A stretch of 64,000 nucleotides of DNA, taken from Heteronotia binoei (lineage: Eukaryota). The stretch spans positions 75,206,001-75,270,000 of the forward strand of contig NC_083224.1 of assembly GCF_032191835.1 (NCBI RefSeq), in the 5' to 3' direction. The translations under genes were made by a program, and so were the position numbers. A model generated the notes under the pieces. That model had not been told where the DNA came from and searched no databases. It saw only the letters and a list, made by a program, of their open reading frames with translations. Shown piece by piece: positions 1-64,000 of the stretch; the stretch's first letter is position 1; every line of letters starts with the position of its first letter.

Positions 1-2008
1 GCTGTTGGTTGTATTTCCCAGCTCACAAGTTACATGTTTTGGCTACTACTTGGGTGGAGAAAAATCATTTTGCAAACCACCCATTAGCTTTTCTCTGTAA
101 TGACATGTGCTACTGTTCTGGTACTTTTTAGAGAGAGTGGGCTGCCATATTCTGGAGGTTCAGTAAGATTAGAACCTAGATAGTTTTACTCTGCTTTCTT
201 CAAGTTTTTCCTTTTAATATCTGTCTGCAGCATTTGTTTCTTTCTACAGAGAGAAACCACCTTGCTCAGATTGGCCATGTGTTGTTGGTAGAATATACCT
301 TTGACATCTTCATGATTGATAGCTGACATAGAATTTCAGAGTTGGTCTTGAGTAACAGCAAGGATTAGAAGGGAAACAGAACCCTGCTCGGTTAGGCATG
401 ATGCTACTTGATCCCAGGGGAGAAAAAAACCCAGAGTAGTTGCATAATAGGTAGCCCCACAGCTGTCATCAAGCTCTTTAAGGTAACGTGTACTTGAGGC
501 TATCCAGAATTTCATGGCCATGACTGGTTATACTCTATTGATTTGTCAGATGGATGCTTACTTAGGGGTTTCATTCTATGAAACTTGGATTCTTTATATA
601 TCTCTTGCATTTGGGCAAAGCCTTTTGCTAGCCTATATACTGACTGCAGAGGCCACTGGTGTGATGCAAGAAATAACTGGAAAATTTGAACCTTGGGTGA
701 AGCTTCAGTGATTGGGTGGTAGCATGGGGCTACACCTCAAACCTTGAGCAGTTTTTGCTTGAGAGGTGAGGTACAAATACTTTAAATACCTCCCATTTCC
801 TCTTAGATCTCAGCTGTCACCAAGTGAAGGTGTGTATATTATTAGATGGAAAGTTCCACAAGTAGTTTTTTCTGGGCAAAAGACTCAAGTTTGCCTAGTA
901 CCACATTGTATCTAACACATTGCCATTAATGACTTCATTTTGAACATTATGCATTTGGGGGAAGCTCACAGTCCGTTCTGGAGTCCTTGTGTTGAGTCTT
1001 TCCTGTGACCTAGGGTAGCACAGTTTTTCCTTGGCTAGGGAACTGAAGGCACCATAGGTATTTCAACTGATTTAAAACCCCAGATATTGCAAAATCACCC
1101 AGTGTGTTCAGTGGGTAATCACCTGGCATGTGCTTTATTTGTTCCTAATCTTCACTGGTGTCACTCCACCCTTCTTCCTTATCAGACCTTGAGCCCCTTC
1201 CACAAACAGCTGAGTCAACATGACCAGTCATTTTTGAGCCAGAAATAATAACGCATGTTTCTGACAAGGTGGATGACTGCATCAGCAGCTTTTCTTGGTA
1301 TCTACTGAAAGTCTTAGGGTAGGGGCTTCTGTTCTTGCTTATTTGAACCTTTAAATGCCAATAAAACTCAGCTTTCCACCCTAAATATGACCAAAGAGGC
1401 TGACTGCATTGCAGAAAAATGGAGGGGTATAGTGGCTGGTGTGTTGGCCTTGGTCAGATCTGTGTCAGCTAGGCATAAATCCCCACTCTGCCATGGGAGC
1501 TTGCTGGGTGGCCCTGGGCTAGTCACACACTTTCAGTCTAACCTACCTCACAGGGTTGTTGTGAAGATAAAAATGGAGAAGTGTGTAAGCTGCTATGAGT
1601 CTATATGGGGAGGGGAGCAGTGTACATGAAATAAGTATATAGTGGGTTTCTGTTTAGATAGCTGCAGCTTGTAATATTGATGGTCTGCATACACAGGAAA
1701 AACTATTGTAAATGCAAAACTTTGTCCTAATTCAGGTCTTCTCTTCTTCTGAACTTAGTTCTGAAAAGGCTTTAAATCCTGTGTAGTTGGGATGTGATTG
1801 AAGACAATTCCTAAAAGCTCTAGTAGATTGATGAGAGGTTCCCTGAACAGCAGTTTTCCACAGATTAACTTGTACAGTCCAAATCAGTGTATCTCACAAG
1901 CAAGATATAAAGCATGCAGTGAAAAGCAGAGTCAGTTGCTAAACAAGAAATTCCAGACCATGTTTGTACCACACACTGCTTATTTCATGGCATTTTTTTA
2001 TTTTGCAG

Positions 2009-2080
2009 GCTAACATTGGGCAAATGGACACCCCCAAAGAACTCTGGAGGATGATAACAGGGAACATGGCTTTGATACAG
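2009..2080 (+). CDS. SLC41A1: SLC41A1 Mg2+ transporter, internal coding exon (first one in the window; upstream exons lie outside)
   Basis: ttttgcag|GCT...CAG|gtagg; 72 nt; translates [24 protein letters not shown], matching human SLC41A1 from about residue 161. Confidence 0.96.
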
Positions 2081-2220
2081 GTAGGTTTTGCAGAAACTAA
2101 CAGTGCCTTTGTGGGGTGGGGGGAATTTATGAGGAGGCTGAAACCTTGGTTGTGTCTTACTTAGGTACTTTGGGATTCATCGCCACTCCTGTGGCTATCA
2201 GTCCCAAAGAATACTGAGCA

Positions 2221-2565
2221 ACATAAGAGAAGCCATGTTGGATCAGGCCAATGGCCCATCCAGTCCAACACTCTGTGTCACACAGTGGCCAAAAACCCAG
2301 ATGTTATCAGGAGGTCCATCAATGGGGCTAGGACACTGGAAGCTATCCAACTGTTTCTCCCCTCCCAGCACCAAGAATACAGAGCGTCATTGCCCCAGAC
2401 AAAGCTCCATCAATACGCTGCAGCTAATAGCCACTATGGACATCTGCTTCATATGTTTATCCAATCTCCTCTTGAAGCTGGCTATGCTTGTAGCCACCAC
2501 CACCTCCTGTGGCAGTAAATCCCATGTGTTAATCACCCTTTGGGTGAAGAAGTACTTCCTTTTAT
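2221..2565 (-). mobile_element. CR1 LINE 3' fragment in an SLC41A1 intron
   Basis: Reverse complement of the CR1 3' end (CTTATG-type tail, 3' UTR). The minus ORF contains KRKYFFTQRVINTWDLLPQEVV, like the C-terminus of the CR1 at 19.6 kb. Confidence 0.9.
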
Positions 2566-2771
2566 TGCCACAACCTAACAAGAAGTTATTTCTCTCTCTG
2601 ATTTAGTCAAAAGCCAGTCATAGACCATTGTTAATGACAGGCAAGAACTGGCAGCAGCAGCAAAGGGTATGTGGCCACAAGCCCTTGGCCAGAGTTATGG
2701 CTTCCATCTGACTTGGAGCAGAAGCATAGCTTTTTTTTTTTCTCCTCCATTAATATCTGGCTGTTTTCTAG

Positions 2772-2916
2772 GTTCAAGCAACAGTGGTAGGTTTTCTGGC
2801 ATCAATTGCTGCAGTGGTATTTGGCTGGATCCCAGATGGACACTTCAGCATTGGCCATGCCATTCTTCTCTGCGCTAGTAGCGTGGCTACAGCCTTCATA
2901 GCTTCCCTTGTGTTGG
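2772..2916 (+). CDS. SLC41A1: SLC41A1 coding exon
   Basis: ttctag|GTT...TTG G|gtaag; 145 nt; [48 protein letters not shown]. Confidence 0.96.
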
Positions 2917-3018
2917 GTAAGAAGGCTATTCTTTGGAGATGGGCAGGGAGAGGGGAAAGTGTTCAGTCTCTGCGCTGCTGTTGCAACAAGGCTAAACTGC
3001 CTCTCTCTGGTCCTCTAG

Positions 3019-3165
3019 GCATGATCATGATTGGCGTAATCATCGGCTCTAGGAAGATGGGCATTAACCCTGACAATGTGGCTACGCCTATTGCTGCAAG
3101 TCTGGGTGATCTCATCACTTTAGCTTTGCTTTCTGGGATCAGCTGGGGCCTCTACATAGAGCTAG
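3019..3165 (+). CDS. SLC41A1: SLC41A1 coding exon (first MgtE D2 motif [14 protein letters not shown])
   Basis: cctctag|GC ATG...CTA G|gtaag; 147 nt; [48 protein letters not shown]. Confidence 0.96.
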
Positions 3166-4118
3166 GTAAGATAAAGGAGGTTGCATGGCCTTTTTATGTT
3201 GCATATTTTTGGTGCCATAAGAAAGTGACTGGAAATTATCTTGGATTCCTTAGCCCATCCCTCCTCCCCCTCATCTAGTTCTTAAGGTGCATTTGATGTT
3301 GCACTAGTCTAGCACAGACATACTGCTGACTTTCTGCAATGCATGGTTTGCAAAACAGGAGTTCATTGTGCATGCATCCTTCCTTCTCAAGAGCTAACTT
3401 TCTTTTCTCTTCCCTTGTCAGTTAGCTCCAAATCACATGTGCACTGTAAAGCTCAGAAACTTTGGAATGTGATTGCAAACTGCTCTTTCTGTGCGGCCAT
3501 CTGATTTGCAAACTTAGTATTAATGTGTTTAAAACTACTGTTCTGTTTGTCACACATCAGAAAGTTGCTACTTACACATCTAGAGCTGCCTTCCCATGTT
3601 TCAGGTGTCCAGTCCAAAGTGCTTTCAGTGGTATTTACAATTTTGGCCTTACTCATGGTTTAGAGAACTACACACACATCCAATAGTAAGCTTCCAGTCC
3701 TTGCTCTGCTGATTCTCTTAACCATCACTGTGTTAATTGTTAATTCCTAGTGCTCACAGAACATTTTAGTGGAGAGTTAAACTAGGCACCAGGCAAAGGT
3801 CAGCTTGCACTTAAAACAAGAACCTTTCTACAAACTCCGCAACTGATAGCTGGAAATGAACCCTTAGCCATGTGGACTGCTGGATATCCGTTCAGACTGT
3901 ATATATTGCAAGGGATGGCTATGTTGGAGCAGTGCATCTGAACTCCCAACATCGAGCTGTGCTTGAGTGCTGCTTAAATACTATGTGAATGAGAGCCCAG
4001 TGTTGGCAGGTTAACACAGGATGGGGGTGCTTTACTGCATGCTTCTGGGTGTGGAGTGGGATCTGATGTCTGCTTATCACCCTGGTTGTTCTCTGACTTC
4101 CTGTTTCTTTCCTCTCAG

Positions 4119-4266
4119 AGGATAAAGCCTATGTGAATCCTCTGGTGTTTGCTTTCTTTGTTGCTCTGCTGCCCCTTTGGATCATCATCGCCAAGAAGAA
4201 TCCAGCTACCCGGGAGGTTTTGTACTCTGGCTGGGAGCCAGTCATCATTGCTATGGCTATCAGCAG
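4119..4266 (+). CDS. SLC41A1: SLC41A1 coding exon
   Basis: ctctcag|AG GAT...AGC AG|gtagg; 148 nt; (E)[48 protein letters not shown](S). Not in the ORF track in this frame. Confidence 0.95.
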
Positions 4267-5550
4267 GTAGGAAGGCTGCAGGTGGCTGTTGCAGAGAAAG
4301 ATGCCTGTGGCCTTCTGCTCAAAATCTTACCTGGAGGAGGTTAAAAATGAGCGGGAGAAAACCACATAGTAGAAGTGGGTAAACCATTCCAAGACTGAGG
4401 TTTAAGTAGTTCTCTTGATCAGGATAAATAGTCTTGTAGACATGTTCTTTGAAATTCACATCTATTTAATCTCCATGTTTGGCAAAAAAAAAAAAATGCT
4501 ACTCCCTGTGATGGTATTTGATGATATTTAGGTATTGTTACTGGGCTACTTACCAGCCCCAGATAAAATGTGCCTTGGGCAGATGCATAGGGAACCCCTT
4601 CATTAATCAAGTAGTCTGGCAGCCAAAAATGAGACTAGCAGCAGCAATCTCTTGTGCAGCTTTCAAGTAAAGCTATTGAATAAAAATACCTCTTACCCCA
4701 AATTGCATATGGCACCCAAGACAGTTGTTTGGAAGACAGATGGCACATAGAATTCACACTAGTTGGCAAGGGTTAGATTGGAGACTGGTGCTTCTGCAAC
4801 ACCAGTCATTCACATGGATCAAATTCTGGGTCTCATAAAATCTGCCTCCTACAATGGTCTCTTCACAGCCACCTCCTGCAGCTTTGTCATCTTTAGGATT
4901 AGAATCCCCTCCTCTCAGGTGCCATCTGAAGATCTTCTGTCAATATTTGCACACACTGATGTAGCAGACCCTCAAGAGTAGAGTTGGATCTACAGAGCCT
5001 GGGGATGAGAGGGCAGGATTCACAGTCCTGAAACTTGAAGATGGTTTAAGCACCAGGATGGTTTAAGCCCCACAGGGCAAATGTCTAGGTTATCAGAAGT
5101 GCTCCTGGAACCTGGACTCATCTCAAAGTGCAGATATACCATCTCAAATTTTAACAAGCTCAGACTGCTCATCAGAAATCCCTTGAAATAGAATACAGTT
5201 CAATGAGCAGACTGAAGAAGGTAGATCCTGTTCAGTCCAGTTCAAAATCGAGTTCAATTGGATTTTGTAATCTCTACTCTTCACTTCACTTGCCTTTTCC
5301 AGGACAAGCTGCAAATGGTTGATCCATGATTGAAAAGCACTTTGTACATGGCAGCAGCAGATGGGGGGGAATGTTTTGAATGAAAAAAACAACAACCCAG
5401 AAATGATTACCAACCTTAACTTAGTGCTTCATTGAAAACAGAAATTCTGCTAAGCAGTTACAAGCAAAGACTCCTTGTGGATGCCTTTAAAGCATCTAAA
5501 GGCCTACTCTCTCTTCAGCTCTTTTTTCTTAAAATAATTCTTTTTTGCAG

Positions 5551-5630
5551 TGTTGGAGGCTTAATCTTGGGTAAAACTGTGTCGGATCCAAATTTTGCAG
5601 GGATGGCAGTCTTCACGCCTGTTATCAATG
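5551..5630 (+). CDS. SLC41A1: SLC41A1 coding exon
   Basis: ttttgcag|T GTT...AAT G|gtgag; 80 nt; [26 protein letters not shown]. Confidence 0.96.
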
Positions 5631-5897
5631 GTGAGTTCTTTGTGCTAGCAGTGTTTACAAACTGCAATATCCAATTGAATCTTGTATAGCTTTGCTACTA
5701 TATGTGGTGGGGGAATGGAAACTCTCACAAAAACAGTTCTGCTGCTGTCTCAGTTGAAGACTCAACAAAGATTCTTCTGTAAGGGACATGTGTGGCTGCT
5801 GCTCTAGACTCATAAGTCTTTGATCCTTAGGGAAGGAACTGAGCTCACACAGCTGCTTCTGTGGACTTACTGTACTGGTATCTTCTTCTTTCTGCAG

Positions 5898-6032
5898 GTG
5901 TTGGTGGCAATCTAGTTGCTGTCCAGGCTAGCCGCATCTCCACTTACCTCCACATGAGTGGGATGCCTGGAGAAGCCTCAGAGATGGCTCCCCGCAAGTG
6001 TCCAAGCCCTTGCAGTACTTTCTTCAGTTCAG
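5898..6032 (+). CDS. SLC41A1: SLC41A1 coding exon
   Basis: tctgcag|GT GTT...TCA G|gtaac; 135 nt; [44 protein letters not shown]. Confidence 0.96.
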
Positions 6033-7195
6033 GTAACCTTAAAATATATAGCAGTGGTCAGAATAGCCTGTGTTCATTGAACTTTCTCCCTTTCCTACTT
6101 TATTTTATGTTGCAGTGTCTAAAGAGGTAGGTTGGGTTGGAGCTTCTGCATAGAATAGGAGGTTAACTGGACACTTCTTGGTTATGCAAGTCAGAGTGCT
6201 TGGACGACTGCAATGCTAGTACTGTAGTGAATTGATCCAAATCCTTCTTTGCCTGCATACTACCCCAGAGCATACTTGAGGAGTTTCACATGGGTGTTGC
6301 AAAGAGTTTTGGTTGTGTTTCAATCTAGTTTTGCTTGTCCCGTTTTTCTGCTGTATGATGACAGAATGTTTATTCTTAAGTAGTCTTGATGCATAAAGGT
6401 CGCTCTCTCATTTAGCCTCAGCCATTTATACACAGGGAAGGGTGTAAATCAGTAGTATAGCACTACTAGAATTGCTAGCTAATAATTAAGGAATTCATGA
6501 ACAGACCTGCATGTTTTCAAACTTTCCATCGTTAAATCTTCTGCTAGCTTCTGTAGTAATGCAGGAGGCTGGGCCTAGATCAATCCATACATTTCTGCTA
6601 AGTTTCTGGGCTCTGCATTACAGCTTCCCTAAAGTGTGGTCTGGCCTAAAATTCATATGCCTGTGCTTATACAGCACAGCAAAGAATAAGCCCTTTAATG
6701 CAGAATCTAGTACCTTCTGAAGAGTCTTGATTTTTTTTTTGTAATAATCATTTTATGAGCTGGGAAGTTAGGGTTTTTTTAGAATTTGTAGCCCTCCTAG
6801 GGTTTAAAGGGGGAAAATCCTTTAAAATGACAGTTTCTTTGAATAAGTAAGTGTCGATGGATTCCCTTATTAGCATTGCTCCCTGACACAGGCTGGTACT
6901 CTTCATAGACTTTTGCCTGAGAGTTTTGATTTTTTTATGATCCCTGATAAACCAACATAACTTCATTTCTAGTCCAGGAATAAAATGCAACTTTGTCATT
7001 GAACAAAATTATACAGTAAGAGCTCAGTACCGTTTCTTGTTTTGCAAGACTTCAGATTTGTTGCTAGCATATACAGTGTATGAATGCATTTATTTCCAAT
7101 GGACAGAACTGAGGCTAAAACAATGCAGGAGATTGGCTTTCAAAACTTCTGTGTGCCTGCTTAACTTCTCTGCTGTCTCTTGGTGCATCCTACAG

Positions 7196-7344
7196 ATGTG
7201 AATTCCCAGTCTGCTCGGGTGCTCTTTCTTCTGGTCGTTCCTGGCCACTTGGTTTTCCTTTACACCATCAGTTCCATGCGAGGTGGCCACACAACACTCA
7301 CCTTGATCTTTATAGTTTTCTACATGACAGCAGCACTTCTCCAG
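7196..7344 (+). CDS. SLC41A1: SLC41A1 coding exon
   Basis: cctacag|AT GTG...CAG|gtaag; 149 nt; [49 protein letters not shown]. Confidence 0.96.
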
Positions 7345-9079
7345 GTAAGCCATGGCTCTGGTTGCCTGGCATGTATTGCCAGTGATCAACATGTGACTGG
7401 GATGTGGTTAGAAGAGTAGTTGCAGATCATCTATTGATAGTGGAAATCTGATCACCTCCTACAGTTAAGGGGAGTGATGCTTTCTCTGAAAATAATCCTG
7501 AAATGAGCTCAGTAAGTCTTTCCTGGGCAACCTCTTAGAACTGGCAGAGCTAGATATTGTTTTAGTACAATGGCTTTTAATGTGGGCCATTAATCTGGAT
7601 TTTTTTGTGGGCTAGCATTTATTATTTTCTCCTAGGAAAGGATGCTTGAAAGGTTTCTGAATTAAAACCAGTTCTTTCTGTATTCTAGTACAGCATTTGA
7701 AAGCAGTAACACCCATGGTGAAAGAAGTGGCAGAAGCATTACTGGGTGGCAAGGAAGTGTGGTGTTAAAACTGGCACATGATATGAATCCTTGATATAAT
7801 TTGTCATGGACTCTGGTCACTTCCACATTAAGACATGGTATGGTAGCCCTGCTGAATTTTCAGGAAAGATAAATAAAATAATAGTTCCTCATCAGTCTTA
7901 AGATACCACTATTAAAACACTGGCAAGTTGAGATCTACTACAAGTTAACTCCCAAGTAAAAGTCCTGTGACATTTGCTTGCCTGTACTACCTTTACAGCG
8001 TTTTCTTGACTTCTTAGCTATGATGTCTAAATTCAATGTTTTAAATGAACTAATCAAGGTCCATTGATGTAAACAGATCATGAACACAGACCATACTTGG
8101 CCAGGGAGGAGGAGGAACTGGCAGAAATTGCCCCCTCCCCTGTGTGAATGGAACTGCCCTTCCCCTTAAAAGTATAGTTGGGTTGGATTCAACACAGTTC
8201 TCCTAAGTGATTGCTGAAGTTCAAGCATTGATACTGCATAGCAATTTAATTAATGTTGTAATTAAAGAAAATAAAGTCTCTTCTTAACCATCCTATTTTT
8301 CTTCATTCTGATAGAGGGGCTTTTTTTATAATACTACACATAGGTCAGCATGGTTGCAATTAACACATTAGATTCTCTGTTGCCTATTACGCCAGCATTA
8401 CCTAGAAGTATGCTATCGAATCAGCTGTTCACTGTCTTTATCACCATATCCTAAAACTGGTAGCTCTTCTGTAGGACTGCCTTGTGATGCCACTTTGAAT
8501 AGTGTCCACATCTAGCATTAGTATTTTTGAATTCCTTGGTGACAGATATTGCTGTTTTCTGCGGTATTTAACACTACAGAATGCCATGCTATGCTATGTG
8601 ATAAAAAAAACTGGCTATTGCTTTTAAGGGACCTGGCAATTTAAGAGATAAACATGCTCAAGAGACCTATCTTTATATTTTCACAAATACATAGAACATT
8701 TTTTTAACGTGTATAACCTTTTAATATGTTTTTTAGTATTGGGAAATCTTATGTTTTTGTTTACTTTAATGTTTATATAGGACCCCCCTCTCAGGAAGAG
8801 CTGCTTGAAATGCATTGGGGCACATTGAGTGAATGAAATTTATTCCCATGGTACCACTGTTTTGTTTTTTCATTCCTTCTGCTTGGTTATTTACTGCATC
8901 ATTCAGACTTCCCTTTTTAAATGTTTTTATCTGCCACAAACACAGATTTTTCACATTTCTGCAAATTGGAGCTTTTCTTATATCACAGAAGACATACTTA
9001 AAGAATTTGAAAAATCTGTATAGCAAACCTACCAGTTTAGATTATTGAGTTATGGCAACTAAATCATCACCCAGATTTT

Positions 9080-9480
9080 AAAACATTTTTTGTTTAAGAA
9101 CATTTTTATGCCACCTCTCCAGCAAGCTGCCTGAGGTAACTTACAAAATAAAGACAATAAAAACAAATATTTAAAAAATATTAATTAAATATATCATAAA
9201 AAGCAGGCCAGCATAAAAACATAGAGCATAAAAACAGACTACAGACAGATTAAAATAGCTGTGTCCTGACTAAAATGTTTTGTTTAAAAAATTTAATTAA
9301 AAGCCTGGATGAACAGAAACATTTGGCTTGGTACTTTAAAGAAAGCAACATAATTGCTAGGTGTGCTTCAAGGGCTCTACAAAAGAAGTGGCACTACTGG
9401 AAAAGCTCTGTCTCTGGTTGCCATCCAACTCACTTCTGAAGGGAAGGCGCAGAAGGTAGGGTTTGTGAGGATATTCTTTG
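9080..9480 (-). mobile_element. Degenerate L2-like LINE 3' end
   Basis: Recognised from lizard L2 3'-end motifs; old and diverged, boundaries approximate. Confidence 0.4.
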
Positions 9481-11509
9481 GTTACTGAAGAATGGCACCT
9501 CTCTATTTTCACTGGCGGTCAGAATGTGTCAGACACTGTGCAGTTATAAGGAAAATATGCTCAGTAACTAGGAATTCAGCAAGAGAAGTAAACATGTTAA
9601 ATATTTTCAAAGCTGGAAACTAGAAGAGGAGCACAAAGCAAAGTGAAATGAGATTTTAGGATATCCTGGAGGAATACCCAAGTTGGATCACTGTAGTCAT
9701 TGTTGTTGTATTACTGCTATAAAATCTACAGTGTTGCATCTTATATGCCATCTGGATTTTCAGTGACTTAATATTGCAGGTTAGTCCAAACACCAGTAGA
9801 TGTCTGAATAAACAACTAATCACTTTCTATGTGTCTACCTCAAAATAAGCAAAATAAACACTTAAAACAACTGCAGTACTTTTCTGTCATTTGCTTAAAA
9901 AAACACATTTTGCTTGGATCTTTTGTTATCCTATTTATTTCTATTCCTCTCCCTATGATAATTGTTAAAAGGGTAATGTGAAATTTCCTTTCCTGAACTC
10001 AGTGTGCTTCCCCCTGAAAATCTCAGTACCTTTTTTAAAAAAAAAAAAATCTAGCCCTTACAGCTGCAAATACATGCTTGGAATTACTTTAGAGAACCCT
10101 TGGAATCCAAAACAATGGGAGAAATAAGCTTTGTAACAGATAATTCTCTAAGACCTGGACTTTCTGAGCTTCAATATAAGTCAGTGATACTCAGTTTTAG
10201 CAAAACATGAATAAATTATATATAGTAGTTTAAAATGCAGAATAAATTATGCAATCTGAAGTTCTGATTAAGTTTCCATGTCAACCTACAAATTATGTGT
10301 AATGTTCGCTTTGTTTTGATTCTTCTCCCCCCCTCCCCCCCACACACAAATAGCTTGGAGCTGCTCAGCTTTGTAATTGAATAGAGATTAAACTACCATT
10401 AAAAGAACAACAGGTGTTGGGATACTTCTGGTACTAATAATTTAGGATGACTGTTGAATGTCTTGTAAAATGAGGTTATGGAGTATTTTTTGGGTGTGGG
10501 GGCTGGTAGTTTTGAAAGTAAAACTCTAAACCAGGGATATCAAACATACAGCCTGGGGGATGGAACTGACCCCTCTAGGTCTGTTATCCGGCCCCAAGCA
10601 AAGAAGAGACGGGGTGGCCACAATGCCAGAGAAGCTGCCCTTTGGGAGGAGGGAAAGAAGATGGGAGGGAGGGAGTCATTTATGTGATGGATATGCTGAT
10701 GGAAATGGGCAATAGGGGAAGTGAAGGAATGGGAATGCCAGAGTATATCGGGGGGGGGGGGGGGAGATGTGTAAGGGACTGGAGGGGAGGGCCTCGGAAA
10801 GGTTGAAGTGCATGCAGTGGGGTGCATGGTGGGAACTCTACTTGTCAAGCCATGGGAGGGAGGAGAATCAGTGGTTGGGGTGAGAGAAGGTGATGAGTGT
10901 TTGTGTTGGAGGGGGTGGCCTGCAAAAGCAGGGAGGCTGATAAAACAGGAAACTTGAGCCACCTTAAAAACTTAATGAGATTTTGTTGCATCATTCTTAT
11001 TTTCTAGGTATCTGTATTTTGCTTTTCTCACCAGATGGGGACCCAAGCAATTTAAAGTATTGTTCTCCCCATCTCTGTCTTTGTTCTCTCAACAACTGTG
11101 CAGGGTATGCTAGGCTGTGAGAGTGATTGGCCCAAAGTCACCCAGCAACTTCCATGGAAGGGGAGGCTTATGAACCTGAGTCTCTCAGATGTTATTCCCC
11201 ATGCTCCTTGGGGTGTATGTGTGTCTTTCTGGAAGGTCAGGTCTCTAAGTAGGACTGAAGCGCAAGAAAGGAGTGGTCAGACTTGGGATTTGAAGGAGAG
11301 TGGATTGGTGTGGATCAATCACACAGACGTGGTGGGAGAAAAGGGCTGATTTAGGAGTTTGAGTCATTGACAGGTGGCTGGTGAATCTGTGGAGGGGTCA
11401 TGATTTTTGCAGTGCATTGAGCAAGTTTTGAGGGTGGTGGCTCCAGTTCATTGGAGAGCTTTTATGTGTATAAGCCCTACGAGGAAAGGCCAAATGACTT
11501 GAGAGTGTT

Positions 11510-11855
11510 CAAGAGGAGGTTGAGGGTGGGACATCATTGCACTCTTAAATATTTGAAGGGCTGTCATTTAGAGGAGGGCAGGGAGCTATTCCTGTTAACA
11601 GCAGAAGAGAGGACTCAACAGTGGGTTTAAATTAGGGGTGAGAAGGTACCAGCTGGGTATTAGAGAACTTTTTTTACAGTAAGAGTTGTTCAGCAGTGGA
11701 ATCAGCTACCTAGGGAGATGGTGAGTTTCTTCTCACTGGCAATCTTTAAGCAGTGGCTGGAAAAACACTTGTCAGGATGATCCTGCATTGAGCAAGGGGT
11801 AGGACTAGGTAGCCTGTATGGCTCTTTCCAACTCTGTGGTTCTATGATTCTATGT
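11510..11855 (+). mobile_element. Older CR1 subfamily 3' fragment
   Basis: Degenerate CR1 C-terminal coding sequence (aaatatttgaagggctgtcat...gttcagcagtggaatcagctacctagggag), ending in the tail ttctatgattctatg. Confidence 0.7.
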
Positions 11856-13383
11856 ATGTTTTGGGGTGGACCTCTCTCTATGTGGGGAAGAAACCCTGCT
11901 TCACACACACAAATGCTTCCAGGGTTGCAGAGAGAAAAGTTGTTGCTAGTGTAGTGGGGAAATGCAGAGATGAAAGGGGACCCGTGGAATTACTTGTGCT
12001 GGGAAAGGTGGGGGGGTGGGATGGGCATAAAGTTCCCTAAGGTAGGAGGCATATTCAAGGTGGCTTACACATAGTGAGTCAGTACAGTCAACAAAATGAA
12101 CTAGACACCTCTGCTCTCAGCTGCCTGTCCACTAATTGACTTGCCTGCAGGAAGGCAAGGTGGTCCGTGTCTCTTTTGACTTTCCTCTCCCCCTTGACCA
12201 CACCTTATTTTCTACAACTACAGGCTGACAAGTTGGGGACAATGAATGATGGAGTGGGAGTCATTGTGAAAAAATGTTGGAGATGCTGATTACTCTCAGC
12301 TGTCTGCTGTGGCATCTGGGCTTTGCATAATTCTTGGGCAAACAGTGTGGGAGAGGATCTTCCAACCTATTCTGACTTCCCACTCAGTGTTTGTTGAAGT
12401 AGCTGTGTTTGTATGGGGGTGGGGTTGGAGCCAAACTAAAGCTGGTGGAAATGAATCATCAGGAAGAGAAATGCAGGTGCTAAATATAGGCTGCAACCCC
12501 CTGACAAGCTCACAGGCGCTTAAGAAGTTGGAAAGAAGCTTTGGCTGGCTAGTAAACTCATCTGAAATGTAAAGTTCCCATGTTCTCTGTACAGGGAGTT
12601 TCCCCTAATACAGCTGTCATTCCCAAAATGCAGCATTCAGAATGTGGTCAGAGGCCCGTAAGGTAAAGCGTCTGTTTCAGTAAGAACTGTGACTCTGGGA
12701 CAGTCACAGCACTTAATAGCTGGTGCCTGCAGTGCTGCTAGTGAGAGATGAATAACTTCCTGACCACCCAGTAAACCTTCTCTTCTGAAAACTTTCTATG
12801 CACAGTGCCTCTGTCAATGAAGTACTTTATGTGTGCAGGTATACCCATGCACTCAGACACTATTTGCAGAGATCAGAGAGAAACAACTCCTGCTATAGGA
12901 CAACAGCTGCAGCCACAAAGTGAATGAGGAAGCCAGTGGCGGCCTTGGCTTCTCTCCACTTCTCTAGGGTGACCTTTCTGTGTGTCTCGTCTCCCTCCCA
13001 GCAAGAGGAGAGAATAGCAAGCAGGGGTCACATCAACAGGGTTAGTGGTTTATTCAGTGGCTGTTGTTGAGGTGCAGCTCCTGCCATGTTGATTGGTAAG
13101 TTCATGTGCTGAAGAGATTGAGTGGGCCAGGCAGGAGGAGCAGCTGGTGTGCACCAAATAACTAGTTACCATTGTTTACTCTGGCATTTGAAGTGGGGAT
13201 TTTACCCTCCATATCTGTCTGCCTGTCCCCCTGCTAGTGTCCAGCCCAAATAAATTGTGTAGTGACTAATTCTTATGAGTGACTGGATAACCTCTTTGTA
13301 TGAAACCAGAAATTGGCCGGGGACAGGAATAGCATGTAAAAGATAAAGGCCCATGACTAATGCAACCACGTTTTGCCTTCCAG

Positions 13384-13569
13384 GTTTTCATTCTTCTCTA
13401 CATTGCTGACTGGATGGTTCACTGGATGTGGGGCAGAGGCCTGGACCCAGACAACTTTTCAATTCCATATTTAACAGCGCTAGGTGACTTGCTTGGGACA
13501 GGTTTCTTGGCACTCAGTTTCCACATCCTATGGCTCATTGGCGACCGGGACACAGATGTGGGGGATTAA
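13384..13569 (+). CDS. SLC41A1: SLC41A1 terminal coding exon
   Basis: ttccag|GTT...GAT TAA; 186 nt; [61 protein letters not shown]. The eight exons total 1062 nt (353 aa plus stop), matching human residues 161-513. Confidence 0.97.
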
Positions 13570-14832
13570 AGGCACCCTTCCTTGACTTTTTTCCACTTCC
13601 CAGCTCTTCCCCTTCCATGACATCCCTCCCCCCTTCCCCCAAGCCTTGCTGGCCACCCTTTGTCTCTCTTTGGGACTTTAACTTTGATACTGGATTCTCA
13701 TTATTTTCAATGGGAATTTTATGTGGTTTATATTTCAAGCCAAGTTTGTACAGGAAAAAGTAGTTTTAAGGGCAAAACAAAAAAGTGTAAAGAGAATCAC
13801 CAAGTGCAATTTCATAATGTCTAAACTAATAGAATATAACAGAAAATGGATCAGCAATTCAGATTTTAAAGAAACCCCACTTCCTCATTCTGCATCCACA
13901 TGGGACACTAAATGTAAAGGGCCACCTGTTTGTCTATTTTTTAAAAATGTTTCAGATACAATTCAGGTTTATTTTGTTATTAAACTGAGGGCAAGAGTTC
14001 TTCACCTAACTGTTCTGAAACTGATTAAATGGTTTGTGGTTATTACATACTTATTGCATATCCACTTCCTGCTTGTCTGCACTAATAGTGTTCTCTCTGA
14101 TTTGGCCACAAGCCTTTGACCATCATGCAAATAGCAAATATGGAGTTTGTTGCAGTGTATTACATCTTTCCCTTTGCTGATGAATGAGATCTTTAATGGA
14201 CATTAAGTTACCCTGCAATATGTCTTCCTACCACCAACCATTCCAAATATGCTAGTAAGACCTTGAAAGCTGAGCTCTAGAATACTTGTTTATCCAAAGT
14301 TCAGCTCGTTAGTACTGGCCATTGTTCATGCTGATCATAGGTTCACCAATCAAGATACTGCCATTTTATATATTATCTTGTTGTAGCCTCCTGAAAAGTC
14401 TGAGTTATTTTTCCATGGCATCATGCCATTTCTCACTGAAAAACATTAAACTCTATTAAACATAAGCTGCCAACTGGCCATCTCCATTCTCAAAGGTTAG
14501 ATTTTCACTTTTTTACACAGCAAATTATGTACTCTGGATGCTTACTCATCTTTTGGCTTTTTAAAACATGAGTCTCATTGACCACACTGTGTATGAGCCA
14601 TATGACCTGCAAAGCTATGAACTAATTGGAATCCAGAACACTCTTGGTATCATGGATGCCTGGTACTAAGAAGTCTAATATTTTTGTGTGTGTGGTAAGC
14701 CATGCTTGTACACTCTGAACGGAGAGTGCTTTGCATCTACCAACAGTTAGGGAACTTGATACAAGATTATTGGGTGGATATACAACTCCATACATTGGAT
14801 CTCTGGCTTTGCTCTGAGTAGTATCTATCATT

Positions 14833-14928
14833 CAGGGGTGGCCAATGGTAGCTCTCCAGATGTTTTATGCATGGCTGATGGGAGTTGTAGGCAAAAAACA
14901 TCTGGAGAGCTACCGTTGGCCATCCCTG
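14833..14928. mobile_element. hAT-type MITE (palindromic, internally deleted) downstream of the SLC41A1 stop
   Basis: 34-nt terminal inverted repeats CAGGGGTGGCCAATGGTAGCTCTCCAGATGTTTT; same family as 57647-57785. Confidence 0.85.
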
Positions 14929-17029
14929 TATCATATTATTCCTAGTATACCATAAGGCAGTTGTTTTTGTAGTAAAGACCTTCATACACATTCATGGTTG
15001 AAAGCTCTTCACATGTGAGCTAAGGATTTGTATAGAAGGTTACATCAACCTTGTGTGTCTGTAACTACAGTGTTCTGTTAAATATACGTGCCTGCTCTTC
15101 TGAGCTGTTATTCCCTAAATACTGACATGTACTGACAGTGTTTCTTGCCTTTGCATTGTGCCATCTTTCAATTTTTGACACTAAGGTGTTATAGCAGGTC
15201 TTACTTTAGATTTCCTATAGTATTTCATCTATTTTATGTCTATAGAGGTACATTTCACTGGCCAAAAACTGACACAATGCTTTATTGGGGAATGTCATTT
15301 AAGTCTCATATCCTAAGAAAGTCTGAATATTGGGAATCTAGATTAAACACTTCAGATGTTTTGTTCACTGTATTCTTCAGCAAGTGGCCTACCACCAAGG
15401 CAACCATAATTTGGAGAACGAATCACGCAGATCTACTTGCATTAGCAGGAAATTACTTTTTTTAAAGTGCAACTAGCTTATTGAATGTTGATCTGTAGAG
15501 TGACTCCTATTCTCTGTGCTGGTTGTGCGCATGGAACAGTTGTATGTGCAGTTCAATACACATTTATATAAACAGCCTAAATAACTTTGCTTGCATGAAA
15601 TGTATGAAAGGGAATCTTTTTCATTTACCACATTAATAAAGGGTTCTTCAGAACAGTGTCCTTGTAGACAGGAAGTCTTGTGCTGGATATTCAGTATTAG
15701 ATTAAATTGTGTAAATCTAAAGTTGCTGGAATTTTAATTGGCTGTAAGTCATGCCTGTCTTTTGTCAGGCTTACTGTATTTCGCAGCTGCACAATTAGTT
15801 CCCCTTTCCTACTTTTGCATGAACAGCGACATATTACTTTATTGTGTATGTGGTTCTTTCCCAAATAAAGGTGAAGGCTGGTGATTATATTTGAATCAAG
15901 AATTGCAGGTCTCTGAAAGCCAAGATCCCAAAATTGATTGGCAACTCTGAACAGGCTATGCTACAATTTTATATTAATTGGATATTGCTTTTAGAAGGTT
16001 GGCTGTCCCTGACTTGATCAATAAGGACACTGTTGCCAGCAGCAAGTACCCTGGTTCAGCCTCAGTACCAGATGGATCACAAAATGGATTTCCCATTCAT
16101 TATGGATTTAGGATTCAAGCCTTTGGCAGTACTGCTCAAATTCTGAAGGCATGATCAAAACAGTAGCACAGTTGGTACTTAAGTAACATTGTAATGGCTC
16201 AGTTGGACCACTGTGGCTGTAATGCTTAAAGTGGGATTACTTCAGAATATTCCTAGTGCTGTAGACCTTTTTTACTGTGGTCTGTGCACTGCAATTTTTG
16301 CTTAATATGCCCTGAAAAGGAAATCTGTGGGACCACTATGCTGAGGTGTCTGTAGGGCAATCCTTCCATTGCAAGATGATACCAGCAATATGGATGACAA
16401 TGTCAGGGTTGCCTTACTTCTGACACTGACTGCTGAAATTTAATCCTCAAAAGTAGCTGAAGAGCTCTTTGGAAATATTAGGTTTTGGTCTAGAATGGAT
16501 CTTCACAAAGTAACTTACAGCATTCTCTCTGAATTCATGAGGGCCTGAGACGTTCATCCTGTTGCCTTCTGGACTTCTAAAATGAGCTTTGTCTCACCAG
16601 CTTGTGCTGGATGCATCTTAAATCTTGACCTGACACACAAGCTCATGGTGTCTAACTGAATTTCATGTAAGTGTTTTGTCACATTATTGTTTTTCCCCTA
16701 GTTAACATCTGTATATCTCATGAAAGTGTTTAACTCTCCTAGTATTGGTCACAATTTAGCCCAAGGTTCAGAAGCTGAGTGCTTGGGTGATATCCCTGGT
16801 TTTTTTTGTCTGCAGTGGGGCTGAAGGTGGGGTAAGAATGGGGTGTTTAAATGAATTTCCTGTAGAATAATTTTATTCTCACCAGTTGCACTCAAATGCA
16901 TGTATATTTAGATCTGGCTGAAAATGAAAATGATTGGTTTACACCTCTATTAAGAGAATTCTTAATTATTTATAGTTGCTGTAACTAAATTGACAAATGC
17001 CAACTTAACTGATAAATTATATTTGGTAA

Positions 17030-17035
17030 AATAAA
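17030..17035 (+). terminator. Candidate SLC41A1 poly(A) signal (alternatives at 15635 and 15864)
   Basis: AATAAA followed by a U/GU-rich tract (ggcttttggttcactttattttctttg). It would give a 3' UTR of about 3.5 kb. No transcript evidence. Confidence 0.3.
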
Positions 17036-17494
17036 GATTACATTTATTTATAAGGCTTTTGGTTCACTTTATTTTCTTTGCGATATCAGTGGCCTACAGG
17101 TGAAGATTTTGCTGATAAGTTCCAATCAGTATTTTAGACTTTGTCCCATTCCTACTGCTTCCCCCCTCTGGGTCTGTCCAAACTTCTTGTGTGCCACAGT
17201 CTAATGATGCCAACTCCACCATACCACTCCTGTTTCTGAAAAACATTTCCCATGAGCCCTTCATTTTCTTACAGTCAGTATTGCCTATGTCCCTTAATTC
17301 CATATGCTTCCCCTGATTCTCAGGGTAAAGGACATATATAGTGAGTGTCTGTGTATGTGTTTTTTAAAGAAGTCCCAATTGTTTAAAAAAAAGTGTGCCC
17401 CATTACAGTGGCTCATCTGAATAAAAGTCGTAGAATCTCTACAGTACTAGGGTTGAAGTGTGCATTGTTCTTACCAATGTGCCCCTTCATTCCC

Positions 17495-17730
17495 TGTATA
17501 GTTAGATATGGGGACTGAGCTGACTTGTTGATTCTCTTGGACATGTCAGTGGCTTTTTGTGACTACTCATGCTTCCCTTCGGAACATCCATCTGAACTGG
17601 GAACTGAGGAGTACCACACACTAGTGGTTCTTCTACCTTAAGGATAGGTTCCAGAAGGTGGTGCTAGAGGCCTTTATCCACTACCAATGATGGTACTTAA
17701 CATCAACATCTACATGAAACTACTGACCAC
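17495..17730 (+). mobile_element. L2 LINE RT fragment, degenerate
   Basis: Translates to LILLDMSVAF, DRFQKVVL and NIYMKLL, matching L2 RT motifs (LILLDLSAAF; FNIYMKPL). Confidence 0.65.
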
Positions 17731-17860
17731 CTCATTATCCTGGGATATGGGATTATTCCGTGTGCTGAAGATGCCACTATTTCTCCTTTTCATTGGTGTC
17801 TGCCGGAGCAGGGAAAGTCCTGTGTAGTTGTCTGGAGTTGGTTGAGTGAGGATTATTAAT

Positions 17861-18100
17861 GAAGAAGATATTGGATTTATATCCCGCCTCATACTCTCAA
17901 TCTCAGAGTCTCAGAGCGGTCACAGTCTCCTTTACCTCCCCCCCCCACACACACACACACAACAGACACCCGGTGAGGTAGGTGGGGCTAAGAGAGCTCC
18001 TACAGCAGCTGCTCTTTCAAGGACAACTATGAAAGCTATAGCTGACCCAAGGCCATTCCAGCAGGTGCAAGTGAGGGAGTGGGGAGGATCTGGAATAATG
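17861..18100 (-). mobile_element. Squam3-like tRNA-derived SINE
   Basis: Reverse complement of the SINE at 41541-41767 (gaagaagatattggatttatatccc...gtgaggtaggtggggct...). Confidence 0.7.
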
Positions 18101-18260
18101 GAACTACTGCTTGTGTGGGCCTTGTTAAACTTTATATTTTTGCAGCCTATTCTAGATAGGGGACACTCATTTTAGAGAATTTGCTGACCAGTCTCATGGG
18201 ACCATGATCGAAGTTTCCTCAATAGAACAAAGGGCACTCACTCCATAGGTCCATTTTGAG

Positions 18261-18562
18261 GAAAGGAAAGGTCCCCTGTGCAAGCAGCAGTCGTTTCCAA
18301 CTCTGGGGTGACATTGCTTTCACGACGTTTTCACAGCAGACTTTTTACGGGGTGGTTTGCCATTGCTTTCCCCAGTCTTTTGCACTCCCCCACCCCAGCA
18401 AGCTGGATACTCATTTTACTGACTTCGGAAGGATGGAAGGCTGAGTCAACCTTGGGCCGGCTACCTGAATCCAGCTTCCACTGAAATCGAACTCAGGTCA
18501 TGAGCAGAGAATTCAGACCACAGTACTGCAGTGCTGCTGCTTTACTACTCTGCACCACGGGG
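18261..18562 (-). mobile_element. Sauria SINE
   Basis: (AAAGG)n tail end and gtcccctgtgcaagc...ggctgagtcaaccttg body; CCATTTT flanks both ends (18251 and 18563). Confidence 0.85.
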
Positions 18563-19592
18563 CCATTTTAGAGTGGGGGAAATGGCAGGGGGAAGGCTTG
18601 AAACATAAACCCTCATACCACTGTCTTGATCTGAATTTGGCTCCTATGTGCCTGGCATGTAATTAAAAAGTATCACTGTACATAGGACTCAACACAGAGT
18701 GAAGAGTTGCCAAATGCACTAACTTCTGTACCAAGTCTCACATACTTCTGGCTTGTTTCCAGGAGCAATTTGGAGTGTTTGATAAAGTTCTTAAACAGTT
18801 TGGGCTAAGAGTTTACTCTTGTAGGTACTAGAAAAGCACCTGAGTCTGCTTCCCTTGCCTTCTTGACAAGACATGCTCATTCAGAGCTTCAGTCCCAGGC
18901 AGGTGCAAGTCCCATTGGGACTGTGGAAAGAGGCTTCCTGGGGTTCTCCACAGTTCTGTTTTCCAGGCCTGAAATGGCCTCAGGAAGTTGTTATTTGCCC
19001 TACTGGAGAACCTTGACACCTATTGGCACTGGCACATGTAAGTTTCCCCAACGGAGCAAACAGTGACTCCAGGAACTGTTTCAGGTCAGGCAAGTGGCAC
19101 TGGAGAAGACAGGACCAAAGACTTCATAATATGTAATTAAGCATGCTCAAAGGTCCTTCTCTATGTTCCCCTGCTGCTTGAAGTGAGCTTGGTGATGACC
19201 AAGAAGAGGCTGTGTCTTTGGAATACTCTTCCCTAGGACCTTTGCCTGATGTCCTCCTTACATCCTTATTTCAATAAATGGCTGGCTGATGTGTTTAGTT
19301 CTTTGCTTGGCTTGGATTGCTGCAGCTGGCTGGCTTGCTTTTTAAAAGAAGTCTGGTTTATATAAGGTTTTTAAGAACAGATGCCACAATAGGCTTAGAC
19401 TCAAAGTCCTAATATTCTGGTCTTAGAAATCAATGGGCCATTTTTTTGTCAGCATAATGTGCAATCAAGCAAAATAGTTCTTACCCAAAATCTGCTCATG
19501 GATTTCTCCTTATTCATTTTCTTATAACAGTTCATATAATTTCTTCCCACCCCTCATGAATCTGTTAAATACCAGGGCTGGAGTTTGAGAAC

Positions 19593-21954
19593 TCCGGGAT
19601 TTGGTCCTAAGTAATGCCCAAGACTTGGTGAGAGATGTAAAAGTGATTGCGCCACTTGGGAGCAGTGACCATAATGTTATTGATTTCACCGTTTGTATAA
19701 ATAGGGAGCTGTCCAAAAAGACCGCCACAACCACGTTTAACTTTAAAAGGGGTAAATACACTGAGATGAGGAGGCATGTGAGGAGGAAACTGAAAGGAAA
19801 GGTACATACGGTCAAAACCCTTGGGGAAGCTTGGACGCTATTTAAAACTATAATCCTAGAAGCTCAGATAAAATACATACCACAAGTTAGGAAAGGCACA
19901 AACAGGCATAAGAAAAGGCCTGCATGGTTAACAAACAAAGTAATGGAAGCTGTAAAAGGTAAGAAGGACTCCTTTAAGCGGTGGAAAACCAGTCCAAGTG
20001 AGATTAGTAAAAGGGAACACAGTCTGTGGCAAATCAAATGCAAGACTGTGATCAGGCAGGCAAAAAGGGACTATGAGGAGCATATTGCAAAAAACATAAA
20101 GACCAACAATAAAACTTTCTTCAAATATATTAGAAGTAGGAAACCAGCCAGGGAGGCAGTGGGGCCCTTGGATGACCATGGGGTAAAAGGATTACTGAAG
20201 GAGGATAGGGAAATGGCTGAGAAGCTAAATGAATTTTTTGAGTCCGTCTTCACTGTGGAAGACGAGAACTTTTTGCCCGCCCCAGAACCACTAATTTTGG
20301 AAGGGGTGTTGAAAGACCTGAGTCAGATTGAGGTGACAAAAGAGGAGGTCCTACAACTGATAGACAAATTAAAAACTAATAAGTCACCGGGTCCGGATGG
20401 CATACATCCGAGAGTTCTGAAAGAACTCAAAGTTGAACTTGTGGATCTTCTAACAAAAATCTGTAATCTTTCATTGAAATCTGCCTCCGTTCCTGAGGAC
20501 TGGAAGGTAGCAAATGTCACCCCCATCTTTAAAAAGGGTTCCAGAGGAGATCCGGGAAATTACAGGCCAGTCAGTCTGACTTCAATACCGGGAAAGTTGG
20601 TAGAAACCATTATCAAGGACAGAATGAGTAGGCACATTGATGAACACGGGTTATTGAGGAAGACTCAGCATGGGTTCTGCAAGGGAAGATCTTGCCTCAC
20701 TAACCTGTTACATTTCTTTGAGGGGGTGAACAAACATGTGGACAAAGGAGACTCGATAGATGTTGTTTACCTTGACTTCCAGAAAGCTTTTGATAAAGTT
20801 CCTCATCAAAGGCTCCTTAGAAAGCTTGAGAGTCATGGAGTAAAGGGACAGGTCCTCTTGTGGATCAAAAACTGGCTGAGTAATAGGAAGCAGAAAGTGA
20901 GTATAAATGGGCAGTCTTCGCAGTGGAGGACGGTAAGCAGTGGGGTGCCGCAGGGCTCGGTACTGGGTCCCATGCTCTTTAACTTGTTCATAAATGATTT
21001 AGAGTTGGGAGTGAGCAGTGAAGTGGCCAAGTTTGCGGATGACACTAAACTGTTCAGGGTGGTGAGAACCAGAGAGGACTGTGAGGAACTCCAAAGGGAT
21101 CTGTTGAGGCTGGGTGAGTGGGCGTCAACGTGGCAGATGCGGTTCAATGTGGCCAAGTGCAAAGTAATGCACATTGGGGCCAAGAATCCCAGCTACAAAT
21201 ACAAGTTGATGGGGTGTGAACTGGCAGAGACGGACCAAGAGAGAGATCTTGGGGTCGTGGTAGATAACTCACTGAAAATGTCAAGACAGTGTGCGTTTGC
21301 AATAAAAAAGGCCAACGCCATGCTGGGAATTATTAGGAAGGGAATTGAAAACAAATCAGCCAGTATCATAATGCCCCTGTATAAATCGATGGTGCGGTCT
21401 CATTTGGAGTACTGTGTGCAGTTCTGGTTGCCGCACCTCAAAAAGGATATTATAGCATTGGAGAAAGTCCAGAGAAGGGCAACTAGAATGATTAAAGGGC
21501 TGGAGCACTTTCCCTATGAAGAAAGGTTGAAACGCTTGGGACTCTTTAGCTTGGAGAAACGTCGACTGCGGGGTGACATGATAGAGGTTTACAAGATAAT
21601 GCATGGGATGGAGAAAGTAGAGAAAGAAGTACTTTTCTCCCTTTCTCACAATACAAGAACTCGTGGGCATTCGATGAAATTGCTGAGCAGACAGGTTAAA
21701 ACGGATAAAAGGAAGTACTTCTTCACCCAAAGAGTGATTAACATGTGGAATTCACTGCCACAGGAGGTGGTGGCGGCCACAAGTATAGCCACCTTCAAGA
21801 GGGGTTTAGATAAAAATATGGAGCAGAGGTCCATCAATGGCTATTAGCCACAGTCTATGTGTGTATATAAAATTTTTGGTCACTGTGTGACACAGAGTGT
21901 TGGACTGGATGGGCCGTTGGCCTGATCCAACATGGCTTCTCTTATGTTCTTATG
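19593..21954 (+). mobile_element. CR1 LINE, 5'-truncated, with an uninterrupted partial ORF2 (19601-21847: end of EN, complete RT, C-terminus)
   Basis: 748 open codons containing NYRPVSLTS, YLDFQKAFDKV, GVPQGSVLGP and KFADD; 3' UTR and (TTCTTATG)2 tail; TGAGAAC at 19586-19592 and 21953-21959 is a probable TSD. Confidence 0.97.
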
Positions 21955-22083
21955 AGAACACACTTCAAATTTCTTTCACAACATTTTCCAGTCCAGAGTT
22001 CCTCCCCAGCAAAATTCTTCCAAAATCATGTCCCATGAGTTGTATTGAAAACAGTCAGAAAATTTTTCCAGGATTTTAGAAGT

Positions 22084-23101
22084 CTCTCTCTCTCGGCTTG
22101 GCTTCGCGAACGAAGATCTAAGAAGGGTGCAATAGTCCACGTCCGCTGCAGGCTCGCTGGTGGCTGACAAGACCAACGCGGGACAGGCAGGTCCGGCCAC
22201 AGTGGCCGCAGGGAAAAGTCTGATTTAGGGTTGGTGCTGTAGCAGTGCGATTCTTCCTCAATCTCCTTTTGTCCTCAAGACCAGCTATGCGTGCGTTCTC
22301 AAAGGAAGAGACAGCCTGGTGGATGGTGTGCCTCCATGCTTTGCGATCTGAGGCTAGGTCAGACCACTGGTGATGGTTGATGCGACAGGTGCCAAGGGAT
22401 TTCTTCAAGGAGTCCTTGTACCTCTTCTTTGGTGCCCCTCTATTTCGATGGCCGGTGGAGAGTTCGCCATACAGGGCAATCTTGGGAAGGCGGTGGTTTT
22501 CCATCCTAGAAATATGCCCTGCCCACCGCAGCTGCGTCTTCAGCAGCAGTGCCTCGATGCTGGTAACCTCCGCCCGCTTGAGGACTTCAGTGTTGGTCAC
22601 AAAGTCACTCCAGTGGATGTTGAGGATGGTGCGAAGGCAGCGCTGATGAAAGCGCTCGAGGAGTCGCAGGTGATGATGGTATAAAACCCAAGATTCGGAG
22701 CCGTAGATGAGGGTTGTCATCACAATCGCTTTGTAAACATTGATCTTTGTGCCTTTTTTCAGATGCTTGTTGCTCCACACTCTTTTGTGCAGTCGGCCAA
22801 ATGCATGGTTTGCCTTTGCCAGCCTGTTGTCAATCTCCTTGTCGATCTTGGCATCTGAGGAGATGATGCACCCCAGGTAGCTGAACTGCTGGACTGTCTT
22901 CAGAACTGATTCACCCACAGTGATGCAGGGAGGGTGATAATCTTCCTGGGGTGCAGGCTGGTGGAGAACTTCTGTCTTCTTCAGACTAACTTCTAGGCCG
23001 AATAGCTTGGCAGCCTCTGCAAAGCAGGACGTCATATGCTGCAGAGCTGATACCGAGTGGGAGACGAGTGCAGCATCATCAGCAAACAGTAGCTCTCGGA
23101 T
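22084..23101 (-). mobile_element. RTE-clade LINE, 5'-truncated, with a 12-bp TSD
   Basis: Open frame from RELLFADDAALV through the C-terminal CGHCGRTC...HQRAC finger to the stop at 22118; (GA)n tail; GATTTTAGAAGT at 22072-22083 and 23102-23113. Confidence 0.95.
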
Positions 23102-23797
23102 GATTTTAGAAGTATTACCTTGAATATACTTAAGGTGAATTTGCAATAAATAACTAAATAAAATAAAGGTAGTACCTTCTAACGTTATTACTTGAACATC
23201 ATCACAGGGCAAAATGTTGTTTTCTTTTCCTCCCATACCCTGGGATTTGTGCCTTTGGAATGCATATGTGGTACATTTTATTATAACAAGTCACAGTTGG
23301 AATCTGGCCAAAAATATTGATGCTCCTGAGGAATAGCTGCATATGGGGTCCTCCCAGAAATGGCGCTCCTGCCCACTTACTGTATACCTGGATGTTTTAG
23401 TATCACTAGTTGTAAACAGGTACAAAAGATAAACCTAGAATATTAAACAATTTTCATCTTCTCAGAGAGGAGCTGTGTTAGCCAGTTGCAGCAAAAAATA
23501 AGAGATCAAGAATGTCCTGAAAGACTAAAATGGCTGCTGCTGTTTTTTTGCATACTGTAGTTTCTAATGGCAATTTGTGTTTATTTCTGTGTAGAGTTCA
23601 GAAGGGCATTATTAACACATGATGGTATATGTCGTGTTGAAGGACAAATCCAAGATGATACAACTGATGCTATTAGGTCCCTTACTAAGGCATGCCAGTC
23701 TCCAGGTAGGGACTGGAGAATCTCCCAGAATCACAGCTTGACTCCAGACTAGAGATCAATTCCCTTGGAGAAAATGGAAGCTTTGGAGGGTTGACTC

Positions 23798-24571
23798 CAG
23801 GGCCGTAGCCAGGATTTCATGTTTGGTGGAGCCCACAGCAACATTGTTTGTTTGGTGGGGGGGGGGGGGCAGGGGGCCACCCAGTTTGGCCCTAAAAACT
23901 TTCTCTGCTTCACAAGTAAAGTGACAGCATCGCTCCCTGTTTGTCTAACTCAGTAAACCTTCTAGGGAGATCCAGCTGCAAGTAAGCTTCTCTTCCCTCC
24001 CCCTCTCACCAATCTGAAGCTCCTCCCTGCTGTTCTCTCTGGCCCTGCAAAAGTGAAGCTTCCTTCCAGCCCTCCCAGAAGGAACTGCCCCCCTTGGATT
24101 CCAAGGGACCACTGCCTATGGCCGCCAAGGATCCAGCTAGCAGGGGCTTGTTTCTGCTCCAAGGAAGGCTTCCTCCCTTGACACCCCAGTGCTTGGAGGG
24201 TCTCTCTCTTTCCCGGTGCTCTTCTGTGCCAGCATGGCAAGGTGATCCCAGGAGTGAGTCCCATCCCTGGGGCATGAGCGCTGGGAAGGGCCAGCCACTG
24301 CAGCAGCCACAGGGGGCTGGTCGGAGCATGTCTGGTGCACAAGATAGCCAGTGAGCAGTTTGGTTGAGCAGGTGGCAAGCAGCGGCGCTTGCACACTGCT
24401 CGGAGGCAGCAATGCTACAGTAGCAGTGCTGTACTTGTCAGAGCAGCAGTGAGTGGCAGTGAGCAAAGGGGGCAGATTGGAGGCCCTCCAGTGATGGTAG
24501 CATATAGATGAAAGGGGGGCTTGAATTGAGTGGTCTGGCCCCCCTTGGGCCTCACTGTAGTTACGGGCCTG
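23798..24571. mobile_element. Non-autonomous hAT element nested in another MITE
   Basis: Termini CAGGGCCGTAGC...GTTACGGGCCTG; perfect 8-bp TSD GTTGACTC (23790-23797 and 24572-24579). Confidence 0.88.
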
Positions 24572-24715
24572 GTTGACTCTATGCCATTTTACTCCACTGA
24601 AGTCCCACGCTCAGCCCCCAAATCTCCAGGAGTTTCCCAACATTGAGAGTCAATTCAGTGTAGTGATTAAGGTTTGATTCCCCATTCCTCCACTTGAAAC
24701 CAGCTGGGTGAACTT

Positions 24716-24945
24716 GGGTTCCCCTGTGCAAGCACCAATCGTTTCCAACTCTGGGGTGATGTTGCTTTCACAACATTTTCATGGCAAACTTTTTTCGAGG
24801 TGATTTGCCATTGCCTTCCCCAGTCATTTACACTCCCCCCCCCCAGCACACTGGGTACTCATTTTACTGACCTCAGAAGGATGGAAGGCTGAGTCAACCT
24901 TGAGCTGGCTACCAGAACCCAGCTTCTGCCAGGATTGGACTCAGG
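24716..24945 (-). mobile_element. Sauria SINE (partial), directly following a Squam3-like SINE head
   Basis: Same body as 18261-18562 (cccctgtgcaagcacc...ggctgagtcaaccttgag). Confidence 0.8.
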
Positions 24946-25473
24946 GTAACTTTAGCTCGCCACAAAAAAGTGAGAGCTTCTGGCTAGACAATTTGAGGAT
25001 CTCCTGGCTATACTACACACACAGCCATGTAGTACTAATTAATTAACTCACAACCTAAAGCTGGCAACCCTATGCCCCTGCAACCCTATGTCCTGCTTGG
25101 GGGAGGGTGGGGGGGAGGATGGTACAGCATCTTGGTTTGCTGGACATAGGACAAACAGGTCTGTCTGAATATAATACAATAAATAAAACACAGAACTTAT
25201 ATTAGAATCAGTCGCTGATCTAAACGTCATCATTTTTCAGCAAAATGTCTTCAAAGGAATAATTCAAAGTGAAAGCACTGAACTAAAATTCCCTGAGAGA
25301 TTTGACATCTCTTCAACCCACCCTCACTTAGGACTGAACAAAGTCTTAGTCTCTTGTATGTGTTAAGTGTCTCACCACTCCTCAGTCCCCACCCATTGTA
25401 AGGGTGAACTCTTAGCAAAACTGGTCAATAATCTCTGTGTGCTTTTGCTGATTTTATTTAAATTAGGTTTCAT

Positions 25474-26105
25474 TAGGCTTGCCAATCCCCAGGTCCCAGG
25501 CTGCTTCCTGCCCCCAGTCAGTTGGCTGGCGGGGGGAACCCCTGCCCCCAAAGTCATCATGTGACTTTCCCCCTCCGGAGGCTCCAGTCTCCAATGGGAA
25601 AGGCTTCCTCTTGGAATGGTGTGTCTGTGTTACTTGGAAGAAGTTGACTGAAGCTCGTGAGTAGAGAGGCCAATCCCTCACTTCAGAGTCGCCAGAAACG
25701 GGGCAGGGGGACGTCTGCTGAGCACTTCATTATTCCCTATGTGGGGATCGATTCTCATTGGGTATAATGGGGAATTGATCTGGAGTTTTCGGGGGCTCTG
25801 GGGGAGCTGTCTTTTGAGGTAGAGGCACCAAATTTTCAGTATAGTATCTAGTGCCTCTCCCCAAAGTACCCCCCCAAGTTTCAAAATGATTGGACCAGGG
25901 GGTCCAATTCTATGAGCCCCAAAAGAAGGTGCCCCTCTCCGTCATTATTTCCTATGGAAGGAAGACATTTAAAAATGTGATGGCCAGAACTCCCTTGGAG
26001 TTCAATTATGCTTGTCATACCCTTGTTCCTGGCTCCGCCCCCAATGTCTCCTGGCTCCACCCCCAAAGTCCCCAGATATTTCTTGAATTGGACTTGGCAA
26101 CCCTA
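25474..26105. mobile_element. hAT-type MITE with TAGGGTTGCCA termini
   Basis: TAGGCTTGCCAA...TTGGCAACCCTA; flanks GGTTTCAT and AGTTTCAT (7 of 8 match). Confidence 0.82.
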
Positions 26106-26402
26106 AGTTTCATGGCCCTTTGACCATTCTGTTTATTTATACCTCCTACATAAACCATTTGCATAGTAAAAAATCACTGCACTATGCCTGAAGAAGTAGG
26201 AAGTAGTCTGCAAAAGCTAACGCTATAATACAAAGTAGCAATCTTTAAGGTACTCATTAGGGTCCTACTTATATTTTACAATTTTCATTTATGTCATTAA
26301 AGTGCCTTTCCTGTGTCATTTTTCAACTTATCCAAGAATACTTCTAAAAGCATGAAATCAGAGGGCAAGCTTTTTAAGTTTCCCTAGCCTAATCAATCTC
26401 TA

Positions 26403-26593
26403 GGTGAATTACTAACCTCCAGGTGGGCTCTGGAGATCTCCTACTTTTACAACTGCTCTCCAGCTTGCAGAGATCAGCTCCTCTGGTGAAAATGGCATTG
26501 TACCATGCTGAGGCCTCTCCCCTTGCCAAACCCCTCCCTCTCCCAGATGCACCCCAAAATATCCAGGTATTTTTCAACGCAGTGGCAACCCTA
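26403..26593. mobile_element. Short TAGGGTTGCC-family MITE
   Basis: ctaacctccaggtgggctctggagatctcc...gtggcaacccta; related fragments occur at 23690-23797 and 24572-24650. Confidence 0.65.
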
Positions 26594-26677
26594 ATTTTAG
26601 AGGGTCTGAATTATAACCAATTTTAACCTCATATTTTATACCCACATGTCCTCTTATAGGGTTAACATTTTGAAAAG

Positions 26678-29600
26678 GACTTCCGATTTCGGCAACCCAC
26701 TCTTAAGACCAACCGCGGGCTCGCTCCTGACAGCCAGTCTTTAATCGGTAACTGGGGGGTTCTTCCTGCCAGGAGGCCCGAATCTAGGATCCAGGAAGGG
26801 TCCTGGCAGACAGGCGGCTTGTCAGCTATGGGCTTGGGATATCAGCAGCAACTGGTTCCTGGACCTGCTGACGCTGCGGTGCTCCGTTGCCCCGATCACC
26901 ATTTTTAAATGGCATTTGGGTTGAACACTGGCACTTCTTCTTTACTTCTTAATTGAACTCTGCATGATTCGAACGGATTGGAAGATTTACATAGTGATCG
27001 TAAGTTCCTTTTTCTCTTTTGACTGCTTTGACTAAAGTTTGGAAGCTTGAAGTTGGGATGGGAGTGAATTTATGAGGGAAGAAGGGGGGGGTGAGTGCCC
27101 TAACTCCCCTTACGCTCCAAGGCTTCAAACAGACTGCGAGAGGGCAAAGGCTTTTAACCTTTAAAAGAATTTGCATTCCAGAAATGATTGATTCACAGGA
27201 GCCTCTAAAAACAAATCTTTAGAGGGAGCGTATCAAACTGAGTTCTAAAGAAAAATCTCCCAGTTTATAAAGTTAAAAGAACTGACTGAGATGTAGTGGT
27301 CTGGTGGTGGATCTAAACAGAGGTAAAGTTTGGAATAAAGTTTGAAAGGAAGCTTGAAAGGAAATCCTGATTCTTAGTAACAGAACTATTTTATTGATTT
27401 TAAATAGACAGAGGAGTTTGGTTTGAATACTAGATTACAAGAGGAAGCTATATTGCTGATTACAGAAAGAATATTTGTGAAGTTTTTAAAGAAGTTTATC
27501 TTACTCTCTTCTGGTAGATTACAAAATGATTAACAGGATATATAACCTTTTATTGGATTACAAATACCTGAGCTTGATTTTTTTTATTATTGCTAAGGGA
27601 TTACAACATTTTTGATGGAATATATAACCTTTAAATAGATTACAGATATGTGGATGGCTCTCAATGTACTGTTAACATAAGAACATAAGAGAAGCCATGT
27701 TGGATCAGGCAATGGCCCATCCAGTCCAACACTCTGTCACACAGTGGCCAAAAAAATTATATTTATATATATATATATATACACACACACACATATATAT
27801 ATACACACACTGTGGCTAATAGCCACTGATGGACCTCTGCTCCATATTTTTATCTAACGCCCTCTTGAAGCTGGCTGTGCTTGTAGCCACCACCACCTCC
27901 TGTGGCAGTGAATTCTACATGTTAATCACCCTTTGGGTGAAGAAGTACTTCCTTTTATCCGTTTTAACCCGACTGCTCAGCAATTTCATCGAATGCCCAC
28001 GAGTTCTTGTATCGTGAGAAAGGGAGAAAAGTACTTCTTTCTCTACTTTCTCCATCCCATGCATTATCTTGTAAACCTCTATCATGTCACCCCGCAGGCG
28101 ACGTTTCTCCAAGCTAAAGAGCCCCAAGAGTTTCAACCGTTCTTCATAGGAAAAGTGTTCCAACCCTTTAATCATTCTAATTGTCCTTTTCTGGACTTTC
28201 TCCAATGCTATAATATCCTTTTTGAGGTGTTGGATTATAATTGGACTTTTATTTTGTAATTTTCATTCTTTGGTGGTTGTTTTTTGTGACTCTGTGTGGC
28301 TTTTAAATTCTTTTTTGGAACATAAAGGCCTGTGGGAAGAGGACATACAAACTGGACATTCTTGTTTTGGATTACAAATTGGAAACTTTTGATTTTGGAA
28401 TACTTTGATCACTTGGACTACTTCTTGGACTACTTCTTCACTGGTTGGACTTGACTAATCTATATTGGTCAAGAGTACATTATAATTTTGCAAGTGTGAG
28501 TGTATTTTTACCCCTTCCTTTTTTGAAAAATGGTAGGACTTGAATACATCATGAATGGGAAGAATAGCTTTGATAAAAATGAATATATTGCCAAGATTAC
28601 TATTTTTGTTTCAAACTATTCCAGTACTCTTAACTAATGCATTTTTTCCAGAGTTGAATAAGATGGTATCTATATATATCTGGCAGGAGAAAAAGCCAAG
28701 AATTAAACTAAAAGCACTGTAAGACTGTAAAAGAAGAGCGGGTCTGGGCCTGCCAGATTGGCAACTGTATTATAAAGCTTCGGTGTTGAACTAGCTGAGA
28801 GACTGGGTATTACTGCAAGATAGAAGACAGTTGTCTCTGGAGGGACATGAACTTAACCAGGGCTGGCATGCGTATTTGTGGTATCAAAGACTAGGAGGAC
28901 ATTCTTACTTTAAAAACCACTGGCTATGGAAATCTCTCTATCATACATGGTTATGGTTAAAACCGAAAATTTACAAAAGAATTCCAAGATGGGTGTCTCC
29001 TGTTGAAGCATTTACACCACCAAATCTTATAAAACCAAATCAATGCTATAAATATGAGGAAATATTGGAACAAGATAATCAATTGAAAACCAAGGAAGAA
29101 TTAGAGAGTAAGAACATTAAAATATAGAATGCAAATATAGTCCAGATATGCTAAAGATAAGACAATAGGGTTCAATATTGATCAATATCCGTTTGATAAA
29201 ATCTTCCTGGGTCCTCAGGAAAAACTGATCTCAAAAATATACTCGTACCTATTACAGATGAAGATGCAAGACAAGATTGTGAAAGACTGTATGGTACAAT
29301 GGGCTAAGAATATAGGGCGTAGTATTATGTTAGATGAATGGGAGACCTTATGGAAATCTAATATCAAATTAAACAAATCAATATCTTTTAAGGAAAATCT
29401 GTATAAGATGTTTTATAGATGGTATGTAACTCCCAAAAAACTTTCTAAAATATATCCTAATATGTCCAGCAAATGTTGGAAATGTACCAAACAGGTTGGG
29501 TCATTTCATCATATGTGGTGGACCTGTGAGATGGCGAAAGACTACTGGAAGATGTTGCATGAACTATTACAGAAAATGCTGAAGGTGCAGATTCAATTTA

Positions 29601-30118
29601 AAACAGAATTGTTTTTGCTGAATATATACCCTAGTGACTTTACAAAAGAGACAAGACATCTAATGACACATATTAATACAGCAGCTAGGATTTTGTTTGC
29701 TCAGAAATGGAAGCTTCAAGAACTACCTATGAAACAGGAACTGATTGGGAAAATATTGGAAGCAGCAGAGATAGACTACTTATCTTTATTGCTTGCTGGG
29801 AAATCCAAGGAAGAAGCAAGAAAATACTGGGAGAAGTTATATGTATGGCTAGACGCTTAAAATGTTCTGGTGTGAACTTTTGTTAATATTCTTCAGTTTA
29901 TATGGTTGAAATACAAGCTAAATTGACAATTTAAGTGGGGACTTACAATGTAATTTCATATGACTTATTGTGATGAAATAATATGATGAAAATTTCTTTT
30001 ATCTGAATGATAGACATGCAGAATCTATTCTATTTTTCCTGATATATGTATTATTACTTTATTATTCCCATTTCCCTTTTTCCCTTTTCTTCTTGAAAAT
30101 AAAAAATTTAAATAAAAA
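26678..30118 (+). mobile_element. L1-clade element: 5' UTR, C-terminal part of ORF2, 3' UTR and A-rich tail; internally deleted
   Basis: GC-rich start GACTTCCG. Degenerate ORF2 runs from about 28533 (MGRIALIKMNILPRLLFLFQTIPV...GLGLPDW) to 29860, with the CCHC knuckle KCWKC...HHMWWTC. A-rich tail; TSD AACATTTTGAAAAG (26664-26677) and AACATTCTGAAAAG (30119-30132). Confidence 0.85.
27676..28229 (-). mobile_element. CR1 3' fragment nested in the L1 5' UTR
   Basis: Reverse complement of the 3' end of the 19.6-kb CR1 (ORF 27915-28205 nearly matches its C-terminus); expanded (TA)n(CA)n in its 3' UTR; possible TGTT TSD. Confidence 0.93.
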
Positions 30119-30445
30119 AACATTCTGAAAAGCAAAAAAGTTATATGTATGGCTAGACTCTTAAAATGTTCTGGTGTGAACTTTTGTTAATATTCTTCAA
30201 TTTATATGGTTGAAATACAAGCTAAATTGACAATTTAAGTGGGGACTTACAATGTAATTTCATATGACTTATTGTGATGAAATAATATGATGAAAATTTC
30301 TTTTATCTGAATGATAGACATGCAGAATCTATTCTATTTTTCCTGATATATGTATTATTACTTTATTATTCCCATTTCCCTTTTTCCCTTTTCTTCTTGA
30401 AAATAAAAAATTTAAATAAAAAAAACATTCTGAAAAGCAAAAAAG
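29834..30445 (+). repeat. Direct tandem duplication of about 304 bp (L1 3' end plus right flank)
   Basis: 29834-30137 is repeated from 30138 with two substitutions seen (agacgc/agactc, cagttt/caattt) and an A-tract one base longer. Confidence 0.95.
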
Positions 30446-30507
30446 AGGATGTTTCATGACTTACTACTTCAAACAAGTGATCGTCACTATAAAATCTCAT
30501 TTTAAAC

Positions 30508-31148
30508 CAGGTTTGCCAATCTCCAGGTCCCAACTGGGAAATCTCTAGGTTTTGCAGGCTCCTTCCCACCCCCAGTCAGCTGGCCAGCCGGGGGGGGGGG
30601 GAGTCCTGCCCCAACAGCCACCAGGTGCCTTTCCACTTAAGGCTTTCCACAAGAAGGCACTTGGAAAGGCTTACTTTTTCAGACAGTGTGTCTGGGCTTT
30701 TAAATCTGTAGAGGCCAGGCTGAATGGGGGTGGGGTGAGCCAGCAGAACAACATGGCTGCTCCCAGTAGCTGTGAAAGCAGCCCAGACCCTCCATTTGTT
30801 TTACAATCTTTTCAGAGGTTGTTTGCATAGTAAAGGGTAAACTAGAACCTTTGCTTTCCCTGTGTTATTCCAAAGAACTTGGAACTTCAGCAACTCATGA
30901 GTAAATTGCTCCAGTGAGACCACACAAGTATGGGATTGCAAACTGTTTATTTTGGCTTCTCTCTCTTCCCCCCTCCCCCATGAGAGAGAGTGTGTACAGG
31001 GGATGTGCAGCAGCTTGGGGTTGAGAAAATGAAGACTGTATTCAGGGGAACTGCACAACTGTTTTTATTTATTTTAGGGAATGTGAAAGTCTCCTGGCTC
31101 CACCCTCAAAGCCCCCAGATATTTTCTGAGTTAGACTTGGCAACTCTA
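30508..31148. mobile_element. hAT-type MITE related to 25474-26105 but with a different interior
   Basis: CAGGTTTGCCAA...TTGGCAACTCTA; TTTAAAC on both flanks; its last ~60 nt match the 25.5-kb copy. Confidence 0.75.
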
Positions 31149-31174
31149 TTTAAACGCCCCTACAATTTAAGTCC

Positions 31175-33751
31175 TTGATCACATCCCTTATGAATATACA
31201 GTAGAGGTGAAGAATAGGTATAAGGAACTAGAGTTGATAGAGTGCCTGAAGAATTATGGATGGAGATTCATGAGATTGTACAGAAGGCAGCAATCAGCAC
31301 CATCCAAACGAAAAAGAAATGCAAGGAAGCAAAGTGGCTGTCTGAAGAAGCTTTACAAAAAGCTAAGGAAAGAAGGAAAGCAAAAGACAAAGGTGAAAAG
31401 GAAAGATTTCCAGAGAACAGCAGGGAGAAATAAGGAGGCCTTCCTGAAGGAACAATGCAAAGCAATAGAGGAAAATAACAGAATGAGAAAGACAAGAGAT
31501 CTCTTCAAGAAAATTGGAGAAATCAAGGGAATGTTTTGTGCAAAGATGGCCATGATAAAGGACAAAAATAGTAGGGACCTAACAGCAGCAGAAGAGATTA
31601 GGAAGAGGTGGCAAGAATACACAGAAGAATTGCACAAGAACGATCTCAATGTCCTTGACAACCATGATGGTGAAATCGCTGACTTCGAGCCAGACACCCT
31701 GAAGTGCGAAGTCAAATGGGCCTTAGAAAGCGTTACTAACAACAAAGCAAGTGGAGATGATGGTATCCCAGTTGAGCTAGTCAAAGTCCTAAAAGACGAT
31801 GCTGTTAAAGCAATACACTCATCATGTCAGCAAATTTGGAAAATGTAACAGCGGCCACAGGATTGGAAAAGGTCAGTTTATATTCCAGTCCCAAAGAAGG
31901 GTAATGCCAAAGATTGTTCAAACTATTGCACCATTGCACTCATTTCACATGCCAGCAAAGTCATGTTAAAGATCCTACAAGCTAGGCTTCAGCAGTATGT
32001 GGATCAGGAACTACCAGAAATACAAGCTGGGTTTCGGAGAGGTAGAGGAACTAGAGATCAAATTGCCAACTTTCGCTGGATTATGAAGAAAGCACAGGAG
32101 TACCAGAAAAACATCTATTTCTGCTTCATTGACTACACGAAAACATTTGATTGTGTGGATCTCTGTCACGTTCTCAGGGTGCAGGCAGGCAGGAGTCCAA
32201 AGCCAGTCCAAGGTCAAAGTCCAGGAAGTCAAGCAGGAGCCAAGTCACCAATGCAGAATCACAAACCAGAATCAGAAGTCAATGTCCAAAAGCCACAAGG
32301 TCAGGGTGCCAAGGAAATCAAGCAGATCATGAAGGAGCATGGATGCAAGCCAGAAAATAGACTTGTTGCTTCCACAAGATTACCAGGTCCTGGGTGGGAA
32401 CTATATGGGAGTGTCAATCAGCCTGCTCCCTGGGTGGCAGTGACTCTGCTAGAACTCAGGGCTGAGAGATCTGAAGCATCGGTATGCCTCATGTCTTCGC
32501 TCTGAAAGTTGTTTCTGGAGCCTACTTTGAACTCTTGAGAAGGGAGGAGGAGAGCTCGGAGGAGATTGATCATAAACAGCTGACACTGGTGCCTGGCGAG
32601 TGATTGATGGGCCAGCTGCTGTTTGTTCAGCTGAGGGATTGGCTGGCAACTCTTCCAGGTCTGTTAACCCTTCCAACTCCTCGTCAGGGCTCATGACACT
32701 CACAACAAACTGTGGCAAGTCCTTAAAGAGATGGGAGTACCAGACCACCTCACATGTCTCCTGAGAAACCTGTATAAGGGTCAAGAAGCGACTGCCAGAA
32801 TGGGATATGGAGCAACTGATTGGTTCAGAATAGGAAAAGGAGTTCAACAAGGATGTATATTGTCACCCTGCTTATTTAATTTATATGCAGAGTTCATCAT
32901 GCAGAATGCTGGGCTGGATGAATCACAAGCCAGAATTAAGACTGCCGGGAAAAACATTAACAATCTCAGATATGCAGACGACACCACTCTAATGGCAGAA
33001 AGTGAAGTGGACCTAAAGAACCTCTTGTTGAGGATGAAAGAGAAGAGCACAAAAGTAGGCTTGAAACTCAACTTCAAAAAAACTAAGATCATAGCATCCA
33101 GCCCATCACTCCTTGGCAAATAGAAGGGGAAGACATGGAGATAGTGACCGACTTCACATTCCTGGGATCCAAGATCACTGTAGATGGTGACTGTAGCCAT
33201 GAAATTAAAAGACGTTTACTTCTTGGGAGGACAGCTGTGGTGAACCTGGGCAGTATAATAAAAAGTAGAGACATCACCCTGCCAACAAAAGTCTGTATAG
33301 TCAGAGCAATGATATTCCCATTAGTAATGGATGGCTGTGAGAGTTGGACCATAAGGAAGGCCAAGCACAGAAGAATAGATATTTCAAATTGTGGTGCTGG
33401 AGAAGACTCTTGATAGTCCCTCGGACTGCAAGAAGATCAAATCAGTCAGTCCTAAGGGAAATCAACCCTGATTGTTTCCTGGAAGGTCAGATGCTGAAGC
33501 TGAAGCTTAAATACTTTGGCTACCAAATGAGAAGACAGCACTCATTGGAGAAGACCCTGATGCTGGGAAAGACAGAAGGCAAAAGAAGGGGACGGCAAAA
33601 GATGAGATGGCTGGACAGCGTTACTGATGTAACTGACATGAATTTGAGCGGACTTCAGAGGATGGTGGAAGACAGGAGGTCCTTGGTCCATGGGGTGACT
33701 TGGTCCAGGGGTCTCAAAGAATCGGACTTGACTGTGCGACTGAACAACAAC
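31175..33751 (+). mobile_element. BovB (RTE clade) LINE, 5'-truncated, degenerate, interrupted by a solo LTR
   Basis: ORF remnants MLKILQARLQQYV, YFCFIDY, MGVPDHLTCLLRNLY, QGCILSPCLFNLYAE, RYADDTTL, EKTLMLGK; tail ACTGAACAACAAC; many frameshifts and stops. Confidence 0.93.
32164..32698. mobile_element. Solo LTR (Gypsy-like) inserted in BovB
   Basis: 535 bp with TGTCACG...CATGACA termini. BovB reads ...tgtgtggat / cacaacaaactgtggcaag across it; CTC on both flanks. Confidence 0.78.
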
Positions 33752-33999
33752 TATCTAAGCTGTGATCATTGCTACTAAGAATATTCCTGACCTTCCAACC
33801 CCAAAAGAGAGCATTTTCATCAGTTTTTTTTAATACAGAGTCCAAAAGAGGACATCTGTTAACTCTAGTAACAAATCATACAGTAAAAGCACACGCTTTC
33901 CTGAGTAAAACACTACATTTCCCATAAAACAGAGCGATCCTTATTTAAAATCACCATATGCATGCCGGGTAATGTAGTTTATTTAATAGGCACTGAAGC

Positions 34000-34695
34000 G
34001 CAAGACCTCACATGATAGTCTGGAGAATGCGGAAAGGAGTGGCAGGCAGCAAAAGTGGCTGAAAGAAACATGCTTTGGGAAGGGTAGTGCGTTTCCCATT
34101 CTAAAAAAAAAAGGAACCGGCGGTTAAAATTTCACTTCACCTAGTGGTCTATAAGGGTGTTCCTCTCTAGCTACAGGATTCGTTTGGCAGGGCTCGGTAC
34201 ATTTCTTCCACGGCACAGCTGTGTGAAAGTTGGTTGCTTCCCAGCAAAACTTATTCATCGGGTATAGAACGCTTGGGATGCATTTATATGGAGTTTTTTG
34301 GGGGAGGGGGAGGTTTTGAGAAGTATGATGGTATGGTCATATCTTCTCCCGGTTAACAGTAGTTTTAAAAGCTGCAGCGTGCCGGCTCTCTGAATTCCCG
34401 GCAAGAACTTTGTAATAGGAAGTTAAACGCGGAAGCTGCATACCACTTTTTGTCCCCCTTCCTCTAAGAGCTTCGGGGCACACGGAAGAAAGATGTCCTT
34501 TTCTCTGTGGGAAATGATGCTTGCAGACGGAAAGAGTTGTTAAAGGCTGGCTTGCTTGTGGTTCGAAGGCTACGTTGAATGCACGGATCTTGCTTCTCTG
34601 TAGAGGAAAGTTAAGTGCTCGTTTTCACACGTGGCGGAGTGTTCTGAAGAAGAGGCAGAGCGTGTTTCTGTCAGTCTCCTTAAGTGTATCAGAAC
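34000..34695 (+). promoter_or_regulatory. Probable RAB29 promoter / 5' UTR region
   Basis: Local CpG enrichment, ETS-like GGAAGT and CGGAAG motifs at about 34419-34437, and a possible acceptor (cttctctgtag) at 34603. TSS not determinable from sequence. Confidence 0.45.
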
Positions 34696-34819
34696 ATGGG
34701 GCATCACGACCATATGTTTAAAGTCCTAATTATTGGGGATGCCACAGTTGGGAAGACCTCGCTGGTTCAGCGGTATGCAAACGATAGTTTCAACAAGCAT
34801 TATAAATCCACTGTGGGAG
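34696..34819 (+). CDS. RAB29: RAB29 (RAB7L1) small GTPase, first coding exon
   Basis: aacATGG...GGA G|gtgag; 124 nt; [41 protein letters not shown], containing the P-loop GDATVGKTS. Confidence 0.95.
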
Positions 34820-36089
34820 GTGAGTGATTTTTCTGCTTACACACTAAAAGACATATTTGCAATGAATGAGGTGTTCTAATGAACTATTTAAAATACTGAT
34901 TGACTCTAAAAGTGTGCTGCCTTTTGACTAATAGCTGTGTGTTTGTGTGCCTTTTGTTTCCATACACCAAGCACTGTATTGGGGTTGACTGACTTCAGCC
35001 TTGCATTGGCTACTTTCATGCTATCCTGGTGGTCTGTGCCATGTATTAAATTTATCAAGTGAAGTGCACTTTTAGGCTATCTGAGCAATTAAGGTAGAGC
35101 TAATTGCATAGAGTGACTTGGGCCTGCTGTTATGCCTAAGTGTTCCAAGAGAAATTGATCAGTGGTCCACTAACAGTTCTAATCTATTTTATGTACACTT
35201 TTGTTCTATTTGCAGGTTAAAGTAATGGTTGCAGTCCTGCAACCACATCCTGAGGAGTTTCCTTTCTCCTTAAAATGTTTTTTTCATAGCTTCCAGACAA
35301 ATTGAGGGTTCTAGTGCACTTGAAATCTGGCACACAGTTACATGTCATTTGGCTGGTCCCTACTAAAGGCTATATAGGCAAATTAATATGAGAGTGAAAG
35401 AGAGAAGGTTTAGTGGGGAATGATACTTTCTCGTTTCTACATTTAATCAGTCGAGTCTATTGGTTAGCTACCAACATGTGTGTGATGTAATAAAGACAGG
35501 GTGTGAGTGAGAGAGCGCAAGCAAGTTTCACAAGGGCAATGATTTCTTAAGTTACTTCCTACATCTTGATGATATCAGTATTGGTGTTTCTCCTTGCTAC
35601 AAGAACACACAGCATGTGCAGTGTTCTAGCCCAACAGTGTGGCTTTAGTGATGTGTCCATCCTCTGTGAACAGTCATGCAGGTTTTGTATTCAGACTGTT
35701 CCTCACACACACACACCCCTTCTTGTGTGTGAAGTCCATGGTGAAACGACAACCTCTCTATGTTTGCTTTGCTTGGACCACCACCCTTTCCAAGGCACTT
35801 CTTTATAATTTTGTCGTAGCCTGAATCTCATAATCAGTAATCACAATTATTCTATGTTTATCTTTCACTAGGAAAATTACACTTAATAAGTGCTTTACTG
35901 AATTAGACCAGTGGTCCATAGTTTAAGTATTCTTTTTTGGACAGTGGCCAGAGAAAAACATTTCCAGAATAAATATTCTTCAGAGAGTGAACCTTCAAGT
36001 CACTGTCAGTCATTTACAGTTTCCTTATAATCAACTTAGATTTGCTGTGAATTTCTGGCCTAGTATCCACAACTGCCTCTTACTTAGCA

Positions 36090-36525
36090 TTTATTTATTT
36101 ATTTGCTTCATTTATACCCCACTTTTCTCCCCTATGGGATCCCAAAGCAGCTTACACCTTTCTAATTCACTCAATTTTATCTTCACAACCCTGTGAGGTA
36201 GGTTACACTAAGAGTAAGGGACTGGCCCAGCATCACCCAGCAAGCTTCCATGGTACAAGTTGGGATTTGAACCTGGATCTCCCAGAGTCTGACACTCTAC
36301 CCACTATACCACACTGTCTCCAAGTGTGTGCTCTATTTATGTAGAGTTTATATCCTGCTTCTCTCCAGTGGGGACCCAAAGTAACCTTACAGCATTGTTC
36401 TTGCTCTGTTCTATCATCACAACGTCCCTCTGAGGTAGGCTAGGCTGAAAAGAATAACTAAGATCACCCAGTGAGATTGTGTGGCAAAGTGGGGATTGGA
36501 ACTTGGTTTTCTTGGCTCCTAGCTT
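36090..36525 (-). mobile_element. Two adjacent Squam3-like SINE copies in RAB29 intron 1
   Basis: Each has a tttat-rich tail end, gggacccaaag, acaaccctgtgaggtagg and cacccag..agcttccatg motifs; boundaries approximate. Confidence 0.65.
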
Positions 36526-38384
36526 GTTTAATCTGCCTTGAATCCAAGTGATAAAAGCACCCTATAAATAATGTAAATAAATAAATAAACTCTGCCCACA
36601 AATAAATAAAAGTCTGCTCACTGGCTCTACCTACAATGTTTTATTTTAAATCTCATTTATAATATTGATCTTTGGCTCTTGGAGGTTTTCATATGTGATT
36701 TGATTTTGGGAATACTCCTTTTTGTTTCAAACTGGGCATAAATATTTTGCTGTTGTTGAAGAATAGATAGCCATGTTGTGAGAGATGGTGCAGTTGTAGA
36801 TCAGTCAGGCTGACATCTATTGATCAGGAGATATACCAGAAAGGCATACCTTGCTATGCTGAGACTGCAGATGGTTTGCTAACAGAAAAGAGTGTTAGCA
36901 AGTTTGATGGTACAATCTTGATGTAGTGTATTCTTTTTTTATTTCAGAAAAAAATTGACTGCCCCTATTGCTTATTGGGTCTTAAGTTATTACTCTGTTT
37001 ACAGTGATGTTCAGTGACTCTAAGCGCTCATTTGCCAAATGAGGAAAGATTATAAAAATGAATGTTCATAGCAGGGTGCTTTGGTGATGATGGCTTCTTT
37101 GCTTCCTTAGGTTGAAATCCTAAACATTCCAATGTGGAAGTAATTCCATTTGAAGCACTGGAACTCTTCCAACACAAATATTTGGCTTAATAGATGTATT
37201 TTTAAAAAATGTTTATGCTCCCTGAATGTATGTAACTGTTATTCCCAGGGGGAATGCCTGAGTTATCAAACAACTCTGAAGGCTTGAGTTGTCTTTACCT
37301 GCCCTTAGTTGGTGCCGAAAACAATACATCTGGTTGAAGGGAAGGGCTAGCCATACTTTTAACCTCAAATTAAAGAGGAAGGGGTAGGAAGGAAGACTTA
37401 AGAGGATGAGTTCAGTTGGCAGGCAGATACACATATGGAAACAAGCAGTCCTCTGTACCTTGTTCCCAAACCCAGTTTCTCTGGACTTTGATGTGAAGTG
37501 TCAGTATAGTGAGCCTGTCTCCTTTTGCTATAAAAATTGTGAGTTTTCTTAACTGTTTCTGTTATGAATAGGTGTTTTGGCATATTGAATTAAAACATCA
37601 ACGAGCATTATAAATGTTGAAGTTACGGTATGAACAGTGAAAGTAACACCTCTTCCCATTCTGCTTCTAAACTCTTGAAAACAAACAAATGCTGGAGAGT
37701 TCTAACTGTGAAGGCCTGGATATTTATTTGTTTATTTATTTTTATCCTGTCCTCCTTCCAGTGAGACCAAGGTGGCATACATCATTCTCCACTCCTCCAG
37801 TTAATCTTCAGAATCACCCTGCCTGATAGTTTAGGCTGAGAGGCAGAGACTGACCTAGATTGCTAACCTGCCTCATGAGGTTATTGTGCAGATCAAGAGG
37901 AGAGGAGAATGATGTAAAGCTGCTTTGGTCCCCACTGCGGAGAAAGACTGTACTTTTCCTATGTAGAGGCTGCAGAGAGGGGGGAGGAGTTGAAAGCAAT
38001 CTACCTCATCTATTTTGCCCCCCCATCCCTTCTTTCTCAATCAATGCCCCTCCTCTAATAACCTACCCCACATTCCCACATTTTCTCCATTTCTCTTCCC
38101 AAAAGCTTCCTTCTCAACATACCTTCCCTCTATCTTTCCTGTCCCTCCTCAGCCCCACCCCCTGACAATGCCATGACACTCACCCACAGCAAATTTCTAG
38201 TGCCCATTGTATTTCTCCTCACAACAGGCCTTACTACTAGTAAATATACTAATTCGCCTAAACTAGAGCTTGTAAAGCAGCCACTGTCATTTATAGTACA
38301 TTGGTAGAGATGGAAGATAAGTAATTTGCAAGTAATTTAATGGCAGATCCGACAGTTGCTTGTTCATAATATAGTGTGTGTTGT

Positions 38385-38530
38385 GTGTCGTCACTTCTAA
38401 CTTATGGTGACCCCATGAATTAATGACTTCCAAAATGTTCTATCATTAACAGTCTTACTCAGGTCTTTCAAACTGAGGGCCATGGCATTCTTGATTGAGT
38501 CAATCCATCTCATATCGTGTCTTCCTCTTT
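38385..38530 (-). mobile_element. BovB 3' fragment
   Basis: Reverse complement resembles BovB 3' coding end and UTR (ttgattgagtcaatccatctcat...cttcctc). Confidence 0.55.
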
Positions 38531-38571
38531 TTTTTCTTCTTTAAACATTTCCTAGCATTTTTTTAAAATTT

Positions 38572-38853
38572 AGAGTGCTGAGTTGCAGTACTGCAGTCCA
38601 AGCTCTGCTCACAATCTGAGTTTGATCCCAGCGGAAACTGGGCTCAGGTAGCTGGCTCAAGGTTGACTCAGCCTTCCATCCTTCCAAGGTCGGTAAAATG
38701 AGTACCTAGCTTGCTGGGGGTAAAGTGTAGATTACTGGGGAAGGCAATGGCACACCACCCCCTAAAAAGTCTGCCAGGAAAACGTCATGATGTGATGTCA
38801 CCGCATGGGTCAGTAACGACTCGGTGCTTGCGCAGAGGGCTACCTTTACCTTT
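38572..38853 (+). mobile_element. Sauria SINE
   Basis: gagttgcagtactgcagtcc...ggttgactcagccttccatcc...ggggaaggcaatggc...acctttaccttt tail. Confidence 0.85.
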
Positions 38854-40099
38854 TTTTACGTTACATACATATCACCCCACAAAAAAAAATGGAAATTTAC
38901 TGGGATGTGGAGTAAAATTTAAAAGTAAGGATTGTAAGAACAGGGATGTATACAATCAAGAGAAAGATCAACACACAATGAGGGCAAGAAAGGTCAGGTG
39001 TGCTCAGAAAATGGCCCCCACCAAATGGTTTGGAATCCATCCCATACCACATGAGAGGGACCTCTTCCACACCCTCCTTCCCTGAAATACCTGGGACCTG
39101 CCAGCAAGAGTAAAAAACCTCAAAATTAACAGATAAACTAAGGGAGGAAAAGGAAGATGCCAAAGCTGTGGGCTCACCATCCCAAATTCATATACAGACT
39201 TGGGGGGGGGAGGGGGAGGAAAAAGCCAAGGCAAAGGGCTTACCTTCCCAAAGACACTTCACATATTAAAATGACAGTTTTATTGCTAACTATATAATAA
39301 CATTTCTATTGCTAACTATATAATATCATTTCTGTTAACTGACTGTATTCATGGCTGGCACCTTTTTGATTTGATTTTTTCCCCTTAACAACCACAAATC
39401 TGGATACAGAGCTTGAATATTTCCACTAAAACATTACTATCTACTCTTATCTTCTGTGTCTTTGTATTCCCGAGTCAATTTCTGCTTTGTTTAGTTCTTA
39501 ATATGTTCCAATTCCTATTCTTCTAATGCTTCCCCAGAAGGGTTATGCTGGATTTTATTGTTTCTTACCCATTCTTCCTGCCATGCTATAATCTTCATAG
39601 CCTCCCTGCACCTCTCAGCCTTCAATTTTCTCTTCATTGTGTCATGACTTTCCAGACTAAGCTGTTGTTCAAGAACCACAGGTATCTCTTCTGAGATCTG
39701 TGTCGGCCCCTTAGCTTCCAGATTCTCTTGCAGTTCGTCCACCTCTGAAGATATTGCAGGAGTCACCAAACTCCCATCAGGTTGCTCCTTCAGCTCCTCT
39801 TCCATGCTAGATTCTTCCTTGTTCTGAGCTATGGCCCTAGCCATTGTCTGCTCATCTGAGGCTCTACCAGACCTGCCTGGAGAAATCACCAACTCAGAAA
39901 AATGGAGTGGTTTTGAGGATCTTTTTTAGCATTAGAGGACGAATACTCCAATATTGTAAATATTCTGTGAGCTGTAATTCCAAAAAGTCAAGGCAACTTT
40001 CCATTCTCAATAGCATCAAGGGAACTGTTGGGCAAGCAACTTTGCCCTTTCATCACACCCTCTCCAGCCTAGAAACAGCAGCTCTCCAGCAGCCCTGGC

Positions 40100-40291
40100 C
40101 CCACTCAATGCACAGCAGCCAAGAAGGTCAGAGCGCCTGCTCCGGCTGCAACACCACTGAGGATGTTCTCCGCAGCTGAGAACGAAACGTCTGGAAGGAA
40201 AACTTTCTCCAGTAGAACACGGCACTTGAACCTGAAAGATTCTACAAACCCTAATGATGTTACCAGCCGTGAAAACCTGAAATCTTTGATT
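40100..40291 (+). mobile_element. Penelope-like element 3' / pLTR fragment carrying the hammerhead
   Basis: HHR core followed by ccagtagaacacggcacttgaacctgaaagattctacaaaccctaatgatgttaccagccgtgaaaacctgaaatctttgat, which is shared with 41235-41316. The 5' boundary is uncertain. Confidence 0.7.
40154..40194 (+). ncRNA. Minimal type-I hammerhead ribozyme motif in a Penelope-like element
   Basis: CCA-CTGAGGA-T-GTTCTC(CGCAGCT)GAGAAC-GAAA-CG-TC-TGG: CUGANGA and GAAA core, 6-bp stem II, 3-bp stem I (CCA/UGG), palindromic ACGU in place of stem III, and a GUC cleavage triplet. Confidence 0.75.
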
Positions 40292-40429
40292 ACTTAGGAT
40301 AGCAGGAGAAAATGATTTTTAGGCTTAGATCTACTGGAGTGGGAACTAAATTTGGACAGTGATTTTTGGCAAACTCCTATTCAGCCGTTTCCTCAGCCCT
40401 TTTCTTTCTTCCCTTCCATGGCTCCCCAG

Positions 40430-40501
40430 TGGACTTTGCTCTGAAGGTGGTACAGTGGTCAGAGTCTGAGACCGTGAGGCTACAGCTATGGGATATTGCA
40501 G
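40430..40501 (+). CDS. RAB29: RAB29 coding exon 2
   Basis: ccccag|TG GAC...GCA G|gtgag; 72 nt; (V)DFALKVVQWSESETVRLQLWDIA(G). Confidence 0.96.
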
Positions 40502-41183
40502 GTGAGCTGCATGAAATTTCCTGGATCTTTATAGCATTGTACTGTAATGTACTATAATTATACTGCTTATTTGTCTTTTCCCTTCAGAAAAGCATAACTC
40601 TCAAGTGCTATTTCTATTGCTTTAAAAAAAGTCTGACATATTTAGCATTTACTCCTGCAAAAATAGGAGCTTTGGAAACCAAAGATTTGGTTAGAACATA
40701 ATTTAGCATTTTGGTTAGCAGTAAAGATACATCAGCTAAAAGATCAGAGCTTATTTATGATTTTTAGTGACCTGTTGTGTTGTCTACTTTTATTTCTATC
40801 TGTCTGTCACACCCACGGAACAAACTGGTGAATTTTGGCCAGACAGCAGTTGAAGCTTCTGGCATTCCCTATTTACAGTTTCATCTATTACTAACTGGAA
40901 GTGGCTTGTCTCTAGTATAATTGATAGCATGACTAATGCATTGGTGATTTTGGTTGTCTTCCTGCCACCTTCACTAACAAGGACACAAGCCTGTCTCACA
41001 GGGTTTTCACAGTCCTGCCTCTGAGACTGACCATGTGAGAAGGGATAGGAATAGGTAATTATTGCTGAAGGATGAACTCCTCTAGTCTTGAATTGCAAAC
41101 AGTTTTGTCACCCTTATGCATTTCTTCCAGCATATTTGATTTAAAGAAGGGGATGTACTAGTGCTCATCTATGATAATAAAAG

Positions 41184-41316
41184 CATTAGGGTTTGTAGAA
41201 TCTTTCAGGATCAAGTGCCGTGTTCTACCGTGTTCCAGTAGAACACGGCACTTGATCCCGAAAGATTCTACAAACCCTAATGATGTTACCAGCTGTGAAA
41301 ACCTGAAATCTTTGAT
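41184..41316 (+). mobile_element. Short Penelope-like insertion with an inverted 5' segment
   Basis: 45-bp inverted repeat (41184-41228 and 41238-41282) flanked by the direct repeat TGATAATAAAAGCATT (41172-41187 and 41313-41328). Confidence 0.8.
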
Positions 41317-41540
41317 AATAAAAGCATTGTTAAAATTGCTTCATTTTGATGAAAAAATTGCCATTTCTTTACGCTTTTCCAATACAAATAAGTGCAATTT
41401 AAAAACTGCTCATAATATATTTGATATAAATTATGAGATGATTTTTACCAGCAAAGGAGCTCACTGAGCCAAGTGTCAAAACTTGCATATTGAGCCCAAT
41501 GTTCAAATTTTGATCCCATCACTCACAGTCACTTTGGTAA

Positions 41541-41767
41541 CTGTTTGGTGTAGTAGATAAGAGTGCAGACTCTAATCTGGGAGAGCTGGGTTTGATTCCC
41601 CTTCCTCTACATGCATCTGTTGAGTGACCTTGAAAGAGCTGTTTCTCAAGAGCAGTTTTAAAAAGAGCTCTCTCAGCCCTACCTACCTCACAGAGTGTCT
41701 GTTGTGGAGAGAGGGAGGGAGACTCCAAGTGAAGAGCAGGGTATAAATCCAATCTCTTATTCTTTTC
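41541..41767 (+). mobile_element. Squam3-like tRNA-derived SINE
   Basis: A-box-like tttggtgtagtagataagag, B-box-like gggtttgattcccc, ctacctcacag core and (TCTT) tail. Further copies at about 1470-1625, 10985-11190, 37725-37870, 42993-43300, 59205-59395 and 59960-60190. Confidence 0.72.
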
Positions 41768-43560
41768 TGTAATCCTGACCATCTGGACTTGCAAAAGGGA
41801 AGCAGAGGAAATCAGTCCCTCTGTCTGATAGATTCTGTCTGCTGCTTCTTGATGGCTGGATGAGTCATATTGAATTGGAGCACTCCAGAACACATTGCCA
41901 GTGCCTTGTTGACATGATCTGAAGCAACAAAAGATACACTCACTCTACCTATTTGCAAGGCATGCTGTTCCCATTTTAGCCAGGTAACGTAGGTAAAATT
42001 TTGCCTTGCCATTTATGTCTGCTCGTGTTCTCTTAAATAAACTGGCTTGTTCACCCAAAAGGAAAACCTTTTTTCCACATATGCCATTAAGAAAGATCTT
42101 AAAATGGCATGCAAGTTACAGTTATGTACAATAATAAAACCGTTGTGTATAAAAACTTTTTTTAGGGAGATCATCTTACTTTCAGGGTTGTCTCCCTGTT
42201 AGGTAAATGCAGTACCTTAAGCAGTGGTGATTTAGATCTCATGTTGGGACAGGTAGGTGTGGAGCCTGGGTCTTAAAATAGTTAATTCCATCGTTGTGTT
42301 TATTTTGGTGTGTCTTCATTGTCCCTAACAAGTTTGGTGATGGCAGTTGTTAAATATAAGTCCTTGGTGTGAGTATTTTAGTGCTGGGAAATGAAAAGAA
42401 GGGAAAGGGGGAGAGGAAACACTCATCTCTATGACATAATTTTTGTGAACTTACTTTGTCCTACCTGTAGTGCATTTTATGCAATCTCTGGTGTAAATCC
42501 TGGAAAAGAACATTCCTGGAACACCCTGAAGATTGCTGCTGGTAATGGGTGTTGCAGTTAATGCTTATTAAGGGGTGTATGTGTGTTCTCTCATTGCACA
42601 GCCAAACCTTTGTTTGCTGGTTAAACCTTAACGATTTTTAATGCCAAAGAGAGAATCTGCTTGACTTGTTTCTTCAGCAGTTGGGAGTCAGAGGTGAAAA
42701 CAGCAAGTGAAAACTTTGGCTACATGGGGATTTCTCTTCCTCTCATCCACATCTCTCTTGCTTCTCAGTGAGAATGACTGATACTCAAAGCCCTGTATTC
42801 AACGTGACTTTCAGACTATGAGTCTGGCTTCCCTAGCAAAAGCACCAATAGTGTCCAGGGAGGCATATGCAGCTTTCTGAATCAGATGGACCAGTTCAGA
42901 AAATCTCCAACCTGTGTGGGTTAACTTTTGTGTTTGGAGTGAGCAGGGCAATGTTAGTGACAAGATTTATTTCTGCTTTATTTCACCTTTGATTATTTAT
43001 TAAGGTATCCATACCCTGCATTTCTCTCACATGTGACACAAAGCAATTTCCAACATTATTATCCCTGCCTCCATTTTATCCTCATAACAGACCTGTGAGG
43101 TTGTTCGTGTTCTCTTTTGTAACTGCCAGTGACTATACACAATAAATTTTTGACTGACTGACCTGTGAGGTAGGCTAGGCTGAGAGTGTGTGGCTGGCCC
43201 AAAGTCACCCAGCAAGCTTCTGTGACAGAGTTAAGGTTTCAACCTGGGACTCCCAGAGCCTGGTTTGTCACTCGAACCACCATTGTATGCTGGCTCTATC
43301 ACAGGCACTTCAAATGTTAAGGCTTGAAGCATACCATAAGGCCATTTTAAGCCACCCTTTTTCCTCCTTTTTCTTCATTTTCCTTGCCACCAAGCAGCAA
43401 ATAGGAATGAAGCCACTGGCATTATAAGGCTGTGTATGTTTTGTCTTGTCTTGGTTCTCATTTTTGTATTTGTGGAGGCTATGAAGACTACCTGAATTAT
43501 ATGGGCCACTAGGGATGGAGTTTGAGAAGATAACAATAAACCTCCACTTTCCACTTCCAG

Positions 43561-43742
43561 GTCAAGAGCGCTTCACGTCCATGACTCGGCTGTACTACAG
43601 AGAGGCATCAGCCTGCATTATCATGTTTGACGTCACCAGCATTAACACCTTCACCAGCTGCCAGAAATGGAAGCAGGATTTGGACAGCAAGCTGAAGCTG
43701 CCAGATGGAAACCCTGTCCCTTGCTTGCTACTGGCTAATAAA
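43561..43742 (+). CDS. RAB29: RAB29 coding exon 3
   Basis: cttccag|GT CAA...AAT AAA|gtgag; 182 nt; QERFTSMTRLYYREASACIIMFDVTSINTFTSCQKWKQDLDSKLKLPDGNPVPCLLLANK. The FTSM switch-II motif (LRRK2 phosphosite T71/S72 in human) is retained. Confidence 0.96.
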
Positions 43743-46491
43743 GTGAGGGAGTGCAGACTGGGTAGCTCCATCCTTTCTGCTAGGCAACTATAAGTGGCTA
43801 ACAAGGGCAACTGAGGGTGGAGGGCAGGGGAAAATGCCACAATGCTTTTGTTCCAGCAGCAAATGTAAGGGATTTAATTTTCGTAGTGACTTTTTTGTGC
43901 ATTTATTTTTTGCTGCTCAGAAACAGAAAACAGACAAAGAGGTGATGGTGGCCCCATTTAACTAAACAAGCAGTGAGTTTCCATGGCCAAGAAACTTGGT
44001 TTGTTGTTTTGTGAGAAACAACAGCATCTTCTAGGGCTTATCGGGAAATGCAGAGTTTGTTGGCAGGGGTGGTCTGTAGGAAAAGGTGGGGGGTGAGCAA
44101 AACAGAGTCTGCTGCAAAGGCAAGGATGAACTTATAAAAGATGGCTTACAATTGCCTAGTCTAGTTCCTCCATTTTAGCCCACTGGTGTTAGGGTGAATA
44201 TTTGCTCTATACAGTCTTCTCTTCCTTTCCCCATCTTGTCCTGGAGCATCAAGTAGTACCATACCTAGAGGTAAAATGTTGAGAAGATGGATTTACATCT
44301 TGGTCCAAAGTAATTTCTTTACTGTAACCTTTTGGGAAGGCTTGATAAACAGGCTTTCCCTATGCTGAAGGTTTCACTGCCACATTAGGTTGAAAAGGAG
44401 CTTTCCTGCTTGACCTGACTGGTTGACAACCTGGAGCAAAAGTGGCTTTTCCCTGGCTCGCTGGCTTGACTCACTGGCTTAGGTGGTATTTGTGCGAAAG
44501 GGGCATGCTGCAGCAGTTATTGTATCTCCACCTAGATGCTAGCTCCTCTTTCCTATGTGTGGGCAATCAGTGACAGCAAAGAGCCCCAGCTTCTGGATGA
44601 TGGGTGAACATTTGTTCCCCCCTCCCATCCAGGACACCTCCTTTTCCTGAGGGGTGGAACTGTTGCTCCCCATTCCAGTGGCAGTAAGAATGGACAAGCA
44701 CTGATGGCATGCTCACTTGTCTAGGTGAGCAAGGTAGTGATTGGCGGCAGCAGCCTGCTCCTGACCTGAGGGAGAAGGGAGGTAACCAGTTGCTTACTTT
44801 TCCCCTGTGGGTGGCAGGATAATTATCACCACTACATATTTGAGCTTACAGGGTCATGGACATCACGTGGTCCTAACAGGGCCAATCCCTCCACTGCTGT
44901 ACAATAAAAAGGGGCAGATACCCATGGTGCCACAGAAGGCCAATAGGCTGGCAGGGGCTCTTGGGCTTTGAGGCTGCCTGTCAGTGCTAACCCCAGTTAC
45001 CAGTGGGGGTGTCCCTGGTATTTTGCAGCCCTTGAACTAGTTTGACTGGAGGTAAGATCTGTTCTTTTTGTAACTATTGCTTGCTGTTCCTTCCCTGTGA
45101 TTTGTGGCTGAGATGTGTGCTGGGGGATCCCTAGCTCATTGCTTATATGCATAGCCAGCATGGTACTGCTGCAGATTTGAAAAGGGGATTATGATTCCCA
45201 CTCCTTAATCTAGTGGAGATAAATGGGGCTCAACTCCACTAGTTGGGTCTGGAATGCTGAGCAAATTCACTTCATATCAAAGGTTTTTTTTTTTTTTTAA
45301 GGCTGCCTTCATACTCCTGGATTTCCTGCAGGGCACTGCAGCAGTATGAAGTGTCCTACAAATCTTTTCTTAGTTTATTTAGAAACAAAGAAAGAAATGA
45401 GCTCCAGAAAACAGGTTTCTTTTAATGGTTTACATTGCGTGATGCAAATGTATGCTATTTTGAAGTTCCGCTTGATTAGGGTTATCTGTCTGCTTCAACA
45501 TAATTGGCTCTTATTAGGAGAATGGCAAAGGAGGGAGAGGGAATGATACCCCTTCCATTTCCTTTTCAGAATGCGGGGGAAGCACTTTATAGCGGCATTT
45601 AACAAAATTACACCAAGAAAATTGGATCAGAATGTAAGCAGCAAGTCCCTGTATATTGCTATTGCAAGGTGGTGTTTTAGGAAGTAAATTTCTATATGAT
45701 ATGATGATGCAGACAGCAAAGGATGACAAAACATCTAGTGAAATAAGTTTTTATCAACAAACATGGCTTAAAAGCACCAAAAAATTAATTAAAGATTGTT
45801 AAATGTCTACAGCTACATTGATTTTAGTTTCCCTCATGAAACCACCTCTCTTTGACATGTGTGGTAATATTCTTCCCTGTTGTTTATTCTGCCATACTTT
45901 TTTGCTAAGCCAAACCAGTCTATTTAGTTCTGTTTTGGCTTTTGTTATTATGGGGAAAAGTTTTGTACTTTTATTAGTATTCTTCAAAATTTAATCTTTT
46001 TTGTTTGTTCAAACCTGTAAAGTAATAACTGCTCAGATTGTGAGCTGTGCAAAATCCTCAAAAGGCTGGTTGTACTTTAAAATCCCCAGGGAATTGTGCA
46101 GTACCCAGACTAGTTCCAGAAGCTCCCAAGGCCTGGGAGTAAGAAAGCTACATAGTCCTGGAGTTTGCCTGATCAATAATGAGGAATCAGTTGATCTAAA
46201 ACTAAAGGAACATCCTTTCTAAGACCTCTCCCTCAAGCCATGTGACTGCAGGGAAGGGTGGGCTAGTGCCATCACCCCCAAGATTCTTCCTGAAAACATG
46301 GCATTCTCTGATGTCATGGAGGAAATAGAGATCTCCAGATGGGTGCAGGCACTTGTACTATCCCCAAAGGACTAAAATTGAGACACTGAATTGGCAATGA
46401 AGCACATTATCCAAATCTGTCTTGACCTCAGTGAAATTCCTTTTGAACTGTGAAAACTTGACTGTAGACTGCGGCAGTGATATGTTCTGAC

Positions 46492-46685
46492 CAGTGTTCC
46501 CTCTAAACTTAGTTAGTTTGAGCTAGCTCACAAATTTTTAGCCTCCGGCTCACACATTTTTGTCTTAGCTCAGGAAGAATGACCCCAGAGCACACTAATT
46601 TATGCAGTAACTCACAACTTTCATGCCAGTACCTCACAAAGTAGAATTTTTGCTCACAAGACTTTGCAGCTTTGAGGAAACATTG
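46492..46685. mobile_element. hAT MITE in RAB29 intron 3
   Basis: CAGTGTTCCCTCTAA...TTTGAGGAAACATTG termini; perfect 8-bp TSD GTTCTGAC (46484-46491 and 46686-46693). Confidence 0.9.
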
Positions 46686-46869
46686 GTTCTGACCCACCAC
46701 TTACCTTGCCAGTTTAAGCTGCAGCTGCCTTGTTTTATAATCAGAATGCGAGGGGTTGATGCCTTGCTGTATGTAGCCTTGTGACTATGACTATGACAGG
46801 AAAAAGACATATTGTTGCTTGTTAGCAGTTTTAAAGATAAGTTGAGTGTTCCTGAATTTTCTTTTCCAG

Positions 46870-46991
46870 TGTGACCTTTCTCCATGGGGTGTGTCAAGAG
46901 AAGAAATTGATCGCTTCAGTAAAGAGAATGCTTTTACCGGGTGGACTGAAACATCTGTCAAGGAAAACAAAAATGTAAATGAATCTATGAG
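46870..46991 (+). CDS. RAB29: RAB29 coding exon 4
   Basis: ttccag|TGT...ATG AG|gtagg; 122 nt; CDLSPWGVSREEIDRFSKENAFTGWTETSVKENKNVNESM(R). Missed by the ORF track. Confidence 0.95.
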
Positions 46992-47725
46992 GTAGGAAAA
47001 GGAGATTTTAAAGAGTATTCTTTAAGCCACTGAGAAGCTACTTCTTATGCGTAACAAAGCCTGTACTTATTTGACAAGGGATATTTTCACTCTAATGTGA
47101 TGATGGCCTGGGGTTAGAGCAAGACTGATAATTGTATTATCAGAGTGATGCTTTGTAATGAGATGGCTGTCTTTGAGGTAATGGCCATGGTTTAGGGTGT
47201 AACAGTGGCTCTAGAAATTTGAGCTGTGGTGAGTAGTGACTGTAGATGAAGTCTGGAACAAACCTTCATCCCTTGTAGGCCCGAGAATGCAAGTGTGATT
47301 TTTGTTCAGTTTGCTATGGGTGCCATGTTAGCTTTGTGAGAACAGCTATCTTTAGATTTTTGTTTGGGACTTGATATGAGGAGCAAATTTCAGTTAATTG
47401 AGGCAGATGACCTCTCAGATCTTTGCTGCTTAAATATTTAGTAGGTCATACCAGGCATTTAAAGCAAAATCCATTGAGCATTTGTGGAAAATTAGTGTGA
47501 GACTTAAAAGGAAACTAGTTAGTAGCAGGGAGGATTGAGAAGGTGAAGCTGCAAAGCCAATGACAATTTTCAAGGTATAAACTATACCCACCAGCAGGAT
47601 GCTCCTGGTTTTAAACTTGCAAAGGTGCAGCATAAATAGTGCTGGAGTTCCATAATTACACAGTTATAGGTCTAAAGATATTCCTCTCCATTATGGAGAG
47701 GTTAAAGTGGCTTTGATGGTGCCAA

Positions 47726-48147
47726 GCCTCAGATTCAGCAGGCACTCACAGGAGCACAGCTCCTGAACCTCCCTCCCTACCTTTTCCAGCTGCATAACAA
47801 TCCCTGGATTAGGAAAGCAGGCAGCCAGCCAACCCCCAGGGGCTTTGCCAACTCCCAGCAGCCCTCATTAACCCCTGGAGAAGCCCATGCCATCCTTTCT
47901 CCACTTATGTGATTTTGGGCAGTAGGTGGCTTGCTGGCCTTTTGACCTGGGGGGGGCAGCCCAGGAGAGCCCCAGGCAAGCGAGGCCTGCTTGGGCTGGC
48001 TGGATCTCTAGCCAGCACAAGCAGGTCTTGCTTGCCTGGGGTGCTTCTTTCTTGCATTGGGTTGCTTTTGGCTGGTGGGGGGGCGGTACATGCTAATGAG
48101 TTATGCTAATGAGCTCTGCTACCTATTTTTCTACAAAACAACCCCTA
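47726..48147. mobile_element. Partial hAT-like non-autonomous element just upstream of the RAB29 last exon
   Basis: Ends atgctaatgagttatgctaatgagc...tttttctacaaaacaacccct; the terminus resembles the family at 55929; the other end was not identified. Confidence 0.5.
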
Positions 48148-48207
48148 GTTGGTGCCAAATGAATGCTGTCAATTCTTGCTCTGTAACTGAATTCTGTTGC
48201 TTCCTAG

Positions 48208-48325
48208 AGTTCTTATTGAGAAGATGATGACTATGTCATTGAATGATGGAGACTCCTCTGTTCCTGGCCATGGAGACTACATTAACCTGAAGGATGCATC
48301 CACACCCAACTGGGGATGCTGCTAA
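48208..48325 (+). CDS. RAB29: RAB29 terminal coding exon
   Basis: ttcctag|A GTT...TGC TGC TAA; 118 nt; VLIEKMMTMSLNDGDSSVPGHGDYINLKDASTPNWGCC*, ending in the CC prenylation motif. The CDS totals 618 nt (205 aa). Confidence 0.95.
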
Positions 48326-51120
48326 TTGCACATTTAACAGCAACAGATCAGAAGACAATACTGTCTTTCAACACATATTGACTTGTTAAGAATGGTAGTG
48401 AATAATCTTCCTCTTCCAGCATTGCTGTAAGCAAAAGCAGGGAAGGGAGTCATTCAACCCAGCAGGGTGACACACTTTTTTTAATGCTGGGAGCCACATG
48501 GTGTTGATTTTTGCCATTCCATTGATCGTTGAAGCTTGGATTCACTCTGGAATGAAGACTCTTCTACCCACTGCAGGTCAGGGGAAATCCTCACCTTAGC
48601 TGAACAAAGATGCTTGTCTAGGAAAAGTGGCAATAGAGCCTTAGCTAGGAAAGGGAAACTAAAGCAACCTAGTTGTGTCTATCTCATATGTATGGTCTGT
48701 CTGGCTTTGCTCTCCCTTTGGAACAGATTGTCTCATTTATAGAAACATACTTTGGACTGTGATTATCCTTCTGACACAGCTGTAGAATGGTCTTCTTACA
48801 GCAGCTCTTGTGGCACATTGTTTGTCTTGAGAAGCTCATTGCTGCTTTTGTGTAATTTGGCCAACAGCAGCATTTAAGTAGAAGAAAAATTACAGTGAAC
48901 TCAGTGGCCTTTTTTGTCCCTGTTTTTATGTGGGACAGAATTGTTAAAGTCCTTTAGTGACCTGATGTCATTTTATTAGAGCAGCTAGCAATGAATTGAG
49001 GCTGAAGCTGTAAATGGTTCCGCATTGATGCCTTATTAGTGTACCAGCAGTATTCTTTGTTTTTATTGTCCTTTCCCTTCCAGGATCTCACTTGCCTTTT
49101 CAGATTCTGATGAATTACTTCCCCCTAGCCATCCTACTTTGGGGGGGTATAGACAGCTACAGCTTTCTGAAAGCCCACCTACCGTTCTTGGGTTTTGTGA
49201 TCTGAGGAGACAAAAGCAACAGAACAAGAAAGAGTTAAATCTTCACTGTGCCTTTTTGGCACCTGATAATTCCCTCACCTTTTAAAATAATTATAGGTGA
49301 TATTTATTGTATAAAATTATAACTTTAAAGCTTTTTTATTGGCCAATTTGATCATTTAGGAAGGTTGAGGTTTAAAAAAAAAGTTAAAATACATTGAAAT
49401 ATGTGTGAGTGAATGTTTAGTCTTGCCACCTGGTACTTTTTGGTTTTTAAAGGTTGTTAGAGCTGTCAGTAGGTTGCTGGGCAGGATCTGCAAAATGTTG
49501 TAAAAGTGCTAAGTGAAACAGTGTTCCAGAGCTTTGTTGTTGTTCAATGCATTCCAATGTGTGCTTATCAGGAGCACAGCAGAACTAGCCTCAGCCGGGT
49601 ATAATATGTATTGCAAGGATTTTGGATTTTTTTATAATTTTCTACGGGTTATATGAAGGAAGGTGGTAGAATATGAATGTCTTGAAAGTGTCACTTGGTC
49701 AAACAATGCAGTTTTGAATGACTGCTAGCATACCTTTTACCTGGTTTATTCCATTAATTCTTTTCTGCTATACTAGCTATGAAAGGCAGTAGATTAAGCA
49801 TAATTTAATATAAAGGAAAAGTTACAGTGTGGGAAAACAAAGCATGTTTTTTGCATAAATAGGAGTGACAGTTGAATGAATAAATTATTCTGGCAAGTAA
49901 CTGGTACAGATATCCTGTGAAGAACTTACCCAATTTTGGTTCAGACAGCATTTCTGACATCACTGATCCATATTGGAGGAACAAGAATGATTGACCATAT
50001 TGCATAATCTGGTTGTGCTCACAGTCTAAGCTGTATTTTTAATTGCCTATATTAATACATTTGGGGAAAACTATCTAAAAAGATGCTTGATTTGATATTA
50101 TAGTACTTGGGGTTGTTCAAGTCACCACAACATAGATTTTCTAGAGCTGGTACCTGAGAATGTGTTCACAAAACGTAGCACTTGATAATATGTGTTTTAC
50201 ATCAGATCCTCTTTTGTGTCTGTTGGATTTCTAATGAATGAGCTTCAAACAAAAACAGCCACTACCAGCTCAAATCAGTATCATGTGAAGCCTGCTGTCT
50301 TGGCTTGCACAGACTGAATAGACTAGGAGAATAGCTGGTTCCAAGTAGTTTTTTTTTTTTTTAAGGGTCTCTTGGAATGAAACACAAGCCCAAAACCTCA
50401 GAATTTTCTGTCTTGGAAAGAATACTTTTTAAAACAAATGGTGGCTCATTGTCTAAATCTAGTATCAGTCAATGCTGTTTTACAAAACAGTTTCTGCTAC
50501 TGCACTTTTCATATTTTGAGGGTTCTTAAATACACGTTTCTTAAAAATGCATGTGCACACACACAGCTGTTTACAAGTTATGCCACACTGCCTCTGATAT
50601 AAAACTTTTATTCTATTTTCCTGTGTTTTATAAGTAAATTGCAAATGATTACAGAAATGGAATCAAGGTGCAGCTGCTGTTTTCTTTTCTATTAGGAAGA
50701 TCTGCATTTCTTCTTGGAGATTGTTTTAAACTTTCCATTCGTTTGCAAGAAAAGGGTGCCTGGTGTCCAATAAAGTAGGGTTTTTAAAGATACTATTCTG
50801 AGCTCATACATTTATTGTGCTTTATATATGTTTAAATGAACAACACATTTATATGCTCAAAACAGTTTCTTTTGGAATTTGCACTTTTTCCTGCTGTCAG
50901 ATTCCTTGTAAGCCAGACATGGCAGGGTTTTCGTTATGCCTACATGGTATCCTCCTGCCCACGTAGTCTAAATAGGAAATGCAATAGGTCTAAAAAGGAA
51001 ATGCAATAGACACCCCCCCCCATTTTATAGTATAGGATTTCCACAATGACATCTTTCATTCTTTCAGCACAATACCCTTGCATCTCTGCAGCAACACTCA
51101 GTTGGATCACATTAAGTGAA

Positions 51121-51176
51121 ATGTAGCCAATAAAATTTTAGAGGTCTTATGTAGCCAATAAAATTTTAGAGGTCTT
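51121..51176 (+). repeat. Perfect 28-bp tandem duplication
   Basis: ATGTAGCCAATAAAATTTTAGAGGTCTT x2. Confidence 0.95.
51129..51162 (+). terminator. Candidate RAB29 poly(A) signals (AATAAA x2; another at 50769)
   Basis: AATAAA at 51129 and 51157, inside a 28-bp tandem duplication about 2.8 kb after the stop codon. No transcript evidence. Confidence 0.3.
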
Positions 51177-51623
51177 GGATGTGGCTAATATCCAATTGAT
51201 AAAATGGTCTTTAATACACAGCTCTTCAGTTAGATATATTTTCTCTTGTGTAGTAATGACACTTAAACAACTAGAACCTTTACTGCATGTGTCTTATTGA
51301 TTGAAAATTTCCCCTAAGCAACTAGTGGTATTTCAGCTCAGTAATTCTCATATTAATAGTATTTTTGAATGTGAAAGTATTTGTTTTAATGTCTCTGACA
51401 ACAGAGCTTTTAGTTGTATCAATCAACAACCAATACAGTATTGAAAAAACTGAATTAAATCTTAAATAAAATGTATGACATTGGTTTCTTGTTTCAATCA
51501 TTTTAACAGCAACTAGACTAAGAGCTGGATTTTTGGGTTTTTTAAAAATAATGATTTGCTCTCCTCGTAACTTATGATGCAATCGTAAGAACACTTAACC
51601 TGCTTATAATTGCTCCTTTAGAG

Positions 51624-51749
51624 TAGATTCAGGTGAGTAGCCATATTTGTCTTAAGCAGCAGAACAAAGCTTGAGTCCAGTGATACCTTTAAGACCTACA
51701 AAAGTTTATTCAAGGTATAAGCTTTCTTATGCATACACGCTTCAGATAC
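51624..51749 (-). mobile_element. Penelope-like pLTR fragment (second family) with a decayed HHR
   Basis: Same tail as the GIY-YIG-encoding copy at 58120-59095 (gagtccagtg..acctttaagac..aagttt.attcaa..taagcttt). Confidence 0.65.
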
Positions 51750-52719
51750 TTCCATTAGAGTGTTTGAGTGATTGCAACTGTTTGCAGTAGCTTATTCCAT
51801 GTAATAAGGGACACTGATCTGTACTTCCACATATGTAGCTAAAGCATATTTGCATCCGTGTTTCTACTGAAATATCTATCTGGATGTCACTGAACTGGCT
51901 GGAACTACCCTTTCACAGAGAGATCAATATAAATGCTGATATGCTTCTCATGGTTGGTTACACCATGCTCAGGCTAGCAGGATGAATTTGGGCAGGTATT
52001 TGTTGTGTTGTTCCTCACTGACTGTGTTGAGCTCAGGTTCACACAGGGTGAAACTGGAACCAATTCTGCACTTAGCACTTTCCTCTTCTGTGCAGGGCTC
52101 CTCCCAGATTCTGCATTGGTATCTTTGGAGCAGAATTGTATGTCCCCTGCTTGCTCCCTGCCCCACACAAACCTCAAGAGCCAAGAACAAGACTAGGACA
52201 AAGACTAATCTGGAATGTGTCTGGGTGTAGCTGTACTCCTTATTGATCCCACTGTAGGAGTGGATGGGGCTCATAGCAGCAGACCACCCAGTAAAGTTAA
52301 TTGTCAATCAGAACAAAGCTGGGAACAGCAGGATTAAAATGAAAACAAATAAGGTTTAAACCCTTCCTGCTATTGAAGTTAGCATATATATGCTGAACAC
52401 ACCCACAATATACTACTTTAATATACCTTAAAATGGCTGTATGATTTTTGCAAGATGCGTTCAAGGACACTGTTGAAAGTTTAGAGTAAACTTGTACTAT
52501 AAATCTGCTGCTGGAAAGTGCTGTCAATTACTTGCTGTTGAGTTATAGCAACCCCATAGGGTTTTCAATGCAAGAGACCTTCACCATAGCCTCAACCTGC
52601 CATCCCGCCTTTTGTCGGAACAAGGTATCAGACCTGATGTACTAAAACAAATGCCCATAGAAAACAACGAGAGGCCTATAATGAATGCTATAATGCTCAT
52701 TAACTTGCATGGGCCCCGA

Positions 52720-54400
52720 AATTACGGAACACAAAAGCTGCAATGAAAAATCACAGATTTGAAGAAACCTGCCATGGGCCTGGCAGCCCCCCCAAGAGAG
52801 AGACGTTCCCTCGCTGGGCCTGGAATCAGGGCTTTGGGACCAGAATGACAGGAGTGGGGAGCTCTGTGAGATAGCGGTAGGGTACGACTCTGCGAGGAAA
52901 CTCCAGTTAGCAACGAGTAGGAGCAGTGGGTCGTGGAAGGGAAGATTGCTGACAGAATCTTGCGAAAAAGGAGAGCTGTTTCATCTATATATTTTCTGCG
53001 ACCTGGCAGACGCTCGCCAGCAAATACAGGTCTGACCAAAACGACAGACGCAGAAACATGAAATATCGCGATATGTGTCACAGACGCGTGGGGTGGGGTT
53101 GAACCTGATTCTCTTTTCCCTCCAAAAACCTAGTCTGGACGTTGTTGTCGAATCTGCTGTTTGAAGGGGAAACTATTAGTTCATTTAAAATCAACAGCAA
53201 ATATCTCGGCTAATTCTCTCGGGCAAAAAACGATCGGTTATTGAGTGGTAGGACATAAATACTAAACCAAACAAGCAAGTATATAGCGAATCTGCCATTG
53301 TCAAATCTTGCCAGTTTTTTCTGGCTGTTGTTGGCTGTCCCCTCTCATAGTAGCTTTAGTGAGCGGGCTCCCCTCCATCTCCTTCACTCCTCCCGCTCGC
53401 AGGAAAAGAGGCGGGGCATCGCTTCCGTGATGGTTCGAACAAGCCAATGGGCAATTGCAATGTCGCGAGCTAGCCAATGAGAAGAAGGGATAGGAGATGC
53501 CAGCTGAGTAGGTTGCACCGCCCTCTCAGCACGGCGCATCCCTTCTGCTGGACGAAGTGCGACCATTTTGCAGGGGGGAGAGGCGAGTGGTGGCGATTGA
53601 CGGTGTAAGAAGGCCTGGTCTGTTGCGCGGGGCGGCCGCCTGAGTCGCTGGACCCGGGGACCAACGGCCCCGCGGGAAGTCGAGCGAGGCCTGCTCAGAC
53701 TGATCTCGGCTATTTCCTCTTCTTAGTTGTTAGCGCCCGCCTCGATTTAATCAACCAAGATGTCTAGGCCCGTCAGGTGAGCCTTTCGCAAATGGAGAAG
53801 GGCCTCGGGCCACCCGCGTCCGTTCAGACGAGGAGTCAGGGATCCGGGCCCTGTCCCATGCAGGGAAGAAAAGGGAGGCCAGAAGTGCGATATGGCGGGA
53901 GATGAGAGGGGAGGGGCGTGTGTAGGCATGCAGCATGCTTCTTGGAGGTGGGGGGGGGATTTCACGCCCTCCGCCCTGCAGGTTCTTTTCCACTGGATGC
54001 AGTGCTGCTTTGGCACAGACAAAGGTCCACGTTTGTTTGAGGGAAGAAGGAACGGTCTGAGGGTTTCACTGTGCGTATGTCGACTGTAGGGAGAGAAGGA
54101 AGGCATGCCACATGCGCATTGTGCGGATGTGTCGCATGCATTTATTGTTCCTGAGAAATAGGAGAAGCATTGTTAGCTTGGACCCGTGTTTCGAATTTTG
54201 TCGCCGAGAGGCGATATGCATTTAATTGGGACTTTTCCTAAGGAGTTGTTCTATATCTGCGTGGGGAGGTTCTTGCTTGCGAAAAGGAAGAGTTCGTAGC
54301 AGAAGAGTGCACCCTGGTGGGAAAGAGCGCATGCACATTTACAATGCACGTTGTGGGGAACTGCGCTTTTTGCAGCAGTGTAGATTTAATCAGAGTTTCA
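52720..54400 (+). promoter_or_regulatory. NUCKS1 CpG-island promoter and 5' UTR
   Basis: High CpG/GC content; GC box GAGGCGGGGC 53408-53417; CCAAT boxes at 53444 and 53474; YY1-like CCATTTT 53563; palindrome ATATCGCGATAT 53063-53074. The region surrounds the NUCKS1 ATG. Confidence 0.85.
53760..53776 (+). CDS. NUCKS1: NUCKS1 first coding exon
   Basis: aagATG TCT AGG CCC GTC AG|gtgag; 17 nt encoding MSRPV(R), the known NUCKS1 N-terminus. Confidence 0.93.
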
Positions 54401-55928
54401 TGCATTAAGGAGGGGGATCTCGTGTTGTTGCGATCTCATTGGGCGGTAGGAAGCAATCAGAGAATCCAGAAAACATTAGTCGACTGGGTTCAACTAGCGA
54501 TGGTTTATTGGGGGAGGGGATCTAAAGGATACTTAAGGAATATTTACTGTACCATTTTAGTCTTGGGTGACATCTTTGATCACTTGCTCAACTTTTACAC
54601 TGTTCTGTAAGTTTGTGGCTGAGGGCCAGATGAACTAGACAGTGACCTGGAATGATCTGATCTTTTTAAATTATATTGCCACAAGTTTGTATCCTTATGT
54701 GGCCATGGATTCAGTCAGCACAAAAAACAGAGTCGAGATACTGTGCATTTTAGTTATTTCTAACTTGCATTCAAGTGAATGTTGTCACATTTATATCCCT
54801 GCTCCAAGGAACTAAGTGGTTTATTTGTTTGTTTATATTATTTATAATGCACCATTCTCACTTGGACTCAAGGCGGATTACACAAAGTCAGTGTAATTAA
54901 TAGGAAAGGGCATTCAGTAAGCAGTACATTAGGGCATGGGTTGTAGAACCAATGAGAAATCTAAAAACAGAACTAAAGCATAAGTATTAACATTACACAT
55001 TAATAATATTAAGATTACACTGTAGTTTCAGGAAGCTAAACGGGGGGAGAGGTGGTTTTGCAGATGTGAGGATCCAGAGTCCTAAAGGGCTTTGTGTGTG
55101 ATAGTCAGTAACTTAAATAGAGCCCAATAACTGATGGGCAGCTAGTGGAATGACTGTAGCATGGGAGTAGTATGCGTGGCTCCACCTTGCTTCTGATAAT
55201 AACTAAACTAGCTTTCTGCACCAGCTGTAGTTTTCAGGTTGACTTTGCAGTGAGACCAATGTACAGTGCATTAAATTAGTCTAGTCTCAGTGTTACTGTG
55301 GATTAAGGTGGCCAGAACAGCTGTATCAAGGTAAGAGGCCATATTTTGAGCTATGCTGAGTTGGAATAAAGCGTTTTTTGCATCTGCATTAGCTTGTTTT
55401 CCCAGCAGCAGCATTGGGTCCTGTATAATCCAAAGGCTCTTAACCATGTCAGTAAGGGTCAGCTAAACACCATCAGAAGTGGGGAACATAATGTCCTTCA
55501 AGATCTCCACCTTTCCAACTAGCGTTATTTCCATCTTGTCAGAGCTTGGTTTCAATTTATTCACTCAGCCAATTTACCACATCAGCAGGGCAGCAATTCA
55601 GGACCTCTGCTGCATCACCAGGAACCTTGGATAAGATTATGTAGAACTCACATTGTATACGTATTGATGACAGTCAACCCCAAAGCTATGAATGATTTGT
55701 CATATGAGCATTACGTAGAGACTGAAAAGAAAGCATGGGAGATAGAATTGGGTCCTGTGGAACTCGACAGTTAGGTCCCATGGTGATGTTAGATCCATTT
55801 CCTTTTTCCTGAGGACTGCATAAGAGTGTGAACTTCATGTCTGATAGATTATTTGAATTTAAAATGCTCCAGTCAAAGTCTAGCTCTCCATTCTATATCT
55901 CATAGGTGGGAGCCAATATAGGTGTAAT

Positions 55929-56116
55929 CAGAGCTTTTTTTTGAGCAGGAATGCAGTTCCGGCTGGCTCAGTGTCAGGGGGTGTGGCCTAATATGCAAAT
56001 AGATTCCTGCTGGGCTTTTTCTACAAAAAGCCCTATGTGAAACAATGGTGACATCAGGGGGTGTGGCCTAATATGCAAATGAGTTCCTGCTGGGCTCTTC
56101 ATACCAAAAAAGCTTG
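55929..56116. mobile_element. MITE with an internal duplication in NUCKS1 intron 1
   Basis: cagagctttttttgagcagg...aaaaaagcttgg termini; two copies of caggggtgtggcctaatatgcaaat..ttcctgctgggct. Confidence 0.65.
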
Positions 56117-57646
56117 GGTGTAATGGTTAGAAGCTGGACTAGACCTGTCCTTCCTTGTCTTGAAATGTTGGGACAGTTATGCTCTCTTAGAATAGCCACA
56201 GAGTTGTTGTGAGAGTACAACAGAGAAAAACTATGCATGGTGAAGTGGGACTGTGGGCCACCAGAAAAATAAAAATGTGTTCATTGTTACACTTATAAAC
56301 ACTAAAATATGAGCTTTTTTCAGATTAACTAATAACTGCTAACATTAAGGGATCATTCTGCTAGAGACAATCCACTTTGCAAAGGACTTATGGTGTCTAA
56401 AGCTGCTGAAGTTTAAATGTCCAATATGAAATAAATGTCTTCTCCCACTTAAATTTTTAGTTAATATGTACACTTTAATCAACATCCAAACTGGAAGGCA
56501 AATGTATGTGTATGAATACCAAAAAATTGTTTTTGAGGGAATCACGTGTTAATTGGATTTATACTTAAATACTTAAACTCAATGAATTATGATCTGACAG
56601 GAGGTGAGACTATGTGTCCCTACTGGGAGTTCAGCTTCCCTGATTATCACTTAAGTGTTTTGCTTTTGGGTACAACTGGGCAGAGTTGCTTTTCATCATT
56701 TGTATTTAATGTCATGACCTAGTAGCTCTGGATGAGTAGTTACAGTGAGCTTCAAATTTACAATAGTTTTGCTGTTAGTTATGAGGATAGGATGTTGTAT
56801 ATAAACTTAAAATTGAATTTGGGAGCTAACCAGGCTTGCCTGTAACTTCTAAATCTCTTAAGGCGAAATTCCACAAGTAATTATTCCATTCAAGAACAAT
56901 AATTTTTTTTAAATTTTACTATAAAATCATGCCTGAATCATCCAAAAATTTTCTAAACATAGCAGACTTTATTTTGTAAAGTCATAACACTTGCTATTAG
57001 TCTAAATCTGATTATCTGCAGAGGAGGAATCTGCCTCACCACAGAGTAGAACTGTTGTGGCCCAGAGCTGCCTTGCATGTTTGGCCTGTTAATTCTTTTG
57101 AGTCCAGCTGGACAGGATATTGACAGACTATGGATGGGCACAAACGGGGAAAATGCAGGTTCGTGTTTTGATTTGTACCCATTCCTATGACAGACTCATC
57201 CTGTGCCCTTTCCACATTTTAAAAAAGTGTATTGTAACCATATACAACTTCAGTTTGGATCAAGAGCACACAAAGAAGTGGAGTATATTGCAGTTTCAGA
57301 ACCTCTCATGCTGTTAGTAGCCTTGGAAGGAAAAACGTGTCATCTTTTTTTCTGTTCCAGATTTGCTTAATAGCTGTGGTCATGGGGAAGCAGTTTTGAT
57401 TTGTAGTCTGATACAGGTGCATAGACCATAATGGTATATTCCTTTGGTTTATTCTGGTTTAGAAACAGATAAAACCTTGAATTGTATTTTAAAATCTGAA
57501 TATGTATTCAAGTGGGAGTCTCCAATTATGCTGTACCTGTAAGGAGAGGAGGGATGGAGCATGCCAAAATCAGATTTGTGCTTATCCTGCTCAGACCTCT
57601 GTTTGTTCATGATTTTAATGGGAAGACTATAGATAGTAGCCTACCT

Positions 57647-57785
57647 CAGGGGTGACCAACGGTAGCTCTCCAGATGTTTTTTTTTGCCTACAACTCCCAT
57701 CAGCCCCAACCAGCATGGCTAATGGCTGGGGCTGATGGAAGATGTAGGCAAAAAACATCTGGAGAGCTACCGTTGGCCACCCCTG
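57647..57785. mobile_element. hAT MITE (palindromic)
   Basis: CAGGGGTGACCAACGGTAGCTCTCCAGATG...CATCTGGAGAGCTACCGTTGGCCACCCCTG; 8-bp TSD GCCTACCT / GCCTACTT. Confidence 0.88.
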
Positions 57786-58119
57786 GCCTACTTTTTTATT
57801 TTGTTAGGGTGTTCTTTAATTTCATTGGTATGGGCTCCTTGCCCACTAGTCAAGCAGAATTTTTCCTCACCCCATAACTTCAGACATCTTCACTTTATGT
57901 TAAATTGTTTCACAGTTCATTTGTGCACTCAACATAAGTATTAAACAGGTTGCTGATTAAAATATCTTTCATTCTAATAAAGTTTTAAAATGCATGACTG
58001 TTACTTGGCAGTTTTTGACTGTTGAAGCTGTGAAAGGGCAGTGTCTCAAACAGGATCCTAGAACTATGAAATTAGAGTCAGGGAATATGTTTCCACCCCA
58101 TCAGCTCTATCTTACAGCC

Positions 58120-59095
58120 AGAGAACAAAATTGGAGTCCAGTGGTACCTTTAAGATGAACAAAGTTTTATTCAATGTGTAAGCTTTTGTGTGCACACACA
58201 CTTTTTCTGATATATTGAAATGAAGTTACCAGCCCATGCATATAGGTAGAGGGTAAGCAGCAAATTAGCATAAAGCATAATGAAGATGCCAGAATCAAAC
58301 AGGAATAACAAGCTTAGTTTATATGGTCACCATTTGTTTGGATTTCGGGCGAAACATAGTGCAGCAAATAAATATATCAAAATTGAAGAGTGATGGGCAG
58401 ATGTACCCTTCTTAATTGTGGAATGTTGAGACTAATTAACTGAGACCCTGTTATTATACTCCATCCATCTCCTCTCAAACATGGAGGTAACTAACAGCAT
58501 CCTTTTCTTTAACGTGGTGTGATTGGTTGTGCAGTGTTATGTCTCTTCTGTTACCAAATCAGAGGATCCAATCTATTATTCCAAATTAGAAATGCAATAA
58601 AATAATGAGGACGTATGGCCTTTCTCAGTGAGATTACATATGTAAGGACTGAATGAGATTAGCATATGTAGTGACATAAGAAACCAATATCCCTGTTAAT
58701 TCCCGGGATTTTTTGTTCAAGGGGTTGTAAAGCAATTTCCCTTTCCAGTCTGTTCCTGAAGTTCCTTTGCAATAAAATAGCTGCTTTGAGGTCACCCACT
58801 GAATGTCCTGGAAGGCTTAAGTGTTCTCCTACAGGTTTCTCAGTCTTGTGATTCTTAATGTCAGATTTGTGTCCATTTATCTTTTGGTGTAGGGTTTGAC
58901 CTGTTTGCCCTGTGTAGAGAACAGACGGGCATTGTTGGCATTGAATAGAATATACAGTGTTAGAAGATAAGTGAATGAGCCTGAGATGGCATATTTCATG
59001 TTGTTAGGTCCAGTGATTGCACTGCCTGGGTGTGTGTGACAGCAAAGTTGGCATCTGGGTTTATTGCAAGCTCTGGTACCAGTGTCCATGTTCAA
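58120..59095 (-). mobile_element. Penelope-like element 3' part with a degenerate GIY-YIG endonuclease
   Basis: Minus strand gives GTRACNKPRCQLCCHTHPG...GSFT then, after a frameshift, QCQQCPSVLYTGQTGQTLHQKINGHKSDIKNHKTEKPVGEH...; a pLTR tail follows. Confidence 0.88.
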
Positions 59096-60559
59096 GCTAT
59101 ATGTTGTATTATTTTGTGTTTGATGTTGTATTATTTTTACAGCCAGAGAGTTGGATTTGAGGCTAGATGAGCAGCTTTCTGCTCAGTAGTTAGAATTACA
59201 GAGCATGTATTCAGTGCCATTTTATCTCACTCTTCCTCCAAGGAGTTTAAGTTCTTTCTATTTTATCCTCACAGCACCCATTTGAGATAGGTTAGACTGG
59301 GGAAATGATTGGCCGAAAGTCATGCATTAAGCTTCATTGCAAACAGGGATTTGAACTTGGATGTCCCTGGTTCTAATTTAACACTACATCACAGGGTAGC
59401 CATGACACTTCCAGTCATGGAGCTTGGCAGTCTCATGCTATTCAACAGAGGAAAAATTCTGAACAGTTATTACTTTTGCTTATCCTAGCAAGTTCTTTAG
59501 AAATCTAGAACTCATTCTGAACTTTTAAAAAATGCTTCCATAGAATGGAAACTTATATCCTTGGTTGCTTATTAATCCTTCTCACATTAGATGGCAAACT
59601 GTTCTTTATTCTGCTGTACAAATTTACTTGAAGGAGTGCCGTGCTGATACTTAAGGATCAATGTTCCTTTTCTCAAGTGAAAGGAGAAATAGTAGATGTT
59701 GGACAATGATGATTGAGTTATTTGGGGATTGACATTTACTAGAGAAGAGGGTGATAGTAAGTATACAGTTTGAAGAGTAGGTAGGACAACTCTGTGCCCC
59801 CTTATCTCCAGTATTTGTTTTTGTAGGTAGAATAAGAAGAAAAGATTGACCTCTGAGTGTGCTGCTGGGTGAATGTTGCTCAAGATATGAATAGGAAGTC
59901 AGGGAAGTTTAAATCTTTTGTTGCGGAAACTGTTGTCCTTGCCACCAGATTAACTAAGAGCCACTGTAGTGGTTAGAGTGCTGAATAAGAATGCAGGAGC
60001 CCCAGGTTCAGACACATAGTCTGCTTTGGAAGCTGACTGGGTGATATTGGACCAGTCAGACACTCTAAGCCTCTGCTACTACACAGGTTAGTTATTAGGG
60101 TAAAATGGAAGAAGCCTAATACATTACCTTGGACCAGTCATTTCCCCAGCCTAACCTACCTGAAATGGGTGCTGTGAGGATAAAACGACTCCTTAGTATT
60201 AGAAAAGCATTGGATGCAGCTTGAGTGGGAAACTTGTGGAAATTATGGACTCTCCTTGTATGAACAGACGTGCCTTCCATTCTCACAAGGGTACCCTTGG
60301 ATCCAACCCAGGGGTCTTACAGTGTACAGTAGGTGGGCAAGGAGAGAGTTAGACTCGATTAGTGAGTAGCAGGACTGGGGATATGGGAAGGTTAGAACAG
60401 GTCCAGAACAACATTTGAAAATATTCAGCATGCAGAATTGGGATGCCTGGTAATCTTTAATAATCACAAAGTTGCAAAAATCAATACATTTGTTTGAACT
60501 CCATCAAATCCCACAGGGCATAGATATTAGTTGTTTGGAGGGAGTTTTACCAGATTCAA

Positions 60560-61020
60560 GTCGGCAGAAATCACCCTGACCCTCGTCAAAGACATTTGGA
60601 TATCCTTCAGGCTGGGAACCACTAGTAAGTTCTGATCTACAGAGCACAATGCTCGTCTGGGAGTATACTGGGAGAGGTGGTCCCGAAGATATGTGAGTCC
60701 CTGACTGTTAAGGGCCTTAAAAGATCAACACCAGAACCTTGAACTTCAGTCTGGTATTCCACCAGAAGCCTGTGCAGCTTTTGCCGCACAGGATGGATGT
60801 GTGCTGTATGTGGGGAGCACGTAAGGATATGTGCCACTGCATTCTGTACCAGTTTGTGTTTCTGGTTAGGCCCACATAGAGCAAGTTACAGTAGTCTAAT
60901 CTGGAGGTGACCATTGGGTGGATTACTGTGGCTAGAACAGGACGAGACAGGTAGGAAGCCAGTTGCCTAACCTGGTGCAGTTGGAAAGATGCCAGTTTGG
61001 CAATATTTCTGACCTAAGCC
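60560..61020 (-). mobile_element. L2 LINE fragment
   Basis: Minus ORF 60717-60914 contains VTSRLDYCNLLYVGL and LKFKVLVLIF, typical of the L2 ORF2 C-terminus. Confidence 0.8.
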
Positions 61021-62210
61021 TCCTAACAGTATAAATTACGGTAACTCTCTTTCACTGAAGGCCAGTTCTCATTTAGTATCTTACTCCCACCCTATGAGCT
61101 GTCCCTGGAAATTACTACCATGAAAATCTGTCAGCAGTTCATTTTCAGAGGGGAGGGTTGCTCCTGTTCTGGCCTGCAGATGTAAGCACAGCTCTGCAGC
61201 AACTCAAAGCAACAGAAGGGATGATGCTAGAAGGAAAGAGGTGAGATGAACACAGTTTTTACCACACCCCAAGAATTCAGGCTACTAGTAATGGGTCTTA
61301 AAACCACCAATGGCCCACTGGCAGTAAAACCTCTTCCCCAGAAGCGGCTGTCAGGAGAAACAGAGGATATAGTAAATAGGAATACTTGGAGTCACAGGTC
61401 TTACTTGTTGCCCCTGGCTGTTGTCTTCTTCCTCTCTGCAGTGGGATATATGTACATGTATGCATAATGGCTGTGACCCAGATCTTTGTGGGACTTTGAG
61501 TTGAGTTCTTCAGTACCGGAGATTCCTATACATGTTGCACTCAAAAGAATGGAGGCATGTCTTCCTTGTGTCTAGTTAAGGGTGTATACTGGAATTTCTG
61601 GGCATTACTTGTTTTGTATTTACAAATGCTACCTTTCTGTGCTTCCACTCATGGGTCATTCAAGATATAAAACAATAAAACAACAGCATTAACTAGCAGC
61701 TTTTAAAACCAGGGTTAGTTAGTGAAACAAAACAAAGGAGCATGCACAGAGACACAAAGACTTTATTGGCTAACTAAAGATTGGGAAGGATTTTTTAAAA
61801 AAAAATTCAGGGTGCATTCACTGAAATGCCCCCATTTCTAGTATACATCTGCTTTAGTTCCAAAGGCGGAAGCACCCAGGAAAGAGCTTTTAGGGACTAT
61901 TTTACCTGCCTTTAGTTACCTTGGTCACAAATCTTGAATTATACCTGGAAACAACTGGGAGTGAAGATGTTTAAGCACTGGATGTTGTGTTAATTGTCAC
62001 AGGTCCCTGTTAACAGCTTGGCTGCTATGTTTAGGACCAGTTGAAGTTTCCAAAGAGCTTTGAAATGCAGCCCATTATATTTTAAAGGGTACTGCATAAG
62101 GGCAGTTATATTTAAAATATCTAATTAAATTATATACTTGGTTAGTAAAACTCACCACAGCCATCAAAATTTCATTCAGATTTAACTACTATGCTTTTTT
62201 GCTTTTTCAG

Positions 62211-62260
62211 GAACAGAAAGGTGGTGGACTATTCACAGTTTCAGGAATCAGATGATGCAG
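62211..62260 (+). CDS. NUCKS1: NUCKS1 coding exon 2 (gene continues beyond the window)
   Basis: tttttcag|G AAC...GCA G|gtaac; 50 nt; (R)NRKVVDYSQFQESDDA. Confidence 0.95.
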
Positions 62261-64000
62261 GTAACTATTGATCTTGATGGGAAAATATTGAGACTCTTTG
62301 TAGCTATTCAGTATAGTTTTGAAATACTCTTCTTTGTTGTGCTGCTCCTTGCAGATTTTTTTGTTGGAAAACAGACATGGTGCTGTCTAGTAGATGAAGT
62401 TGTGATAATTAGTGAAAACAAAATATGGTGCAGTCTTGTGTGCAATTTGAATGCAGGCTTATTAGCCAAGTTGTTTGTTTATAATGCATGCAAGGCAAAT
62501 GCCAATTTGTTAGAAACAAAAGAACTTGGTGGGACATCTAAAGCTAATTAGCTACAACTAGTAGTTAACGTTATGAATTACCATATTTATGTTTTAAAAA
62601 ATAGACAAAGTATAGCAAAACAGCCTTTTTGACAGGAAAGATATTGCAGAGAGAAGGCTTTTGAAATGGAGGGATACAAATCACTAGGTATGTGCTGCCC
62701 AGTAGGAAGAACTGGAAGTTGGTTGCCCTGTTCATGCATATATTCTTCTGTGAAACTGATCTTAATGACTATGTCTGCCCAGCTTTGTCTGACTCCTCAA
62801 AGACCATCTCTTTGTTCATTCATAAGCAAAGGTTGGCTTTCAGGCTAAATATGGCGTGACACAAACCCCCCACCTCCACAGCACTGCCAAGTGGGCTAAA
62901 CTCCAGAAGAGTGGTTGGTTTGGCAGGGGCAAACAAACAGTAGGTTGAAATGTGAGTCCATGCACCTCAGGATATCACTGCCACCAGCCCTTTTTAAAAG
63001 CTACCTGGAAAGCCAGAGACCAAAAGATAAATCTTCTAGCCCTTATCAGGTCTAAACAAGAAACAAATCCTTTAAGATTGTACACTTACAAAGTGAGTCC
63101 CCAAAACAAATCATTTTAGCAGCTGTTAGCCAGTTTGGGCCAAAATACTGGATTTAGATTGAGGCCTCCTGAGTTCATGAATAAACCAAAATGTTATTAA
63201 GGTGATTTACTAAAAAGATGTACAAGAATATACAACAAAAATCTGGGAATAATACAATGAAGTTAGATAGCCAACCTAGATACTTAAAAACAAAGGTCCT
63301 CTAATCTATAGGTTACATAGCAGAAGTCCAAAATCAGCAAGTGTCCAGCCATCATGGCCTGCCCCAATCAAAAATATCCCAAGCAAGGAAGTAAAACTAG
63401 AATGAATAATCTTTCCTTTATGCCTCATGGCACACACTGGTATTATTTAGGCTAACCAATCAGACGTAGGATTACCCAGTGATGTAATCCAACTGAACAT
63501 TTGTCTTATTGATCAGGCGATGCGACCAATCAGGTAAGCTGCCAATTAGTATCTGGTGTTCTGCAGTTACATCAGATCCAATTAACAAGCTCCCATAAAT
63601 CATTGAGTTAAGAAGATGGAGTTTGTAGGCCTGCTTAGGGCAGCAGAGATAACCTGCACCTATGAATGCCTCCTATCCTCCCTCTGAGTCACTGTGAGCT
63701 TGGCCCTGGTGCTCAGAGAGCAAAATATTTCCATGTTCTGTACGCCTTTGTGCCTGAACCAAAGTTTAGTTTGAGCAAGAGACTATGAAAACATCTATCT
63801 CTTATGAAACCCATCTCAAGCATTAATTTCCCCCTTTCATTTGCTTCTTTGCAAAGTTCTCCAAAACAATTTAGAAAATTTTAAAACATTTTACAGAGGG
63901 CAGTTAAAATCAATAAAGTAAACTAGTTCATCAAATCCTATGAAAGTGTTTTATGTATTTCCAACATTTCAGCTACAAGAAGTACTTCATGAAGGTCGGA

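What the first reader, a model, noticed from the sequence alone, without database searches (positions are those of the whole stretch)
40154..40194. Minimal hammerhead ribozyme with an intact core on the sense strand of a RAB29 intron
Seen: CUGA-G-GA (40157-40163), one extra U, a perfect 6-bp stem II (GUUCUC/GAGAAC), GAAA (40184-40187), then CG-UC and UGG pairing with the upstream CCA. Predicted cleavage is after C40191, about 240 nt upstream of the exon-2 acceptor. Known: Penelope-like retroelements carry minimal type-I HHRs whose stem III is replaced by a short palindrome (here ACGU) and which cleave mainly as dimers; some amniote intronic HHRs are conserved. Inference: RAB29 pre-mRNA contains a potentially self-cleaving RNA. 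Only one intact copy is in this transcript, so cleavage would need an intermolecular dimer and may be weak.
Basis: partly seen in the sequence, partly recalled or inferred. Interest (0 to 1): 0.75.

Follow-up and report, generated by a model that had tools for sequence, protein, structure and literature searches.

The report
Penelope retrotransposon hammerhead relic in RAB29
The hammerhead-ribozyme motif is really there, but it belongs to a dead, shortened copy of a very abundant Penelope-like jumping gene that landed in a RAB29 intron. Nothing suggests that it cuts the RAB29 transcript, so the find is ordinary.

Summary
It has an intact core, an extra U, a perfect 6-bp helix II, GAAA, the ACGU palindrome, C17 at 40191 and a 3-bp helix I (CCA/UGG). 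It lies 238 nt upstream of a RAB29 acceptor.

It is not a locus-specific ribozyme. RNA reads from the same species pile up on 40042-40290 only. That stretch is a 5'-truncated copy of an abundant dispersed repeat, about 2% from its family consensus.

The repeat has the hallmarks of a Penelope/Poseidon-type element:
- It has no poly(A).
- It has an optional 35-bp "tail" (40256-40290).
- A fold-back sister insertion lies at 41178-41316.
- The layout matches that published for the Anolis element PAc. A9-U-G10.1 is an ATG (40163), and the cut site is 26 nt after it.

PAc's hammerhead cleaves only with its own protein. As in that paper, no reads start or end at the cut site here. With one copy, no helix III and a 3-bp helix I, cleavage of RAB29 pre-mRNA is unlikely. 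At 2% divergence the motif would stay intact by chance about 44% of the time.

No Rfam hammerhead model matches. This scan has already noted the same kind of element many times elsewhere in this genome (115 notes).

In passing, the family's RNA reads carry an ADAR-like A-to-G hyperediting signature that also hits the ribozyme core.

The parts
40042..40290 (+). 5'-truncated insertion of a Penelope/Poseidon-type retroelement: the pLTR end plus the first 128 nt of its ORF
   Evidence: Read depth is 0 outside this stretch and rises steadily towards 40290. Loose ends upstream of 40042 agree with each other (0.94-0.98), so the family continues upstream of this copy's start. Loose ends after 40290 are random (0.45-0.57), so that is the element's 3' terminus. 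There is no poly(A).
40154..40194 (+). Minimal type-I hammerhead motif. Helix I is 40154-40156 with 40192-40194. The core C3-A9 is 40157-40163. The extra U is 40164. Helix II is 40165-40170 with 40178-40183. G12-A14 is 40184-40186. The palindrome ACGU is 40187-40190. C17 is 40191.
   Evidence: The architecture matches the published PLE min-HHR consensus (PMC4209133).
40163..40290 (+). Remnant of the element's ORF start. The ATG at 40163-40165 is formed by A9, the extra U and G10.1. 42 codons are open to the end of the copy.
   Evidence: translation. [quoted passage not shown] Here 40191 minus 40165 is 26. The PAc ORF start is printed.
40256..40290 (+). Optional 35-bp PLE 'tail' between the two alternative 3' termini of family copies
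   Evidence: random loose ends lie behind 40254/40255 and behind 40288-40290. In the sister fold-back only one arm carries this piece. Tails of 30-40 bp are a PLE signature (PMC8557442; PMC11167929).
41173..41328 (.). Sister insertion of the same family without a hammerhead. It is a fold-back of two head-to-head 3' ends. The inverted arm runs from about 41188 to 41228 and the direct arm from 41234 to 41316. It is flanked by a 12-15-bp A+T-rich target-site duplication (41173-41187 and 41314-41328).
   Evidence: 96% and 94% identity to 40208-40290 and 40212-40262. The sequence was read.
34696..34819 (+). RAB29 first coding exon (ATG to donor)
40430..40501 (+). RAB29 next coding exon. The intron that holds the element is 34820-40429.
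   Evidence: The reading frame continues ...STVG/VDFALKVVQW...WDIAG.

Best explanation
40042-40290 is a dead, 5'-truncated copy of an abundant Penelope-like retroelement of the Penelope/Poseidon type, inserted in sense orientation into the RAB29 intron 34820-40429. In such elements the hammerhead sits in the pseudo-LTR and straddles the ORF start, so that A9, the extra U and G10.1 spell the ATG. Reverse transcription starts at two sites roughly 90 and 130 nt into the ORF. Every insertion therefore ends with the hammerhead plus the first part of the ORF, with or without a 30-40-bp tail. The motif's job, if it has one, belongs to the parent element's RNA. In tandem copies two motifs can build helix III together, and in the Anolis element cleavage needs the element's own protein. 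In the RAB29 pre-mRNA it is a lone passenger with no helix III and a 3-bp helix I. It is intact only because the copy is young. Shown here: the motif, the repeat's boundaries, family abundance, the tail, the ATG and cut-site spacing, and the absence of read ends at the cut site. Inferred: the Penelope identity, because no RT/endonuclease ORF was seen, and the lack of activity at this locus.
For:: RNA reads pile up on 40042-40290 alone, the 5' loose ends agree and the 3' loose ends are random. There are two 3' termini 35 bp apart. Only five majority differences from the family were listed (40061, 40076, 40153, 40230, 40233), which is about 2%. Two of them, 40153 and 40233, are CpG decay. No places were listed where molecules begin or end; a sister fold-back insertion carries a one-sided tail and an A+T-rich TSD. 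ATG at 40163, C17 at ORF nt 29, and the frame is open to the end of the copy. (PMC11167929): PAc has the same ATG and stem II layout and the same 26-nt spacing. It has identical CGAAACGTC at ORF nt 21-29. Its tail lies between two RT start sites. It integrates at ATT and other A+T-rich sites. Its hammerhead is inactive without PAc protein, and no RNA-seq ends map to its cut site. (PMC4209133): four consensus features of PLE min-HHRs are all present. (PMC8557442): 5' truncation, inverted partner copies and one-sided 30-40-bp tails are PLE hallmarks.
Against: No reverse transcriptase or GIY-YIG ORF of this family lies in the window. The 42-aa N-terminal peptide found nothing in Pfam or among 1.84 billion proteins. 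That query is too short to have power, so the result is blank rather than negative. No clean target-site duplication flanks the hammerhead-bearing copy. The homology to PAc was judged by eye from a printed supplement passage and was not aligned formally. RNA-seq cannot exclude low-level cleavage, and the unique intron flanks had no coverage, so this locus itself was not tested.
Confidence: 0.85

Rival explanations
1. The motif is an active ribozyme at this locus. It cleaves RAB29 pre-mRNA after C40191, either by pairing its ACGU palindrome with another family transcript or with help from the element's protein, and so lowers RAB29 output.
For: The core is fully intact with a favourable C17. Family RNA is abundant in the same cells, with depth in the hundreds in 6% samples of two runs, so trans partners exist. 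The PAc hammerhead does cleave when its protein is present.
Against: The intermolecular helix III would be only 4 bp and helix I only 3 bp. Predicted folds of the 51-71-nt context do not give the double-hammerhead, and a competing pairing of 40145-40149 with loop 2 appears. Single min-HHRs were inactive and dimers weak in vitro. There are no read ends at the cut site at family level here or in Anolis. Intactness needs no selection, since 0.98^41 is about 0.44.
Confidence: 0.04
2. The repeat is a non-autonomous 'non-LTR retrozyme' monomer derived from a Penelope pLTR, not a truncated copy of the autonomous element itself.
For: A 2026 preprint (10.64898/2026.07.22.740005) finds such families in reptiles, closely related to pLTRs, with many dispersed monomers. 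No RT ORF of the family was seen here.
Against: Loose ends after 40290 are random rather than the start of a next monomer. Depth falls gradually towards the 5' end, with a consistent continuation upstream of 40042. Both are the pattern of 5' truncation of a longer unit. The part after the ATG is colinear with the PAc ORF start (by eye). There is no tandem copy in the window.
Confidence: 0.09
3. It is a chance match to the hammerhead consensus, or a conserved amniote intronic hammerhead of the HH9/HH10 type.
For: No Rfam model matches, which is what a chance motif would give.
Against: The pattern occurred in 0 of 100 shuffles, and the perfect helix II and helix I pairing come on top of that. 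The motif is shared by hundreds of family reads. It has all four PLE-specific features. The HH9 and HH10 models do not match even at E up to 10, and the host sequence is a young repeat.
Confidence: 0.01

Closest known systems
Hammerhead of PAc, the Poseidon element of Anolis carolinensis (Frangieh et al. 2024, Mob DNA, PMC11167929)
   Same: The ORF start codon is formed at the start of stem II. The cut site is 26 nt after the ATG, so C17 is ORF nt 29. CGAAACGTC is identical at ORF nt 21-29, which gives the peptide ETSG in both. The downstream blocks are colinear up to the two 3' termini that define a 30-40-bp tail. No RNA-seq ends map to the cut site.
   Different: Helix II has a different sequence: 6 perfect pairs here against 5 pairs with two wobbles in PAc. 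Three positions are changed on both sides, which is compensatory. The first 40 ORF nt are 25/40 identical by eye. The termini lie at about +92 and +128 here, against +111-118 for the main site in PAc. This copy is a truncated relic with no ORF behind it.
Metazoan PLE min-HHR consensus (Cervera and de la Pena 2014, PMC4209133)
   Same: There is an extra nucleotide between A9 and G10.1. G10.1-C11.1 is present. Helix II is long (6 bp) and helix I is short. Positions 15.2-16.2 are palindromic and there is no loop 3. Most copies occur as single motifs in truncated elements.
   Different: Helix I is 3 bp here against 4-5 bp in the fluke families (Drosophila virilis has 2 bp). N7 is G.
Non-LTR retrozymes of animals (Cervera and de la Pena 2020, PMC7229834; Li et al. 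2026 preprint)
   Same: They carry type-I hammerheads related to PLE pLTRs, and dispersed monomers exist.
   Different: Retrozymes are tandem arrays that give circular RNAs. Here there is a single dispersed copy with random 3' flanks and no tandem partner.
Conserved amniote intronic hammerheads (Rfam HH9 and HH10)
   Same: Both are intronic, lie on the sense strand and have a hammerhead core.
   Different: Those have a stable helix III and tertiary loop contacts, are single-copy and are conserved across amniotes. This one matches neither model and is a young repeat copy.

Membership tests
Hammerhead ribozyme (general consensus) | Core C3 U4 G5 A6 N7 G8 A9, G12 A13 A14, A15.1-U16.1 and H17 | tested here: met
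   CUGAGGA at 40157-40163, GAA at 40184-40186, A40187 and U40190, C40191.
Hammerhead ribozyme (general consensus) | Three helices around the core in one molecule | tested here: not met
   Helix II has 6 bp and helix I has 3 bp. Helix III cannot form within one molecule, because A15.1 and U16.1 would enclose only 2 nt. It can exist only between two molecules.
Hammerhead ribozyme (general consensus) | Self-cleavage after position 17 | tested here: inconclusive
   Activity cannot be assayed with these tools. At family level, RNA reads show no pile of starts or ends at 40191/40192 (table 6). The locus itself had no unique coverage.
Rfam hammerhead models (Hammerhead_1, Hammerhead_3, HH9, HH10, Hammerhead_II) | Covariance-model score at gathering threshold | tested here: not met
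   There was no match at gathering over the window, and none at E up to 10 on 39800-40600.
PLE min-HHR (Cervera and de la Pena 2014) | [quoted passage not shown] | tested here: met
   U40164.
PLE min-HHR (Cervera and de la Pena 2014) | G10.1-C11.1 pair and an enlarged helix II | tested here: met
   G40165-C40183, with 6 perfect pairs.
PLE min-HHR (Cervera and de la Pena 2014) | Palindromic 15.2-16.2 with minimal or absent loop 3 | tested here: met
   ACGU at 40187-40190.
PLE min-HHR (Cervera and de la Pena 2014) | Location in the pLTR of a Penelope-like element | tested here: inconclusive
   The host repeat shows PLE insertion hallmarks and the PAc layout. No RT/GIY-YIG ORF of the family was seen, and the peptide searches were blank.
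Penelope-like element insertion | Frequent 5' truncation with a defined 3' end and no poly(A) | tested here: met
   depth gradient and loose ends; the end has no A run.
Penelope-like element insertion | Optional 30-40-bp tail present at one end | tested here: met
   Termini lie at 40254/40255 and 40290. The fold-back at 41178-41316 has the 35-bp piece on one arm only.
Penelope-like element insertion | Adjacent inverted 5'-truncated copy (complex or inverted insertions) | tested here: met
   This is met for the sister insertion at 41178-41316. It is not met for the hammerhead-bearing copy itself.
Penelope-like element insertion | ORF encoding RT plus GIY-YIG endonuclease | not testable with these tools
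   Only 42 codons of the ORF are in the copy, and no eukaryotic genome collection is searchable. phmmer of the peptide gave 0 hits.
Non-LTR retrozyme | Head-to-tail tandem units, each with a hammerhead | tested here: not met
   There is one motif in 64 kb, and the flanks after 40290 are random across the family.

The most novel reading that the evidence does not exclude
When the family's own ORF protein is expressed, it assists folding of lone hammerheads embedded in host introns, as PAc protein does in vitro. Bursts of Penelope activity would then cleave sense-oriented host pre-mRNAs such as RAB29. ADAR hyperediting of the core (A6, A13, A14, A15.1) would act as the host's brake.
Probability: 0.03. 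Interest if true: 0.55.

Novelty: new member of a known kind. Interest (0 to 1): 0.12.

Why it matters
It matters little for RAB29, because this is one of very many relic Penelope hammerheads in this genome. The modest value lies in two points. First, this lizard family keeps the Anolis PAc layout to the nucleotide: the ATG is built from A9, U and G10.1, and the cut site is 26 nt after it. Helix II has changed by compensatory substitutions. This supports selection on the hammerhead at the level of the element, not of the host gene. Second, the family's RNA reads carry an ADAR-like editing signature that would destroy the core. If a lone intronic copy could be shown to cleave in vivo, many host genes would be affected, but no evidence here points that way.

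Tried and rejected
- **Rfam:** the window at gathering and 801 nt at E up to 10 gave no hammerhead match. The only hits were two chance matches, to snoR4a and mir-9418.
- **ORF peptide:** the 42-aa peptide found nothing in Pfam and gave 0 hits at E up to 0.001 among 1.84 billion representatives. The query is too short, so this says nothing either way. The word-index protein search was not run, because its length window (0.55-1.75x of 42 aa) cannot see a full-length element protein.
- **Target-site duplication:** the search around 40042 and 40290 found only a non-flush 6-mer. No direct or inverted partner arm beyond shuffle level lies next to the hammerhead copy.
- **Thermodynamic folds:** the isolated 41-mer keeps helices I and II. 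In the 61- and 141-nt contexts helix II is displaced by pairing of 40145-40149 with loop 2. The cofold gives an extended duplex, not the double hammerhead. The double-hammerhead structure crosses itself in dot-bracket form and could not be scored.
- **Pfam on larger ORFs:** RVT_1 hits lie at 19601-21847, 22118-23236 and 31963-32505. None is adjacent to the element and no GIY-YIG domain was found. They were not linked to this family.
- **Relative's DNA run X13:** a single contig from another locus, so there is no information on the orthologous intron.
- **Lunse et al. 2017:** not held in the paper library.
- **Formal alignment to PAc:** left out, because the PAc letters exist only as a printed supplement passage with no reference. 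The comparison was made by eye.
- **Read laying:** reads were laid only on intronic sequence (39800-40420).

Full report
**Observation**

The + strand at 40154-40194 reads CCA, CUGAGGA, U, GUUCUC, a 7-nt loop, GAGAAC, GAAA, CG, UC, UGG. A pattern asking only for CTGANGA, a gap of 8-38 and GAAACGTC occurs once in the window and in none of 100 dinucleotide-preserving shuffles. The perfect 6-bp helix II and the CCA/UGG pairing come on top of that.

The host gene is RAB29. The exon 34696-34819 begins with ATG, and its best match among solved structures is Rab-7L1 (E 1.4e-17, against 1e-10 for Rab38). Its donor GT is at 34820. The next coding exon begins at 40430 and continues the frame into ...VDFALKVVQW...WDIAG. 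The motif is therefore on the sense strand of the 5.6-kb intron 34820-40429, with 238 nt between C40191 and the acceptor. An AG just before the ATG hints at an untranslated first exon, so "intron 1" may really be intron 2.

**What it sits in**

A self-comparison of the window shows that 40208-40290 recurs at 41234-41316 (96% identity). It recurs again, inverted, at 41228-41178.

I laid two raw RNA runs of the same species label, one RNA contig set and one relative's DNA contigs on 39800-40420 at 80% likeness. Depth is zero in the unique intron on both sides. It rises from about 15-37 at 40031-40051 to about 200-500 per orientation near 40220-40260, then drops to zero after 40303.

Reads that begin matching at 40042 carry an upstream overhang that is the same in 48 and 93 reads (agreement 0.98 and 0.94). 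The family therefore continues upstream, and this copy is 5'-truncated. Overhangs after 40288-40290 (up to 401 reads) and after 40254/40255 (up to 120 reads) are random (agreement 0.42-0.57). Those are two alternative 3' termini of dispersed copies, 35 bp apart.

Only five positions were listed where most family reads differ from this copy: 40061, 40076, 40153, 40230 and 40233. That is about 2% over 249 bp. Two of them are CpG decay in this copy: ACG to ACA at 40153, and CCG to CTG at 40233. The copy is young and decaying neutrally. At 2% divergence a 41-nt motif stays untouched with probability 0.98^41, about 0.44. Its intact core therefore needs no selection.

**Which element**

The repeat has no poly(A) tail. 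It is mostly 5'-truncated. It has a sister insertion at 41178-41316 made of two head-to-head 3' ends. Only one arm of that sister carries the 35-bp terminal piece, and a 12-15-bp A+T-rich target duplication flanks it (41173-41187 and 41314-41328). Craig et al. 2021 list these as hallmarks of Penelope-like elements: strong 5' truncation, adjacent inverted truncated copies, and a 30-40-bp tail at one end (PMC8557442).

Frangieh et al. 2024 characterised PAc, the Poseidon element of Anolis carolinensis (PMC11167929). They report five things about it:
- Reverse transcription starts at two internal sites about 110-120 nt into the ORF, and the sequence between them is the tail.
- The endonuclease prefers ATT and other A+T-rich DNA.
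- The hammerhead shows no cleavage without PAc protein.
- No RNA-seq reads begin or end at the cut site.

In the window, A9 (40163), the extra U (40164) and G10.1 (40165) spell ATG, and 40191 minus 40165 is exactly 26. The frame is open for 42 codons to the end of the copy. The two termini lie about 92 and 128 nt into that frame.

The PAc ORF start is printed in the paper's supplement. By eye, C17 is ORF nucleotide 29 in both. Nucleotides 21-29 are identical (CGAAACGTC, which encodes ETSG in both). The first 40 nt are 25/40 identical without gaps. Short blocks further on are colinear, for example CC[C/T]GAAAGA, ACAA[.]CCCT and GCC[A/G]TGAAA[G/A]CC.

Helix II differs between the two elements yet pairs in both. 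G-C is kept. Three pairs are changed on both sides (C-G to U-A twice, G-U to U-A once). One pair is changed on one side (U-G to C-G). That is covariation at the level of the element lineage.

**Fit to the published ribozyme class**

Cervera and de la Pena 2014 (PMC4209133) defined metazoan PLE min-HHRs by four features that were not part of their search descriptor:
- a conserved G10.1-C11.1 pair;
- a long helix II with a short helix I;
- palindromic 15.2-16.2 without a real helix III.

All four are present here. The same paper found no detectable cleavage of a single motif and only weak cleavage of dimers and trimers. Most genomic motifs there were single copies in truncated elements. The Rfam hammerhead models do not match the window, either at gathering or at E up to 10 on 801 nt. 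The motif is a hammerhead by core and PLE-class architecture, not by the curated models.

**Does it work here?**

As one molecule it cannot form helix III, because A15.1 and U16.1 would enclose two nucleotides. Helix I has only 3 bp, and the family consensus G at 40153 does not extend it.

There is no second motif in 64 kb. Cleavage would therefore need a 4-bp intermolecular helix with another transcript, or the element's protein.

Predicted folds keep helices I and II in the bare 41-mer. In the 61- and 141-nt contexts helix II is replaced by pairing of 40145-40149 with loop 2. The two-strand fold gives an extended duplex rather than a double hammerhead.

The pile-up is about 290-680 reads deep at the site. 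The tool lists no place where molecules begin or end (table 6; its threshold is a fifth of the neighbouring depth). No depth step appears at 40192, and no listed loose end falls there. This agrees with what was reported for Anolis.

This negative is at family level. The unique flanks of the RAB29 copy had no coverage, so the locus itself is untested.

I put about 4% on meaningful cleavage of RAB29 pre-mRNA.

**Core conservation**

Among positions with at least 10% other letters, 11 lie in the 41-nt motif, including U4, A6, A13, A14 and A15.1. 28 were listed in the remaining 208 nt, with up to 11 more not shown.

Nearly all of these changes are A>G or T>C. In the contig set they are at 1-6% in the core, while true subfamily variants reach 12-59% (40053, 40101, 40177 in loop 2, 40198, 40230). 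The whole element is homogeneous, so this data set cannot show selective constraint.

**Side observation: editing**

In 40145-40245, 19 of 32 A and 10 of 20 T vary as A>G or T>C, against 1 of 23 G and 0 of 26 C. A positions that do not vary mostly follow a G (8 of 13), while varying ones rarely do (3 of 19).

34 reads in one run share an overhang that is the reference 40173-40202 with 11 of 13 A read as G and no other change. Both spared A follow a G.

This is the ADAR signature on both strands of an unstranded library. It turns GAAA into GGGG in those reads.

Without DNA of the same animal I cannot tell live editing from transcripts of genomic copies in which editing was fixed by retrotransposition.

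**Rivals**

- A retrozyme monomer (9%) cannot be fully excluded, because no RT ORF was seen. However, the random 3' flanks, the graded 5' truncation and the colinearity with the PAc ORF speak for the autonomous element's own end.
- An active locus-specific ribozyme gets 4%.
- Chance, or an HH9/HH10-type conserved intronic ribozyme, gets 1% or less.

**Prior notes of this scan**

A word search returned 115 notes on hammerhead and Penelope in this same genome. Among them are follow-ups that call the family a very abundant lizard or gecko Penelope-like element with fold-back insertions. I used these as leads only. The boundaries, the tail, the fold-back neighbour and the PAc layout were tested here.

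**Verdict**

As biology of RAB29 it is an ordinary passenger relic.

Noticed in passing
window 40145-40245 (family-level RNA reads laid on it): There is an ADAR-like hyperediting signature. 19/32 A and 10/20 T vary as A>G or T>C, against 1/23 G and 0/26 C, and A after G is spared. 34 reads share a version of 40173-40202 with 11 of 13 A read as G, which converts the hammerhead GAAA to GGGG. There is no matched DNA control, so fixed edited genomic copies are an alternative.
   Followed up: partly
window 41173-41328: A fold-back mini-insertion of the same Penelope-type family lies in the next RAB29 intron. Two head-to-head 3' ends turn at the equivalent of 40208-40212, which is 17-20 nt past the hammerhead cut site. 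It has no hammerhead, a 35-bp tail on one arm only and a 12-15-bp A+T-rich target duplication.
   Followed up: partly
window 40030-40048: A short palindrome (GGGCAA ... TTGCCC) sits exactly at the 5' junction of the truncated copy. No clean target-site duplication was found for this copy. It is unexplained and may be a junction artefact of second-strand synthesis.
   Followed up: no
window 40165/40189 and 40084/40110 (reads of run X22): A few RNA reads (3 and 7) join opposite strands at the two arms of hammerhead helix II and at 40084/40110. They come either from genomic fold-back copies that turn at stem II or from cDNA template switching at hairpins.
   Followed up: no
window 2784-3278 (+): An ORF piece here has a Pfam MgtE divalent-cation-transporter match (E 4e-8). 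It is likely an exon of an SLC41-type gene upstream of RAB29. From memory, this is the human PARK16 neighbourhood arrangement. It was not checked further.
   Followed up: no
window 19601-23236 and 31963-32505: Reverse-transcriptase ORFs with RVT_1 hits lie here, including an open 748-aa one at 19601-21847 (E 1e-36). They are other retroelements upstream of RAB29. No GIY-YIG domain was found and they were not linked to the hammerhead family.
   Followed up: partly
window 40144-40177: GGCUGC upstream of the motif is complementary to GCAGCU in loop 2. In 61-141-nt folds this pairing displaces helix II, so it could act as an off-state of the motif.
   Followed up: no
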